Shown here: in pieces, positions 1 to 50,644 of the stretch
Position numbering within the stretch: the first letter of the stretch is position 1
Layout: each line of letters begins with the position of its first letter
Virus record (IMG/VR): IMGVR_UViG_3300027868_000001
Span: 1-50,644 of that record
Direction: 5' to 3' (one strand)
Length of the DNA: 50,644 bases
Source: a virus
Made by a program: the position numbers and the translations under genes
Notes under the pieces: generated by a model
Told to the model about the DNA's origin: nothing
The model's input: the letters and a program-made list of their open reading frames with translations, nothing else
The model's database searches: none

Positions 1-127
1 GATCAACCGCCACCTCTACCGGGGCTGTAACCACCGTTGCTACATCTTCAACTAAACCGAATATACTTTTAAACATGATGTTCTTCCTATTTGCTGTGGT
101 TAATGGGCTTCATTTTATGAACAATTC
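1..127. repeat. Terminal direct repeat copy 1 (circular-assembly overlap)
   Basis: nt 1-127 (gatcaaccgccacc...atgaacaattc) recur exactly at 50518-50644. Confidence 0.95.
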
Positions 128-374
128 CGTATGCCCATTTTGCCCCGTAATCAACATGCCCCATAGCACTTATTTGTGCTGACTGAACGTCTTCTATTGT
201 GGGTGCCTCTAGTGCTAGCTTTTGGGCTGCATCTCTTGCCGCATTCCATACCGCATTCTCTTCGGCTTCAGTCCAAACTTTAAAATCTCGACCATTCCTT
301 TTCTCTGCCTCGGCTTGGAAAGCATCATATATGGCCCTAGCTGGTTCGCGTGATGGCCTAAATATATCCTGCAT
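87..374 (-). CDS. hypothetical early protein
   Basis: 95-aa ORF; SD AAGGAGGTG just upstream of ATG at 374; co-oriented with flanking early genes. Confidence 0.7.
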   Translation of the reverse strand: MQDIFRPSREPARAIYDAFQAEAEKRNGRDFKVWTEAEENAVWNAARDAAQKLALEAPTIEDVQSAQISAMGHVDYGAKWAYGIVHKMKPINHSK

Positions 375-402
375 ACATCACCTCCTTTAAAGTTGCTTAG
401 AA

Positions 403-507
403 CACTGGTTAATGACCGGGTTTTCGCCTCTCACCCTGAACGCGGATCTATGCGTATAACTGGCCTTTTCGTAGCCTGTAGTGCCAGACCTACACGATTA
501 ACCAGTG
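403..507 (-). repeat. 11-bp perfect long-range inverted repeat enclosing ~83 nt (intergenic stem, possible RNA processing/regulatory structure)
   Basis: CACTGGTTAAT (403-413) and ATTAACCAGTG (497-507); lies in the 150-nt gap between two minus-strand genes. Confidence 0.6.
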
Positions 508-524
508 ATCTAAACAACCTTATA

Positions 525-704
525 TTAATTCGTTCTGTTCAAGCCATCCAAAGGGTATAGCTTGCGCAATTCCTGCTTAATTTCGGCGTGTTTCTCTGTA
601 GGGAGATACAAACCTCTTACCTCAGCAAAACCAGCCTTAGAGCGGCGCTTTCTTAAGTCTGATTGGTGCTTGGCATTCCCTTGCCTAGCTTTGTTTTGGC
701 TCAT
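525..704 (-). CDS. small basic protein (59 aa, possibly ribbon-helix-helix-like)
   Basis: Hand-translated MSQNKARQGNAKHQSDLRKRRSKAGFAEVRGLYLPTEKHAEIKQELRKLYPLDGLNRTN; ATGA start/stop overlap with ORF 701-943; just under the track cutoff. Confidence 0.55.
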   Translation of the reverse strand: MSQNKARQGNAKHQSDLRKRRSKAGFAEVRGLYLPTEKHAEIKQELRKLYPLDGLNRTN

Positions 705-943
705 ATTAACGCAGTAATTGTTCTAGTTTCAAAACCATTCCCATCTACGTCTATCCGGGTATTCACTAGCGCTGGGTTTCCGCTTAAAACTGTAGATACA
801 AGGCCGCTAAGATCAGCGTCTAGGCTATTTTCAAGGGGGCCAACAAAAGCTTGTTCCACCTCTGAATAATTTAAAAAATTGCTTATTGAGTAATGTTTAA
901 TAATTGTGTTCATTTTCTCGCCCCTGTTGTTTGCCTTGACCAT
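701..943 (-). CDS. hypothetical early protein
   Basis: 80-aa ORF; alternative start at internal Met (913). Confidence 0.55.
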   Translation of the reverse strand: MVKANNRGEKMNTIIKHYSISNFLNYSEVEQAFVGPLENSLDADLSGLVSTVLSGNPALVNTRIDVDGNGFETRTITALI

Positions 944-1057
944 GATTCTATTATAAGGCTTACGCGTAAGGATGCAAGAACAGGTATAGATTAAAAGTTA
1001 ATTAGCAGGGGTTTGGTTATTACTCACCTATATGTTTATGTGTTAATCAATAAAGTC

Positions 1058-1128
1058 ATGGGGTGGGGGATTCGAACTCCCATTACCGGAGAACTTGTTC
1101 CGGGTCTTACCAATTGGATGAACCCCAT
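1058..1128 (-). tRNA. tRNA-like element / degenerate tRNA (non-canonical)
   Basis: Perfect 7-bp acceptor ATGGGGT/ACCCCAT. T-arm GGGAG-TTCGAAT-CCCCC has one A.C mismatch. Anticodon stem CCGGA/TCCGG encloses an 8-nt loop ACAAGTTC with no U33. D-stem is only ~2 bp. Overlaps the 3' end of CDS 1107-1520. Confidence 0.3.
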
Positions 1129-1520
1129 GTTAAAAACTTCAACCGCTGCCAAAAACCCATATTGATAAATTTATTTAATTTCTTCTCAGTCTTAGATTGG
1201 TTTCTTTGCGCAGATTCTAAGTCTTTCTGCATATCAGCAATAACTGATAACGGAGTACCCACTAAATCCTCAAGATCTCTACTCCATGCAATGTAGGTTC
1301 TTTTAATCAATGGCGTTTCGGTTGGGTCTTTAGGGTTATCCTTAATGCCGGTATTTTTACAAAATTCAACAAAAGGAATCCAGACCTCTTTGATTTCTTC
1401 TTGAGGTAGTAAGTTCGACTTAGACAAAGGTAGCCCAAAATGTTCTAACACTCGCACGCCCCCATACTGAGCAGGCTTATATTCGACTGAAATATTAACA
1501 AATCTAGCTGTGTTGTTCAT
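1107..1520 (-). CDS. hypothetical early protein
   Basis: 137-aa ORF; last 22 nt overlap the tRNA-like element. Confidence 0.65.
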   Translation of the reverse strand: MNNTARFVNISVEYKPAQYGGVRVLEHFGLPLSKSNLLPQEEIKEVWIPFVEFCKNTGIKDNPKDPTETPLIKRTYIAWSRDLEDLVGTPLSVIADMQKDLESAQRNQSKTEKKLNKFINMGFWQRLKFLTWGSSNW

Positions 1521-1555
1521 AATTTAAACCTAAGTCCGATATCTTAGAGTATTGG

Positions 1556-1723
1556 CTATTTACATTTGACCTTTAACGATTCTTGCTTAACCATTTCGCA
1601 GACCGTCTCTTTCATCTGATCACCATAAGATAATTTATAATTTACCCAACGCTCAAGATTCCACATAAGTAAAATAAAAATCAAGCCTAATCCTATTCCA
1701 GCAATATAAATAATTACTTTCAT
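1556..1723 (-). CDS. membrane micro-protein (55 aa)
   Basis: Hand-translated MKVIIYIAGIGLGLIFILLMWNLERW...; N-terminal TM helix. Confidence 0.45.
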   Translation of the reverse strand: MKVIIYIAGIGLGLIFILLMWNLERWVNYKLSYGDQMKETVCEMVKQESLKVKCK

Positions 1724-1756
1724 AAATCCTCTATGGTTAATGGCTATTATATCACC

Positions 1757-1924
1757 TTATTTGATGGCTAGATAAATACAAACGGCAGCGCCCAGCAAGA
1801 CAACAAAAGCAGCAAAAGCAGCAAAAGTAATAATATTATCTCTTTTTATTTTGTCGTGCTGCTGTTTGTTTTTTACACAGACTAAAATTCCAGGGAATAA
1901 AGCAGTAAGTCTTGGATATTTCAT
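1757..1924 (-). CDS. membrane micro-protein (55 aa)
   Basis: Hand-translated MKYPRLTALFPGILVCV...ITFAAFAAFVVLLGAAVCIYLAIK; C-terminal TM helix. Confidence 0.45.
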   Translation of the reverse strand: MKYPRLTALFPGILVCVKNKQQHDKIKRDNIITFAAFAAFVVLLGAAVCIYLAIK

Positions 1925-1936
1925 ATCTGCTTACTC

Positions 1937-2488
1937 TTAGTTGGTAGTGCTAATCGATTTAAGGTGCTTTAGTTTGTCCCGGTATTCTTTGGCAATGGCT
2001 CGATAGTCTTCAGCGAGATACCTAGCTCGTTTAACTTCAGCAAGCTCGTTGATTTTATCAATGCCAATCTTAGCAATAAGTCTTGGACGGTAGGCTTCAA
2101 TATTACCGGACTTCCCGCTATTGCAATATCGATTGCATTGCTTATGGACATTGTTTTCGTTGTATCTAAGATCAGACCGAGCGCCTTTTGTATGATAATG
2201 CCCTGCGGCCCACTGTCCCGCCCAATTAGCCGGTCTATCGCATGATATGCAGGGATCGTTTCTGTCTCTGTAGCGAATAAATGCATTAAATGCCCTGTCT
2301 GCTGCATCTCGCTGTGCTTGTTTGTCATTCTTCTTGAACTCCCGTTTCTTCTCTCTGTGGGCCTTATCGGCCTTCTGCTGGGTTTTAAGCTTGCCCCATG
2401 CTATCGCGCAAGGAATGGTGCAAGTCTGCTGTGTGGTGTTGTATGTTGGCTCAAATACCTTTTTGCAGTGCTTACACTTCCTTGGCAT
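1937..2488 (-). CDS. ninG: NinG/Rap-family recombination endonuclease
   Basis: N-terminal CKHCKK...CTIPC zinc cluster. Central FNAFIRYRDRNDPCISCDR...AGHY..G....LRYNE.NVH.QC..CN..SGN...YR..L matches the lambda NinG signature. Confidence 0.8.
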   Translation of the reverse strand: MPRKCKHCKKVFEPTYNTTQQTCTIPCAIAWGKLKTQQKADKAHREKKREFKKNDKQAQRDAADRAFNAFIRYRDRNDPCISCDRPANWAGQWAAGHYHTKGARSDLRYNENNVHKQCNRYCNSGKSGNIEAYRPRLIAKIGIDKINELAEVKRARYLAEDYRAIAKEYRDKLKHLKSISTTN

Positions 2489-2670
2489 CAGTGCTGCACA
2501 TACCTAAGGCTATTCCGGTGCCTCTCCGCGCTTTGCTCCCAACTATCAGTAATTAGCTTGATGCGAATAGAAAGCCAGCCTATGAGCTTTAAAAGCCCTA
2601 TCCAGACCTTTAAAATCAGTCTCCAGGTGCCTACGGCAATCTCTTTACTGGTGACAGCTTGTTTGTTCAT
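2488..2670 (-). CDS. membrane micro-protein
   Basis: 60-aa ORF with a hydrophobic segment; TGATG overlap with ninG start. Confidence 0.45.
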   Translation of the reverse strand: MNKQAVTSKEIAVGTWRLILKVWIGLLKLIGWLSIRIKLITDSWEQSAERHRNSLRYVQH

Positions 2671-2915
2671 ATTGGCTCCATGGGTATGCGAGTTTTTAAC
2701 TCTTTAATCTGACTTTCAAGCGCTGTGATCGTTTCGCGCAGATTCTTGTTAATCGTAGACGTTACCGCAAGAGCGCTCTCAGATCTGTCTTTGTCTCTCG
2801 TTACCGATTCTAAGGATGTTTTCAGCCTCGTTACATTAGCTGCGTAATCAGTTGCTAAACTGCCTAACGTTTTATGGATCAATTCTATTCGATCCCTTTC
2901 CCATTCAAGACTCAT
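2667..2915 (-). CDS. coiled-coil protein
   Basis: 82-aa ORF with heptad-like charged/leucine pattern. Confidence 0.6.
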   Translation of the reverse strand: MSLEWERDRIELIHKTLGSLATDYAANVTRLKTSLESVTRDKDRSESALAVTSTINKNLRETITALESQIKELKTRIPMEPI

Positions 2916-3063
2916 CGTTTAACCGCTCCCTTACAGTGTCTGTAAATACTTCATGTTGTTTTATCGCATAAGTTCTGCCGTTCATGTAACCAATTTTGTA
3001 AGCCCATATAACAGATGAGACCACAACGATAATTGATACGGTAAACAGTGTGAATATATCCAT
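2905..3063 (-). CDS. membrane micro-protein (52 aa)
   Basis: Hand-translated MDIFTLFTVSIIVVVSSVIWAYKIGY...; TAATG overlap with the upstream stop. Confidence 0.45.
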   Translation of the reverse strand: MDIFTLFTVSIIVVVSSVIWAYKIGYMNGRTYAIKQHEVFTDTVRERLNDES

Positions 3064-3350
3064 TACTCTACTACCTCTGCCTGCTTTTGGGTTTGTTCTT
3101 CGGGTTCATGGCCGTCTATACGCATTAAATATCTTGCGTCTACAGCATCGGCATTGCCTTCTGAGTAAGAAAGTTCTTCTTCAACTATCCATAATGCAAG
3201 CTCAGCAATATATGAGCCTGGCTGTCCGTTATGCCTCAATCTAACATCCTCTCCAGCCGCATAAAAATTCAAAGGTATACATTCTTGCGGATGTGTAAGA
3301 AGCGGAGCGAACGCCAAACATTTACACCCTGGCTCTATATTCGTTTTCAT
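3063..3350 (-). CDS. hypothetical early protein
   Basis: 95-aa ORF. Confidence 0.6.
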   Translation of the reverse strand: MKTNIEPGCKCLAFAPLLTHPQECIPLNFYAAGEDVRLRHNGQPGSYIAELALWIVEEELSYSEGNADAVDARYLMRIDGHEPEEQTQKQAEVVE

Positions 3351-3363
3351 TTCTGCATTTCCC

Positions 3364-3906
3364 TCATTGCTCTTGTTTCATTTGGAGCTTTCTGAACTCG
3401 CTATTCTCTGGATTGGTTAAGCTCAGACCTCTTTCAGTGGCCCATGCTTGATGCTTATCCATCGCGTATAAACGTTTGCTCTTTGGTGCCTTTGGCCTGT
3501 CAGGGTTGCTTTTTAGCGCCCAGCTATAACGCCTGCCTTTCTCGTCTACTCCTAGCCAACGCTTAGCAAATAATTCGTGTGCGTCATTTGGATTAAAAGG
3601 TCGCTCTCCATGGGCCTTGCCTTTGCTGTCGATATACTCGCTCATCTTTACGCCGCTGGCTGTCATAAAATCAGCGGTTTCTTGCATCCATTTGCGCCAC
3701 AATCTGGCCATTGGCCAAGTGCCGTGAAAATCACTTTCAATACCCGGCTCGATGGTGACGGTTAGCTTTCCATATTTCTTGTACATCTCATAGAACTTGC
3801 TATCCAGCTCTACAGCGGCCCTATCAGAATCTACCGCTATTTGTACAACTCCGTCACTCATACAATTAACCACCGCCATCCAAAAATTGATTAATGCGCT
3901 TAGCAA
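3364..3906 (-). CDS. hypothetical protein, possibly NinB/Orf-like recombination mediator (start may be 3861)
   Basis: 180-aa ORF; the layout WRKWMQETADFM...G...ERPFNPNDAHELF...AMDKHQAWATERGLSL loosely recalls the NinB family; neighbours ninG. Confidence 0.3.
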   Translation of the reverse strand: MLSALINFWMAVVNCMSDGVVQIAVDSDRAAVELDSKFYEMYKKYGKLTVTIEPGIESDFHGTWPMARLWRKWMQETADFMTASGVKMSEYIDSKGKAHGERPFNPNDAHELFAKRWLGVDEKGRRYSWALKSNPDRPKAPKSKRLYAMDKHQAWATERGLSLTNPENSEFRKLQMKQEQ

Positions 3907-4087
3907 GTAATCTTGCGTCCCTAGTCGTTAGGTCGCTAAAGCATTGCGTATATTGATCCTGTGGCGTCCAAGTTATATAAACCCTGTCGTCACTGCCTCG
4001 GCCAACACATCCATTCCTTTCCGATGTTGTACTGTCTAAGCTCCTTAAGCAGCAGATCATATTTCTTCGCTTTTTATTGACACTCAT
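3866..4087 (-). CDS. hypothetical early protein
   Basis: 73-aa ORF. Confidence 0.5.
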   Translation of the reverse strand: MSVNKKRRNMICCLRSLDSTTSERNGCVGRGSDDRVYITWTPQDQYTQCFSDLTTRDARLLAKRINQFLDGGG

Positions 4088-4506
4088 ACAATAACCCTAA
4101 TCGGCCTATTCCCATCATCGAGATAAATCTTGCCTTTCTTTGCCAGAATATCCAGCATGTTACAAACGGTTTGTGTTGTTTTAAATTTAAACTCTAGCCG
4201 CAATTCCTCCTTTGTCGGAGTCTGTTTGTTGCACGTATTATACAACTTTATGTACTTGTAAACTCTTGTCTGAAGGTCGGATAATTTCTGCCTAATCACT
4301 TTCTTTTTTCGCTGTGGCTCGGCTCTGTTCAAACCCTTCAGGTCTGATGCCGTTGGAGTGAATGTTATGCCACTTACTCCAGGTTCTATTTTTTCTATTT
4401 TGCCCCCACCATCTAAATACTTTTTAATCTCTTCGGTTATGCCATCTCTGTATTGAGTGTTAACCATGTTGCAGTTTTTAGTATCTGGTTGGTGATGGAG
4501 CATCAT
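4084..4506 (-). CDS. DNA-binding protein with C-terminal LexA-type winged helix
   Basis: C-terminus KLSDLQTRVYKYIKLY....QTPTKEELRLEF..KTTQTVCNMLDILAKKGKIYL....RPIRVI resembles the LexA N-terminal wHTH pattern. Confidence 0.5.
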   Translation of the reverse strand: MMLHHQPDTKNCNMVNTQYRDGITEEIKKYLDGGGKIEKIEPGVSGITFTPTASDLKGLNRAEPQRKKKVIRQKLSDLQTRVYKYIKLYNTCNKQTPTKEELRLEFKFKTTQTVCNMLDILAKKGKIYLDDGNRPIRVIV

Positions 4507-4599
4507 ATTTACCCTCAGTTGATTTACACTAAGCTTAATTGAGGTTTGCTATGCTGTGAAATACCGTTTCCTGATTAACAGGGGTTTGGTTATTCGCTT

Positions 4600-5031
4600 C
4601 TATAAACCATCCCAAAAACCTTTCTTTTCATTTGATAGCTGGCGCTTGAGTTCGGCTATCTCCTTTTCCGCTATCTCATACGCTTCAGTTAAATTATCCG
4701 CGTCTCGCTGGGCTTCTCGGTGGTTTATCTCTTCTGCTTTTAAAGCTTGTATGAGTTCGGCCATCTCCTTTAGGGATTCCAGTCGTTCAATGTACTCACC
4801 GATATTATTATAGTCTCGCCCTAATGCTTCTAGTCTTGCTACTTCATTTAAGCATTGCAAGGCGTTAGGGTAATGACCAAGAATAGCCCAGCTTTCCTTA
4901 ATGGTTTTTTCCTTGCCGTCTTTATCTGTATGGGTGCGCTCAGGTAAATATTTTTCAAGGTCGTGATTCCAAGAATCCGCAGCAATTCGATACTTGCCGC
5001 CATCAATTGGGATAATTGTTTTAGTCGTCAT
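4600..5031 (-). CDS. hypothetical early protein (coiled-coil C-terminus)
   Basis: 143-aa ORF. Confidence 0.65.
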   Translation of the reverse strand: MTTKTIIPIDGGKYRIAADSWNHDLEKYLPERTHTDKDGKEKTIKESWAILGHYPNALQCLNEVARLEALGRDYNNIGEYIERLESLKEMAELIQALKAEEINHREAQRDADNLTEAYEIAEKEIAELKRQLSNEKKGFWDGL

Positions 5032-5194
5032 TGTGGTTTTCCTCTTTAGGTATCATTGAGCCGCAACACTTATCCGGCACGTAGTTAATTTTAGGGGGGT
5101 TTGGTTCAGGCTCTGGGGGTCTGTGTGACCAATAAGCTATGCCAGCTATGATTGAGCAGAATATGATGGAGGTTAGAAAGCCTTTAAGAATCAT
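5021..5194 (-). CDS. membrane-anchored micro-protein (57 aa)
   Basis: Hand-translated MILKGFLTSIIFCSIIAGIAYWSHRPPEPEPNPPK...; overlaps the next gene by 11 nt. Confidence 0.45.
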   Translation of the reverse strand: MILKGFLTSIIFCSIIAGIAYWSHRPPEPEPNPPKINYVPDKCCGSMIPKEENHNDD

Positions 5195-5213
5195 ATTCTG
5201 CTACCTGTTTGGG

Positions 5214-5573
5214 TTAATCGGCTAAAGCCAACAACTGCTCAGAAAGAATAAAATAAGCTTTATCAACACTACACGACATACCCTCATTCTTTTCCGCATC
5301 TCTTTCCGCAATCTTAGCAAGAAATGGCAAAGCCAAAAGCACATAATACTGGGCTTTATTTATTTTTATTCCATGCCTTTCTTTATACACATCGCAAGCA
5401 TCAAGAACATGCATCATCATTTTATTCTCTAGTTCCCGCAATAATCCCGTATGAGTACTACCAGCCTTAAACATTTCCTTGTATGGCTCAGACTTTTGCC
5501 GTTCATCTGAAAAAGCATTAGCGAGCGATACCATTATTTCGGTTAGTGTATCTTCGTTTAAATCTTTGCTCAT
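5214..5573 (-). CDS. hypothetical early protein
   Basis: 119-aa ORF. Confidence 0.65.
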   Translation of the reverse strand: MSKDLNEDTLTEIMVSLANAFSDERQKSEPYKEMFKAGSTHTGLLRELENKMMMHVLDACDVYKERHGIKINKAQYYVLLALPFLAKIAERDAEKNEGMSCSVDKAYFILSEQLLALAD

Positions 5574-5586
5574 GTTATATCCTCTC

Positions 5587-5778
5587 TTAGTTATTAATAG
5601 CCTTCTTTCTCCAGTTGTGCAGCTCTTCTACCTTATGCTCTTTGGCGCATGTTCTGCATACCGGATTGTTTGTTTTCACGTGCCAAAACTTTGTTGGCTT
5701 TCGACAGAATACGCACACCTCATAAACATGGGTGTAGTCGTGCATTACCGGGTCTTCTTCGACTGTTGGGATAGTCAT
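5587..5778 (-). CDS. zinc-ribbon protein (63 aa)
   Basis: CVFC...CRTC motif. Start moved to the ATG at 5778, preceded by TTAACGGAGGAT, the same RBS cassette as gene 5789-6547. Confidence 0.6.
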   Translation of the reverse strand: MTIPTVEEDPVMHDYTHVYEVCVFCRKPTKFWHVKTNNPVCRTCAKEHKVEELHNWRKKAINN

Positions 5779-5788
5779 ATATCCTCCG

Positions 5789-6547
5789 TTAATCAAATAA
5801 CTCACGCTGTCTAAACTCTTCGCAAAAAATACCACACTCAAAATCCATATCTTTCATCGGTCTGCCAGTCGCTTCAGGGTCAAGATCTTTTAATAAGATT
5901 CTTTCACCTTTCACCCTAACCAATTTCGCGCCTATCGTTTCGCTTTGATCAGCCCTTCTTTTAAATACCGCTGGGTGCTTTTTTCTTACATGGTTCCAGT
6001 ATGTGGGTGATGTTGCTTTAACGCAGCCAATACAATTTGCGTTTGGATACCCTTCTAAATAAATTCTGGGCAAATCTATTCCAGCATTATTTAATATTTT
6101 AAAGCAATCTTTTTTTGTTAAATTAACATTAATCAGTACAGGTATTACATTCTCGCGCTCGGTTAAAATGAATTTTTCATGCCTGTTTTTTTCATCTGCC
6201 GTAAATCCTAAAACATGCTGGTCAATCCTGTGCGTTCTTTCCCATTCTCTTCTAGCGTTCTTTTTCAACTCCAAAGTGCAAGGGGCGCCCATTGGGGAGG
6301 ACATAAAATTCCTTTTATCCCAGACTTCTTCCGCCGATCCTTTTGGATATTTCGGGTTTGTAGCTATTTGTATTTTCTGACCTATCCACTTCTCTACATC
6401 TGCTAGAAATCTTCTATTATCAGAATCTTCCTCAAGAATTGGATTATTGACGATTTCAACATTATGGCTCGATCCATAAATATCAATTGTTTTCTTAGCC
6501 GCTACAGCGCTGGCAGCACCGCAAGAAAACCAAACAGTTATATTCAT
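5789..6547 (-). CDS. PAPS-reductase / adenine-nucleotide-alpha-hydrolase-family protein
   Basis: N-terminal PP-loop-like VWFSCGAASAV (variant of SGGKDS). C-terminal Cys clusters NCIGCVKA and ECGIFCE. Start at 6547 after TTAACGGAGGAT. Confidence 0.6.
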   Translation of the reverse strand: MNITVWFSCGAASAVAAKKTIDIYGSSHNVEIVNNPILEEDSDNRRFLADVEKWIGQKIQIATNPKYPKGSAEEVWDKRNFMSSPMGAPCTLELKKNARREWERTHRIDQHVLGFTADEKNRHEKFILTERENVIPVLINVNLTKKDCFKILNNAGIDLPRIYLEGYPNANCIGCVKATSPTYWNHVRKKHPAVFKRRADQSETIGAKLVRVKGERILLKDLDPEATGRPMKDMDFECGIFCEEFRQRELFD

Positions 6548-6557
6548 ACATCCTCCG

Positions 6558-7076
6558 TTAATCATTAAACAAATCCTGCATATTTTTTAAAGCTTCAGCG
6601 CCTGTTTTTTTCACTCGCTCTTGTGTGGCTTTGTCCGGCAAACAACCTTGTGAAATATATTTATGCAGGTCATCACTCCAGATCCACGCCCTTCCATCAA
6701 TTATTGCTTGTCTGTTTTTGTGGGCAATCTCACCATGGGGCTTTTCGCAGTAACCAAGGAATCCGGCATAACTGGGCGGCCAGACATCCTCACCTTGGAT
6801 GGCCGCTTCCTTGACCAAAAACTCCAATTGGTGGAACCCACGTTTCCACGCCTCATCCGTCAAATGCTCCGTCTTCTGGCACCACAGAAGAAATGCCCTC
6901 GAATAAGCGCCGTTCTCCATCGTGGGGGGGCCTTCCTGCGTGGCCCACTTGTGGCCGTAAAGTTGGTTCATTCGCTCCCACAGAGCTGCTATGAGCCTCT
7001 CTTGCCTCAATGTTGGCGAGTATCTCTGTGGTCTGTCTGGTTGAGCGTTCAGCGTTGGATTCTTTTCGTTGTCCAT
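6558..7076 (-). CDS. lambda P-like replication (helicase loader) protein
   Basis: LYGHKW...LLWCQ...LTDEAWKRGF...VWPPSYAGFLGYC parallels lambda P ...RRQWVLAF...TMEQVNAGM...FLPSPGQFVAWC. Confidence 0.5.
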   Translation of the reverse strand: MDNEKNPTLNAQPDRPQRYSPTLRQERLIAALWERMNQLYGHKWATQEGPPTMENGAYSRAFLLWCQKTEHLTDEAWKRGFHQLEFLVKEAAIQGEDVWPPSYAGFLGYCEKPHGEIAHKNRQAIIDGRAWIWSDDLHKYISQGCLPDKATQERVKKTGAEALKNMQDLFND

Positions 7077-7314
7077 TTGGAATAGTCCTCGCGGTTACTT
7101 CATCTTCCCACCGCTCATTATTTAGATACGTGGCAGCATGGGGTATAAACTGCTTGTCTTGCCATTCTCCAGCCTTTGCCCTGGCGTTCAAATTGTCTTC
7201 AATGTCGCGCTTGACAGCAAAAGAAGGTTTTAGCTTGTTCCATGCTTTCCTAGCTTCCGCTTTGTGAGTCTTTCGTGGATAGATGAACCAGAAATCATTA
7301 AATGTCACTATCAT
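6853..7314 (-). CDS. replication-associated protein (conserved N-terminal FWxxYPRK...AWxKL...IPHxATYLNxERWEDE domain); tail overlaps next gene
   Basis: 153-aa ORF; the conserved-looking part ends near residue 75; the remaining 224 nt overlap CDS 6558-7076 in another frame. Confidence 0.5.
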   Translation of the reverse strand: MIVTFNDFWFIYPRKTHKAEARKAWNKLKPSFAVKRDIEDNLNARAKAGEWQDKQFIPHAATYLNNERWEDEVTARTIPNGQRKESNAERSTRQTTEILANIEAREAHSSSVGANEPTLRPQVGHAGRPPHDGERRLFEGISSVVPEDGAFDG

Positions 7315-7353
7315 ATCAGCCTCGCTTTATTCGGTAGGGTATGTATTGCATGG

Positions 7354-7845
7354 TTAAGCCGCCTCAGTCTTATTTAATTCCCGATAAATATTCCAACTTT
7401 TAAGATTTTTAACATCTTCAAATTCCCAAGGATCACTAACAGATGTGCATCCTATACATAGACCACGGCAACGATGATCGTGTTTTTTTGATAAACATTT
7501 AGAAATTTCTCCTATTTTTTCAAAGTGGCTCCAATCCCAATCTGTCTTATCCAAAATTAACTTGTGAACCGTTTTACATGCCGCAGAAAATCTCTCTAAG
7601 TCGTCAACACCAACATAAGCATAATCATAGGTGGACAAAAGAACTGCTTTTTCATCCTCGCTTAACCGTTGATCTTTGTAACTACTCCAAAAGTTTTTAT
7701 CTTGCTCAAAGATACTCATTTTTTTTCCATATAACTTCAGGCTAATATAATCCCATATTGCCGGGCCTGATCCATGCCCATTCCGTAACTCTTCAATACA
7801 GCTAACTTTTGTTTTATACAGCTTGTAAACGCTTGTGTAAGACAT
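7354..7845 (-). CDS. hypothetical early protein
   Basis: 163-aa ORF. Confidence 0.65.
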   Translation of the reverse strand: MSYTSVYKLYKTKVSCIEELRNGHGSGPAIWDYISLKLYGKKMSIFEQDKNFWSSYKDQRLSEDEKAVLLSTYDYAYVGVDDLERFSAACKTVHKLILDKTDWDWSHFEKIGEISKCLSKKHDHRCRGLCIGCTSVSDPWEFEDVKNLKSWNIYRELNKTEAA

Positions 7846-7860
7846 ATCTAATATCCTTAG

Positions 7861-8109
7861 TTAATAGTTCAAAATATATTCTTTAGCTTCTTCCTTGGAA
7901 ACCTGCTTCCCTTCCCAATCAAGCCAAATCTCATCCATAAAATCAATAGCATCCAATAAGGCTTGTTTTTGCTCAGGAGAATCCTTTTGCGCCGCAGCGC
8001 TCAGCGATACGCCGCCATCCGCCCATTTCTGAAGCGCCACTTTAGCTTCGTGAGTTTCCAGATCCCAGCCTTTTACCGTACCCCATTTCAACGTTAATGA
8101 ATTAGCCAT
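7861..8109 (-). CDS. hypothetical early protein
   Basis: 82-aa ORF. Confidence 0.6.
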   Translation of the reverse strand: MANSLTLKWGTVKGWDLETHEAKVALQKWADGGVSLSAAAQKDSPEQKQALLDAIDFMDEIWLDWEGKQVSKEEAKEYILNY

Positions 8110-8148
8110 ATTCTTTCCTCGGTTATAGTTGTCAATTAAGAGCGTTGG

Positions 8149-8601
8149 TCAAATAGTACCGGCGCCTATAGCCGTCAATAATTGAGTGTCCAATATTTCA
8201 TCCACTTCATCGCTCGACATTTGCGGCCTGTAATCCGTCTCAAACTTATTCCCTTTTCCGTGATTGCAGGCGCCACATAAGACCTGCAAGTTATTAAACA
8301 CTAAAGCCAAATGAGGGTATTTCTTTCTCGGCTTAATGTGGTCAACATTCAGAACAACATTATGTTCCTTCGGTGATCGACCACACATCATACATTTGCA
8401 CTCATAACGCTCTAATACCCTGACTCTAAGCTCTCGCCATTCAATTGAGCTGTAAAATTTATCACTGCTACGTTTAGTAACATCTTTCTTGCGTTGCTTC
8501 TTATTCTTCCTGCGTTTCTTCTTAGCGACTTTCAGTTGTTTGGTTGTTAACCACTTGCTTGTTTTAATATCTTCAGGTTGTTTCCATGACCAATCATTCA
8601 T
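8149..8601 (-). CDS. HNH homing-type endonuclease
   Basis: CKCMMCG...NVDHIKPRKKYP....NNLQVLCGACNHGKGN is an HNH/zinc motif; Lys-rich N-terminus; ATG at 8601 preferred over the TTG at 8613. Confidence 0.85.
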   Translation of the reverse strand: MNDWSWKQPEDIKTSKWLTTKQLKVAKKKRRKNKKQRKKDVTKRSSDKFYSSIEWRELRVRVLERYECKCMMCGRSPKEHNVVLNVDHIKPRKKYPHLALVFNNLQVLCGACNHGKGNKFETDYRPQMSSDEVDEILDTQLLTAIGAGTI

Positions 8602-8645
8602 AATACACACCAAGTGGTGGACAAAGGCTCATTTGCTCACAAACA

Positions 8646-8678
8646 AGCCCCTACCCAAAAATAAGGGCATTAGGGGCT
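8646..8678 (-). terminator. stem-loop (8-bp stem) followed by GTTTGT on minus strand
   Basis: AGCCCCTA (8646-53) pairs with TAGGGGCT (8671-78). Confidence 0.4.
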
Positions 8679-8910
8679 GAATACCGTGCGGAGCCACAAG
8701 AGGACGATCCGCCCAGCTACGCCTTATCACAGTTGCGTAACTTCAGCCTGTACGGGTGCAGTGACACCCCCTACCGCCTTGGCTTTGCCTGGCTTGCGCT
8801 GGTAGTCTTCATACGCTTTAAATGTTAGCCGGTGAGGTTAGTCCCTTTCGCTTCTATCGGTTTGATAGGGCAGACAGGCATCATCTCTCTCTAACATCGA
8901 GCCAAGGTAT

Positions 8911-8938
8911 TTGATGGAGAACAGTTTTTTGGTATAAT
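8911..8938 (+). promoter_or_regulatory. near-consensus sigma70-type promoter on plus strand (antisense to the early operon)
   Basis: TTGATG (8911-16), 16-nt spacer, TATAAT (8933-38). Confidence 0.4.
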
Positions 8939-9026
8939 CCGGGCTGGCCGGATAAAGTGATTCGTTACCAATCTAACTGTCACCAATGGTACTGAAATAC
9001 CGATGGCTTATTTGCTTTAAGACTAA

Positions 9027-9044
9027 GGGCTGAACGAACAGCCC
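9027..9044 (-). terminator. hairpin downstream of CDS 9079-9447
   Basis: GGGCTG-AACGAA-CAGCCC; weak U tract (TTAGTCTT) on the minus strand. Confidence 0.4.
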
Positions 9045-9078
9045 CCAACACATAAAGACTTGAAACTAAATATTATAC

Positions 9079-9447
9079 TCAATAAAGGCTGTTGTACAGT
9101 TCTAAATCTTCACCTTCAAGGGGCAGCATTTCTGCCGGTACTCCACACTCACCTTCTAAAAACACAGGACAATCAAGACCGCAACCGCCATTAATCCCAA
9201 CAACATAACAGCCGCTCATGCCTACAGGATAATGGCCGTCGATATTAGCCATGGCATTTCCCATATTACTAACGTCTTCCATAGTCCTAATGGGTCGGGT
9301 TATTCTATGATCTGTTTGAGTTACACCAAAACCGCCATAAACCTCCTTGCTGCACGCAATTAATTGCTTTTTGTTATAGCCGTTAGGATACTTATCTTTT
9401 GCTAATGCAGCAGATTTTTTAACTAGCTCTCTTTCTGGACTCCACAT
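9079..9447 (-). CDS. hypothetical Cys-rich protein
   Basis: 122-aa ORF; SGCYVVGINGGCGLDCPVFLEGECG cluster. Confidence 0.65.
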   Translation of the reverse strand: MWSPERELVKKSAALAKDKYPNGYNKKQLIACSKEVYGGFGVTQTDHRITRPIRTMEDVSNMGNAMANIDGHYPVGMSGCYVVGINGGCGLDCPVFLEGECGVPAEMLPLEGEDLELYNSLY

Positions 9448-9492
9448 ATCATAATTCCTTATGGTTAAGGGGTTTGTCCACGTTATTTACTC

Positions 9493-9720
9493 CTATTGTG
9501 CGTTAATGGGTTTTGCTTCGTCCGGATCATCTGGTAAATCCCTTAGAGCATCAATAGCTTCTCTGAAAATCCAGGCACTAAACGCCCAATCATCATCTTT
9601 TCGGTTTTTAACACAATAGCAGTGATCATCGACTACAATAACGGAAAAGCCATCGTTAAATATGGCCACCGTTTGAGGCGGGTAGGTTTTTCTCTTTGGT
9701 AGTTCTACAACATTGCTCAA
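9493..9720 (-). CDS. hypothetical early protein (TTG start proposed; track ORF extends to 9795)
   Basis: The RBS cassette ATAGGAGTAAATAAC precedes the TTG at 9720, identical to the cassette at 9482-9496. Confidence 0.5.
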   Translation of the reverse strand: MSNVVELPKRKTYPPQTVAIFNDGFSVIVVDDHCYCVKNRKDDDWAFSAWIFREAIDALRDLPDDPDEAKPINAQ

Positions 9721-9721
9721 G

Positions 9722-9970
9722 TTATTTACTCCTATGATTAGGGGGTTTATCATCCAACCACTTAAGGATTTCTTGAGCGCGAACAGTTCCGACATGAATC
9801 AGCTTTGTTAATGGCGCTCCGCTAGCCACATAATCCTTAATATCCTCTAAAGATTCGGCCCCAGCGCAGATCAGCGCATTAGCCGTCCCAACATCTAGGC
9901 CATCCCAGAATTTATCCGGCCTTTCCTTGGATGACCTCATGTAGCGCTCCATTTCACTGTCTTTCTTCAT
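9722..9970 (-). CDS. hypothetical early protein
   Basis: ATG at 9970 preceded by AGAGGAGTTGATAG. Confidence 0.6.
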   Translation of the reverse strand: MKKDSEMERYMRSSKERPDKFWDGLDVGTANALICAGAESLEDIKDYVASGAPLTKLIHVGTVRAQEILKWLDDKPPNHRSK

Positions 9971-9975
9971 AACTA

Positions 9976-10131
9976 TCAACTCCTCTTCCAGCCGTAAACT
10001 GTGGCACCAAACTTAATTAACCCCTCTTTGACAATAGCTCCCTCATCGCTGACAGATTTAACTTTTCTCCAGCCAAGGGCCGTCTTAATCTTTTGCCCTG
10101 CTTCTATATTCGTGCCTAGTGTAAATGTCAT
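9976..10131 (-). CDS. hypothetical micro-protein (51 aa)
   Basis: Hand-translated MTFTLGTNIEAGQKIKTALGWRKVKSVSDEGAIVKEGLIKFGATVYGWKRS; the same RBS AGAGGAGTTGATAG upstream. Confidence 0.5.
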   Translation of the reverse strand: MTFTLGTNIEAGQKIKTALGWRKVKSVSDEGAIVKEGLIKFGATVYGWKRS

Positions 10132-10483
10132 AGCTATCAACTCCTCTCTATTAATTAATAAATACTAAAGCCCGTAGCGTGGGCAAGACGGCAAGATCAC
10201 AGATTAGGACAACAGCTTAGCTCGATAGGCACAGAAGTTATCCAACCCGATGGCAACCACGCCTAACGTCTTCAACTGCTGAAGGAGTAGGATATCGATA
10301 AACGATCACCTTCCGCTCTTGCTGCCAGTGTTATATGCTCCACCGCTGGCTGGGCTAATACGCTTGGAGCTATGTGCTGTGTGGAGTCGAACCACCGCGC
10401 TTTTAACGCTGACGCATAGAAACTTCCTTTCCGCCGCTGCAAGCACCTATGCAGCACTCCAGCACACAGCTTCAAACGTACTC
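10132..10483 (-). ncRNA. ORF-free structured block with multi-stem element and terminator-like 3' hairpin (candidate ncRNA)
   Basis: Only low-complexity overlapping ORFs, no credible CDS. Closing stem GCTGTGT..GGAGT / ACTCC-ACACAGC (10376-10470). Hairpins at 10337-70 and 10270-84. GCCC-N7-GGGC plus a T-rich tail at 10170-84. Confidence 0.4.
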
Positions 10484-10792
10484 CTATTGTGTTTTAGGTT
10501 TATAATCAATCGGGTTATATGATTCCTTTCTCCATTCCCAGTGAGCTTCTTGCTCAACTGCTCCATAATCGCCGTATACTGCTGGCTCTTGCCAAACTTT
10601 AAAAAGATAATCACCAGCGCCCTCTGTGAAAATATCCGTATAATCTTCCAAAAACTCCTCTTCAATATCTCCCAAGGTGGTAGATGTAAAGTGTCCGTCA
10701 GCACCGCAAATAAAGGGTTCATCATCGCCGGTATAGAAAAACTGTACAAAACTATCTTTTCGCATTGACGGCATTATTATTTGGTCTTCCAC
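10484..10792 (-). CDS. hypothetical early protein (GTG start)
   Basis: 102-aa ORF; RBS GCGGAGTAAAAGAAC precedes the GTG. Confidence 0.6.
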   Translation of the reverse strand: MEDQIIMPSMRKDSFVQFFYTGDDEPFICGADGHFTSTTLGDIEEEFLEDYTDIFTEGAGDYLFKVWQEPAVYGDYGAVEQEAHWEWRKESYNPIDYKPKTQ

Positions 10793-10815
10793 GTTCTTTT
10801 ACTCCGCTATTGTGT

Positions 10816-11037
10816 TTAATATTTAGAGCCTTCAAGCGAAGGATCACAGGCATCCATAGCCATTTCCCTGGTAACAGTTCTGCTCTGCTCTTCTGCTTGG
10901 GATTGTAGGCAGCAATTACCATGATTTAATTCAGTAGTGTTCCAGTCAACTGAAGCCGCGTTAATCTCATCAATCGTTAACGGATCGCCATTTTCGTTTA
11001 TAGGCTGACCGCAATATCCGCATCTAAAATATTTCAT
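10816..11037 (-). CDS. zinc-ribbon protein
   Basis: MKYFRCGYCG...; start moved to the ATG preceded by CGGAGTAAGT. Confidence 0.6.
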   Translation of the reverse strand: MKYFRCGYCGQPINENGDPLTIDEINAASVDWNTTELNHGNCCLQSQAEEQSRTVTREMAMDACDPSLEGSKY

Positions 11038-11047
11038 ACTTACTCCG

Positions 11048-11242
11048 CTATTGGGGTGTATCACCCTTGTTAGGTTGTGCTTTATCAAAATAAATAGCGC
11101 ACGGTTCGCCTTGTTTCACGCTGTAAACTTCAGACAATACGCACGCTGTGTCAAGGTGCGGATACTTGAAATAAGGACACCCGCTGTCACAAGGCCGCTT
11201 TGGCTCTTTGCTATCAAGTGCTGTGTTAATAGGGTGAGCCAT
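11048..11242 (-). CDS. hypothetical Cys-containing protein
   Basis: 64-aa ORF. Confidence 0.55.
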   Translation of the reverse strand: MAHPINTALDSKEPKRPCDSGCPYFKYPHLDTACVLSEVYSVKQGEPCAIYFDKAQPNKGDTPQ

Positions 11243-11248
11243 TACTAT

Positions 11249-11458
11249 CTACTCCTGTTTATCCAAATAACCAAAGCTCATAACCTTTTGAAACCAGCCT
11301 GGATCATATTCGTTGGCAATCCAGAGCGGAATAGATAGCCCTATAAGGCAAATAACGACCATTAGAGCGCGCTTTAGGTTTTCCTCTGTGTATATGCCTT
11401 CTTTCCTCAAACGCTCACTATCGGCCACTGATTGGTTGTAATCTTTAAGTCTGCTCAT
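11249..11458 (-). CDS. membrane micro-protein
   Basis: 69-aa ORF with the TM segment VVICLIGLSIPLWIA. Confidence 0.55.
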   Translation of the reverse strand: MSRLKDYNQSVADSERLRKEGIYTEENLKRALMVVICLIGLSIPLWIANEYDPGWFQKVMSFGYLDKQE

Positions 11459-11469
11459 TGCTTTGCTTC

Positions 11470-11661
11470 CTATGGCTTAAGGTTGTTCGTTTCTATCCAG
11501 CGCTTGCAGACAGCGAGAGCCTTTTTCTTTAATCTATAGCGTGTTGTGTGCTCTACATATTCGCCACCAATCAGACAGCAGAAAGAATAACGGTACTGGT
11601 TGTAGCCAATAAAGTTGTGGTATCTTCTGATTTCAATATTGTACGGTTCCCAATCTTTCAC
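11470..11661 (-). CDS. hypothetical early protein
   Basis: 63-aa ORF. Confidence 0.55.
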   Translation of the reverse strand: MKDWEPYNIEIRRYHNFIGYNQYRYSFCCLIGGEYVEHTTRYRLKKKALAVCKRWIETNNLKP

Positions 11662-11915
11662 TTCTCTACTCCGTTTAGCTTGTCGTCCATATACCCAATA
11701 TCTCTTAAATTTAATTCAATATTTACGGCCATTTCTTCAATTGCGTTCCACTCTTCAGACTCTAGAGCAGTTACGCCGCCAGCGTTAGAACCTTGAGCCG
11801 ATAGAACCGCGTTTGCTATTCCCCATAACTTACTAAGAAGCACGTCATTTGGGAAAACCTCTTTTATTCCACTGTTCGGCTTCCATGGCTTTATTTGTGT
11901 GTTGTCATCGCTCAT
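11658..11915 (-). CDS. hypothetical early protein
   Basis: 85-aa ORF; 4-nt overlap with the next gene. Confidence 0.6.
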   Translation of the reverse strand: MSDDNTQIKPWKPNSGIKEVFPNDVLLSKLWGIANAVLSAQGSNAGGVTALESEEWNAIEEMAVNIELNLRDIGYMDDKLNGVEK

Positions 11916-11932
11916 TACAGTACCCTTATTCC

Positions 11933-12148
11933 TTAAATAAATATGGTTGTCGCCCCCTCAAAACTGGGTAGGTCTTTTTTCGATATCGGCCTGAAATCAC
12001 TTGGCTTAAAAGTTGGTACAAGCCTTTTCTGGCGTAGATCGATATTCAAAATATTAGCCGCGTCTTGATGAGACGTAGCACGAACCACCGCCGCTGTGAA
12101 TATTGGGGTATAGCCTGCGAAATTCGTTGCTATGTAAAACCTATTCAT
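11933..12148 (-). CDS. hypothetical early protein
   Basis: 71-aa ORF. Confidence 0.55.
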   Translation of the reverse strand: MNRFYIATNFAGYTPIFTAAVVRATSHQDAANILNIDLRQKRLVPTFKPSDFRPISKKDLPSFEGATTIFI

Positions 12149-12377
12149 CTAGCTTGGCCAGTCGCTTTTCAATCAGGCTCTCACCGAGCGTCAAAATATC
12201 ATCGAATTTCCCATGCTTGGTAACAACTATCCTTGGCTTCGGCGTCCTGTCCTTATAGTAGGCCCAGTCTCTGAGAGTTCCCTCAGCAATCACCAAGCTA
12301 GGATGCTTTTCCTCTATCTGGCGTGACAACTTGGTTGCACCATGGATTGTTAAGTAATCGGCTAAAACTGTTTTCAT
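12141..12377 (-). CDS. first leftward gene; possible small HTH regulator (Cro-like position)
   Basis: 78-aa ORF abutting the divergent intergenic region; GATKLSRQIEEK...EGTLRDW is HTH-like. Confidence 0.4.
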   Translation of the reverse strand: MKTVLADYLTIHGATKLSRQIEEKHPSLVIAEGTLRDWAYYKDRTPKPRIVVTKHGKFDDILTLGESLIEKRLAKLDE

Positions 12378-12506
12378 ATCGGCTCCTTTCGTGTTATTGT
12401 CTCATAGCAATACGCGGAATGTCTACGAATAAAACGTAATATATCCACGCCTACTTATTCATATTTATTATTGGATCGACAGGGTTTGATCTGTAATACT
12501 TTCACC
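12378..12506. promoter_or_regulatory. divergent control region between leftward and rightward early operons
   Basis: 129-nt AT-rich gap between oppositely oriented genes; small inverted repeat TATTG-N8-CAATA; candidate -35/-10 TTGGAT-17-TAATAC on the plus strand. Confidence 0.4.
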
Positions 12507-12749
12507 ATGAAAAAACGAACCTACTTTCTAGATGCGGATTTTAGACGACAGCCAAAAACAACACTGTTTTGCGCTAAGTGCCAAAAGCCTGTTAAAGATA
12601 AAACTATTCTCGCATGGATGGAGGACGATGGATCTTGTCAAAATCTAGTACACAAGGATGATTTAAACGGCTCCGAATTCCAAGTCTGTATTGGGCCAGA
12701 ATGCAAAAAGCAGATACCTAAAGAGTATCTAATACTTTCACCACGTTAA
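12507..12749 (+). CDS. zinc-finger protein
   Basis: ATG at 12507 (the track ORF begins at a TTG at 12471); CAKCQKP...CIGPEC. Confidence 0.6.
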   Translation: MKKRTYFLDADFRRQPKTTLFCAKCQKPVKDKTILAWMEDDGSCQNLVHKDDLNGSEFQVCIGPECKKQIPKEYLILSPR

Positions 12750-12768
12750 ACGAATAAGGGGAATAGAG

Positions 12769-12996
12769 ATGAGCAGATCACAAAGAGAAAAACTTGATAA
12801 ATACCTTGATCAATTTCCAGAGGAAAGAAAAACCACAGGCAAGTGTCCTACATGCAGCAGCGAGATAGGCGCTATAAAGCCAAGCGAAGAGGGAGATGTG
12901 TTTGATTCGTGCGTAACATGCCCGGACTGCAACGAATTGTTTTTTAGAGTGGTTCAGTATAACGGATCAGTTGCAAGCTCCCTGCTGCCGCAATAG
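12769..12996 (+). CDS. zinc-ribbon protein
   Basis: CPTCSSE...CVTCPDC. Confidence 0.65.
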   Translation: MSRSQREKLDKYLDQFPEERKTTGKCPTCSSEIGAIKPSEEGDVFDSCVTCPDCNELFFRVVQYNGSVASSLLPQ

Positions 12997-13139
12997 ATTA
13001 ACCCACGGATAAACTGCCAAGGATGGCTATATAGACCATTATTAAAAGCTGTGCTGTAGATATAGGTTTTGAGTCTCCCAAGGCAAGATAAATCGCAGCA
13101 CAGCCTCTAATAGCGGTTTAACCAGCAAAGGTAATTAAT

Positions 13140-13289
13140 ATGAAACGCGAAGACATTTCAGAAGCAATTGACCGGCTATTTGCAGAGGTCGATAAAGAAA
13201 CGGGCAATACTAAAGATGAGCCGATTACCGATGTATTTATTACTGGCAGATCTGACAATGTTATTTATGTTGATTTTACTGGAGCGTGA
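13140..13289 (+). CDS. micro-protein (49 aa)
   Basis: Hand-translated MKREDISEAIDRLFAEVDKE...VDFTGA; ends inside the first GGAGCGTGATAAATGA junction. Confidence 0.45.
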   Translation: MKREDISEAIDRLFAEVDKETGNTKDEPITDVFITGRSDNVIYVDFTGA

Positions 13290-13292
13290 TAA

Positions 13293-13463
13293 ATGATTAG
13301 AACGGAAGTTGGCCGCGTTGAAATATGGTCACACAAGGATGGCAAGATAGACATACATTGCGGCTCTAACGAGATGATCGAGGGAATGACCCTTACTAGT
13401 CTTGACGATTTAGAGCGAGCCATTGCAGAGCATAAACGTAAGCTAGAGGAGCGTGATAAATGA
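13293..13463 (+). CDS. micro-protein (56 aa)
   Basis: MIRTEVGRVEIWSHKDGKIDIHCG...KLEERDK; starts and ends at the GGAGCGTGATAAATGA junctions. Confidence 0.5.
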   Translation: MIRTEVGRVEIWSHKDGKIDIHCGSNEMIEGMTLTSLDDLERAIAEHKRKLEERDK

Positions 13464-13642
13464 GTGAGCCAAAGCTTGTAATAAATATTAGCGCTTCATT
13501 TGATTATATGGAGCCGCCTAAAACAATGACCGAATCAATATTTAGAAAGCAAGCCGATGCAAAACTAGACAGCCTTGCTTATGGCTTAATCCCTGATATT
13601 AAAAACAAATTAAAAGCCATGATACAGGAGCGTGATAAATGA
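13460..13642 (+). CDS. micro-protein (60 aa)
   Basis: ORF-track entry; ends ...QERDK at the third junction. Confidence 0.55.
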   Translation: MSEPKLVINISASFDYMEPPKTMTESIFRKQADAKLDSLAYGLIPDIKNKLKAMIQERDK

Positions 13643-13860
13643 TATATAGCGCAGATCTACCCGCCGAAACTTCAGCCGTTGATTTTGATTCAGAAGCTAA
13701 ACGATTAAAGCTTGATGGCCGATGTATTGGTGGCTGGATTGAAGAGCCTTTATTGAGCGATGAAGAAATACAGGCCGATAAATCCGCTTCTGAAAAAGTA
13801 TCTTTGGCTGTGAATAGAGCTATGGAACAATTATTTCCGGGTATAACCAATAAGGGGTAA
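13639..13860 (+). CDS. hypothetical protein
   Basis: 73-aa ORF; ATGA coupling. Confidence 0.6.
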   Translation: MIYSADLPAETSAVDFDSEAKRLKLDGRCIGGWIEEPLLSDEEIQADKSASEKVSLAVNRAMEQLFPGITNKG

Positions 13861-13863
13861 GTG

Positions 13864-14010
13864 ATGTCAGGCGAAGATGAAGAAGATGAAGAATTTGAGT
13901 ATCCAGAACCCTTTTTTTTTGGCTGCACTTGTGATCACGAACCCGACGAGCATGGATGGGGCGAATGCGATGTAGAAGGGTGCGATTGCGAGGGCGGGTG
14001 GGAAGAATGA
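13864..14010 (+). CDS. acidic Cys-rich micro-protein (48 aa)
   Basis: MSGEDEEDEEFEYPEPFFFGCTCDHEPDEHGWGECDVEGCDCEGGWEE; contains a T9 run at 13912-13920. Confidence 0.45.
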   Translation: MSGEDEEDEEFEYPEPFFFGCTCDHEPDEHGWGECDVEGCDCEGGWEE

Positions 14011-14089
14011 AACCTAAACACCCCCTAACACTATTTACAATATACATTATTGTTATGGTGTTGGTGGATTTTATAGAGAGGATACCGAT

Positions 14090-14362
14090 ATGAGCAAAGC
14101 GCACAAAGAAGCAATGAAAATACTTGAAAAACATGAATCTTTGGATTTTGTCGGGCTGGCATGGGAGATAGCAAAAGAAGCCCCGGCGACTTTTTGTAAG
14201 GCTGCTTACAAGTTCGGAGCCACGCAAGATCCAAAAATAAAAGCAGAACTAGAATGCATGGATCTAATGCGTCAAGGTAAAAAAATTAATGCTATCAAGT
14301 GCTGGCGGAATGCCACAGGAACAGGACTGAAAGAATCAAAAGAGTTCGTCGAGTCACTTTAA
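14090..14362 (+). CDS. protein with ribosomal bL12 (L7/L12) C-terminal-domain-like segment
   Basis: C-terminus GKKINAIKCWRNATGTGLKESKEFVESL versus E. coli L7/L12 [30 protein letters not shown]. Confidence 0.65.
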   Translation: MSKAHKEAMKILEKHESLDFVGLAWEIAKEAPATFCKAAYKFGATQDPKIKAELECMDLMRQGKKINAIKCWRNATGTGLKESKEFVESL

Positions 14363-14386
14363 TTAACAGCATATAGAGAGGATGGT

Positions 14387-14701
14387 ATGGAGTTAATAAG
14401 CGCCTACGGATGCTCTTTTTGCGGCATGTCGAGCAGGCATAAAAGCAGCGTTAAGCGACACGAAAGGCGCCAGTGCAAAAAGAACCCGCATAGGAGCAGG
14501 TGTGGTAATTGCGTCCACTTATATGAAGATAGCGAAACTTTCTACAATCGAAATCATAACGGTGATCCAGGCAGCACAGATTACGAGTATCCGGTTTTTA
14601 ATTGCTTGAAGTTTGAAGTAGACATCGATCAAGGAGCGCTGAATGAAAACAATGAATGTGGCGATTGGGAATTACTGAATAACGCCACCCCTGTTAATTA
14701 A
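14387..14701 (+). CDS. C2H2/C2HC zinc-finger protein
   Basis: CSFCGMSSRHKSSVKRHERRQC has C-x2-C-x12-H-x4-C spacing. Confidence 0.55.
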   Translation: MELISAYGCSFCGMSSRHKSSVKRHERRQCKKNPHRSRCGNCVHLYEDSETFYNRNHNGDPGSTDYEYPVFNCLKFEVDIDQGALNENNECGDWELLNNATPVN

Positions 14702-14745
14702 CAATCAATCTAATTACCTGCAATGGGATATGGGATAATAGAGAT

Positions 14746-14985
14746 ATGAAAAAAGAAATATTTTTATCTTATATGGAAGCAATCGAAAATCTTGAGGCTC
14801 AAAAACGAGGATTGTCAGAGATAATTTTCATGCGTCAAAAAAAAGTGCTTACAGAATATTTCGGTATGAAAATGGAAGATAGTGAAGATAATCTCATTGG
14901 CCCAGTTTTCATTCATGGTGAATCAGTATTTATGGACGCTGACCACGCTATGGAATACGCCGAAGAACATTTAGTTAACAGTTAA
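14746..14985 (+). CDS. hypothetical protein
   Basis: 79-aa ORF. Confidence 0.6.
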   Translation: MKKEIFLSYMEAIENLEAQKRGLSEIIFMRQKKVLTEYFGMKMEDSEDNLIGPVFIHGESVFMDADHAMEYAEEHLVNS

Positions 14986-14996
14986 TAGGTAAGTAT

Positions 14997-15203
14997 ATGA
15001 AATGGGAAAAATTTCAAGTAGTAGGTGGCGCTGATGAGTACCACCAGTTTTCAGAGAGCCTAGAAAGACTATTCGTGTTTGGTGGATGGATCGTCAGACA
15101 GTCTTTTCAGACAGGAGCGTCAAATAATTACGGGCCTCATCAAAGTGATGCTTATTCGATAACATTTGTTCCAGATCCTGAGCACAAGTGGAATATTAAC
15201 TAA
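14997..15203 (+). CDS. hypothetical protein
   Basis: 68-aa ORF. Confidence 0.55.
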   Translation: MKWEKFQVVGGADEYHQFSESLERLFVFGGWIVRQSFQTGASNNYGPHQSDAYSITFVPDPEHKWNIN

Positions 15204-15215
15204 GGGTTAAACACT

Positions 15216-16175
15216 ATGAACGAAGCAACAAACATCGCAGAGATTAGACCAGAACAAAAAAGCTTAGTAAAGCAGTTTGCCGGGAAATATGGCGTTGACT
15301 CAGAGAAGCTTTTGCACACTTTAAAGGCTACCGCGTTTAAACAGTCCGGCAATGTACAGGTTAGCAATGAACAAATGATGTCTTTACTTGTAGTTGCTAA
15401 TGAATACAACCTAAACCCGTTCACTAAAGAGATTTACGCTTTCCCTGCTAACGGGGGTATTAATCCGATTGTATCCGTTGACGGATGGATGAAAATGGTT
15501 AATTCAAATCCTCAGTTCAATGGGATGGAGTTTGAGGACAAATTCAACGAGGGCGGAAATCTGGAGGCTATTACTTGCAAGATCTACCGAAAAGACCGAG
15601 AGCACCCGGTAGCGGTTACTGAATACATGAGCGAGTGCAAGCGCGAGACCCCCCCCTGGAAAAAGTGGCCAGCCAGAATGCTTAGGCATAAGGCTGCTAT
15701 ACAGGCCGCTAGATACGCTTTTAGCTTCTCTGGCATCTATGACCCCGATGAAGGCGAAAGAATCCAAGAGTCGCAGCCTATTGAGGCTACAGAGCCAAGC
15801 TACGAAACCTATACGCCCGACCAAAAGAGCTACTTTGACCAACTCATCGAGAAACAGGACGCACTTGGGATGTACGTTTTTATGGAGTCATTCGGCCATG
15901 ATGCTTCAAGCCCTAGCGCCGGGGTTAAAGTATCCCTCTTGCATTCGTTCCCTAAAGGCAAAAAAGGGGAGTATGGGGCCATTGTCAATGGACTGAAGGC
16001 GCAAGGTCAGCAAGTATTCGATGACCTTCTAACGGGATTACAGGCGGCTATCAGCAATATGGATGATATCGGGATAGGTGAAGCTGTGGAAGGTTTGGAT
16101 GGTGACACCCTGCAAATGCTGTGCAGTAAGCTAACCAACGAAGAAAATAAGTATTTTGAGGAAGTGAACGCATGA
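15216..16175 (+). CDS. recT: RecT-family single-strand annealing protein
   Basis: LNPFTKEIYAFP..GGINPIVSVDGWMKMVN...QFNGMEF...KKWPARMLRHKAAIQAARYAF is a typical RecT core. Confidence 0.85.
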   Translation: MNEATNIAEIRPEQKSLVKQFAGKYGVDSEKLLHTLKATAFKQSGNVQVSNEQMMSLLVVANEYNLNPFTKEIYAFPANGGINPIVSVDGWMKMVNSNPQFNGMEFEDKFNEGGNLEAITCKIYRKDREHPVAVTEYMSECKRETPPWKKWPARMLRHKAAIQAARYAFSFSGIYDPDEGERIQESQPIEATEPSYETYTPDQKSYFDQLIEKQDALGMYVFMESFGHDASSPSAGVKVSLLHSFPKGKKGEYGAIVNGLKAQGQQVFDDLLTGLQAAISNMDDIGIGEAVEGLDGDTLQMLCSKLTNEENKYFEEVNA

Positions 16176-16384
16176 GCATAGGCCCACAACTCAACATACC
16201 ATTATCACCTCAACAGAAAAAGGGGCTTAGCTATATCAAGTCCTGCTTAACGCCGCCCACTATCAATAAAATTAGAATTTACATGGGCTATAAAAGATGG
16301 GATCAGGCCGACCAGCTCGTTGATAATATCAGCAAGAAAGGTTTTTGTTATGTCGATGGCCCTTTGGTATTTCCGATTAACTGA
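16172..16384 (+). CDS. hypothetical protein
   Basis: 70-aa ORF; 4-nt overlap with recT. Confidence 0.55.
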   Translation: MSIGPQLNIPLSPQQKKGLSYIKSCLTPPTINKIRIYMGYKRWDQADQLVDNISKKGFCYVDGPLVFPIN

Positions 16385-16406
16385 CATTACTAAGGAGTAA
16401 ATAAAC

Positions 16407-16592
16407 GTGGGTAACGCACAAAAGAAAAAACTGGCAGCAGAGAGGCATAACGCTCTATTTGATGAAGATCAAGCCTATAGAGAAGATCGTAAGCGCGACC
16501 CGGATAAGTATCGACGACCCAACAAAAGAATGTCGCCAGTTGTGCTTGCGGCTATTTGTACGGCATTGAATAGTAACGGGGTAAATGTATGA
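16407..16592 (+). CDS. hypothetical basic protein (GTG start)
   Basis: RBS AGGAGTAAATAAAC precedes the GTG. Confidence 0.55.
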   Translation: MGNAQKKKLAAERHNALFDEDQAYREDRKRDPDKYRRPNKRMSPVVLAAICTALNSNGVNV

Positions 16593-16996
16593 GTGATGAA
16601 TATGAGGTAATGATTGATCTGTATATAGCCATTACTGAAAATGTTGGTGAGGCCGCTTGGGGGGCTGATCTGCCAAGCCCCATGGCAGTGACATTTTGCG
16701 AACCTATTAACCCACTTGCAGACCCGGAGGAGGAGGCGAGACAGCCAAAAGTTGTAACTGTGAGTATTAAGCCAGAATCATATAAACCAGTCTTTGAGGC
16801 TATTTATCAGAAGATGGTGAAAAATGATAAATACCGACCCTATTTGAATCTAAAAGATAAATGTGAAGCTCAAGCCAAGAGGATAGAGGAGCTTGATAGC
16901 GACTTGCGAATGATGAATGTATTTGTTAATGAACTGGGCTATACAATAGAAAAAACAGAGAATGGCTTAAGCTATAAAACTAAGGAACAACCATGA
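16589..16996 (+). CDS. hypothetical protein
   Basis: 135-aa ORF; coupled starts. Confidence 0.65.
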   Translation: MSDEYEVMIDLYIAITENVGEAAWGADLPSPMAVTFCEPINPLADPEEEARQPKVVTVSIKPESYKPVFEAIYQKMVKNDKYRPYLNLKDKCEAQAKRIEELDSDLRMMNVFVNELGYTIEKTENGLSYKTKEQP

Positions 16997-17388
16997 GTGA
17001 TAGACGAAAAGAAGATAAAGGATATCACGCCAGATCGTACACATTTAATACTGAAAAATGTTTTTGTGGCGATGTATTTAGGTCTCACCAGATACATGAA
17101 AACTTAACCCAATATATCTGCTCTAGTAATCACGTTTTTAATAATTTTTCGGGGCGAGACAGACCAGACCGAAGAGTAAGCGATAGGCGGAAAACCATGA
17201 CACCTAAAACAGAAGGAAGAATGCGCATGAGCTGGGGAGTTGCTGAATACCTCCACCCTAATAACGATGTGTTTTCCACGACAAGTAGCCAATGGATAAA
17301 GATTCCACCACCAACACCCTACACCAACACCGATGAACAGGCCGTATCACGCGGTATTAACAACATAATACAAGGGAAAACACAATGA
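16993..17388 (+). CDS. hypothetical protein
   Basis: 131-aa ORF. Confidence 0.6.
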   Translation: MSDRRKEDKGYHARSYTFNTEKCFCGDVFRSHQIHENLTQYICSSNHVFNNFSGRDRPDRRVSDRRKTMTPKTEGRMRMSWGVAEYLHPNNDVFSTTSSQWIKIPPPTPYTNTDEQAVSRGINNIIQGKTQ

Positions 17389-17540
17389 ATAAGCTACTCA
17401 ACCCAATGCCTGTAGAGGGCGACCGGCTCATAGATGAAGATGGAATCCCTTGTATCTATCTTGGGCTAAGAGCCGGGTATTATGTGTTTCAGTATGTGAT
17501 AGGTCAGCGTCGAATAAGCTGTGATATAATGAGGATTTAG
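17385..17540 (+). CDS. micro-protein (51 aa)
   Basis: Hand-translated MNKLLNPMPVEGDRLIDEDGIPCIYLGLRAGYYVFQYVIGQRRISCDIMRI; ATGA coupling. Confidence 0.45.
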   Translation: MNKLLNPMPVEGDRLIDEDGIPCIYLGLRAGYYVFQYVIGQRRISCDIMRI

Positions 17541-17548
17541 GAGGCGCT

Positions 17549-18088
17549 ATGAAAAGAATCGATTGTGGTGATGGGGATTTAATCATTGAGGACGGTTTTC
17601 TCAGTATGACCTATACCCCTTTGGCGTATGTGTGCAAATATTGCAATCATACAAAAGATAAACCATTTGACGAATGCCCTAAAAACGCCAATCCTGCCGG
17701 AATGATTTGTCCGCAATCGTGCTGCGAGGAGCAGCCGGAAAGGACACTGGTTAATGCTGTCCAGGTGTCTATTGAAGCCAAAGAGACAATTGATTGTATC
17801 GAGGGGTCAATTGGAGAATACCCGCTACACATTAACGCCCAGCACCTAACCGATTGCACTCATGATTTGAGAATTCCAGCCGGTAAAGTTGTGCGGCTTC
17901 GCGTCCCCCTATCCAGTAAGGGAATTCCTCAAGATGACTTCAAAAAGGATTATGAGCCTTTAATCCTAAAACTGTCTATCAATGGGAATGAAACACTTGT
18001 TGATATTGACCCCTGTGACGCTTCTTTTGACAATCTTCTCACAGAAATGAAAGCCCAGGAAACGAAAGAAAGAGAGATATGGGCTTAG
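17549..18088 (+). CDS. Cys-rich hypothetical protein
   Basis: 179-aa ORF; SD GGAGG; last gene of the plus island. Confidence 0.65.
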   Translation: MKRIDCGDGDLIIEDGFLSMTYTPLAYVCKYCNHTKDKPFDECPKNANPAGMICPQSCCEEQPERTLVNAVQVSIEAKETIDCIEGSIGEYPLHINAQHLTDCTHDLRIPAGKVVRLRVPLSSKGIPQDDFKKDYEPLILKLSINGNETLVDIDPCDASFDNLLTEMKAQETKEREIWA

Positions 18089-19956
18089 GCTTGGATATTG
18101 TTCATAAACATCATGCCATCATTAATCGTAAATGTACCGGCCTGTCCTTGGGTCGCCATTACACTAACAGACATGAATCTGTCATCTCCAGGCTGTGGCA
18201 TTTGGACAGACATAGATTCGGCGCGGGAGGTGGTTGTTGAAAAGGTCGCTGATACTCCAGGCCCTTGTGCAGCCATTGCCGCTATATCATCAGCCGCCAT
18301 TCCAATGGCTACTTGTGCCGTTCCTGTAACACTCATTTGGCAGTTTGGATAACAGACAGGAAAAGCTAGATCATCACCCCATTGAATGATTTTAATTCGT
18401 TGTGCTGAATTAATTTCAGTTAGGGATGATACTGAGGTTGTTGTCCCGCTTAAATTCGTAAATAAAGTGTATCGGATACGATTAAAGTTAGAAATAATCG
18501 TTTGCATAGTCGCGTTACCGCGAGACTGTGAGTTAGCATCTGAATACATGTATCCTACAAGACTCATAGCAGGATCACCCGTTTTAATCCGCACACCGTA
18601 AAACAAATCATTAAACCAAGTAGTTGTTGAAAAATCTAACGTCATTACTCCATTCAGCATATAAGCATAAATGTAATACTTAGTATCCGTTGCTAGAGTT
18701 TGCGCTAACACTCTATCAATAGAACAGCTCGCATAAGTCGCGATAACTCCACCAGATACGCTAAGAGCGCCATTTGGGATAACCTCTTCTTTCCCTCCAA
18801 TAAGAATTGTATTCCCGTTAAATGCTAAAAAATGACACTGGCTGAAAGGATCAGACCCGCCCATATTGGATACCCTGCCAGCCGGGGCGGGAGATCGTCT
18901 TAACGCCATTGACTCTAGATAAAAAAGACGCCTCGGATACCCATTCTCAATGTCCTCGATATGAAGCCGAACACCAGCAACATACAAGTTATCATCAGCC
19001 CCTGCTGTCCCTACGGGAGTATAAAAGAACCTGACCCCCACTTGAGTGGCAGAAGCCCCTATAGAGCCGTATACAGCCGCTGTGTAGGAGTATTTAACCC
19101 AAGACGATGTAATGACCTGAGTCGTTCCTATTGGCGTTAAAACGCCTGTCCAGGCTGACATATTGGCGGGGTCTTCATCCGTTCCGGTTCCGGTAAAAAC
19201 AGCAACGTTAACATTGGCTCCTGAAAATCCAGTCCCCGCTTTGAAATAAACACTTAAAGTAACGTCCCGACCCGCCATCCCGATAGAGTCAGCCGTTAGC
19301 AAGCCTTGCTGGCATCCCATCGCGTTAAGCCCAGACAAGCCATTGCCTCTACCTATTCGCAATGAATTATTAAACCCAGCGGGAGATTCCGCGTTTTGTG
19401 CGGATGTCCCCTCACTGACACTATTTTGAAAAACATACCACTCGTCTACATTAATAATAGCTGGAGAAGTCGGTAAGGAATCGTCCCCAGTCTTCCTTTG
19501 AAGCTCCATATCTCCGTTGTAAAGAAAATTATCCGTAGCTTGAAGTAACTGTGTTTGAAGAGTAGCGGCGTCTTCGGTGAATTCAGTAAACACAATCGCC
19601 GTAGTCCCAAAAGTTACTTCTCCTGAAACGCTTAATCGATATCTGTAGTTGGCTTGAGTAGAACCGCTGGTCACTAGAACTAAAGTTCCATCAACCACAT
19701 CACGAGTGCCGTTGAAGTCATCAGATCGAATCCAAGAGGCATCCATAACATCATAGATGCCGTTCTCTGTGGTAATGGTCTGATCCTTCACCAGTGCCCG
19801 CGTAGGCGTATCTGTCGTGCTTTCTGAGACCGTTACACCATCAATAGCTTGAGAACCACTTAGAGTGATATTTGCGGTTGTGGCCACCACTACGGGCGCC
19901 TTCTGAGCGACGCTAGGGTCAATTCCTTCAATACGTGAAACTCCAGTACTTACCAA
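18085..19956 (-). CDS. tail fibre / receptor-binding protein
   Basis: 623 aa; TTG start after GGAGGTG. The N-terminal VVVATTANITLSGSQAIDGVTV...VKDQT...ENGIY motif is common in phage fibre N-termini. Last gene of the virion operon. Confidence 0.7.
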   Translation of the reverse strand: MVSTGVSRIEGIDPSVAQKAPVVVATTANITLSGSQAIDGVTVSESTTDTPTRALVKDQTITTENGIYDVMDASWIRSDDFNGTRDVVDGTLVLVTSGSTQANYRYRLSVSGEVTFGTTAIVFTEFTEDAATLQTQLLQATDNFLYNGDMELQRKTGDDSLPTSPAIINVDEWYVFQNSVSEGTSAQNAESPAGFNNSLRIGRGNGLSGLNAMGCQQGLLTADSIGMAGRDVTLSVYFKAGTGFSGANVNVAVFTGTGTDEDPANMSAWTGVLTPIGTTQVITSSWVKYSYTAAVYGSIGASATQVGVRFFYTPVGTAGADDNLYVAGVRLHIEDIENGYPRRLFYLESMALRRSPAPAGRVSNMGGSDPFSQCHFLAFNGNTILIGGKEEVIPNGALSVSGGVIATYASCSIDRVLAQTLATDTKYYIYAYMLNGVMTLDFSTTTWFNDLFYGVRIKTGDPAMSLVGYMYSDANSQSRGNATMQTIISNFNRIRYTLFTNLSGTTTSVSSLTEINSAQRIKIIQWGDDLAFPVCYPNCQMSVTGTAQVAIGMAADDIAAMAAQGPGVSATFSTTTSRAESMSVQMPQPGDDRFMSVSVMATQGQAGTFTINDGMMFMNNIQA

Positions 19957-20032
19957 AACACACCTCCAATAATTGGGTTATAATGTCGGCGCAAGGGTGA
20001 AGAAACACCATCACACCTAATCGTAAAAAAGC

Positions 20033-23000
20033 TCATTCTTTGCCTGTGACGATAAGCCCATAAGGTGAAAACTCATCAATTTCATTGTCTTGTAAATCAA
20101 TCAAATAGCCAGCCGTTCTTTCAAACTGCCTTCCTCCGGGTACATGGAAAACACCCGCGGTACTGGATAAAAACCGCATCATTTCTTTCTTTGTGACTTC
20201 CTCGTCTGGGTGCAGTGTATCGTACACAAGATCCATGGCCTCAAAAGGATAGGTGGCTAACTGTGCGGCTGGAGTGGGAAAAGAACTTCCATACTTCGCA
20301 TAGCTGGCACCCTCTCGGATTAGAGGGAATAGTCCAAGCCCATAATACACCACCGACTCAGTAATTTCTTTTGCTGGCTCATCGTCTCCGCCACCAGATA
20401 TTAACATCTCGACAATGCCTGGAATAACAATCAACCAGCCCATTTTTAGCAGTAAGTCAGTCTTGCTAATTTTACCTGCTTTATATCTTTTGACTTGCTC
20501 AACAGAAATATTGTAAATCGCGCTCATCGCACTGAACATGACCGTCATGGTCTTCATAAGCTCACTACGGGTCTCTACGTTGGCTAAGTCCAAATCCAAG
20601 CCAGAGCCTTGGGTTCTTGCCACTACCCTGTCAGCGTGGTCTATGGCTTCCTGCTCGGTCTCAAACATCGACTCGCCTTGACGATAAGCGGCTAACCAAA
20701 TAGGCCTTGTAATGGCTCTATCTGTGAGGGTCATCATGCCAAAAGCATTATTCTTGATTTTATTGAAAGCGGTATTGCCTTTTAAATTCTGTCGGATCTG
20801 GGCAATATCCCGGTTAATCACTTCACCGCGATTGACCATATATTCTGATTTCGACTGAATAAAGTCGCTCATTTTATTGGGGTTTGCGTAAAATTCAACA
20901 CTAGCCGCTGCTACAATCTTGGCGTCCAGCTCAGCTATCCCAGTCGTCAAACCCAGAGTATTCATTAAGGAAGTCCTGACCGAATACCCTAACGCGCTGT
21001 AAGTAGCGGCCAATCTGGCATGACGTAGAAAACGTTCTATTCCGCGAAGTCCGTTGATTTTCTGTGGGCCACTGGCGACTTCTTTTAAACGGTTTGTAAT
21101 AGTCGCTTCACCGGCAAGACCTAAACTGGTAATTAACTCGCTTTTAATCTTTCGGTTTTTTAAGACTCGGCTGACATCGCGCACCGGTTCCCAGTGAGTC
21201 AGGTCGTGGATCACACCATCAATATGATTGAATAAAACATTAACGGAAAGATCAACTTTCCGTCCGCCAAATCCAACACGTTCGATAGTAGATCCATGTT
21301 TCGTAGAAAGCTTCGCGGCACCACCGGCCATAAAGCTTTGATATTGCGTGTCGATTTCCTGCTGTTTCGGATCACTCAGCGGATCACCTACCAGCGGGTA
21401 GTAGCCACCTTTCATTTCCTTTCCAGAAGATGTTACAAAAGGTGCCGGCTGTACTTTTTCAGGAGCCGCCCCAGACCGCCGAATCTCTAATGCCGAAATA
21501 TCTTTCCAGTAAGTATCGATGTAATCCCAGACATTTTGAACCAGATCCCAATCTTTGTCAGATAAGGTTGCTACGATTTTATCAAGATCGTTCTCTGTCA
21601 TTAAGGGCTGGTCATCGGGTAACAGCTTCTCTTGGTTCAACAATGCTTCACGGTTGCTTTCGTTGCCCATATTCAAAGCCAAAGACAGTCTGGCCCCATA
21701 CGATAAAGAAACCTTTCGCCCAGAATCCAGTGTAAAAGTTCGTTTGTCTCTCAGGCCATTGAAGGCATTCTCGTACCCTTCAAACATTTCATTCAAGTGC
21801 TTGTGAGCGTCCGTCCTCATGGTTAGGGCTGTGGTTGAGGCATCCAATAAGGGTTTAATGGTTTGTTTCCATAACCAACCCTGTTCGTTCATGCCGTCCG
21901 CTTGACGAACCAAGGATTCCATTTTGCGCAGCGAAGAGAATAATTCTTGAGTGATACGCTTAGCTTTTACCCATGGAGTGTCCGTATCCACTTCCGTTTC
22001 ATAGTTTTCTATCCGATTCTCTTTTAACCATTCTCGACCTTGATCAATATTGGCCTTGTAAGCTTCAGTGTCTACCAGCTTGGCCGACTTAATAATTGAG
22101 GTCACAATATCATTAAGACCTCGAAGGTCTTCAGAGGTCATGTCATTCCAGGCTGTTAATTTCCCTAAAATCTCAGCTTCCACCAAATACGTATCAGGGT
22201 CTTTTTGTTGCGACTCAATCCAGTTTCTCACGCCTTTTAAGCGCGCTTCAGCCAGCTCAACTGATTCTCGATTGGACTTTCTGAAATCAAAGACAGAAAT
22301 CAATACTTTGGCTTCGTTAACAATTTCATTGTTGTACTTTTTGGAGTCAAATTTCCGCCCTTTGATCGATTGCAAAGAGGCTCTGATTCTTAACGTCTTC
22401 TCGCGCACCTGTGTGGCCTCGCGGGACAGATAGAAGTTCATTAGCTCTTGCGTCTTAGCCTTCTGTGCCGCGCCGAAATCGCCTTTATTTTTCGCCTCAA
22501 CTGATTGTTTCGCAGCACGTATCTCAGCCGACCGATATTGAGCCGGACGGATTTTTGAAAAAGGTAGCTTTGCGATGGTCTCTTTGGCATAAACTTTTAG
22601 GGCATCTCGATCAATAGCGTTGGTGTTATTCTTTCTGGCTATAGCATTTAACTCTGTTATTAGCTTTCGTGCTCTCTCAGGGTTCCTAACCGCCGCCTCC
22701 GCTTCTTCTTGAATCGTTCCGTCATTTAAAATATCCCCATGGCGTCGAACCATTTCAGATTCAGTCAGTCGCTGGGTTTCTTGTGCCAGAGTGGGGCTTT
22801 CTTCAATGACGTGAATTAATTCATTGCCTGAAGCAAAACCAAATAGTGCGGCCAAGTCATCAGAGTCCATGCCATCTTCAGCGGTCATACCTCTAAATCT
22901 TGGGGTTATCTGGCCCAGTTCAGCATGCACTTTAGCCTTTGATAGTTTTGGCCCTTCGCTGCTTTTTAGGGTTTCTGTGGCCGAGTAAAGTGGGTTTTTA

Positions 23001-26000
23001 ATCAGCTCCTCTCGAACGCCTTTAGCCACAACCGCTGATTCATCCTTCCACCACTTCTTATAGGTGCGCTCCAACTGCTTAACCATCTTGGTTTGAAGCA
23101 ATTCTTTCGCACCCTCGGAGGTGGACTGTTTTGAATAAGTCTTATATTCAGCCTGAGTCATACCGGCATCTTCAGCCGATTCAAACAGAGGATCGAAGTT
23201 GCCTTTTACGCGGTCAATTTCTTGGTCAGTGGCTAACATTCGATCCATCACACCGCGAACTTCGTCGTTTAATTCAACGTTTAGGCGGGTAAGATCTCGA
23301 TAGACCTGTTTTAACCAAGCTGCAAATCGACGGAAAGCCGACTGAAGGCCGATGGACGGGGCTTTACCTTCGCTTAGATATCTCTCAAAGCCTCGTGCAA
23401 ATTTCTCAAGAGCATCTGTTGATTCTTTGGTTCGAACCCGTTTTTTTGTTTTTGGGTCTACCTCATACCGGTTTAAATCCGCAAAAGACTCCACTCCCAA
23501 CCATTTTAAAATCTCATCGCCATCGGCCTTAATTTGAGGGGTTGCCTTCGGATGGCCATAGATTTTCTCTTCCATAGCCAAAAACAGATGACCGGATTCA
23601 TGGAGAAAGGTGCTTAAATTTGACGCTTCGGTTAGCTGGATTATGGCTGAATCAGGTAAGAGTAGGATTTTTCCGCGAACGCCTTTCTGTTCATCTTGAA
23701 ATAGGGGCTGGCCTTCAAGCGCTGAACCTTTTGCTTTGTCAGTCAAACTTACATTGAACACTTCGCCAATATCCGGTAAATCAACTACCGATACCTTGGC
23801 CGATTTATCCAGCTTTCTAGCCACCTTTTTGAAGATGTTGGGTAGGGTGCGGTCATAAAAACCACGCATTCCTTCACCTCCAATCTTGAGGTCAACACCT
23901 GACAAACTGGTTCCGTAAATATTGCTTTCCCCTTCTCCGTTTATTATTTTTTCAGCTATTTCTTTTCCAACAACGGAATCTAATTCATCTGCTTTATATC
24001 GCGATTGCGGCAAATTAATTTCATTAAGATTTTTATCTGTAATTTCCAGCTCGTATTCATCACCATGCTTTCGATACCCTATAGCCTCAACCTTTTCGCT
24101 CAGATCATACCTATCAGCTTGCTGCTCTCCCGTTGTCCACGATACAGAGTCATAACCTTCTTCAGAGGCAATTCTTAGAATGCGTTTAATGGCAAGCTCG
24201 GCCCATGCGTTAGTTGAGCCTATGAATGGGGCGTTTGGCACTCCTGTTCTGGCAAGCTTTTCTCTGACCACATAATCTTTGGCCTCAGCCTCAGTCTTGT
24301 ATTTACTTTTTGGAATCTGTAAAACATTATCTGGCACCCTAAAATACCAAAACAATTCTGGCTGAGAGGCTTCTGGCAACCCTTCTATCAGAGGCTGAAC
24401 ATCTTCCGGCTTATATCTTTTCTCAATACCTTTTTTTCTGGCGTCTTGTCCGTAATCGCTCTGGATTTCTTCAACAAACAAAACCTTATTGCCATCCGAA
24501 TCAATGCGGTCGTTTAAGCGAACATGGGCAAGGATGTTGGGTTCGTCGAAATGGGTAGATTTGAATTCGTCTCTTCTGCCTGACGCACCGCTCTGCTTGC
24601 TCTCTGCTGGAGTTCCTTTTTCAAGCTCTATTCTTCTTTTTGTAAGCTCTGTATATTCTCTGTAATGCGCTGTAGGCTCTTTTCCGCTATCGCGGTCATA
24701 GTAATCTGTTTCTGGATTGTATGAATTATCCAGCTCTTTAAGTCTTGCATTAACACGCTTCAGTTCATTTGAATCAAACTGTTTAGCAGGCAGCGTCAGC
24801 AACACCTCGCGGTAATTCTCGCCGCCTGGAAGTTGGTAGTCTTGGAATTTAGTACCGTCTGCATCTGTTCGACCGCCCAAATCTCTCGGTTCTCGATCTT
24901 CTAGCTGAGCCAAAACATCTTCGCTTTCTTGGGATATTCCCGCTCCTTTCCGAACCTCTTCAATCTGGACACCATTGCTATCCACAAAGTCCTGAATCTC
25001 TTGCTTAGTGACTTTCTCACCGGATTCTTTTTTAGCACTTAGGTATTCTGCAAGGCCAGTCCATTCCAGCTCTTCGGCTTTCACTCCAGGTTGTTTTTTG
25101 ATGGTATTTAGCATCTGTTGAGCGGGGCCAGATTCTTGTTTTAATTTGCCAACGGCATCGGATAAGCCTGAGAAAAAGCCAAGCTCATCCTGAAATAACT
25201 CCTTCCCAAGAAATTCCTCGAAAAATTCAGTTTCCTCTTTCTTGAAATCAGGATCGTGGTATTTTTCCTGAAGCTCCTCAAACGATAAAACCTCACCTTC
25301 GATAACGTACCGCAAATCTTTAGGATCGGTGCTTTCATTCACCAGCACCTCAGAAGCGCGTCCAGAGGCTTCTGTGTGCTGCTCAGGCACTAATATACCG
25401 ACACCCTCACCATAGACAGGGAATTGGCCATCATTGATTAGAGTGGCTGATATACCGGGCTGGCCTTCAAAATCTCGACCTACTTGAAGCTCTTCCAGAT
25501 TCGCAATGGCTTGAAGCTCAGCAATAGACGTACCTCTGAATGAATCTTCAGGTTTAACCTTTTCCTCAATCAGTAAGGTGTTGATGGTGGTTTTAGCGGC
25601 TTCTTTTTTGTCTTCAAGCGCTTGATCTAAAACCGCACCGGTTAATTCCGCTTCAGGCCCAACAATCTTTAATCCCATCATTTCGTACACTTCATCGACC
25701 GTTAAGCCGGTACGAGCAGCCTTAGTGGTGACATAAGCAGGAATTAGCGTAGCGGAAGTCTTAGCAGCGGCTGGAGTCAGTCGTCCAGTCTCGATAAGTT
25801 GTTGTGAGACTTCGGCGTATATCTCATCAGCGCGAGTTTTCAGATCTACGTTCTGACTGGCTTCAGCTAAAATAGCCGCCGCATCGGCTTCACCCTCATA
25901 CTCGGGTGAAAGGCGCATTAAAGGCTTTAGAGTTTCGTAATTCTTGGAAGCCAGCAAAGGGCCAGCCTGTTCAATAGGAATGACTATATCGCCGCCCAGG

Positions 26001-27241
26001 GCTTGAGCTTCGGCCAGTTGTTCACGGATTAACGCAATTTCCGGCCCGTCTTCCAGCGCTTCTTGATTTAATAATGATCCCACCTCTTCAGCGTTCAGAT
26101 AAATATCAGCCTGCCCGTATTCTTCCACCACGTTTTGAAGGTGTTGCGCAAAAACATCTGGAGAGCGTTGCAGGACTTTGGATTCTTTGGCCTTGTCCGC
26201 CATTTGTTGAATTTGGGACTGCTCACGAGTGAGTTTATTAATCGCACTAATCGAGGCGGTTTGTAAGCCGGTCGCGACTACGGTAGAAATTAAAGTGTCT
26301 ACTGCGGCACCAGGTCGTTCAGCCACGAATTCAGATAGGGTTTTATCAGGATTGATGGCAGCCCAGGCATTGGCGTCTTGCCAGAGGGTGGCCGCTTGCT
26401 CGGTGGGAATTTCTCTAGCCATTTGGCCGAGTATGGTTTTTACCAAACCGGTATCTTTAGCTAAATCATCGAATAATTTAAACGCTGGGATTCTTTCAGT
26501 CACCACTTCGGCCATGCCGTCACTTAATGCAAAGGTAAAGGCGTTGTAATTACTGAGACCCGCATCTTTAGCCCGAGCATAAGAAGTACCATAGGTCTGG
26601 GTACCCATGATGGCTAAAGCCGTGTTGGGGTTTCGAGTCGCTAGACCGGCACCCAAAGCCGTTAAATTGGTGAAAAAGGACTGAACACCGCTGATTACCG
26701 GGGCAGGGACGTAAGTTTCACCAGGCTTGGGTAAAGCCCTTTGACCTTTGGCTATTTCAGCTTGACCGATACCACCCAAATATCGACCCGCCGCACCAAA
26801 AAGATCTTGCTCTTTGATTTCTTCAGGTGACATAAAGGGCGTGAAGGGGGCTGTGGTAATGTCTGAAGCTAAGTCAAATAAAGATCCGGTCGCCGCATAA
26901 AGCCCACCAGAAGCCGTTAGAGCCGCTGCTTGGCCTATCTTGCCAACGTTCTTGGCTTCGCGCCCCACCGTCTCCCACCATTTCAGATTTTCTAGGTCGT
27001 CGCGAGAGACTTCAGCGTTTTTTCGTTCTCGTAAGAAATCAGCAAGCAGTGGGGAAAGGTCGTCATAATCGACTTGCGACTGGACTTCATTGGTATTTCT
27101 TTCCACGTAATCAGGGGGGAATCCGGTACGGTCAGAAAGATTGTAAATCTTGGCCGATTGGTCAGGGTTTTGCGCACGATCTAAATTTAGCTTTGTATCG
27201 CGTAGCGTTTCCTCCTCAAGTTCTTTAAAGAATTCACTCAT
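20033..27241 (-). CDS. giant internal-virion (ejected) polyvalent protein with zincin motif
   Basis: 2402 aa. HESGH at residues 1214-1218 (nt 23588-23602). LFVEEIQSD and GGEGMRGFYDRTLPNIFKK polyvalent-protein-type motifs. C-terminal TM segment and PLIREG (PLxRFG-like, nt 20309-20326). Sits in the T7 gp15/16 position. Confidence 0.65.
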   Translation of the reverse strand: MSEFFKELEEETLRDTKLNLDRAQNPDQSAKIYNLSDRTGFPPDYVERNTNEVQSQVDYDDLSPLLADFLRERKNAEVSRDDLENLKWWETVGREAKNVGKIGQAAALTASGGLYAATGSLFDLASDITTAPFTPFMSPEEIKEQDLFGAAGRYLGGIGQAEIAKGQRALPKPGETYVPAPVISGVQSFFTNLTALGAGLATRNPNTALAIMGTQTYGTSYARAKDAGLSNYNAFTFALSDGMAEVVTERIPAFKLFDDLAKDTGLVKTILGQMAREIPTEQAATLWQDANAWAAINPDKTLSEFVAERPGAAVDTLISTVVATGLQTASISAINKLTREQSQIQQMADKAKESKVLQRSPDVFAQHLQNVVEEYGQADIYLNAEEVGSLLNQEALEDGPEIALIREQLAEAQALGGDIVIPIEQAGPLLASKNYETLKPLMRLSPEYEGEADAAAILAEASQNVDLKTRADEIYAEVSQQLIETGRLTPAAAKTSATLIPAYVTTKAARTGLTVDEVYEMMGLKIVGPEAELTGAVLDQALEDKKEAAKTTINTLLIEEKVKPEDSFRGTSIAELQAIANLEELQVGRDFEGQPGISATLINDGQFPVYGEGVGILVPEQHTEASGRASEVLVNESTDPKDLRYVIEGEVLSFEELQEKYHDPDFKKEETEFFEEFLGKELFQDELGFFSGLSDAVGKLKQESGPAQQMLNTIKKQPGVKAEELEWTGLAEYLSAKKESGEKVTKQEIQDFVDSNGVQIEEVRKGAGISQESEDVLAQLEDREPRDLGGRTDADGTKFQDYQLPGGENYREVLLTLPAKQFDSNELKRVNARLKELDNSYNPETDYYDRDSGKEPTAHYREYTELTKRRIELEKGTPAESKQSGASGRRDEFKSTHFDEPNILAHVRLNDRIDSDGNKVLFVEEIQSDYGQDARKKGIEKRYKPEDVQPLIEGLPEASQPELFWYFRVPDNVLQIPKSKYKTEAEAKDYVVREKLARTGVPNAPFIGSTNAWAELAIKRILRIASEEGYDSVSWTTGEQQADRYDLSEKVEAIGYRKHGDEYELEITDKNLNEINLPQSRYKADELDSVVGKEIAEKIINGEGESNIYGTSLSGVDLKIGGEGMRGFYDRTLPNIFKKVARKLDKSAKVSVVDLPDIGEVFNVSLTDKAKGSALEGQPLFQDEQKGVRGKILLLPDSAIIQLTEASNLSTFLHESGHLFLAMEEKIYGHPKATPQIKADGDEILKWLGVESFADLNRYEVDPKTKKRVRTKESTDALEKFARGFERYLSEGKAPSIGLQSAFRRFAAWLKQVYRDLTRLNVELNDEVRGVMDRMLATDQEIDRVKGNFDPLFESAEDAGMTQAEYKTYSKQSTSEGAKELLQTKMVKQLERTYKKWWKDESAVVAKGVREELIKNPLYSATETLKSSEGPKLSKAKVHAELGQITPRFRGMTAEDGMDSDDLAALFGFASGNELIHVIEESPTLAQETQRLTESEMVRRHGDILNDGTIQEEAEAAVRNPERARKLITELNAIARKNNTNAIDRDALKVYAKETIAKLPFSKIRPAQYRSAEIRAAKQSVEAKNKGDFGAAQKAKTQELMNFYLSREATQVREKTLRIRASLQSIKGRKFDSKKYNNEIVNEAKVLISVFDFRKSNRESVELAEARLKGVRNWIESQQKDPDTYLVEAEILGKLTAWNDMTSEDLRGLNDIVTSIIKSAKLVDTEAYKANIDQGREWLKENRIENYETEVDTDTPWVKAKRITQELFSSLRKMESLVRQADGMNEQGWLWKQTIKPLLDASTTALTMRTDAHKHLNEMFEGYENAFNGLRDKRTFTLDSGRKVSLSYGARLSLALNMGNESNREALLNQEKLLPDDQPLMTENDLDKIVATLSDKDWDLVQNVWDYIDTYWKDISALEIRRSGAAPEKVQPAPFVTSSGKEMKGGYYPLVGDPLSDPKQQEIDTQYQSFMAGGAAKLSTKHGSTIERVGFGGRKVDLSVNVLFNHIDGVIHDLTHWEPVRDVSRVLKNRKIKSELITSLGLAGEATITNRLKEVASGPQKINGLRGIERFLRHARLAATYSALGYSVRTSLMNTLGLTTGIAELDAKIVAAASVEFYANPNKMSDFIQSKSEYMVNRGEVINRDIAQIRQNLKGNTAFNKIKNNAFGMMTLTDRAITRPIWLAAYRQGESMFETEQEAIDHADRVVARTQGSGLDLDLANVETRSELMKTMTVMFSAMSAIYNISVEQVKRYKAGKISKTDLLLKMGWLIVIPGIVEMLISGGGDDEPAKEITESVVYYGLGLFPLIREGASYAKYGSSFPTPAAQLATYPFEAMDLVYDTLHPDEEVTKKEMMRFLSSTAGVFHVPGGRQFERTAGYLIDLQDNEIDEFSPYGLIVTGKE

Positions 27242-28796
27242 ATTCAGGTATCAGGCCGTCACGTATCATTTTGTCTCGAATGCGAATCATGGTTTGATCG
27301 TCGGGCGGTTCCCCGTAAATTTCCTCATATTCCGTTGCTTTGTCTTCTAACTTTTTACGATCGGCCTCTACGGGAGGCAATTCAAATCTGAATGTCTTGC
27401 CACCGGTTTTAAAGCCAAAGAACGTATTGGCACTCCAATCGTAAACAGAGGACATAATTTCCTGCTGATCTTTAAAGCCTAATTCTTTACCTGGATTAGC
27501 TCTAACCCATAATTCGTATTCTCGTTTTAATCGTTGGTCAGCCAAACCATTATCTTCTTCGCTCAAATTAAAGCGCTTGGCCCAAGTGTTAAACTCAGAG
27601 CGTAGCGAGTCTATGGGTTCAGGTTCTTCTGAGGCGCCTGCAAAACGTTTTGACAGCTCTTTGAACTCAGCCGGGGCTAATCGATGACCTTCTTTTAAAA
27701 ATGTCTGATAAGCCTCTTTTGGGGAGTCGGCTAGCATCATGTTTAAATTATGATAAAGGGCAAAGTCTGTGGTTTGTTTGCCACCTGTTAATAATTGGGC
27801 CTGTTGGTCGCCGGTCATACCGTCCCACTGCTCAGGATTTTGCTGTATCCATTCACCGATAGAAGACCCAGCGTTTAGCGCCTTGCGAGCATCGCTGTAA
27901 TTTTCTGAAAACAATTCACCCTTAGCCGTTCTTTCCATTGCATAATCGTGCTCAACTTGAATTTGTGCCGCTTTGCGAATATCGGGATCTTTGATCTTTC
28001 TCACACTGTCCAGGCGTTCGGTTAAATCACCACCTTGCGCTCGTATTTCATCGGCCTTGATCATGCCTTCTTGATTCACCAAACGATTATTGACGTTCTC
28101 CAACATGCTTTTCCGAACATCGGTAGGAATCAGCTCAGCAGGCCCTTCGTTGTTGGCCAACATTTGTTGTTGAGTTTTCAGGTCTTGAACTTGAATAGTT
28201 CCTATAGCGGCATCAGTGCCGACTTTTTTCCGCATGATCTGAGCATTGTCAGCGTCCACATAACCCACTAATTCAGCGGTACCTATGGCGTCATTCATGG
28301 TGTCAAAGGCACTTTCTCTGTCAGCGTTGGTCGTCGCATTTAACGCAATTTCACGATTATCATCTAAAATCTGTTGAAGGGTAGCGAGACCGGACTCCGT
28401 TTCTTTGCTAAAAGCGAAGTCTTTCATTGACTCCACGCCTTGAGCGCGAGAAAGAGAAATATCGTCTTTGAAAATTTCTTTCATCCGTGAGTTAGTAATC
28501 ATTTCACCGGCTTGCTCTTCGGCCTTACCTAATGCTTCGTTATAACGTTCAACATAGGTTTCAAAGTCATTATCTTGGTCAAACGCATTATCGGCTGCTA
28601 GCTTCGCTTTAGACCAATGAGTCTTGGCTTTCTGGAGATTCATCGCGTCTTGGCGGTCTTTAATCCCCGCCCCAAACGCTTCAACAGTCTGACCTAATTG
28701 CTGAAATCCAGACGTGTCAAAATTCCCTGTGACCACGTTGCTGCGATCTTGGGGAATCCGAGCGCCTAATTGTTGAGCGGTGGGAAGTTTTGGCAT
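27234..28796 (-). CDS. internal virion protein (helical)
   Basis: 520 aa; position between the tail tubular genes and the giant protein. Confidence 0.5.
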   Translation of the reverse strand: MPKLPTAQQLGARIPQDRSNVVTGNFDTSGFQQLGQTVEAFGAGIKDRQDAMNLQKAKTHWSKAKLAADNAFDQDNDFETYVERYNEALGKAEEQAGEMITNSRMKEIFKDDISLSRAQGVESMKDFAFSKETESGLATLQQILDDNREIALNATTNADRESAFDTMNDAIGTAELVGYVDADNAQIMRKKVGTDAAIGTIQVQDLKTQQQMLANNEGPAELIPTDVRKSMLENVNNRLVNQEGMIKADEIRAQGGDLTERLDSVRKIKDPDIRKAAQIQVEHDYAMERTAKGELFSENYSDARKALNAGSSIGEWIQQNPEQWDGMTGDQQAQLLTGGKQTTDFALYHNLNMMLADSPKEAYQTFLKEGHRLAPAEFKELSKRFAGASEEPEPIDSLRSEFNTWAKRFNLSEEDNGLADQRLKREYELWVRANPGKELGFKDQQEIMSSVYDWSANTFFGFKTGGKTFRFELPPVEADRKKLEDKATEYEEIYGEPPDDQTMIRIRDKMIRDGLIPEYE

Positions 28797-29257
28797 TAAC
28801 CGTACCTTGAAGCGAAGGATTCGCCGGACGTTAAAATAGTACTAAAAGCACTGGCCCGACTTTGAGTTTTCGCGCTCTTTCCTTCAGCAATCGCCATATT
28901 AGCCGCGAGTCTTTTGCTGCGAGCCGAAGACTTGCCAGCATATAACGCCGCAAGAGCATTATAAGCCCCTTGTTCGTCGATATCGCCAATCGTATCTACA
29001 ACGTTGGGGCTGTCAAAACCTGTCCCAGAAGCGCCCGTTAAGGCTCTAACTCTGGAAGTAAGGTATTCGGCTTTTTTACTCTCTTCTCTGGCAACCAACT
29101 GAGATTCAGCTTGATCCGCCAAACCTTGCTCTCGCAATTGTTTCGCACGTATGGCCGCTGTCTGTTCTTGGATATTGCCTTGCGCTATCGTAGAGCCAAC
29201 AGCGACAGCGGCACCAGCGGCCTGCATGTAAGGGGCCGCCGCGGCTAGAAACGCCAT
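28796..29257 (-). CDS. internal virion protein (Ala/Gly-rich N-terminus)
   Basis: 153 aa; hydrophobic MAFLAAAAPYMQAAGAAVAVG start followed by a helical region. Confidence 0.45.
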   Translation of the reverse strand: MAFLAAAAPYMQAAGAAVAVGSTIAQGNIQEQTAAIRAKQLREQGLADQAESQLVAREESKKAEYLTSRVRALTGASGTGFDSPNVVDTIGDIDEQGAYNALAALYAGKSSARSKRLAANMAIAEGKSAKTQSRASAFSTILTSGESFASRYG

Positions 29258-29577
29258 AAATCCCCCGCGAAATGCTTAATAAAGCCATCAGACGTTGATA
29301 GCTCTGTGTTTTGCACAATAATAGTATCCGGCTTAACGAAAGGTTTTAAGGCTCGCCAGCCCTTAATTAAGGCTCGTTTAATGGGCAAAGTAATATCAAC
29401 AGTGTTTTCAAACAGCAAAAACGTCTCAACACCGGATCGTATGACACAGCCTAAAATTAGCACCTTGCCATCTTCTACACCGGCAAACCCCTGAACCGTA
29501 TAGGGAGGTGGGTCTTTGTCCACTTGTAACCATAATTTCAGCGTTAATGGCACAATGTCTATTTTACGATTTATCAT
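29245..29577 (-). CDS. hypothetical virion-module protein
   Basis: 110-aa ORF. Confidence 0.55.
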   Translation of the reverse strand: MINRKIDIVPLTLKLWLQVDKDPPPYTVQGFAGVEDGKVLILGCVIRSGVETFLLFENTVDITLPIKRALIKGWRALKPFVKPDTIIVQNTELSTSDGFIKHFAGDLWRF

Positions 29578-32215
29578 GAGTTTCCAAACTGTACACTAAA
29601 GCTAACAAAGTCACGGGTTTGGGCGCTGAGCCTTGCAAACAAATTCTTGAGTCAGTATCCCATTCACCATCAAAAGGAAAAGTGGGTTCGTCATAATTAG
29701 AGTGAACCACATCCGTACTCACTGTCTGCCCGTCTTCCACAGCAGGAAGGTCGAATAAACTATCAAAAGTCGCACCGTATTGAAAAGCTTGGGGGTGCAT
29801 GTTTCTGGCAATAACGCCTAACTGATTGACTTTTTTAACCTGGAGCAATGACGTTCCCATTCTGGCGCCATACGCCAATTTTACAGACTTGTACTGCCAG
29901 TTATACGTCAATCCGGCACACGCGGAGGTAACAGGCTCAGAAAGGGTAATTTGCCCCCCAGAGACCGTGTAAGCCCCCAGGTCTTTACCATTCCCCCACA
30001 CAACCACCGATTCGCCTTCAAGATGAGTCAGCCCCGTTAATGTACTGGTACTTCCACCGGCATAGTAAACAAAAGAATCCGCTATTTTACCCGTTTCCCC
30101 GCCCTCAGCGTTAGACTCAAACGCCCATTTTTCCCGGTATCGAACAACAGAACCGTTAATCGTTCGTCTTACGGTGTAGTAAACCGCGTCCTCTGCTTCA
30201 CCCGCTTGTGCAGGAAAAACATAAGCGTCCTCGATCTGACCGCCAAGAGTATTAATATCCACCCAAGCTAAGGTATTTTCAGCGTCATCTTTTACCAGTA
30301 AAGCCACTGTTCCATCGGATTTCACACAATGGACTCTCGTGTCTGGCTTTTTCTGTATGGCCAAACGAGTGATAAAAGGTTCGCCAATCTCGGGTATGAG
30401 TTGAGATAAATCAACAGACTTATAATCTTCTAAATCAAATTGTAATTGATAAAGATGATTTCCAGAGCGTTGGACAAAAAACCCAATAGATCCGTCATTA
30501 ATAGGGCCAACACGCGAAGATCCTTGGCGCGAAGGGGCTTTAATATTAAAGTTGGTCGGGGTTAACGGCTCATCAAAGGAGGTAGAGCGCGCTGATTTCT
30601 CACTGGTGGCCGTGCCTATCATCAGCCGCTGCATGGGTAATAACCAGTTCACCACATCCACAGGGCCTGACCCAAAGGTTCGATTAATAGGCCCGGAATC
30701 CCCTACAACATCATTATCGTGTGATTCGTATCCATCCGATACCGAACCCCATATCCCGCCTTTACCCGAAAACCACAATCGGCTTTCATAAAATCCCACA
30801 GCCGATGGCCAGCCTTGATGGTCTGACCATTGTGATCGGTACCAATCACCGGTAGCGTCGGTGGCTCCCATGGCGACCAGGACAACCGCATCGACTACTG
30901 TGGTGCTGGTGTAAGACGTGACCCTTGCAATACCAGTTAATGACCCGCCTGAGAAGGCTAAGGACAGCTCAACCGTACCAGAGGTAAAGTCTCCGGTCTT
31001 AACGCCTATTCGATAGTAATATTGCAAATTATCCAGGCCGTCACTAAAAGTAACAGAGGTATTGGTTGTGTAAGTTTCAACATCTTCCCAGGTGGCATCA
31101 TCGGTAGACCTTTGCAGAGTAACAGTGGCCGACCAAGTGCCTGCAATGGAAAGACTGAAATCTCTTGAGGTTCCAACCCCCGTCACTAAAATTGAGCCTG
31201 TAAACTCATCTTGAGCTGTGACAGAAGCTTGAACAGTCTGTCCTGCTGATGTGAGCTTATACAACTCTCCTACCATCGTAGACTTCCAATAAGCTTTAGA
31301 GGTAGTGAGCGTAATATCACCTGTTAAAGCCGATGGAGCGATAGTAATGGCGCTGATATTAATATTGCCAAAGGGGCCGTCATCCGGTTGAAATAAAACC
31401 ACAGACCAGGAATTATTGTCCCGTCGTTCAATGCGTCTTTGTTGGTACGTGCCATCAGAAAGAAAGACCACGTCTCCAGATTGGTCTGATCGAATATTAC
31501 TCAGATCATTAGCCGTCCAGGGAGTAGGAAGTGTCAGTGTGCCAGAACTCTCAACCGCTACTGAGTCCACCAAAACCGTGTGGCTCAATGCAGAAGAAAA
31601 CTCAATAACAAAATTGCCTGTCGGAGTAAACGCGAGCGAATGAGTGCCTGTTTTTAATAAGGCTGAAACATAAGAATCATCACCCGCCGTTGTCCCTACC
31701 TTCAAAACAACAGGGCCGCGTTCGATAATAATCCTTAAAGCGTGCTCTGTGGAAACTTCATTAACCGTTACAGTCTGGTCTCGTTTGGCTGAATTAGTAC
31801 CGGTTCCTAACAACGCAAGATATCCACCCGTTAACCAGGTAGACGCCGCTCCAGATTCATCAGTATCGTTCCAACTGGTCAGATTGGATGTAAATAATCC
31901 ATTAGTGACCGCCGCCGTGACAGTGGCTCTTGAGATTAAAGCATCATCCACCCAAATCCTCATCAAAGCCGCTGTCAGTTCGATTTCAGCTAAATCATCA
32001 GCGGCAAAGATAAAGGGAATGGATATTGATTGATTGGGTCTAGCACCGGTGTATTCAAGACCAGGGCGGAAGGTGGCAGAGCCTAGGGTTCTAGGAATTA
32101 AATTGGTTTGAACATCAGCAGAAAGGGCTGTACGGTCAAGATCTGTTCTGGCCAACGCCAAAGGAGATATACGACCCCTGTTAAAAGCCTGGAGAACAGG
32201 ATTAACTTTTGCCAT
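29564..32215 (-). CDS. tail tubular protein B / nozzle (T7 gp12-like)
   Basis: 883 aa; directly after the gp11-like gene; N-terminal FNRGRISPLALARTDLDR...RPG motif. Confidence 0.6.
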   Translation of the reverse strand: MAKVNPVLQAFNRGRISPLALARTDLDRTALSADVQTNLIPRTLGSATFRPGLEYTGARPNQSISIPFIFAADDLAEIELTAALMRIWVDDALISRATVTAAVTNGLFTSNLTSWNDTDESGAASTWLTGGYLALLGTGTNSAKRDQTVTVNEVSTEHALRIIIERGPVVLKVGTTAGDDSYVSALLKTGTHSLAFTPTGNFVIEFSSALSHTVLVDSVAVESSGTLTLPTPWTANDLSNIRSDQSGDVVFLSDGTYQQRRIERRDNNSWSVVLFQPDDGPFGNINISAITIAPSALTGDITLTTSKAYWKSTMVGELYKLTSAGQTVQASVTAQDEFTGSILVTGVGTSRDFSLSIAGTWSATVTLQRSTDDATWEDVETYTTNTSVTFSDGLDNLQYYYRIGVKTGDFTSGTVELSLAFSGGSLTGIARVTSYTSTTVVDAVVLVAMGATDATGDWYRSQWSDHQGWPSAVGFYESRLWFSGKGGIWGSVSDGYESHDNDVVGDSGPINRTFGSGPVDVVNWLLPMQRLMIGTATSEKSARSTSFDEPLTPTNFNIKAPSRQGSSRVGPINDGSIGFFVQRSGNHLYQLQFDLEDYKSVDLSQLIPEIGEPFITRLAIQKKPDTRVHCVKSDGTVALLVKDDAENTLAWVDINTLGGQIEDAYVFPAQAGEAEDAVYYTVRRTINGSVVRYREKWAFESNAEGGETGKIADSFVYYAGGSTSTLTGLTHLEGESVVVWGNGKDLGAYTVSGGQITLSEPVTSACAGLTYNWQYKSVKLAYGARMGTSLLQVKKVNQLGVIARNMHPQAFQYGATFDSLFDLPAVEDGQTVSTDVVHSNYDEPTFPFDGEWDTDSRICLQGSAPKPVTLLALVYSLETHDKS

Positions 32216-32219
32216 TTAA

Positions 32220-32855
32220 TTAACCAAAAATAGGGCCTCTACTGGATTCGCCCGTTCCTCTGCGTCGTGATCGTGCCCAGGAGCTTTGAGCTAAAAAGCG
32301 AGTGGGGTTTTCCTGACCATCCATAGAGCGGGCTTGTGTTTGATATTCTTTCATCTGCTTATCAAGTCGTTCCTGTAAATCTTTCGACTTGCTTAGTGCA
32401 TACGCCAACTCTTGAGCCATGTACGCTGCTGTCATCTGCTCGAATAAAGTAGACCATTTGGAATAGTCCTTACCGTAAGCGATATCTTTAGAGACATATT
32501 TCAAATAAATTAATTGAAAGTCACAAAAGAAATAATCTGCCTCTTTTGAATAGATTCTCAAAGGGTAAGAAAAATATTCATCCGTGGAAATCTGAGATAA
32601 ATGCACGTAATCAGAGGGAATATCAAACGCATACTGAAAACCAAAATCAGGCTCTATGGCCGCGTTGTAGTTCCACTCCATAGCCTTCTGTGCAAACGTC
32701 CAATTATAACGCTCCAGCATCATCAGTGGAGGGTCTTCATCCCAAATAGTATCCAGGTGGTACCGCGAGGGAACGTTGTCTGTCACTGTGGACAGTTTAC
32801 GTTCTCCAACACGTCGTAAGGCACCGTTATAAAGACTCAGTTTGCTCGCTGTCAT
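32220..32855 (-). CDS. tail tubular protein A / adaptor (T7 gp11-like)
   Basis: 211 aa; LYNGALRRVGERKLS...ERYNWTF parallels gp11 NDILASIGEPPVS...SRGWTFN. Confidence 0.55.
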   Translation of the reverse strand: MTASKLSLYNGALRRVGERKLSTVTDNVPSRYHLDTIWDEDPPLMMLERYNWTFAQKAMEWNYNAAIEPDFGFQYAFDIPSDYVHLSQISTDEYFSYPLRIYSKEADYFFCDFQLIYLKYVSKDIAYGKDYSKWSTLFEQMTAAYMAQELAYALSKSKDLQERLDKQMKEYQTQARSMDGQENPTRFLAQSSWARSRRRGTGESSRGPIFG

Positions 32856-33358
32856 AAGCTATTGATGTACTTCTCCAGACTGGATTCAGCCACTTCTTTG
32901 GATTCAAGATGCTCTTCAATAATGTGCTTGTCTTTAACGCGAATTATAGTGAACTTCTTTTTACCACGAAATTCAATCATAAAATCTTCTCGTTTTGCAC
33001 GAATAGAATCATCTTCAATCGGCACATACATTAATTCGCGGATCTTGAGACTGCCATTATTAAGGCGTATCGCCAAGACTTCAGCGTAATAAGCGCCGTC
33101 CTCTCGATAAACCTCAACGACTTGACCTTGATGCTTAGGCTCTCTTACTGAGAACTTATCACTGACCAGATCCCAGAATTCAGGCTCTAGAAGGTCTGCT
33201 AATTCCACTTGTGAAGGTGGGTTCGCTCGCCACCGAAACACCCCCATAGGGGTAGCGGTTAGCGTTAAATGCCGACTTAATAACTTAAACTTCTTTGGCT
33301 CTCTTGCCTGTTCCATTTGAAAAATCCTCTTAAAAAGATAGCCCTCCTGAGAGGGCAT
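32852..33358 (-). CDS. hypothetical virion-module protein
   Basis: 168-aa ORF. Confidence 0.6.
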   Translation of the reverse strand: MPSQEGYLFKRIFQMEQAREPKKFKLLSRHLTLTATPMGVFRWRANPPSQVELADLLEPEFWDLVSDKFSVREPKHQGQVVEVYREDGAYYAEVLAIRLNNGSLKIRELMYVPIEDDSIRAKREDFMIEFRGKKKFTIIRVKDKHIIEEHLESKEVAESSLEKYINSL

Positions 33359-33363
33359 TAAAT

Positions 33364-33624
33364 TTAGCTGGATTCAATCACTACAGTGACTCCAGTAGAG
33401 CTAACAGCATCAACATAAGTAATGGTCATCTTGTTAAGGCTGGATGTAGTGTCGTAAACTTTCACCATATCGCCTAAAGCCATTCCTAAATCTTGACCGT
33501 TAGTAAAATAGCCAGTCCCATCAACAGTCCCAACAAGGTCAGTTGAATTGTAAATCCAGGATTGTCCTGCACCAGCAGGAGTGCTGGACTCCAGACCAGG
33601 AGGGTTAGTAGTTGCGTAAGCCAT
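33364..33624 (-). CDS. small conserved capsid-adjacent protein
   Basis: 86 aa immediately downstream of the capsid gene; W.Y.S.D....V...GYF pattern. Confidence 0.55.
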   Translation of the reverse strand: MAYATTNPPGLESSTPAGAGQSWIYNSTDLVGTVDGTGYFTNGQDLGMALGDMVKVYDTTSSLNKMTITYVDAVSSTGVTVVIESS

Positions 33625-33635
33625 AAGTCACCTCC

Positions 33636-34472
33636 TTAAAGGGTGGTATCAATGTGTAGCATTTTTCGGACGCCAACGTTTTGCAACAGCTTGGAGCCGA
33701 AAAATCCAGTACAGCGAGTGTAAAAGTAATCGTCTTCGTCGTTGTAGCCGCCTTGAAGATCAGGGTGGCCATTAGCAATGGCGTGACCAATCGCGTCTTT
33801 GTGATACATGTAGCATGTAGCAGACGCTGATCCCATATTGTCTAAACGAGTTGAACGAATGAAGTTAATCCCAGCCCAATTCCACATTTTCCTGGCAGGG
33901 CCTGAGAAAGGTTTGACATCAACCCAGTCACCGCTTGAAAACTCATTGATTTGCATCAATACAGCCCAGGCCGCAGGGGTTAGAAGACAGAACATCTTGT
34001 CCTCTTGCTCGATGTCCACATCCTGCTCTCCCAGCTCTTTAAAGTGGCCTAAAATCCAATTCAAAGAAGCCGCTTTGGCTGTAGTGTCACCCAGAGTTGC
34101 AGCGCCCAAACCCGCCGAACCTAAAATGTCAGAATCAATTTTACGATTCATAACACCGATAGAACTCATTTGGGAAATTCGCCGGGCATCACCTTGAGAT
34201 TCAAACACATTGAATCCAGTGCGAACTGGTTTGTCATGCCATTCGACCAGAGTACAGGTATTTTGGGTTAAGTCGTCGTTACGGGCAGGGATACGACCGT
34301 CTAGGCCGCGTGTAACTGGTGTGGCGTCACCAGAACCGGCTACTAAAAAAGTAGCGACGTTACCGTCAAGCATGTGCTCAGTAGTAACGGTTGCGCGCAA
34401 AAGCGCTTGGTGTTGTTCAAAAGACGCAATCGTTTCATTGCGATAGCGCGTCATGGGGGCATTGGAAGCCAT
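33636..34472 (-). CDS. major capsid protein
   Basis: 278 aa; 117-nt leader and strong SD AGGAGGTG; order portal-scaffold-capsid. Confidence 0.7.
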   Translation of the reverse strand: MASNAPMTRYRNETIASFEQHQALLRATVTTEHMLDGNVATFLVAGSGDATPVTRGLDGRIPARNDDLTQNTCTLVEWHDKPVRTGFNVFESQGDARRISQMSSIGVMNRKIDSDILGSAGLGAATLGDTTAKAASLNWILGHFKELGEQDVDIEQEDKMFCLLTPAAWAVLMQINEFSSGDWVDVKPFSGPARKMWNWAGINFIRSTRLDNMGSASATCYMYHKDAIGHAIANGHPDLQGGYNDEDDYFYTRCTGFFGSKLLQNVGVRKMLHIDTTL

Positions 34473-34588
34473 ATGGCACCTCCTGATTCAGTAAAAAGGC
34501 ACTCTTTCGAGTCGTTTTTATCGAAATCGGGTTGTCCAAACAGCTAACGGAGGGTTGCCTGTGAAGGGCCTTGTTAGGTCTTTAGAGC

Positions 34589-35476
34589 CTATCGATTGGC
34601 TAATCGGTCACGCTTATCGAGAAGATCTTCGTATTCATCTTGCATCGATTGATCTCGGTCGTAAGCATCACGATCTGTTTTCATTGTTTGCTCGATCTCA
34701 TTAATACGAGATTCAAGCCCTTTCTGACCGCTCTCTCCACCAGGGAGAATAACGGTTGCTGCTGGGTTTAACTGCTTAGCAAGGTCTATGGCCCAACGAA
34801 CCACTTGGTCATTGTTGCCAATAGGCAGACCATCGCTACCAATTGCTCCCATCAGTACATCTTTAATTTCTGGATGATTGACGTATAACTCATTCATCGC
34901 GTTGATATTACCGTCGAATTCTGGCCCATATTCTGCCTTAAGTAAAGCTAAAGTTTCATGACGACCATCAGCCACTTTCTGGTTGTATTCTTCCTCTCCT
35001 TTCACTTGGTCTTCTAGATACCAGCGTACTGCTTCTTTGGCATGAGCTTCTGGCATATTCTTAGAGTGAGCAAACTCTAAAAACCCATCCACTAAAGGTT
35101 TATCCGTTTCCCCAATAACCAGACCGTCATCAAAGTCTAAATTGTAGTCTTTCGCCGTTGCGGGAATACCTTCTTGCTTTCGGTACTCCTCCATCTTGTT
35201 GTCTGGCATTTCAGCATCAAATTCAATCCGTGCAGCCGGACGATTGGAAAACTCACTTTCCATGCTGCGAAAGGATTTATAAATCTCGTTAACTGAACTG
35301 AAGCGCCCTAATCTCTCTAACTCTTTGGAGTCATCACCAGCAAGATCATTACGCCAAGTATCGGGCCATGTTTGCGGGGCCGCGACAGGTGTAATTGTGT
35401 CTCCACTTAAAATCGTGCCTTCAGTGCTGGCCGCAGGGGTTTGGTCTGGTGTTGCTTCGGGGGCTGCTTCACTCAT
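34589..35476 (-). CDS. scaffolding protein
   Basis: 295 aa, acidic and helical; lies between portal and capsid. Confidence 0.6.
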   Translation of the reverse strand: MSEAAPEATPDQTPAASTEGTILSGDTITPVAAPQTWPDTWRNDLAGDDSKELERLGRFSSVNEIYKSFRSMESEFSNRPAARIEFDAEMPDNKMEEYRKQEGIPATAKDYNLDFDDGLVIGETDKPLVDGFLEFAHSKNMPEAHAKEAVRWYLEDQVKGEEEYNQKVADGRHETLALLKAEYGPEFDGNINAMNELYVNHPEIKDVLMGAIGSDGLPIGNNDQVVRWAIDLAKQLNPAATVILPGGESGQKGLESRINEIEQTMKTDRDAYDRDQSMQDEYEDLLDKRDRLANR

Positions 35477-35757
35477 AAGTTGGTTCCTTTAATGTAATCC
35501 GAATCGGTAGCAATGCCTTTTAAAATCTTTCCAACGGCTTGGCGACCTAGCGCAAAACTTGTATCGCGGTCAGTCTCGAAATAGCCAATTTCCTCTATCT
35601 TGCATAAGTAATTAATAATAAAAAAATACGCTCTCTTTTGTTGCTGCTCATCAGCGTGGCCATTATACAACGCTTTGACCGCCAGTATATTGGCTTTGTG
35701 GTCTCGTTTAAAAACATCAATATTCGTCCAAAATCGAGTGGCCTTATCCCATATCAC
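35473..35757 (-). CDS. hypothetical protein
   Basis: 94-aa ORF, coupled to its neighbours. Confidence 0.6.
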   Translation of the reverse strand: MIWDKATRFWTNIDVFKRDHKANILAVKALYNGHADEQQQKRAYFFIINYLCKIEEIGYFETDRDTSFALGRQAVGKILKGIATDSDYIKGTNL

Positions 35758-37319
35758 TGCATAACCTCTTTAGCTTGTTGAGTCAGTTCTAGTTCTTGTG
35801 CCGCCTGCTGTTGTTGACGGGCTGCATTCTGTGAGGCCAATACTTGGTCTTCGTCATTCAACCAATCTACGCTAGCGCCTGTACCCAATACAGCATCACG
35901 AGAGGCTTTGTTTATATTAATATTGGAGACCGCCATAGGATCAATCTCTCTTGCTTGCGCCATGACCTGAACCACTTCATTGAAAAGATTAGCGTCTTTC
36001 TCCTCAATCGCTTTTGATAGAGGTGAAACAAACTTAAATTGCGGACTTTGACCTTGAAGACTTTGCGGGATATCTTGAACCGATCCAAAGGCACCGTGAC
36101 GAAACAAAATATCAAAGGTCAATTCCATGACCCCGCCTTCCATTTCCTGTTCTTTAGGCTCGAATATCGGAAGGATAGCCCTGATATATTCTTGGTAGCG
36201 AATACCGGCTTCATAAGCCGTCATTTCTTGGCCGCGAGGAAGGTCTAATTTATCCAGATAAAATGCTTTAGCCAACATAGCTTGGGTTCGATCGTTCATC
36301 TCCAAACCAAAACCAAGTCCAGACTTATCCGATTTGACCGGGGTCATTACTTCGCCCAATCGTCGGTCAAAGGTCGCACTAACCACTGTGACACCACCAG
36401 CCTGAAGATCCATGGAAGACTTCAATTGATCCTCCACTACGACCATAGGAGGGTCTACCGCACGCTGCCCAGCTTCTAAAAGAATTCGAGTGATGTCTTG
36501 ATACAATCGGCCATCGGGTAGGGCGCAAATTACAGCCGGAGAATAAGCGTATTGAGAATCACTGACTGTCACCCATCGTGGTAACACGTAGTACCCGTAG
36601 ACCATGGGCTTTTCTTCAATGACGTGCTCATGATCCATATCAATGTAATAAGACACATTCTTAGCCGGGTTATCGCAGTAATCCCCAGGAACAAATATGT
36701 GCATCACATTGGTTTCTTTGTTCTTGTTGTCGGATTTATTACAGTCAGGATGTAAAGCGTCTTTGCCAAAGTACTGTTGTAACTGCCAATTCGTAGGCTT
36801 CCACTTGCGCCAGAATCGATCAACTTTACCATCCCACCCTTCAGCCCAGGCCATGTCTCTAAGGTGCCAGTCTCTGTAAAATAATCCATCTCGACGCCTG
36901 TTTAATTCAACCGATATCGCGGCTTGGCCAAACGTAGCCCAATCATGATCGGCTTCCTTCATGGCGCGGACAAACCTGGATTGTGTGTTGTAAATAATCC
37001 TACGCTGAATATCAGTTTTTTGTTGCATCCACTGCTTAGCGGATTGATCTTCTCTGTCTTCGTCCTCTAAACCCATGTGAAACCATTTCTGACCTTGGGG
37101 GCGCGACATAGTTGATAAAGCGTTACCCAATTCTCTACGGGCAATCAATGGGTAGGAGGAATAGAGATAGGTACCGAACTCCTCACCAATAGTATGCTTT
37201 GCCGTGAAATTGGCTCTTTCTGGATAGAAGTTTTCAGCAATGTCTTGATGCAGAGAATCAACGATACTTTTCTTACTAAAAAGCGATGTCCCTTCATCCC
37301 TTAAATCACGCCACATCAT
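35754..37319 (-). CDS. portal (head-to-tail connector, T7 gp8-like)
   Basis: 521 aa; MTAYEAGIRYQEY...ILPIFE resembles gp8 VTAEEIRYVASEL...; Gln-rich C-terminus; lies downstream of TerL. Confidence 0.8.
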   Translation of the reverse strand: MMWRDLRDEGTSLFSKKSIVDSLHQDIAENFYPERANFTAKHTIGEEFGTYLYSSYPLIARRELGNALSTMSRPQGQKWFHMGLEDEDREDQSAKQWMQQKTDIQRRIIYNTQSRFVRAMKEADHDWATFGQAAISVELNRRRDGLFYRDWHLRDMAWAEGWDGKVDRFWRKWKPTNWQLQQYFGKDALHPDCNKSDNKNKETNVMHIFVPGDYCDNPAKNVSYYIDMDHEHVIEEKPMVYGYYVLPRWVTVSDSQYAYSPAVICALPDGRLYQDITRILLEAGQRAVDPPMVVVEDQLKSSMDLQAGGVTVVSATFDRRLGEVMTPVKSDKSGLGFGLEMNDRTQAMLAKAFYLDKLDLPRGQEMTAYEAGIRYQEYIRAILPIFEPKEQEMEGGVMELTFDILFRHGAFGSVQDIPQSLQGQSPQFKFVSPLSKAIEEKDANLFNEVVQVMAQAREIDPMAVSNININKASRDAVLGTGASVDWLNDEDQVLASQNAARQQQQAAQELELTQQAKEVMQ

Positions 37320-37627
37320 CCGCCAAGCCCTGTTAAGATAGTGGATTGACGACCTGTTCGTGATCGTCTTGATCGTCGTCTACGAGACTCATTAGCTTGT
37401 AATGCTTCGTCTGGAATAGGAAGAACGGGCTGTTCTTCAGGAACAGGAATTTCAGGAGTAAAGGCATCCCCAACATCTTCCACCGACTCATCTATGACCC
37501 GAAGAGGATTACTTATAAAAGATCCTCTAACCTCCTTCTTGGTTGACTTTGGGGTCAAAGGAGTGAACCTTTTCTTTAAAGTTTCTTTGCTTGTTATCTT
37601 TTTAAAAGTCTTTTTTATACCGGTCAT
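37316..37627 (-). CDS. hypothetical protein with Arg-rich C-terminus
   Basis: 103 aa; ...SRRRRSRRSRTGRQSTILTGLGG. Confidence 0.55.
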   Translation of the reverse strand: MTGIKKTFKKITSKETLKKRFTPLTPKSTKKEVRGSFISNPLRVIDESVEDVGDAFTPEIPVPEEQPVLPIPDEALQANESRRRRSRRSRTGRQSTILTGLGG

Positions 37628-37628
37628 C

Positions 37629-40118
37629 TTACCTCCGCTTACGCCATGCCTTGTTATTAACGATAGGCTTTTTATTACCAGACATACCGTTACGCCAGTC
37701 TTGAAATCTGTTTTCTATTTTATCCCCTTTTGACCAAGAATTCACCACCGCGTCACCTTCGTCAGGAGAGCGGCCTAAACGCTTGACTAAATCCTCTTTA
37801 GTCTCAAGGTGAACCACGTTGCCTTTGATCTTGTAAAGAGGGGCTGTTAGATCAGCAAACAGTCGTGTATCAGGCGGGAGCATTGCTTGTGAACCCCCAG
37901 GCTGCGTAGGATCTAGAAGCTCTCTGAAGCGCCAGTAAACCTTGGTTCTTTCATTGGCAAATTCATATAAAAACCTACATATGCTGCGCTCATTCGAACC
38001 GGTTGATCCCTTATGGGCATAAACCGGAATATTATTCTCTTCCAATTTGCCATAAGTGGCGCTCCCATATCCCCCGCCTGCATCAATAACGACAACCGCG
38101 TTATCTCGTCTGACCTCTAGGATCGGAGCAAGAAGATCAGTACCAATAGGCGTGTCCTTTCCAGGAATTTTTACAAGCTTGTCCCACCATCGATCATAAC
38201 GAGGAGCGATAATGTTCCAGTCTTCACCGCCTTGAGCTGGATCTACGCCAATAGCATTCATTGGTATTCCGCGAGGCGGTTGGTCTGTCCATCGATCTTG
38301 TGCGGCTTTCACCCATGCAGCAGGGATACATTGCATAGGATTGTCGCGTAATGTCCGCTTGAATAATCCTTCACGGTAGGCTTCACGTAACTGACTGGGC
38401 AAGGCGGATAGAACGGCATCATAATCCGTTTCAAGTAGATCAGGATTATCTACCAATGAAGCACGAATAAACGTTCTGCTTCGAGCTGTAAGCGTCTCGC
38501 CTTCGATCTCATAGTTACCAGGGCCAGCCACCTCCATGGACATATCGTTAGCATCTTGCACAAACCAACGTAACTCACCATCTTTAGCCGGATTGGAATG
38601 ATCAGGATCTAACCAAGGCGCCCAATATTCAATAACCCAAAGCCCTTCAGGATCAGTAGGAGGATTGCCGGTACAAATGACTCTCGATCGATGACCTTTA
38701 GCTGAACGGTTCCAAGCTTTGACAAACGCATACACAGAGTAGGGAAAGTCACAAATCTCATCAAAACCAATTAGGTCATGCGGTCTACCTTTGAAGCGCT
38801 GCTTGTCCTTCTCGTCCTTAATCCCGCGAAACTCTATCTTGCGGTCTTTGTCTTTGAATGTAAGTAATTGCCCATTCCATCCAACTTTAGGTTGTTCAAT
38901 CTCAAGGAATCTATCGGCTAAGTCTCTTGCGTCATCCTGGAAGCGCCGGAATATGATCGACTTTTCATGCTCTTCAATGGCCATTCCAAGCAATAATTCG
39001 CTCTTTCCGCCTCCAGCGCTGTTCCCTGTGATAAATATACAGCCATTATGGCGAGCCACCCAAAAGGTAGAAGGAACTCTAAAACAGTACATAAATAAAG
39101 CAGGTATTCGGTCAATCCTTACTGCGTCAACCCGTAGGGTAACGGTGGATTTTGGACTATTTAGATGGCTGATATAAACATTATGTAGCGCCGAGGCATT
39201 ACCGCAAGCAGGGGCTGTTCTTAATGTGGCGACTCTTCCACAAGCATGGGCGGCGTATTGAATAAAATCAGCGTCAATTTTATTGGTCGAACAAAACGAT
39301 ATATCGCCTCCATTCACACCAGAGTAGTTCCCGTCCCAATGAGACATTTCCTCAAGTATTATCTCTAGTTGATGTTGGTTTGCCCCCCACCATTCACCAA
39401 CAAATTGCTTGGTTAGGATGGGAGAATCAAACCCATATCTAATCTCAGTTGGGCGGTTCGGGTTCTTGTATATGTGAGGGTTAATATCAAGAGAGGAAAA
39501 CAGCGTTAATAATCTGTCTATTTTCCGTGTCTTTCTCAGAGATATACGGCAATGAGCACCGCCGTCTTTCTTCCTGTAAGTGAGATTACCGTCAGCATGA
39601 ATAGCTACTCCAATCCTGATTAAGTCATCAGACATAGGCAGCCCTTTATGAGGTACTGTAAAATTAACAGGGACTTTATGTCGAGAGGGGTTTTCGGCTA
39701 CATCACACGCTTTCTTAACTATAAAATTATCTCTATAATCATACAAAGGCATCCTATGATCATCGCTCAGCATCATTGATAGTCTAGAATGCTGGAAATG
39801 AATTAGTTCTTTGCAAGGATATTCAAGATATTCCGGGTCAACAAACCCAATCACACCATCTTTCCATTGGGCAATCGTCTCCCCGCTGTACTCAGAAATC
39901 TTCACCCATCCCTGTGGAGATAAGAATTCTGTATCCTCAGAAACACAACCTCCGAAAAACATCTCATCAGCCAATGAAGCCCGCGCCATCGTCTGAGGGC
40001 CAGGATTAGGCACCCATTTGCGATTCCCAATAACAGAAAGAGCCTGCTGATAGGCTGCATCTACCTGTTCTTTGGGTAGAGAATCGAACCTATCAACAAG
40101 CTCTGTGAGTGCGGACAT
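37629..40118 (-). CDS. terL: terminase large subunit, intein-containing
   Basis: Exteins read EMFFGG|SAGGGKSELLLG (Walker A) and LIGFDE (Walker B). Nuclease Asp motifs IGVDPAQGGED, VVIDAGGGYG and SPDEGDAV. 520 aa without the insert. Confidence 0.9.
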   Translation of the reverse strand: MSALTELVDRFDSLPKEQVDAAYQQALSVIGNRKWVPNPGPQTMARASLADEMFFGGCVSEDTEFLSPQGWVKISEYSGETIAQWKDGVIGFVDPEYLEYPCKELIHFQHSRLSMMLSDDHRMPLYDYRDNFIVKKACDVAENPSRHKVPVNFTVPHKGLPMSDDLIRIGVAIHADGNLTYRKKDGGAHCRISLRKTRKIDRLLTLFSSLDINPHIYKNPNRPTEIRYGFDSPILTKQFVGEWWGANQHQLEIILEEMSHWDGNYSGVNGGDISFCSTNKIDADFIQYAAHACGRVATLRTAPACGNASALHNVYISHLNSPKSTVTLRVDAVRIDRIPALFMYCFRVPSTFWVARHNGCIFITGNSAGGGKSELLLGMAIEEHEKSIIFRRFQDDARDLADRFLEIEQPKVGWNGQLLTFKDKDRKIEFRGIKDEKDKQRFKGRPHDLIGFDEICDFPYSVYAFVKAWNRSAKGHRSRVICTGNPPTDPEGLWVIEYWAPWLDPDHSNPAKDGELRWFVQDANDMSMEVAGPGNYEIEGETLTARSRTFIRASLVDNPDLLETDYDAVLSALPSQLREAYREGLFKRTLRDNPMQCIPAAWVKAAQDRWTDQPPRGIPMNAIGVDPAQGGEDWNIIAPRYDRWWDKLVKIPGKDTPIGTDLLAPILEVRRDNAVVVIDAGGGYGSATYGKLEENNIPVYAHKGSTGSNERSICRFLYEFANERTKVYWRFRELLDPTQPGGSQAMLPPDTRLFADLTAPLYKIKGNVVHLETKEDLVKRLGRSPDEGDAVVNSWSKGDKIENRFQDWRNGMSGNKKPIVNNKAWRKRR
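39021..39947 (-). mobile_element. intein (309 aa) with LAGLIDADG homing-endonuclease domain, inserted in the TerL P-loop
   Basis: Residues C58-N366. Block A CVSEDTEFL; block B MLSDDHRMP. DOD motifs LIRIGVAIHADGN (nt 39588-39623) and LEIILEEMSHWDGN (nt 39327-39368). Blocks F/G MYCFRV...FWVARHNGCIFITGN followed by the +1 Ser. Confidence 0.85.
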
Positions 40119-40378
40119 TATCCAGCTTCCTCGCCACTAATAATCATTGGTGGAAAAGCTTTAAGCTGGGCAAAATGATTAAAATCATCTATCAAATCAA
40201 GTTGATCTTCTTTGGAGAGATCAGTCAACCTAAAAAACTGACAACCGCTTCTAAAGTAAACAAAAACATCTCCACCTGTATCACACTGAATAGCTTCTAC
40301 ATCCGAAAGATTAAAAACACTCTTAAGCCCTTCTGTATTCAAGCAGTCCCAGATCAAAGAATGCTCTCTTTCTTCCAT
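40118..40378 (-). CDS. hypothetical protein
   Basis: 86-aa ORF abutting the terL start. Confidence 0.6.
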   Translation of the reverse strand: MEEREHSLIWDCLNTEGLKSVFNLSDVEAIQCDTGGDVFVYFRSGCQFFRLTDLSKEDQLDLIDDFNHFAQLKAFPPMIISGEEAG

Positions 40379-40515
40379 TTCAATACTCCTATTTTAATAA
40401 CTTAATTGAATATGCTTTTCAGCATCGCTCGTTTATCGTGGTTAAAACCCGTGATTCTGAGCACTTCACCCAAAATGATTTAAGCTAAACTATTGATTAA
40501 TATACTTATAACCAA

Positions 40516-40968
40516 TTAAGTATTAGCAAAGGCCGCTGTGTTAACTATGCGTCCAGTGGGTAATTTTACCCCAATGCTCACTGTTTCAGCACCGGTAGCG
40601 GTATCTGTCCAGGTTGCATCAAAGTCACCATCAGCCTCAGCGGTCGCGATAAAGTGCTTCTTTGCCAGGATAGCCAGTAATGCACCGTCTGTACCCGCTA
40701 CAAGTCCTGTAGTACCGCCTGTAGTCGCGTAAGCCGTTCTTGCTGAGCTGGTGTAGAGGTAGATATCAAACTGGGCTGTATAGTCGATATCATCGCCGTT
40801 CGTGTCTTTGAACTGCATTGTGATAGTTCTATCGTTGGAAGATTGATCACCTACCGTAATAGCTACGTCAGCAGCGGCTTGTGTTATCTCAATGTCTTTT
40901 GAAATCAGTTGATTGTTGTGGGCTATACCTAAACGTCGGCCCATTACGGAGCTAAGTGCATCAGTCAT
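40516..40968 (-). CDS. beta-rich virion-like protein between TerS and TerL
   Basis: 150 aa, Thr/Gly/Ala-rich, beta-sandwich-like composition. Confidence 0.5.
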   Translation of the reverse strand: MTDALSSVMGRRLGIAHNNQLISKDIEITQAAADVAITVGDQSSNDRTITMQFKDTNGDDIDYTAQFDIYLYTSSARTAYATTGGTTGLVAGTDGALLAILAKKHFIATAEADGDFDATWTDTATGAETVSIGVKLPTGRIVNTAAFANT

Positions 40969-40986
40969 ATTTTCACCTTATTCACG

Positions 40987-41505
40987 TCAAGTTTCTTCGG
41001 TTTCCTTTGATTGAGACCCTAACAATTCCAAGCTAAATAAGATCTTTCGTGCAATTTCTGTGTTTCCTAATTCTACATCATTTCCTTCTACGTCAGTAGT
41101 AGCCACCTTTGCAGGGGCATTCCAACCAATCATATCACCTAATTGTTTCTGAGCCTGAAGAGCAAGCTTGAGAATGTCTTTTGTGTCGCAATCAGAAGCC
41201 TCTAGCTCGCCTTTACCGAAATTGGCTATATCACCCCTACCTACATTAGATAGCTCCTCTAGGGACTCTCGTTTGGACATGACGGTACTTGAAAGCACTT
41301 CTTGGTCTACCGCGCTCATGAAAGTCTTTACATTAGTGTTTGCTAGTATTTGAGAAACACAAGCCCTTGCACTTTCTGGGGTCTTTGCATGTTTACCAGC
41401 CTCTTTGTAGGCCTGTTCTTGATTAAGACCATCGATAATTCCCATACAGACATTTTTCTGTAATCGAGTGAGTGGTTCATATAGGGCTTTAAGTTCAGGA
41501 GTCAT
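40987..41505 (-). CDS. terS: terminase small subunit
   Basis: LTRLQKNVCMGIIDGLNQEQAYKEAGKHAKTPESARACVSQILANTNVKTFM matches the Terminase_2-type HTH pattern. Confidence 0.75.
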   Translation of the reverse strand: MTPELKALYEPLTRLQKNVCMGIIDGLNQEQAYKEAGKHAKTPESARACVSQILANTNVKTFMSAVDQEVLSSTVMSKRESLEELSNVGRGDIANFGKGELEASDCDTKDILKLALQAQKQLGDMIGWNAPAKVATTDVEGNDVELGNTEIARKILFSLELLGSQSKETEET

Positions 41506-41603
41506 TCAATATTACCCAGCAATCTCTGAAACTCTTCGTCATTTTCGATGGGTTGAGCAGCGCCTAGTATTGCTGTGTTTTTAATCAAGTCTCGTCGTTT
41601 CAT
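41502..41603 (-). CDS. micro-ORF (33 aa) with twin-arginine-like N-terminus
   Basis: MKRRDLIKNTAILGAAQPIENDEEFQRLLGNIE; ATGA coupling at both ends. Confidence 0.35.
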   Translation of the reverse strand: MKRRDLIKNTAILGAAQPIENDEEFQRLLGNIE

Positions 41604-41668
41604 TTCTTAACCTTCTTCTTTTTCTTCTTGTTACCCGCATAAGTGGTTTGTGGTGCTGAAGTAGCCAT
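41600..41668 (-). CDS. micro-ORF (22 aa), Lys-rich
   Basis: MATSAPQTTYAGNKKKKKKVKK; SD AGGAG 6 nt upstream. Confidence 0.35.
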   Translation of the reverse strand: MATSAPQTTYAGNKKKKKKVKK

Positions 41669-41676
41669 GAGATCTC

Positions 41677-42315
41677 CTAAACATACACTAAGGTGGTTTT
41701 GTTTGTGCATCGACCGCTTAAATATCCTGCTAAAGTAGTCGGGTTGATGTCGTTTAACTTGGCAGCGCTGGCAATACTATCAAATCTCATCCCTGTGCTT
41801 GTGTCCATGACTTGAATGTCTCGACAAACACATTCTCCTGTCGCCTCGTAATTTAATACCTTTTTACGCAAGACTGATACAGTTTGGCCTACTGATTTAG
41901 TCGTGTAGCTTGTCTCATCGGCGCATTCTTTGGCCGTCAGGCCTTCCATATAATACAGCTTTAATAACTTTCTCTCTTTCTGAGTCAGAGGAGTTATAAG
42001 CTCATCGACCAATGTTTCCTCAAAGGCCGTGCCGTTAGCACAGCCCTCGTCTTTAATCTCTGTGTAGACAGGATACACCCTTTCACCGTCTTCTTCATAA
42101 ACACCCCAAGACTTAAGTAGCATTTTCCAAACACCACTAACAATATCTAAAGTAGCGTGATATCTAAAATAATCGTCATTAATATCTTTACGTTGGGTAA
42201 AAACCAGTAATAAGGTGCGGCCCTCTTGATACATGTCATCGTACATATCGAGATACTTGTTAAATCTCTTGTAAATAATACCCTTAACCAGGCTGTCTTG
42301 CTCTTCTTCTGTCAT
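41677..42315 (-). CDS. sigma-70-family (ECF-like) factor with extra C-terminal HTH
   Basis: Region-2-like DDMYQEGRTLLLVF. Region 4 LTQKERKLLKLYYMEGLTAKECADETSYTTKSVGQTVSVLRKKV. C-terminal FDSIASAAKLNDINPTTLAGYLSG is NUMOD1-like. Confidence 0.65.
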   Translation of the reverse strand: MTEEEQDSLVKGIIYKRFNKYLDMYDDMYQEGRTLLLVFTQRKDINDDYFRYHATLDIVSGVWKMLLKSWGVYEEDGERVYPVYTEIKDEGCANGTAFEETLVDELITPLTQKERKLLKLYYMEGLTAKECADETSYTTKSVGQTVSVLRKKVLNYEATGECVCRDIQVMDTSTGMRFDSIASAAKLNDINPTTLAGYLSGRCTNKTTLVYV

Positions 42316-43022
42316 TTTCTGATCTGCGCGGTATGGGTTAAATCTGTGATGACCTGACCACTTGCTCTTGCTCTATCTGTCTTCGCCATTCGGTCATAAG
42401 CTTGAATACAACCTTGGTGAGTGTAAATCATTTGCTTTAATTGCTCTATCTGGGCCTTGCTTTGATCAACTGCTTCTTGATGGGGCGCTTTTAGTGCCTC
42501 GAACTGAGTTTCGTTAAAAAGTTTATCACGAGACCCTCTATCAGCACGACCATACACGTAATTGCTTTGCATTAGAGGGGAGTTTTTGTGGATTTTTACG
42601 TCAAACTTACTTAATGCGTACCCTATCCAGGCATGAAGTGAAGGTTGTTGACAGAAGTATTCATCATCATCTATGGCCATGAAGACGCCATAAATCTCAA
42701 CAACCTCTACCGGCTCCTTGGTCTCATGCAGATAAAGCGCATAGGCCATCATGTAATCAAGCGTCGATTTGTAGAAATTACTGTTTAAATACCGAGGGAA
42801 AGTCTTAGCGTGTTTATGAGGGAAGTTCTTTTGGGTAACGGTCGGCACCCCATGTTTTTTAGGCGTTACCTTCTTGCCCTTTCGGGTTTCGTGGATTTCA
42901 AAATCTAACGTGACTCTGGAATATTTTGGAGTGTTCCAGTTCATACACCAAATTTCATAAGATTCATCATTAAATGGAGCTTCCATCTCCCCAGCCGCAG
43001 TCCCAATAAGGGCTATTTTCAT
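42312..43022 (-). CDS. hypothetical protein (N-terminal Rossmann-like MKIALIGTAAG)
   Basis: 236-aa ORF. Confidence 0.6.
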   Translation of the reverse strand: MKIALIGTAAGEMEAPFNDESYEIWCMNWNTPKYSRVTLDFEIHETRKGKKVTPKKHGVPTVTQKNFPHKHAKTFPRYLNSNFYKSTLDYMMAYALYLHETKEPVEVVEIYGVFMAIDDDEYFCQQPSLHAWIGYALSKFDVKIHKNSPLMQSNYVYGRADRGSRDKLFNETQFEALKAPHQEAVDQSKAQIEQLKQMIYTHQGCIQAYDRMAKTDRARASGQVITDLTHTAQIRK

Positions 43023-43025
43023 AAT

Positions 43026-43400
43026 TTATCCAAATACCATCCATAAAGTTGCAGTTTGTGAAGCCGCCGTGGCTCCGGTGATTGATATCGTAAGACCAGA
43101 CGGGTTAACCGCCTGATAATCCATCACAGTAGTAGATTCAACGCCTGTGGCAGAGTCATTAACAAAACGTCTGGGGGTGTATACTTTCTGGTCTGAGCTG
43201 CCAAAATTAGAAGTCAAAAATAAGGGCATACCCGTTAAGGTGTCGGTCACTGACAAGTCAGCCGCGCCCGACAGAGCAGCACCAGCCGCATCAGCCGCAT
43301 ACACGATATGCATTAACAAAGGCCCGGAAGCATCAGAGGCCCCAGTAAAAGCGCCCGATGCCGATGTGGTTACAACTACTCTTTCTGTTCTAATCTCCAT
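43026..43400 (-). CDS. beta-rich virion-like protein
   Basis: 124 aa, Ala/Thr/Ser/Gly-rich. Confidence 0.55.
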   Translation of the reverse strand: MEIRTERVVVTTSASGAFTGASDASGPLLMHIVYAADAAGAALSGAADLSVTDTLTGMPLFLTSNFGSSDQKVYTPRRFVNDSATGVESTTVMDYQAVNPSGLTISITGATAASQTATLWMVFG

Positions 43401-43449
43401 TAATCACCTCGTAATTATCAATAATCGACTCATCATAACTATACCCTCA

Positions 43450-44208
43450 TTATTGGATCATGGCATAAAAACCATCAAACCCCGCAACAACAACCATACC
43501 CGGAGCCGTTCCAGTTCCAACCATGGCAACATCGGAATTAGGGGGGACAATTAATGGATGCTCTCCATAAGGATGCTCGATAGGGCTGTCATCACCCGCC
43601 GACCCTTCAAACTTCAATTGAAAAACCTTGCCAAAATTACGCTCGAATAGCTTGATCCCAACCTTCCCGTTAGTCGATGCACCTAATGAGGCGTAAAGAT
43701 GGGTTATGCATAAATAACGATCTCCAGGAACATGAGCACAGGCTTTTTGAGTCTGGTTGATTTTACCCGAAGAAATCTTTAGATGCACTTTATCCAGATC
43801 GTCAGGAACACCATTCGTGATCGCGGAGTTTTCATAAAAATAAATATCACCAACAAAGTTGTCCGCATTACTGTTGCCTGCCCGGTCAGATCTAAAAATC
43901 GCCGTAGTCAATGGCATCCTTGTTTGACCCGCTAACGTAAACATCTGGTTAGCTCTAGTTGTAGTAGTGCCTGACACTGTGGCCCCAACTAAACCACCGT
44001 TTTGAGTATCCGCTGTAGAAGAGCTGGAAACTGAATCAATGGCGTTTGTAGTCGCATAGACCTCATCCTGGGTCAGCCCATTAATCTCTTGGGTAACACC
44101 ATTGCCCAGCGATGCAAGACCACCGAACTTTAATAGCCCGCCGACTACTTTAGTCTGCACCTTAAAGTCGTCGTATATCGTGTTCTGTGTGTGCTGATAA
44201 ATATCCAC
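43450..44208 (-). CDS. beta-rich virion-like protein (GTG start)
   Basis: 252-aa ORF. Confidence 0.6.
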   Translation of the reverse strand: MDIYQHTQNTIYDDFKVQTKVVGGLLKFGGLASLGNGVTQEINGLTQDEVYATTNAIDSVSSSSTADTQNGGLVGATVSGTTTTRANQMFTLAGQTRMPLTTAIFRSDRAGNSNADNFVGDIYFYENSAITNGVPDDLDKVHLKISSGKINQTQKACAHVPGDRYLCITHLYASLGASTNGKVGIKLFERNFGKVFQLKFEGSAGDDSPIEHPYGEHPLIVPPNSDVAMVGTGTAPGMVVVAGFDGFYAMIQ

Positions 44209-44224
44209 AACCTAATACCTGTTT

Positions 44225-44416
44225 CTATCCTTTTCCTCTAAGGATGATTAAATTTCCACTAAATCCACTCGTTTTAGGCGAAAAAGCCGCAATAGGATAA
44301 GTGTTCGCAATACTCGCTCTTTGTGCCGCATCCAAACTGTTAGAATCTGCGTTTCTATACCAAGGCCGTGCCACACCAATAACAGCCGCACGTTTTTGTC
44401 GGCTATCTAAGCTCAT
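44225..44416 (-). CDS. hypothetical protein
   Basis: 63-aa ORF; start/stop coupling. Confidence 0.5.
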   Translation of the reverse strand: MSLDSRQKRAAVIGVARPWYRNADSNSLDAAQRASIANTYPIAAFSPKTSGFSGNLIILRGKG

Positions 44417-44955
44417 TAAGTCATCTCAGCCTCTGAGTAATCCGAGCCATCATCAGTGATAAGCTTGCTCGTAATCTGTGTGCCTGCATCATTGTAAATC
44501 TTTAACGCATCCGTACCTGTGGTATCCACGTCCACACGGTTCCTTAAAGCCATATACAACAACATTAATCCCGTTCTTACCGAAGGGGTAGATGTTGGAG
44601 CCGCAACACCCAGTTCTGCAATAACGGAGTCCAAATTAGGGATTCTGGAAATCTGCCAATCAAAAGTAACAGGAGTTCCCTCAGTCTGCTCTGTTGAGAA
44701 CACTAATTCTTCATCATTGTTATACCGGGATGTGCCGACCGTCACCGCCGAACCGCCCGTAAAAGTATAAGTATTTAATGCCTGAGTGGCACCACCAACA
44801 TCGACCCGCGCCTTTACTCGAACAAGTAAAACCACATCCAAAGCGGTACCGTTAACAAAATCAACGCGCAGCTCAAAATCTCCATCATCCGTAATCGTGG
44901 ATAAAGTCTGCTCAGAACTGTTAGCCGTTGTTGTGCCTGTCGCGAAAGAAGTCAT
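44416..44955 (-). CDS. beta-rich virion-like protein
   Basis: 179-aa ORF. Confidence 0.6.
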   Translation of the reverse strand: MTSFATGTTTANSSEQTLSTITDDGDFELRVDFVNGTALDVVLLVRVKARVDVGGATQALNTYTFTGGSAVTVGTSRYNNDEELVFSTEQTEGTPVTFDWQISRIPNLDSVIAELGVAAPTSTPSVRTGLMLLYMALRNRVDVDTTGTDALKIYNDAGTQITSKLITDDGSDYSEAEMT

Positions 44956-45785
44956 TACGCTACCCCATAACCAATAACATCAATAATGCGTGTTAATGCA
45001 GCAGTAGAGGACGATCTGGCACGGGCTGCAATCCGCGTGCCGGAAGGAATACTCACATCTATAATAGGGCTGATAACCGGCAAAATAACCCCAATGCCTT
45101 CACTCGTCGATACTGGCCAGTCTGGGACTATAACATGCTCGCTGCCCGCTGCACCTATGCCGATATCAATCTGCCAGTTAGTAACCTCGGCAGCTCTGTC
45201 TTGAAGCCTTGGCCCTACGCCTATCGATAATTGCCTGACCCCAGCAGGGCCTGATGTGCCTAATTCTGCCCAAGCGCCTTTGGTATTTGCTACTGCTCCA
45301 GGATCTACGTCTGTCCCACCGCTAAAGGGTGTAGAAGCCCCGTAGGTCGTTGTAACATCCATTGATCCCTGAGAGGCTGAAGAGTTTAAAAACCCCTGTA
45401 CAATCATTTGAGAGCTGCCAGGGTTCGCTTGACATCGTGCTGAAATACGCGTGCCTTGAGGAATGGGATGCACTATCGTAATGACAGAAGCGGGAGACCC
45501 ATTGCTCGTATGTGAACTGGCAATTAAATTCTCCCCAATTACCACCTCGCTACCACCAGCCCCCACAGCTATATCCATTAAAAAGGCTGTCGTTGATGCT
45601 GGCGTGTGGACGCCACGGAAATTCAAGATGATCGCATTAGCTTGATAGGGAGTGGAGGCTAATAATTCTGTATAAGACCCTTTTGTGTTTAGGGTGGCGT
45701 TCGCTGTGATGGTAACACCCGAAGACGCACCATCAAGGTCTGTGCCTCTAACAATTCCACCAGAAATGGCCCTTAATTGTTGCAT
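44955..45785 (-). CDS. protein made of two tandem homologous beta-rich domains
   Basis: NTKGSYTELL..FLMDIAVGAGGSEVVI..IPQGTRISARC aligns with NTKGAWAELG..WQIDIGIGAAGSEHVI..IPSGTRIAARA. Confidence 0.65.
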   Translation of the reverse strand: MQQLRAISGGIVRGTDLDGASSGVTITANATLNTKGSYTELLASTPYQANAIILNFRGVHTPASTTAFLMDIAVGAGGSEVVIGENLIASSHTSNGSPASVITIVHPIPQGTRISARCQANPGSSQMIVQGFLNSSASQGSMDVTTTYGASTPFSGGTDVDPGAVANTKGAWAELGTSGPAGVRQLSIGVGPRLQDRAAEVTNWQIDIGIGAAGSEHVIVPDWPVSTSEGIGVILPVISPIIDVSIPSGTRIAARARSSSTAALTRIIDVIGYGVA

Positions 45786-45794
45786 TATGTAATC

Positions 45795-46019
45795 TTATTT
45801 CGATTTGCGTGACAGAAGTTTTTTAATGTCGTCACGAATTGTTTTTAGATCGCCGTTCAATATCTCTTTATGCTCTTCACAGTTCTTCTCGTGTGAGCCT
45901 TGGCGAGTATCGAGCCGGGCAATGTTAACCATTATTTTAACGTAAATGGCTGTTAGTGCAGCAACTAGGACAATCATCAAGCTGAGAATTTTTAACACTA
46001 ACTCCGGGCTAACTTCCAT
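45795..46019 (-). CDS. single-pass membrane protein (holin/spanin-like candidate)
   Basis: 74 aa; TM LKILSLMIVLVAALTAIYVKIMV followed by a charged helix. Confidence 0.5.
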   Translation of the reverse strand: MEVSPELVLKILSLMIVLVAALTAIYVKIMVNIARLDTRQGSHEKNCEEHKEILNGDLKTIRDDIKKLLSRKSK

Positions 46020-46099
46020 TAAGCCACCACGAGTATACTACCCGGCCTCCAATGAGAAATATCAGCACCGCAAGAGTGATTAACCATCGTTCCGCACGC

Positions 46100-46657
46100 C
46101 TAAGCCGCCCTGTCCATGTGTTGCACAAGGGGGGTATGTTGTTTAGGTGGACTACATTGTTCTCTTTCTTGGGTTTCATGCTTCCCTACCAGTGGAGGAA
46201 CAAACATCAAGGCCCACAATACAGCCCACACAATAAGCAAAGGGGCAGAGGTTAGACGCTCACCGAAGACCATTGACACGACTACCCCAAATATAGCCAT
46301 GAAAGCCGCTATTGTAGCCATTTTGTATTGATCAAGAAAGACGCAAAAACACGCCAGTAGTGCATAGGTAAACCAAGCTATCTCAATGTTGTAGCCTGCA
46401 TAATTCCCATCAGCATCGAATTGGAACCAATAACCAGCATAAGTACATCCAGCACAACCAATGACCGCCACTAGGGTTTTCATCTGTAATCGGCACAAAG
46501 GGACAAGCAGCGCGGGAATGAGCAGCGATAAATACCCGAGGGATTCTGGCCAGTTGATAGGGTCTGTGGGAAGGTTAGTGAGTCGGAGGCCTTGGATTAC
46601 GGCTGTTATCCATAATCCCATGAAAAATATTGCTTTTAAATAGCGTTTTATTTCCAT
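46100..46657 (-). CDS. polytopic membrane protein
   Basis: 185 aa with about 5-6 hydrophobic segments. Confidence 0.6.
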   Translation of the reverse strand: MEIKRYLKAIFFMGLWITAVIQGLRLTNLPTDPINWPESLGYLSLLIPALLVPLCRLQMKTLVAVIGCAGCTYAGYWFQFDADGNYAGYNIEIAWFTYALLACFCVFLDQYKMATIAAFMAIFGVVVSMVFGERLTSAPLLIVWAVLWALMFVPPLVGKHETQEREQCSPPKQHTPLVQHMDRAA

Positions 46658-47130
46658 TCGCCGTCATGTTTTTTGATGGGAGCGTTTAGCCGTTTGTCAC
46701 GCACGGCCTGGATGATAGCTACTGGGGGAATAGGGTAGTTAGGGTATTGCGCTCGAATCGTGTCCGCGAGGTCGTGCAGAGCGCTGTTGAGCGTGTCAAC
46801 CATGACTTGCTGTTCGCTCTTGTCGATTCCGATCCAATTGAATTTGTCGCCGAGATAACAAATTAAATCTAAGTATCGGGTTACGCTGTCGTATTGCAAG
46901 TATTTGATATACAGCAAGGCGTTATCAAGCTCAACGCCACAGGCCGTCTCAAGCAATATGATCTGCTCAATTATTGCAGATTCAGAACGTCGATATTGCA
47001 AGATCAGATAATCAGTCTCAGTATCCGCAATATTATGTTTCCCAAATACCTGACGGCATGACTGAATCCAGGCATTAAAATGATCCGTTGCGATTGACTG
47101 CTTTTCAAGAATTACCGCCGACAATGGCAT
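46648..47130 (-). CDS. hypothetical protein (first gene of the long leftward operon)
   Basis: 160-aa ORF next to the divergent promoter region. Confidence 0.65.
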   Translation of the reverse strand: MPLSAVILEKQSIATDHFNAWIQSCRQVFGKHNIADTETDYLILQYRRSESAIIEQIILLETACGVELDNALLYIKYLQYDSVTRYLDLICYLGDKFNWIGIDKSEQQVMVDTLNSALHDLADTIRAQYPNYPIPPVAIIQAVRDKRLNAPIKKHDGEWK

Positions 47131-47214
47131 TGTGTTTCCTTATGTGGGGTTTTGTCCATTATACACGATGTTTCCCGTGAAACGAGTCTTTACATTTTAT
47201 AACACTATTACCTC

Positions 47215-47243
47215 TTGCATGGTGACTGTCACCTCTGTATACT
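47215..47243 (+). promoter_or_regulatory. sigma70-type promoter with palindromic operator in the spacer
   Basis: TTGCAT (47215-20), 17-nt spacer, TATACT (47238-43). The spacer starts with the perfect palindrome GGTGACTGTCACC (47221-33). GGAG RBS lies 9 nt before the ATG at 47277. Confidence 0.55.
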
Positions 47244-47276
47244 GTATCCATCAACTAGAGAAACGGAGCAAAAAAC

Positions 47277-47480
47277 ATGAAACTAGAATATAGAATTCTA
47301 TTTGACTCTGATGAATTAAATACACTAGGAAGCTTTTATTTAAAAGAGTGCGGAACTAAATGGATGACCCTTGAGCAATGTTTATCAAGTAAGTTTTTAA
47401 ACGAGAAAAACGCCAGAATAGTAAAAAGAGAATATAACTATGACAGAATACAAAGCCCGCAAAGCACAAAACAAGCGTGA
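47277..47480 (+). CDS. hypothetical protein
   Basis: 67-aa ORF. Confidence 0.6.
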   Translation: MKLEYRILFDSDELNTLGSFYLKECGTKWMTLEQCLSSKFLNEKNARIVKREYNYDRIQSPQSTKQA

Positions 47481-47622
47481 TGAGAGGGCCAGAAAGTCCC
47501 ATGGCGGCCTATTTACAGCTCGCCAGTATTTTACCCATGATGATGATGAGCCAATCTTGAGAGCGCTTGAATTAGAGCTAAGAGAGAAGCGCATAAATAG
47601 GAGCAAACAAAATGATACCTAG
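47440..47622 (+). CDS. small basic protein
   Basis: 60-aa ORF; Arg/Lys-rich N-terminus. Confidence 0.5.
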   Translation: MTEYKARKAQNKRDERARKSHGGLFTARQYFTHDDDEPILRALELELREKRINRSKQNDT

Positions 47623-47842
47623 ACCTAGCAAAACGTCCAAAAAAGATTGGGTAGCAGCATACCAGTCTCCCCCTCAAGATAGTGCAAACTGGCACATGAG
47701 AAAACTAGGCTTTACACGCAAGAGTTTTGAAGAATCAAGCGGGAGCCAGCAAATCCATGTTTTTCATCGTGGGTCAGAGGTCGCGAAAATGGGTAACATT
47801 GATATGGCATGGGAATTCATTGAAGCGCAAACCCTGCCTTAG
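47612..47842 (+). CDS. hypothetical protein
   Basis: 76-aa ORF. Confidence 0.55.
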   Translation: MIPRPSKTSKKDWVAAYQSPPQDSANWHMRKLGFTRKSFEESSGSQQIHVFHRGSEVAKMGNIDMAWEFIEAQTLP

Positions 47843-47869
47843 TCTCCCAGCTGTACACAGTTATATAAC

Positions 47870-47908
47870 AAAAAACCCGCATAGGTGAATATACGGGTCT
47901 TTGCTTGT
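47870..47908. terminator. bidirectional intrinsic terminator between convergent genes
   Basis: AAAAAA-CCCGCATA-GGTGAA-TATACGGG-TCTTTGCTT has an A tract, a stem with one mismatch, and a T-rich tail. Confidence 0.55.
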
Positions 47909-47956
47909 CGGGTAAGGAGGCGGAGACAGTAATATAACTTTTGAGGATCAATTATA

Positions 47957-48295
47957 TCAGTCTTGATTCGTGCCTTCCACTGCTCTTGTCATACGGTCTC
48001 GCGTTCTGGCTTCTTGCCAGTGCAAAGCTTCCTCTAAGTGAGTGATGGTTAGTGAGTTTTCGCGGCATCCGTGAGCGTTGTTAAATGATCGATATAACCC
48101 GATAGCGTAGCGGATAATATCCGTAGCATCACAGCCGTTTCTGCCAGCCTCAGCTACAGGGCCAGACTGAACGGTAAAAGCCACTAAACCGGGGAAATGG
48201 CCTTCTATTTTGTCGCTACCGATAATTACATAAGCGTCATCTTGGACGTTTTTTACTGCATTGTAGAGGTGTTGATTGTAGTCTGTATTAGACAT
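47957..48295 (-). CDS. conserved-looking phage protein of unknown function
   Basis: 112 aa; C-terminal CRENSLTITHLEEALHWQEARTRDRMTRAVEGT motif. Confidence 0.65.
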   Translation of the reverse strand: MSNTDYNQHLYNAVKNVQDDAYVIIGSDKIEGHFPGLVAFTVQSGPVAEAGRNGCDATDIIRYAIGLYRSFNNAHGCRENSLTITHLEEALHWQEARTRDRMTRAVEGTNQD

Positions 48296-48349
48296 AATTT
48301 TTCTCCTGAATTAAGCCGTATTGGCAGTCTGTATTATCTCATACTTCAC

Positions 48350-48577
48350 TTATCCGACACAATCATCAGGCTCAAAACCTTCAGGGAGTGGCTCTCCATT
48401 CAAAACCTCAAGATACATACATCGGGTACATCTCCCGTGCCAGCTATCTCCTGACCTTGTATAAAATCCGTTGACAATATTGTCATCTCTACAAGATGTT
48501 CTACAGTGCTCTGGCCGTATTAAGTTAATAAACTCTAAAGCGTCCATAATCACCTCATTGTAAAAAATCCAGCCCAT
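48350..48577 (-). CDS. Cys-rich hypothetical protein
   Basis: 75-aa ORF. Confidence 0.55.
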   Translation of the reverse strand: MGWIFYNEVIMDALEFINLIRPEHCRTSCRDDNIVNGFYTRSGDSWHGRCTRCMYLEVLNGEPLPEGFEPDDCVG

Positions 48578-48631
48578 AAACCGAAGGGGGGGGTGTTCGG
48601 TGCTATGGACTGGCGGGAAAAGGTGTGGTGG

Positions 48632-48952
48632 TTAATGCATCTTAAATGCTTCTGAAAATTCGGTATCGCCAGTCAGCAAGTCGAAACAAAACCACAAGCC
48701 AACATCACTAGCAAGATCCTTTTTGTTGTATTTCTTTCCCTTCTCCGCTTTTTTGCCTAATTTCTTGATAGATTTATTAATGCTTTTTAGTGAATAATTC
48801 GGGTCTTGTAGGGATTCAACAGCCTTTAGCCCGTTAATTAAATCGATTCTTAACACGTCAACAATATAGCCAAATGGATGCGCCACTCTAGCCATATCCA
48901 AATCTTGAGGGATCTGGTTAATAATCTCATTCGCTGAATACTTGAATTCCAT
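48632..48952 (-). CDS. hypothetical protein
   Basis: 106-aa ORF. Confidence 0.6.
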   Translation of the reverse strand: MEFKYSANEIINQIPQDLDMARVAHPFGYIVDVLRIDLINGLKAVESLQDPNYSLKSINKSIKKLGKKAEKGKKYNKKDLASDVGLWFCFDLLTGDTEFSEAFKMH

Positions 48953-49154
48953 TGGTTAAAGCCTCTTGCAGTCTTTGTCGCATTAAATCATTTTTTAGTT
49001 TAGCACCCATTACTCTTTTTATTTGTTTTTGCCTGTCAACAAACCTTGGGGTAATTAAATTATATTTCCAGTTGCCGCAATTATCGCAAAGATGAATAGG
49101 CAGTTCATCTCCCTGCACCTCTACGCTACATTTTGTACAGCGATAAATGCTCAT
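48927..49154 (-). CDS. zinc-ribbon protein
   Basis: CTKCS...CDNCG. Confidence 0.6.
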   Translation of the reverse strand: MSIYRCTKCSVEVQGDELPIHLCDNCGNWKYNLITPRFVDRQKQIKRVMGAKLKNDLMRQRLQEALTNGIQVFSE

Positions 49155-49244
49155 GTCTTTCCTTTTTGGAAACAGTTGGGCTTACCTCTACCGTAAAGTA
49201 AAATATAAATATTCTTAATGTACTTTTAAGGGGTTTCAGGGTAT

Positions 49245-49403
49245 CTACCGTTGATTATTAGCCGCTCTTTCGGCTATAAACTGTTCTAATTTTTCGTAGA
49301 ATTCGCCACTATTTAAGGCGTCAACGTAAATATTCCACACATCATTGACATCCATATCGTAATCTTTAGCCGCTTGAGTAACGCTGTTCGGGTATGTGGT
49401 CAT
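49245..49403 (-). CDS. micro-protein (52 aa)
   Basis: Hand-translated MTTYPNSVTQAAKDYDMDVNDVWNIYVDALNSGEFYEKLEQFIAERAANNQR. Confidence 0.45.
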   Translation of the reverse strand: MTTYPNSVTQAAKDYDMDVNDVWNIYVDALNSGEFYEKLEQFIAERAANNQR

Positions 49404-49426
49404 ATTCTCTACCGTTAATTAATTGA

Positions 49427-49501
49427 AGCCCCGGACAGGACTCGAACCTGCATCACATTGGATTTATCCGCAGTCGGCATACCAGTTAACCGCACCGGAG
49501 C
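49427..49501 (-). tRNA. tRNA-like module lacking a canonical anticodon arm
   Basis: Acceptor GCTCCGG/CCGGGGC (one U.G pair). D-arm CGGT-TAACTGGTAT-GCCG. T-arm GCAGG-TTCGAGT-CCTGT. The 23 nt in between (ACTGCGGATAAATCCAATGTGAT) form no 5-bp stem with a 7-nt loop. Confidence 0.4.
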
Positions 49502-50076
49502 ATTAAAACCCGCTACTACATACTTCAGCGGGGTGGTGCTGGAGACCGGACGCTAACCCGGCTATCCTCATAGGCCGACAAAGCCTTTATATTGCCTGGC
49601 GGGTCTTCGGGAAGTTCGAGACTACCACCTATTTTGACGCTTTCACGCCTCCCGATTGCGCGGCTTTTTTCAGGTGAGGCACACCAACCTTATAACCTCT
49701 GCGTGTCTGCTTTCCACGCCGCTCCAGCTTAAACCCTCATTGAGGGGTAAAAAGGTTGAAGGCCGGTTGCTGTAAATCGAATCCGGCATCGAAATATTAT
49801 CCCCAGGTTGCACCTGATTTATAATCCAGCCCAAAAGGTGTACACCTCCTACTTAATTTCGGTCAGCGCTCCCGGACTTTAATCTACTGCGACATAGCTT
49901 TACAGGATTATTCGAGCTTCTAAGGCTTTCGCCTCCACTTGCGCATCAGCCTACGCATTCTCCAACCATAAACCCTCATACTGCGAGGGGTACTACATTT
50001 GGATCATGGCCGCCAATGTGCCTCAACACAAGACGGGCATACGCTCCAAATTCTTTCCGCTTCCGTGCGTTATTCG
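49502..50076 (-). ncRNA. candidate large structured ncRNA (~575 nt) immediately 5' of the tRNA-like module
   Basis: No ORF >=60 aa in six frames; all three stop codons are frequent; G+C-richer than neighbours; many perfect hairpins; a duplicated ~30-nt motif at 49722-50 and 49960-93. Confidence 0.45.
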
Positions 50077-50415
50077 TTAAACCTTTAATTTGTTGTACTC
50101 TAATTTGCCTTTTTCCGGATCAGCATAAGTGCCTATTACCTCTCCGCGTAAATAAAGCTTGTAGGTCGGGACATCGTTAATCATTTCTGGCCGTAAATCT
50201 TTGAGTACAATACCGTCCTTAGTCGCAGAGCAAATGCTGCCGGGGTTAATCGGTATCTCTTCGTTATCCTTAATCGAGTTCAGCGCCTTGCGTACATGGC
50301 CAGCCTTGACGGCTTTTTGATCCGCTTGATCAGGTCGGCCATTCCCTCGGTCGTCGCGTTCTTCCTCCTCAATTCCGGCTAAAGCAGTTTCTAGTATTTC
50401 TATTGCTGGGTTCAT
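50077..50415 (-). CDS. hypothetical early protein
   Basis: Start moved to the internal ATG (MNPAIEIL...), just downstream of the upstream gene stop (50423-50425); the track ORF extends to 50466. Confidence 0.6.
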   Translation of the reverse strand: MNPAIEILETALAGIEEEERDDRGNGRPDQADQKAVKAGHVRKALNSIKDNEEIPINPGSICSATKDGIVLKDLRPEMINDVPTYKLYLRGEVIGTYADPEKGKLEYNKLKV

Positions 50416-50422
50416 GGTGTAC

Positions 50423-50593
50423 CTATTTGCTGTCAGTAATTTCTTTTGTGGCGTCCTTAACTTCATCTGTCACAGCCTCAGCAGCATCCGCTAAGGGTTT
50501 TGTAACACATCGAGTAAGATCAACCGCCACCTCTACCGGGGCTGTAACCACCGTTGCTACATCTTCAACTAAACCGAATATACTTTTAAACAT
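50423..50593 (-). CDS. micro-protein (56 aa) spanning the circular junction
   Basis: Hand-translated MFKSIFGLVEDVATVVTAPVEVAVDLTRCVTKPLADAAEAVTDEVKDATKEITDSK; its 5' part is duplicated at nt 1-76. Confidence 0.5.
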   Translation of the reverse strand: MFKSIFGLVEDVATVVTAPVEVAVDLTRCVTKPLADAAEAVTDEVKDATKEITDSK

Positions 50594-50644
50594 GATGTTC
50601 TTCCTATTTGCTGTGGTTAATGGGCTTCATTTTATGAACAATTC
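50518..50644. repeat. Terminal direct repeat copy 2
   Basis: Identical to nt 1-127. Confidence 0.95.

Follow-up and report, generated by a model that had tools for sequence, protein, structure and literature searches.

What does a phage carry in the largest ORF-free gap of its genome? The window, by which we mean the entire 50,644-nt stretch of DNA that was analyzed, comes from a novel phage with a ~50.5-kb genome in which portal, capsid, and terminase genes are present. Its largest gap (49155–50076; 922 nt, with a runner-up of 463 nt) encloses the block considered here, positions 49404–50076, which a first-pass annotation had proposed to be a single large ornate phage RNA. In our analysis the block is best read as three or four tRNA-shaped units in a row, not as one large ornate RNA. 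Our tentative proposal is that its minus strand carries a candidate cluster of co-transcribed noncoding RNA genes that are tRNA-derived or at least tRNA-framed; the evidence comes from one genome and is in part post hoc.

Coding status and genomic setting of the block

The first-pass annotation held that the block has no coding capacity, and our results agree: it contains no ORF of at least 60 aa in any frame, all six frames are interrupted by several stops, and the best frame in a dicodon coding-potential profile of 49404–50076 scores at most 0.16, whereas the genes average 0.61, with a 5th percentile of 0.35. The possibility of a decayed pseudogene, raised in the same annotation, is not borne out, as no leftover coding signal was found in any frame of the block. 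The flanking micro-ORF (49245–49403) has a dicodon score of 0.87 and is therefore a real gene.

The gene order around the block is lambdoid-like, with NinG ~2.5 kb upstream, followed by small genes, the gap, the small and large terminase subunits, the portal, and the capsid. These genes and the block share one common strand, and the block sits on the transcribed (minus) strand. An Acb2-like gene is located 1.1 kb downstream of the block in a neighborhood of anti-defense genes. We found no sigma-70-like promoter within the block and, in a Pfam scan of 73 ORFs, no integrase or reverse transcriptase.

Composition, folding, and searches for relatives

The block is indeed G+C-richer, as had been claimed: its G+C content is 50.5% compared with 44.2% for the genome, which places it at the 98.8th percentile of same-size windows, and the other intergenic gaps of the genome (33–48%) lie below it. 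The individual stems described previously (two copies of CCCTC/GAGGG, GCCGG/CCGGC, and CAGGT/ACCTG), the GAAA-capped hairpin at 49924–33, and the palindrome at 49837–46 are likewise confirmed in position. The description of the block as hairpin-dense, however, does not stand, as it contains four perfect 5-bp hairpins, where other genome windows average 4.6 ± 2.1 and dinucleotide shuffles 3.9 ± 1.9. Relative to shuffles, the block has minimum-free-energy z-scores of −0.09 (minus strand) and −0.61 (plus strand), six sub-segments give z-scores from −0.92 to +1.0, and the low folding energy of the block is entirely due to its G+C content (z = −0.26). A single 670-nt ornate fold thus has no thermodynamic signal, and the anatomy resembles tandem, separately closed units.

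Membership in the GOLLD or ROOL families, which the first-pass annotation had raised, returned no covariance-model match. We scanned the whole window against Rfam at gathering thresholds, which gave nothing, and three segments (49100–50300, 49534–49732, and 49750–50076) with permissive filters at E ≤ 10, which gave only a sub-threshold tRNA match and noise (P9, miRNA, CRISPR repeat, and snoRNA). The models concerned describe the conserved multi-junction 3′ half of GOLLD and, for ROOL, six multistem junctions together with three pseudoknots over ~580 nt. There was also no match at E ≤ 10 to group I or group II introns, RNase P RNA, 6S RNA, YrlA, OLE, or HEARO; we attribute to chance two short look-alikes, a plus-strand string resembling the group I intron R element and a minus-strand string resembling the RNase P P4 helix. 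The block therefore matches no known RNA family among those in Rfam. Its setting, a phage genome with an adjoining tRNA-like element, is similar to that of GOLLD and ROOL, a resemblance that is suggestive and not family-defining.

Searches for relatives of the region and its neighbors yielded nothing informative. The region has no blastn match among 50,697 phage records or 72,556 plasmids, and motif scans returned six matches in IMG/VR, all of them unrelated gene-end hairpins, and none in JGI metagenomes. Among the flanking proteins, those of 129 aa and 106 aa and the small terminase subunit have no relatives in IMG/VR, and the large terminase subunit has a relative with 85% identity in JGI metagenomes, on one 2.7-kb fragment (contig Ga0255048_10029897) that ends short of the region, and none in GTDB genomes. 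For the upstream 129-aa protein, a search of 5.8 billion clusters found no homolog and one of 1.84 billion representatives found a single marginal partial match; the protein has no Q-like or other family match, and its structure model (pLDDT 57) is too poor for fold comparison. Seven neighboring proteins form singleton clusters, exact-protein matches trace only to the same phage in two samples, where the region is identical, and contigs with Acb2 homologs are not syntenic and have no similarity to the region.

Proposed unit architecture on the minus strand

Read 5′ to 3′ on the minus strand, the predicted layout would consist of a possible mini-unit, two paralogous units of 214 and 191 nt (A and B), and a 75-nt tRNA-like element (C). 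The possible mini-unit (49997–50051), proposed from reading the sequence and a predicted inner hairpin, has a 7-bp closing helix formed by AUUUGGA (50051–50045) and UCCAAAU (50003–49997) that encloses one long irregular hairpin. It is the weakest of the units, being devoid of D-like and T-like hairpins, and its 5′ strand shares UGGAG-CG with unit B.

Unit A (49754–49967), defined by its isolated fold, an architecture scan, and a pair table, is closed by GGUUGGAG (49967–49960) paired with CUUCAACC (49761–49754), a helix with a probability of at least 0.98 when the unit is folded alone. Inside it are a D-arm-like hairpin (49957–49940; loop GGCUGA), the GAAA-capped hairpin (49935–49922), a central multi-helix domain, and a hairpin at the T-arm position (GCCGG/CCGGC; 49787–49762) with a loop that starts AUUCGAUU. 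Unit B, which together with a directly following A-CCA (49537–49534) spans 49534–49728, is defined by the minimum-free-energy fold of the isolated unit, the architecture scan, and the pair table. Its closing helix pairs GCUGGAG (49728–49722) with CUCCAGC (49544–49538) and encloses a D-arm-like hairpin (49719–49701), a central domain that holds a GAAA-capped hairpin (49649–49636), and a T-arm-position hairpin, GCCGG-GUUAGCGU-CCGGU (49562–49545), that abuts the 3′ strand of the closing helix. Unit C, the tRNA-like element (49427–49501), was delimited with the Rfam tRNA model, a relaxed ARAGORN search, and its fold. It is followed by a short spacer (49404–49426) up to the start of a 52-aa gene, with one copy of the repeat TAATTAACGGTAGAG (49421–49407).

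Several features recur among these units. Units A, B, and C are each closed end-to-end by a 7–8-bp helix; in A and B, a D-arm-like hairpin lies 2–3 nt past the 5′ strand, a T-arm-like hairpin abuts the 3′ strand, and a ~120–150-nt domain occupies the position of the anticodon arm. Folded in isolation, A and B each form the closing helix, the 5′ hairpin, the central domain, and the 3′ hairpin abutting the closing strand. An architecture scan with criteria drawn up after the pattern had been noticed, and therefore post hoc, finds three non-overlapping instances in the 673 nt, compared with a mean of 0.11 in shuffles and with none of 2,000 dinucleotide shuffles reaching three; the remaining ~100 kb (both strands) contains ~28 instances. 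When the 673-nt transcript is folded as a whole, the closing helices have an ensemble probability near 0, and forcing them costs 21 kcal/mol (−195.5 vs. −216.9); the acceptor stem of unit C likewise has a probability of only 0.03. An alternative local pairing of the UGGAG segments fits the comparison of A and B equally well, with 14 pairs and three compensatory changes, and is matched by 75 of 500 shuffles.

Each of the units A, B, and C is preceded by a C-rich hairpin followed by UUUAW. The hairpins before A and B were located by a motif scan: HP1-A (49969–49990) pairs CCCUC (49989–49985) with GAGGG (49977–49973) across a 7-nt loop and continues into UUUAU, and HP1-B (49730–49747) pairs CCCUC (49746–49742) with GAGGG (49738–49734) across a 3-nt loop and continues into UUUAA. 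The terminator-like HP1-C (49505–49533) pairs CCCCGCU (49533–49527) with AGCGGG and is followed by UUUUAAU. These hairpins invite a reading of the block as a cis-acting late-operon leader in which they and their U-rich tracts would be tandem weak intrinsic terminators, read through under phage control as occurs downstream of Q in lambdoid phages, with the tRNA-like element a passenger relic. The position of the block between nin-like early/middle genes and accessory, terminase, and structural genes is in keeping with such a leader, as are the terminator-like appearance of HP1-C and the fact that one of the three hairpins, HP1-A, passes a terminator scan; in Stx lambdoid phages, moreover, the Q-to-lysis leader carries tRNA genes. 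We nevertheless judge a leader quite unlikely, given that the U tracts are short (UUUA, 3–4 long), the upstream 129-aa protein has no Q-like family match, and the block itself is devoid of a sigma-70-like promoter. A leader would also leave unexplained the high G+C content, the ~200-nt paralogous bodies with their pairing-preserving changes, and the A-CCA.

The duplicated motif reported in the first-pass annotation occurs exactly twice in the genome, both times on the minus strand, with no occurrence expected in shuffles, and the two homologous domains that it suggested extend to full-length paralogous units of ~190–215 nt. The global alignment of A and B has a z-score of 3.4 and the local alignment one of ~3, and the motifs common to both units are found nowhere else in the genome. 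Although identity between A and B is down to about half, their helix differences comprise two compensatory and three one-sided changes and no disruptive ones, as counted from two copies in a single genome. The helix pairs (HP1, P1, P2, and T) are all standard, 22 in A and B and 21 in C, and six G-U pairs among them would become C-A on the plus strand, which ties the structure to the minus-strand RNA. In sequence, the hairpins at the T position of A and B are similar to the T arm of unit C: the loop of A begins UUCGAUU, and an outer G-U pair is common to B and C, but the loop of B is not a canonical T loop. The hairpins of A and B that occupy tRNA-arm positions carry loops that depart from the tRNA canon. 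As duplicates of each other, A and B do not count as independent observations. The equal length of their central domains (117 nt) is judged a coincidence, as the ungapped identity is only 20%.

The paralogy of A and B also bears on the proposal of one large RNA of ~600 nt, in which the two homologous domains would be followed by a tRNA-like 3′ processing signal in the manner of mascRNA, forming a new class functionally akin to GOLLD and ROOL. The domains are real, the block is noncoding, G+C-rich, and on the minus strand, and a 3′ end could be shielded by the hairpin just 5′ of the tRNA-like element; GOLLD and ROOL frequently occur close to tRNAs and in prophages (PMC5737381). Against these points stand Rfam searches at E ≤ 10 that matched neither GOLLD nor ROOL nor a further family, folding that is no better than that of shuffles, and searches of phage records, plasmids, and JGI metagenomes that found no homologs, and we regard such an RNA as improbable. 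Moreover, the domains are self-closing and are separated by a conserved spacer hairpin, and one is followed by A-CCA, so that separate units fit better than one fold.

The tRNA-like module noted at the end of the block in the first-pass annotation is present at 49427–49501 on the minus strand, but its Rfam tRNA score of 25.2 bits (E = 0.012) is below the gathering score of 29. ARAGORN with default settings finds no tRNA genes and no tmRNAs in the sequence, and with relaxed thresholds it calls unit C as tRNA-??? with a 4-base "anticodon". The element has a 7-bp acceptor stem (GCUCCGG/CCGGGGC), a 4-bp D stem with GG in its loop, and a canonical T arm (GCAGG-UUCGAGU-CCUGU) in which a 5-bp stem carries a UUCRANY loop, and CCA is not encoded. 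The anticodon stem forms two of five pairs in the standard register and three of five with an 8-nt loop. The minimum-free-energy fold is cloverleaf-like, with all 16 acceptor, D, and T pairs intact and the anticodon stem broken; three random disruptions among 21 pairs would all fall in the anticodon stem with a calculated probability of ~0.8%. Units A and B remain uncalled by ARAGORN when the central domain is swapped for an anticodon loop, and Rfam returns no family match for either. An intron-split tRNA and a permuted tmRNA were also considered and set aside, as the relaxed ARAGORN calls have G-U-filled stems and are junk.

These observations weigh on whether the block is a non-functional relic, that is, a decayed, duplicated tRNA gene cluster or horizontally acquired DNA of higher G+C content that is carried unused. 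A relic would accommodate a tRNA-like element that is sub-threshold and without an anticodon stem, the lack of a family match, of a thermodynamic signal, and of conservation elsewhere, and a singleton genome with many ORFans. However, the damage in unit C is limited to the anticodon stem, with the 16 other pairs unbroken, and all helix differences between A and B keep pairing at about half identity. The block also has no residual coding signal, its G+C content exceeds that of the neutral-looking intergenic DNA of the same genome, and 670 nt of junk are rarely retained by a compact phage genome; we therefore view a relic as possible but rather unlikely.

A 24-mer spanning the T arm and acceptor strand of unit C is identical to that of a tRNA-Arg(UCU) in one phage contig and also occurs in tRNA-Val, tRNA-Asn, and tRNA-Arg of DPANN archaea and Dehalococcoidia. 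As the 3′ portion of a tRNA gene is often copied in phage attP sites, the 24-mer would suit a role of the block at the DNA level, as an attP site for a host tRNA gene, whereas a replication origin or a packaging site would be other such roles. All of these we consider very improbable. The 73 ORFs scanned include no integrase, and unit C also includes a D arm and a 5′ acceptor strand that matches, neither of which an attP site needs; the 24-mer, being spread over tRNAs of unrelated archaea and Dehalococcoidia, is uninformative on the host. Iterons, other tandem repeats, and type III antitoxin-like arrays are absent from the block, and the cumulative GC skew has no inflection there. The G-U pairs render the helices strand-specific, and the arms of the inverted-repeat copies are spaced 3 nt apart in one and 7 nt in the other, which suits an RNA hairpin and not a dimeric DNA-binding site.

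Proposed processing and comparison with known systems

If the block is a cluster of tRNA-framed RNA genes, as we propose, the array would be transcribed within a long leftward operon, with no space for promoters between units, and would be cut into discrete stable RNAs by the tRNA-maturation enzymes of the host. RNase P may cleave each closing helix at its 5′ end, and RNase E and exonucleases may act in the AU-rich spacer behind each hairpin. Bacterial RNase P is known to process tRNA-like substrates that are not tRNAs, phage-induced RNAs included (PMC4919922), and the tRNA region of phage T4 yields two small RNAs of unknown role (PMC3014915). The retention of the acceptor/T-arm elbow together with a dispensable anticodon points to the use of a tRNA shape for processing, stability, or protein binding and not for decoding.

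We can extend this proposal, in a form that we consider possible but on balance doubtful, to a phage that makes natural tRNA-scaffolded RNAs. Two of these would be ~200-nt tRNA descendants that retain the acceptor stem and the D/T elbow, each with a ~120–150-nt cargo in place of the anticodon arm and one of them with an encoded CCA end, and the third would mimic a tRNA that lacks its anticodon. Through the tRNA frame the phage would exploit RNase P, 3′ trimming, and CCA addition of the host, together with the stability of a tRNA-like RNA, to deliver the cargo. Given the anti-defense neighborhood with its Acb2-like gene, the cargo could be a decoy or sponge for a host defense or translation factor. 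If the units are real, they would parallel in nature the engineered "tRNA scaffold" that serves recombinant RNA expression and would be a new phage exploitation of host tRNA maturation for non-decoding RNAs, and they would add to the few large phage noncoding RNAs without a known function (GOLLD, ROOL, and T4 RNAC and RNAD). The predicted RNA ends are specified to the nucleotide, which makes the proposal concretely testable; should they prove not to be real RNAs, the block is no more than an unusual spacer of an uncultured singleton phage.

Among known systems, RNAC and RNAD of phage T4 are about 120–140 nt in length and sit among eight functional tRNAs, whereas the block has no functional tRNA and its units are ~200 nt. 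As is proposed for the block, these are non-tRNA stable RNAs of unknown role that are co-transcribed beside phage tRNA-type genes (PMC3014915); the phage collection (50,697 records) gave no sequence relationship between the block and the T4 RNAs. GOLLD and ROOL are similar to the block in that several hundred nucleotides of noncoding phage sequence adjoin a tRNA-type element (PMC5737381), and differ in having one multi-junction fold where the block has tandem self-closed units.

Unit B resembles the tRNA-like domain of tmRNA in its paired ends, its 7-bp acceptor-like helix, the abutting T-position hairpin, the A-CCA, and a large insert in place of the anticodon arm. In contrast to tmRNA, it has U3-A70 instead of G3-U70, no canonical T loop, and no credible tag frame, with only implausible tag peptides found at low thresholds, and its length of 191 nt compares with roughly 260–400 nt for tmRNAs. 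Neither Rfam nor ARAGORN at default settings detects a tmRNA, and relaxed ARAGORN returns only junk. Bacterial Y RNAs of the YrlA type carry, as here, an anticodon-less module that mimics the T and D arms of tRNA (PMC4201824), but they are ~100 nt in length with a Ro-binding stem, whereas the block has no Rfam YrlA match and the Pfam scan of 73 ORFs contains no TROVE/Ro family member.

The likeness to mascRNA on MALAT1 and to the non-tRNA substrates of bacterial RNase P lies in an acceptor/T-arm mimic whose anticodon arm is defective or short (PMC4919922, PMC11693755). Such modules are positioned where cleavage by RNase P would set the ends of an RNA, and judging from the sequence the units of the block appear to have the same placement. 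The known examples are eukaryotic or are single bacterial substrates, whereas the block presents three consecutive frames, with putative processing, in a phage operon.

Genome setting and coding capacity of the block

An exact 127-nt direct repeat is shared by the two ends of the window (1-127 and 50518-50644), and the source ENA contig reads through the point where they join, which makes the window a complete genome of ~50.5 kb, either circular or terminally redundant. The genome encodes a T7-type head-tail connector, a capsid protein, small and large terminase subunits, RecT, NinG, and an Acb2/Tad1-family protein, and its portal is at most 27% identical to those of the nearest cultured phages. 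Because the surrounding genes are on the minus strand, as are all others except a plus-strand block at ~12.4-18.1 kb, the 673-nt block at 49404-50076 lies inside one long leftward transcription unit, with NinG ~2.5 kb upstream and accessory, terminase, and structural genes downstream. The large terminase subunit (37629-40118, minus strand) comprises 829 aa, with ~375 residues without assignment N-terminal to its Terminase_6N domain, and the tail/structural region includes a 2402-aa ORF (20033-27241, minus strand). A 140-aa protein (4087-4506, minus strand) has both a SutA RNA-polymerase-binding domain and a LexA-type DNA-binding domain and may be a phage transcription regulator contacting host RNA polymerase. 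The Acb2/Tad1-hairpin family protein (Pfam PF24729, which we take to be an anti-CBASS sponge family) is encoded 1.1 kb downstream of the block (47957-48295, minus strand); its gene appears to be mobile, given that homologs of 55-67% identity occur in unrelated phage contexts.

The first-pass annotation described the block as lacking coding capacity, and indeed it contains no ORF of at least 60 aa and has several types of stop codon in all six frames. The gap around it (49155-50076) is the genome's largest, twice the runner-up. A dicodon coding-potential profile trained on the long genes of the same genome scores no frame of the block as coding (top score 0.16 vs. a gene mean of 0.61), so the block is not a gene that decayed recently. 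The strongest coding signal of the neighborhood (0.87) belongs to the micro-ORF at 49245-49403 (minus strand), a real 52-aa gene that the ENA and Logan gene callers missed, so the noncoding block is the 673 nt originally delimited. Direct repeats of 14/15 nt, TAAT[TC]AACGGTAGA, bracket the micro-ORF (49407-49421 and 49243-49257) and recur upstream of the next gene (49186-49200); they may represent a regulatory site or the scar of an insertion. Two other ORF-poor gaps, 8681-9078 (398 nt, with a fairly high G+C content of 47.7%) and 12997-13459 (463 nt), gave no match in whole-window Rfam and ARAGORN scans.

The block is also G+C-richer, as had been proposed (50.5%, at the 98.8th percentile of windows, vs. 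a genome value of 44.2%; other intergenic gaps span 33-48%), and every stem, the GAAA hairpin, and the palindrome listed for it are present at the positions given. The claim that it is packed with hairpins did not survive: perfect 5-bp hairpins are no commoner than in other genome windows or dinucleotide shuffles, folding-energy z-scores are ~0 for both strands and six sub-segments, and the low folding energy is that expected from G+C content.

Proposed tandem self-closed units and a tRNA-like element

The motif reported as duplicated occurs exactly twice in the genome (zero expected by chance), and in both copies it is the 5' edge of a larger unit, read on the minus strand. Each C-rich hairpin and UUUAW is followed by a segment (GGUUGGAG in copy A, GCUGGAG in copy B) fully complementary to one ~200 nt downstream, namely CUUCAACC at 49761-49754, including one G-U pair, and CUCCAGC at 49544-49538, respectively. 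Both copies place a 5-6-bp hairpin 2-3 nt past the 5' strand, where a D arm would lie, and a GCCGG/CCGG(C/U) hairpin directly against the 3' strand, where a T arm would lie; A-CCA follows copy B. When unit A or unit B is folded alone, precisely these features surround a central multi-helix domain. The tRNA-like unit C (49427-49501, 75 nt) shares the layout and is likewise preceded by a C-rich hairpin, with UUUUAAU (49533-49505). The block thus reads as unit 0 (50051-49997), which may be a fourth, smaller self-closed unit, a hairpin, unit A (49754-49967, 214 nt), a hairpin, unit B (49534-49728, 191 nt and then ACCA), a hairpin, and unit C, leaving almost no sequence over.

Units A and B are diverged paralogs, aligning with z-scores of 3.4 globally and ~3 locally; the earlier proposal of two homologous domains is upheld, with domains larger than the motif. 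All pairs of four shared helices are standard in A, B, and C, and A and B differ in them by two compensatory, three one-sided, and zero disruptive changes, an outcome that we estimate to have a probability of roughly 0.4% for randomly placed changes. Six G-U pairs make these helices specific to the minus-strand RNA; a site acting at the DNA level is a very improbable explanation of the block. The T-position hairpins of A and B are similar to the unit C T arm: the A loop starts UUCGAUU, and the B hairpin has the outer G-U pair of unit C and differs by one compensatory pair. That the two central domains both measure 117 nt is a coincidence, and no tRNA was recognized in A or B with these domains trimmed out.

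In unit C a 7-bp acceptor stem is accompanied by a 4-bp D stem, whose loop contains GG, and by a canonical T arm; the unit scores 25.2 bits with the Rfam tRNA model, under the threshold of 29. At its 17-nt anticodon-arm position two of five positions pair (three of five, with an 8-nt loop, in a relaxed ARAGORN reading). That all three disruptions among 21 cloverleaf pairs fall in the anticodon stem has a random probability that we calculate as ~0.8%, which suggests that the acceptor/D/T frame is maintained and decoding is not. Two readings of the block, a nonfunctional relic (unlikely in our view) and a late-operon leader carrying weak terminators in tandem (quite unlikely), are weakened by its high G+C content, by damage to unit C that is limited to the anticodon stem, and by the preservation of pairing as A and B diverged. 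An attP remnant is also unlikely, since no integrase was found among the 73 ORFs scanned and a 5' acceptor strand and a D arm are both present in unit C. Its T-arm/acceptor 24-mer occurs in tRNAs of different identities from unrelated taxa, so neither ancestry nor host can be read from it. Another odd element, resembling tRNA-Arg(UCU) and not called by ARAGORN, lies at ~7130-7210 of a 172-kb jumbo-phage contig (IMGVR_UViG_3300037467_000733); its acceptor stem, anticodon arm, and T arm are normal, but it lacks a D arm and its variable region is 23 nt long.

Chance expectation and competing folds

We scanned for closing helices of 7 bp, containing no more than one G-U, that have a hairpin 2-3 nt past the 5' strand and another, of 5 bp, directly against the 3' strand. 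This architecture occurs three times without overlap in the block, against a shuffle mean of 0.11 and none of 2000 dinucleotide shuffles reaching three, by criteria fixed only after the pattern was seen and with A and B not independent observations; the remaining ~100 kb of both strands contains ~28. Local pairing of the UGGAG segments with a preceding complementary segment (14 pairs with 3 compensatory changes, matched by 75 of 500 shuffles) is equally consistent with the two-copy comparison; wherever self-closed units stand in tandem, such alternatives come automatically. At equilibrium, the closing helices have a probability near 0 in the ensemble computed for the full 673-nt transcript, and forcing them costs 21 kcal/mol. 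We attribute this mainly to the limits of long-range prediction, given that the unit C acceptor stem fares no better (0.03).

Relatives and known RNA families

Structural inference on the units is confined to comparisons inside one genome because no relatives of the region were found. It has no blastn match in phage and plasmid collections, no true match to its conserved motif turned up in IMG/VR, nor any match in JGI metagenomes, and IMG/VR contains no relatives of the flanking proteins. Homologs of the upstream 129-aa protein are absent from 5.8 billion clusters, and among 1.84 billion representatives it has a single marginal, partial match; seven neighboring proteins are singleton clusters. 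Exact-protein look-ups retrieved the same phage only, from two samples, with the region identical. The large terminase subunit matches a single metagenome fragment of 2.7 kb (85% identity) that ends short of the region, and contigs with Acb2 homologs show no synteny with this genome.

Rfam 15 gave no match in the whole window at gathering thresholds, and three permissive local scans (E <= 10) returned noise besides the tRNA model at 49427-49501 (minus strand); ARAGORN at default settings found no tRNA or tmRNA. GTTCGAGACTACC at 49615-49628 (plus strand) recalls the R element of group I introns, and AAAGUCCGGGAG at 49869-49881 (minus strand) the 5' strand of the RNase P P4 helix; as Rfam detects neither family, both are judged chance.

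The best-supported reading, held tentatively, is that the block is a cluster of noncoding RNAs, tRNA-derived or tRNA-framed, that are transcribed together and would be excised from the operon transcript. One large RNA with the tRNA-like element as its 3' processing signal seems improbable. For the cluster, host tRNA-processing enzymes would perform the excision, consistent with the cleavage of tRNA-like non-tRNA substrates, phage RNAs included, by bacterial RNase P (PMC4919922). Anatomically intriguing, this single-genome case makes predictions that can be tested at single-nucleotide precision.

The locus belongs to no known RNA family. Neither membership in GOLLD or ROOL, large ornate phage-associated RNAs, nor the hairpin density was borne out, whereas the noncoding, G+C-rich character, stems, and duplicated motif of the first-pass annotation stand; the likeness is confined to the typical setting of these families, a phage locus near a tRNA-type element (PMC5737381). 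T4 offers a loose precedent, as two small RNAs of unknown role are made from its tRNA region (PMC3014915), and the locus is best filed with phage tRNA-region noncoding RNAs, as a new form among them.

Follow-up and report, generated by a model that had tools for sequence, protein, structure and literature searches.

The mascRNA and MEN-beta modules (RF01684), which are 3' modules of vertebrate long noncoding RNAs, form a tRNA-like cloverleaf whose anticodon arm is stunted and has no use in decoding. YrlA-type bacterial and phage Y RNAs mimic the acceptor, T and D elements of a tRNA without an anticodon; this tRNA-like domain is bound with Ro/Rsr, and the 5' and 3' ends of the RNA form a Ro-binding stem and not an acceptor stem. 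Among phages, Acj61t01, a misc_feature at the end of the tRNA cluster of Acinetobacter phage Acj61, is of tRNA ancestry, has a low score and no assignable anticodon. The tRNA-Other of Bacillus cereus is a chromosomal pseudo-tRNA, tRNA-derived and non-translational, for which a regulatory role was shown by deletion; it has kept its anticodon arm (PMC3399842).

In general, odd tRNA-like genes are frequent in phages, and as a group they are little understood. When the tRNA model (RF00005) was run on a sample of 50 further IMG/VR contigs, drawn from the matches of an unrelated chance pattern, seven matches below the cut-off were found in six of the 50. With such a high base rate of odd phage tRNA-likes, the element described below is less surprising. 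The seven matches include a small family: three related viral contigs (L199, L200 and L201, with L198 as a variant) carry a 72-nt tRNA-like element with an encoded CCA, a 4-bp arm and a 12-nt loop (24.2 bits, RF00005). A gene resembling tRNA-Arg(UCU) in a jumbo phage, L003:7130-7207 (+), the same as L188 (G003:106301-106379), has normal acceptor, anticodon and T arms and a D-loop-like segment located 3' of the anticodon arm, and is missed by ARAGORN. In the same 172-kb jumbo phage a 59-nt tRNA-like element, L186:1501-1559 (+) (G003:154678-154736), reaches 38.5 bits with RF00005 and consists of an acceptor stem, a D arm, a T arm and an 8-nt linker, with no anticodon arm. Between 112 and 137 kb of that genome (L189-L197) about seven elements have a T arm together with a stem of 5-6 bp whose pairs covary while its loop, UCUCA, stays invariant, and two of these have inserts of 60-70 nt.

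Here, we describe an element at positions 49427-49501, on the minus strand of a virus genome, that is clearly tRNA-derived, beyond chance resemblance, and whose anticodon loop is reduced to four bases, so that decoding is impossible. The window, a complete phage genome as judged by its 127-bp terminal repeat, is an entire IMG/VR virus record (50,644 bp, 44% GC). Its portal protein is about 26% identical to portals of GenBank phages, the closest being those of Pelagibacter and Vibrio podoviruses. The early region consists mostly of ORFans, with NinG, NinB, RecT, an HNH endonuclease and the small terminase subunit as the recognisable genes, and all genes near the element lie on the minus strand. 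With default settings ARAGORN finds no canonical tRNA or tmRNA in the whole genome. In a domain search of the genome no tRNA-related enzyme, CCA-adding enzyme, Ro/TROVE protein (PF05731) or tyrosine integrase (PF00589) was found, the integrase-size ORFs having no such domain.

The original prediction presented the element as a tRNA-shaped module without a usable anticodon arm and named mascRNA and the Y RNAs as examples of such mimics. The module itself stands. Neither the mascRNA (RF01684) nor the Y RNA models match at E ≤ 10 in the region 49200-50200, and there is no Ro protein in the genome. Further, in contrast to mascRNA, the element is found in a bacteriophage, and a terminator-like hairpin intervenes between it and the upstream block. 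It differs from pseudo-tRNAs of the Acj61t01 type in that the lesion is specific, the loop going from seven to four nucleotides while the rest is clean, and in that it stands alone and not in a cluster. The coordinates of the element and of the other features are given in Table 1.

Table 1. Positions of the tRNA-like element, its parts, its flank and the other tRNA-like elements discussed in the text.
Feature	Position	Strand	Details
Whole tRNA-like element, 75 nt including the discriminator U at 49427	49427..49501	-	Rfam RF00005, 25.2 bits, model positions 1-71
Acceptor stem, 5' strand GCUCCGG	49495..49501	-	7 bp with 49428-49434, including U3.G70
D arm: CGGU, UAACUGGUAU, GCCG	49475..49492	-	Loop contains GG; U8, A14, G18 and G19 present
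23-nt segment in place of position 26, anticodon arm and variable loop	49452..49474	-	Skipped by the tRNA model
Mini-hairpin GGA-UAAA-UCC	49460..49469	-	Minimum-free-energy and centroid folds
T arm GCAGG-UUCGAGU-CCUGU, 5 bp including one G.U	49435..49451	-	Sequence and tRNA model
Acceptor stem, 3' strand CCGGGGC, then U73, then UCA (not CCA)	49428..49434	-	Sequence
Terminator-like hairpin, 7-bp stem, 10-nt loop, then UUUU, 3 nt upstream of the element	49505..49532	-	-10.3 kcal/mol
Second tRNA-like element	1057-1128	-	RF00005, 26.7 bits
Weak third element, long-arm tRNA-like	10372-10469	-	tRNA-Sec model, 20 bits, E = 1.5
67-nt tRNA-like gene of another phage	L168:3135-3201 = G001:64624-64690; also L169:3588-3654	- (L168)	38.1 bits

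Read on the minus strand from 49501 to 49427, the acceptor, D and T arms are exactly as described in the original prediction. All 16 of the 16 acceptor, D and T pairs are intact, and so are the nucleotides of the elbow (U8, A14, G18, G19, G53:C61, U54, U55, C56 and A58). The acceptor and D stems are separated by U8 and G9. The tRNA model reads the D arm with an extra C followed by the stem GGUU/UGCC and the loop AACUGGUA, while in the minimum-free-energy fold the D stem is lengthened to 6 bp through pairing of 49470-49475. It is in the anticodon region that the damage is concentrated. The 23-nt segment has the length of a normal position 26, anticodon arm and variable loop taken together, but no register of it gives an arm of 5 bp with a 7-nt loop (at best 2-3 of 5 pairs form), and the one mini-hairpin that had been proposed to pair there is present in the minimum-free-energy fold. 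One detail of the earlier layout has to be corrected: the total of 75 nt is right, but the A placed before the 23-nt segment is the first base of that segment.

At the Rfam gathering thresholds the element has no match. In sensitive mode RF00005 matches it over its full length, passing over the anticodon arm as a local gap; the score of 25.2 bits lies under the curated cut-off (29 bits), with E = 0.01 in a search of 1 kb and 1.2e-4 in a search of the genome. ARAGORN, the check proposed for a normal cloverleaf, is silent by default, and in relaxed mode reports a "tRNA-???" with a 3/5 stem and a 4-base "anticodon", at a setting that also gives about 20 junk calls. The ViennaRNA folds, both minimum-free-energy and centroid, contain the acceptor stem, a 6-bp D stem, the mini-hairpin and the T arm; the folding energy of the element alone is not significant (z = -1.38). 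Of the features of a canonical tRNA the acceptor stem, the D arm with G18 and G19 and the T arm with a UUCRA loop are present, and the 5-bp anticodon stem with a 7-nt loop (U33, anticodon, purine 37) is missing. Recognisable homology to a tRNA type is combined with a disabling lesion, as in a tRNA pseudogene, and efficient charging of the RNA is unlikely. The tRNA-like domain of a tmRNA was also considered and rejected, as ARAGORN finds no tmRNA and both acceptor strands lie within 75 nt.

To see which tRNA the element is most similar to, it was aligned globally with the phage tRNAs of a panel (23-35 of them). The highest scores are those of tRNA-Cys from Rhizobium phage RHph_X66 (30) and from Acinetobacter phage Acj61 (23); tRNA-Arg scores 21 and most others 12 or below. 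The two tRNA-Cys(GCA) genes (RHph_X66, MW960030 87411-87486, and Acj61t12) share with the element the CCGGUG junction, the AACUGG of the D loop, the GCGGA/UCC flanks of the arm, an identical T arm and the discriminator U73, which is common to the element and both tRNA-Cys genes of the panel. When the tRNA-Cys arm GCGGA-UUGCAAA-UCCGC is set against GCGGA-U---AAA-UCCAA of the element, three loop nucleotides, U33-G34-C35, are gone. The similarity of the arm taken by itself has p ~0.01-0.05 against shuffles. Compared with the phage tRNA-Cys(GCA), the element also has three additional nucleotides ahead of the arm and one additional C behind position 9, the stem of its arm is mismatched at two places in the 3' strand, and its 3' end is UCA instead of the CCA encoded by the intact genes.

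We conclude from these alignments that the element most probably descends from a phage tRNA of the tRNA-Cys(GCA) type. However, the panel behind the Cys assignment is small, the acceptor stem has more in common with that of a phage tRNA-Arg(UCU), and a different deletion of three nucleotides in the loop of tRNA-Tyr could give UAAA. The T arm, which is identical to that of tRNA-Cys in X66 and Acj61, is also identical to that of tRNA-Arg(UCU), and the 24 nt that comprise the T arm and the 3' acceptor strand are found unchanged in a canonical phage tRNA-Arg(UCU) of the viral contig L004 as well as in the odd tRNA-Arg-like gene of the jumbo phage (L003).

The element is not the only tRNA-like sequence in this genome. 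The second one, about 1.5 kb upstream across the circular junction, has an acceptor-like stem of 8 bp and, on its 5-bp arm, an 8-nt loop (ACAAGUUC) that lacks U33; its D stem is down to two pairs, and its T stem contains an A.C mismatch. The upstream ORF of 137 aa (1107-1520) extends across the first 22 nt of this element, where a TAA in the D loop ends it. This second element is more degraded than the one at 49427-49501. In the third, a D-like stem of 6 bp and an extra arm are followed by a T stem of 4 bp that closes the loop UUCGACU, and this T arm has a competing alternative in a 12-bp hairpin. Two or three damaged tRNA-likes and no working one is the look that would be expected of a lineage that is shedding its tRNA genes.

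Upstream of the element is an ORF-free block of 570 nt (49505-50076), somewhat richer in GC. It folds at the level of shuffled sequence (z = -0.09), has no internal direct repeats and matches no Rfam family at E ≤ 10; a large ornate RNA of the GOLLD or ROOL kind was rejected on the same fold score and lack of a match. The terminator-like hairpin that ends the block is not called by a consensus terminator scan because its loop exceeds 8 nt, and a weak Rfam match to P9 takes it for the stem of a terminator. No sigma-70-like promoter was found between the upstream block and the ORF at 49403, and therefore the element is probably co-transcribed with its neighbours. In principle, such a transcript could be cut at the element by host RNase P or RNase Z. 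The suggestion that the element may be an RNase P/Z processing handle, RNase P cleavage then setting the 3' end of the RNA upstream, or a decoy for that RNA was neither supported nor refuted by the computed results. On the minus strand of this region three copies of the motif ACGGTAGAG/T lie in a span of 230 nt (49186-49194, 49243-49251 and 49407-49415), around the starts and the stop of consecutive small ORFs; genome-wide the motif is not enriched, with 9 matches where 6 are expected.

Relatives of the locus were sought in several collections. The 1-kb region around the element has no blastn match among GenBank phages, back-translated searches of IMG/VR with the portal protein and three ORFs next to the element gave no close relative, and HMMER finds the upstream 112-aa ORF as itself alone among 5.8 billion proteins. 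The relatives of NinG are found at 53 metagenome loci that share NinG alone, with no tRNA or tRNA-like gene in synteny. Patterns made of the D arm and T arm gave nothing in viral, metagenome and genome collections (three DNA-pattern scans), and a scan for the acceptor-pair pattern gave chance matches only.

A scan of IMG/VR with a pattern of the mini-arm and T loop, on the other hand, returned L168/L169, L170 and L171. The last two look like chance matches or other fragments. L168 and L169 are 99.9% identical to each other, and the L168 phage is an AT-rich contig of 85.9 kb with a GC of 32%, against 44% in the phage of the window, and the two phages have no proteins in common. The tRNA-like gene of L168 is missed by ARAGORN. 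It contains the identical 12-mer GCGGAUAAAUCC at the same position as the element at 49427-49501; in L168 the model folds this 12-mer into an anticodon stem of 5 bp that closes a loop of 2 nt. The T arm is the same as well; however, the acceptor stem (AGUCUAU/AUAGACA) differs and so does the D arm, which is of Met/Ile/Lys type. When both elements were compared with GenBank phages by blastn, only the T arms matched. One of these matches, in Bordetella phage PHB04, was rejected as a relative, being an ordinary unannotated initiator-type tRNA-Met. The stretch around it (L172:1494-2808, MF663786 at about 45.1-46.4 kb) has three tRNAs, including the initiator-type tRNA-Met, and a permuted tmRNA called by ARAGORN, and the GenBank record lists no features across it.

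The mini-arm match in L168 hints at recurrence and is compatible with independent deletions. About one sixth of the tRNAs in the panel have CGGA/UCCG anticodon stems, and in tRNAs that read codons starting with U the anticodon loop ends in AAA. Because such stems and loop ends are common, and the whole of IMG/VR was scanned for the exact string, independent deletions of three nucleotides would suffice to produce both arms.

Taken together, we lean, with a confidence a little above even, towards the element being the decaying relic of a phage tRNA, probably of tRNA-Cys. This reading is favoured because the element is homologous to a specific type of tRNA and because the phage has further degraded tRNA-likes. 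A tRNA-Cys-type gene would have lost U33-G34-C35, which leaves the UAAA loop, and gained a few bases 5' of the arm, while two mismatches would have eroded the 3' strand of the anticodon stem. The gene would be decaying in a phage that has no working tRNA left. Such a relic is probably still co-transcribed with its minus-strand neighbours and, since the acceptor, T and D half is intact, may still be cut by host RNase P or RNase Z without this having an adaptive role. The tRNA model matching over the full length and skipping the anticodon arm alone, the UCA in place of the CCA encoded by intact phage tRNA-Cys genes, a genome with damaged tRNA-likes and no canonical one, the absence of tRNA-related enzymes, a CCA-adding enzyme or Ro protein, and the frequency of tRNA-like matches below the cut-off in phages are all consistent with decay. 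However, neutral decay that is uniform would not favour damage to the anticodon alone, phages tend to delete useless DNA rapidly, and the identical GCGGA-UAAA-UCC arm and T arm are found on a different tRNA body in the unrelated phage L168/L169.

The main rival reading is a tRNA mimic, exapted by the phage, in which the acceptor, T and D half is kept for recognition by host factors. We find this rather unlikely, but it is kept alive by the concentration of the damage in the anticodon region and by the twin mini-arm in L168. The target may be RNase P, RNase Z, the CCA-adding enzyme of the host or some tRNA-binding protein, and the RNA may punctuate a polycistronic early transcript between the noncoding block and the ORF that begins at 49403, or serve as a decoy. 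As decoding was not needed, the anticodon may have been lost or removed. The top half and the nucleotides of the tertiary contacts are indeed kept while the anticodon arm is destroyed. Further, the element lies in a short intergenic gap between co-oriented genes with the next ATG 23 nt on, and the L168 element, with the same 12-nt mini-arm in an unrelated phage and a score of 38.1 bits, lies in a comparable gap (94 nt, next ATG 18 nt on). The 59-nt element of the jumbo phage also scores well without any anticodon arm. Against a retained function, the search for relatives of the locus gave none and the genes beside it are ORFans, the mini-arm is seen in just one other lineage across IMG/VR and in none of the GenBank phages, and the shared arm can arise independently, since many tRNAs have CGGA/UCCG stems and xU..AAA loops. 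No excess structure is seen in the upstream block, which ends in a terminator-like hairpin, and there is neither a match to the mascRNA or Y RNA models nor a Ro protein. As the locus gave no relatives, its siblings in the genome are degraded and odd tRNA-likes are so frequent in phages, a relic is preferred over a function. Two other possibilities appear far less probable still. A working tRNA with an unconventional anticodon arm, missed by the standard finders, has some precedent, as non-cloverleaf phage tRNAs appear to exist (the tRNA-Arg(UCU) with a permuted D arm in L003 is an example), but we consider it highly improbable: no register offers a 7-nt loop with U33 and purine 37, and the best stem, 3 bp with a loop of 4 nt, cannot present an anticodon. 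Equally improbable is that the element is an attP core, or the remnant of an integration site, that copies the 3' end of a host tRNA. The genes of tRNA-Arg(UCU) are common targets of integration, and the 24 nt of the T arm and 3' acceptor strand equal this tRNA; however, the genome has no tyrosine integrase, and the element includes a matching 5' acceptor strand and a complete D arm that an attP core does not need.

If the element is a relic, it is an ordinary footnote on a phage that is losing its tRNA genes, and for annotators it is a warning that tRNA matches below the threshold are common in phages (6 of the 50 contigs sampled). If, instead, the match of the mini-arm in L168 reflects selection, it would point to a class of non-decoding phage tRNA mimics. 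Unrelated phages would then keep tRNA-shaped RNAs in which the loop is cut to GCGGA-UAAA-UCC, or the arm removed altogether as in the 59-nt element of G003, while the acceptor, T and D half is under selection; such RNAs would serve as non-decoding mimics for punctuation by RNase P/Z or as decoys of host factors that bind or target tRNAs. We regard this broader proposal as unlikely, more so than a retained function of the single element. If true, the roles of these mimics could be those of mRNA processing signals or of decoys against tRNA-directed factors of the host.
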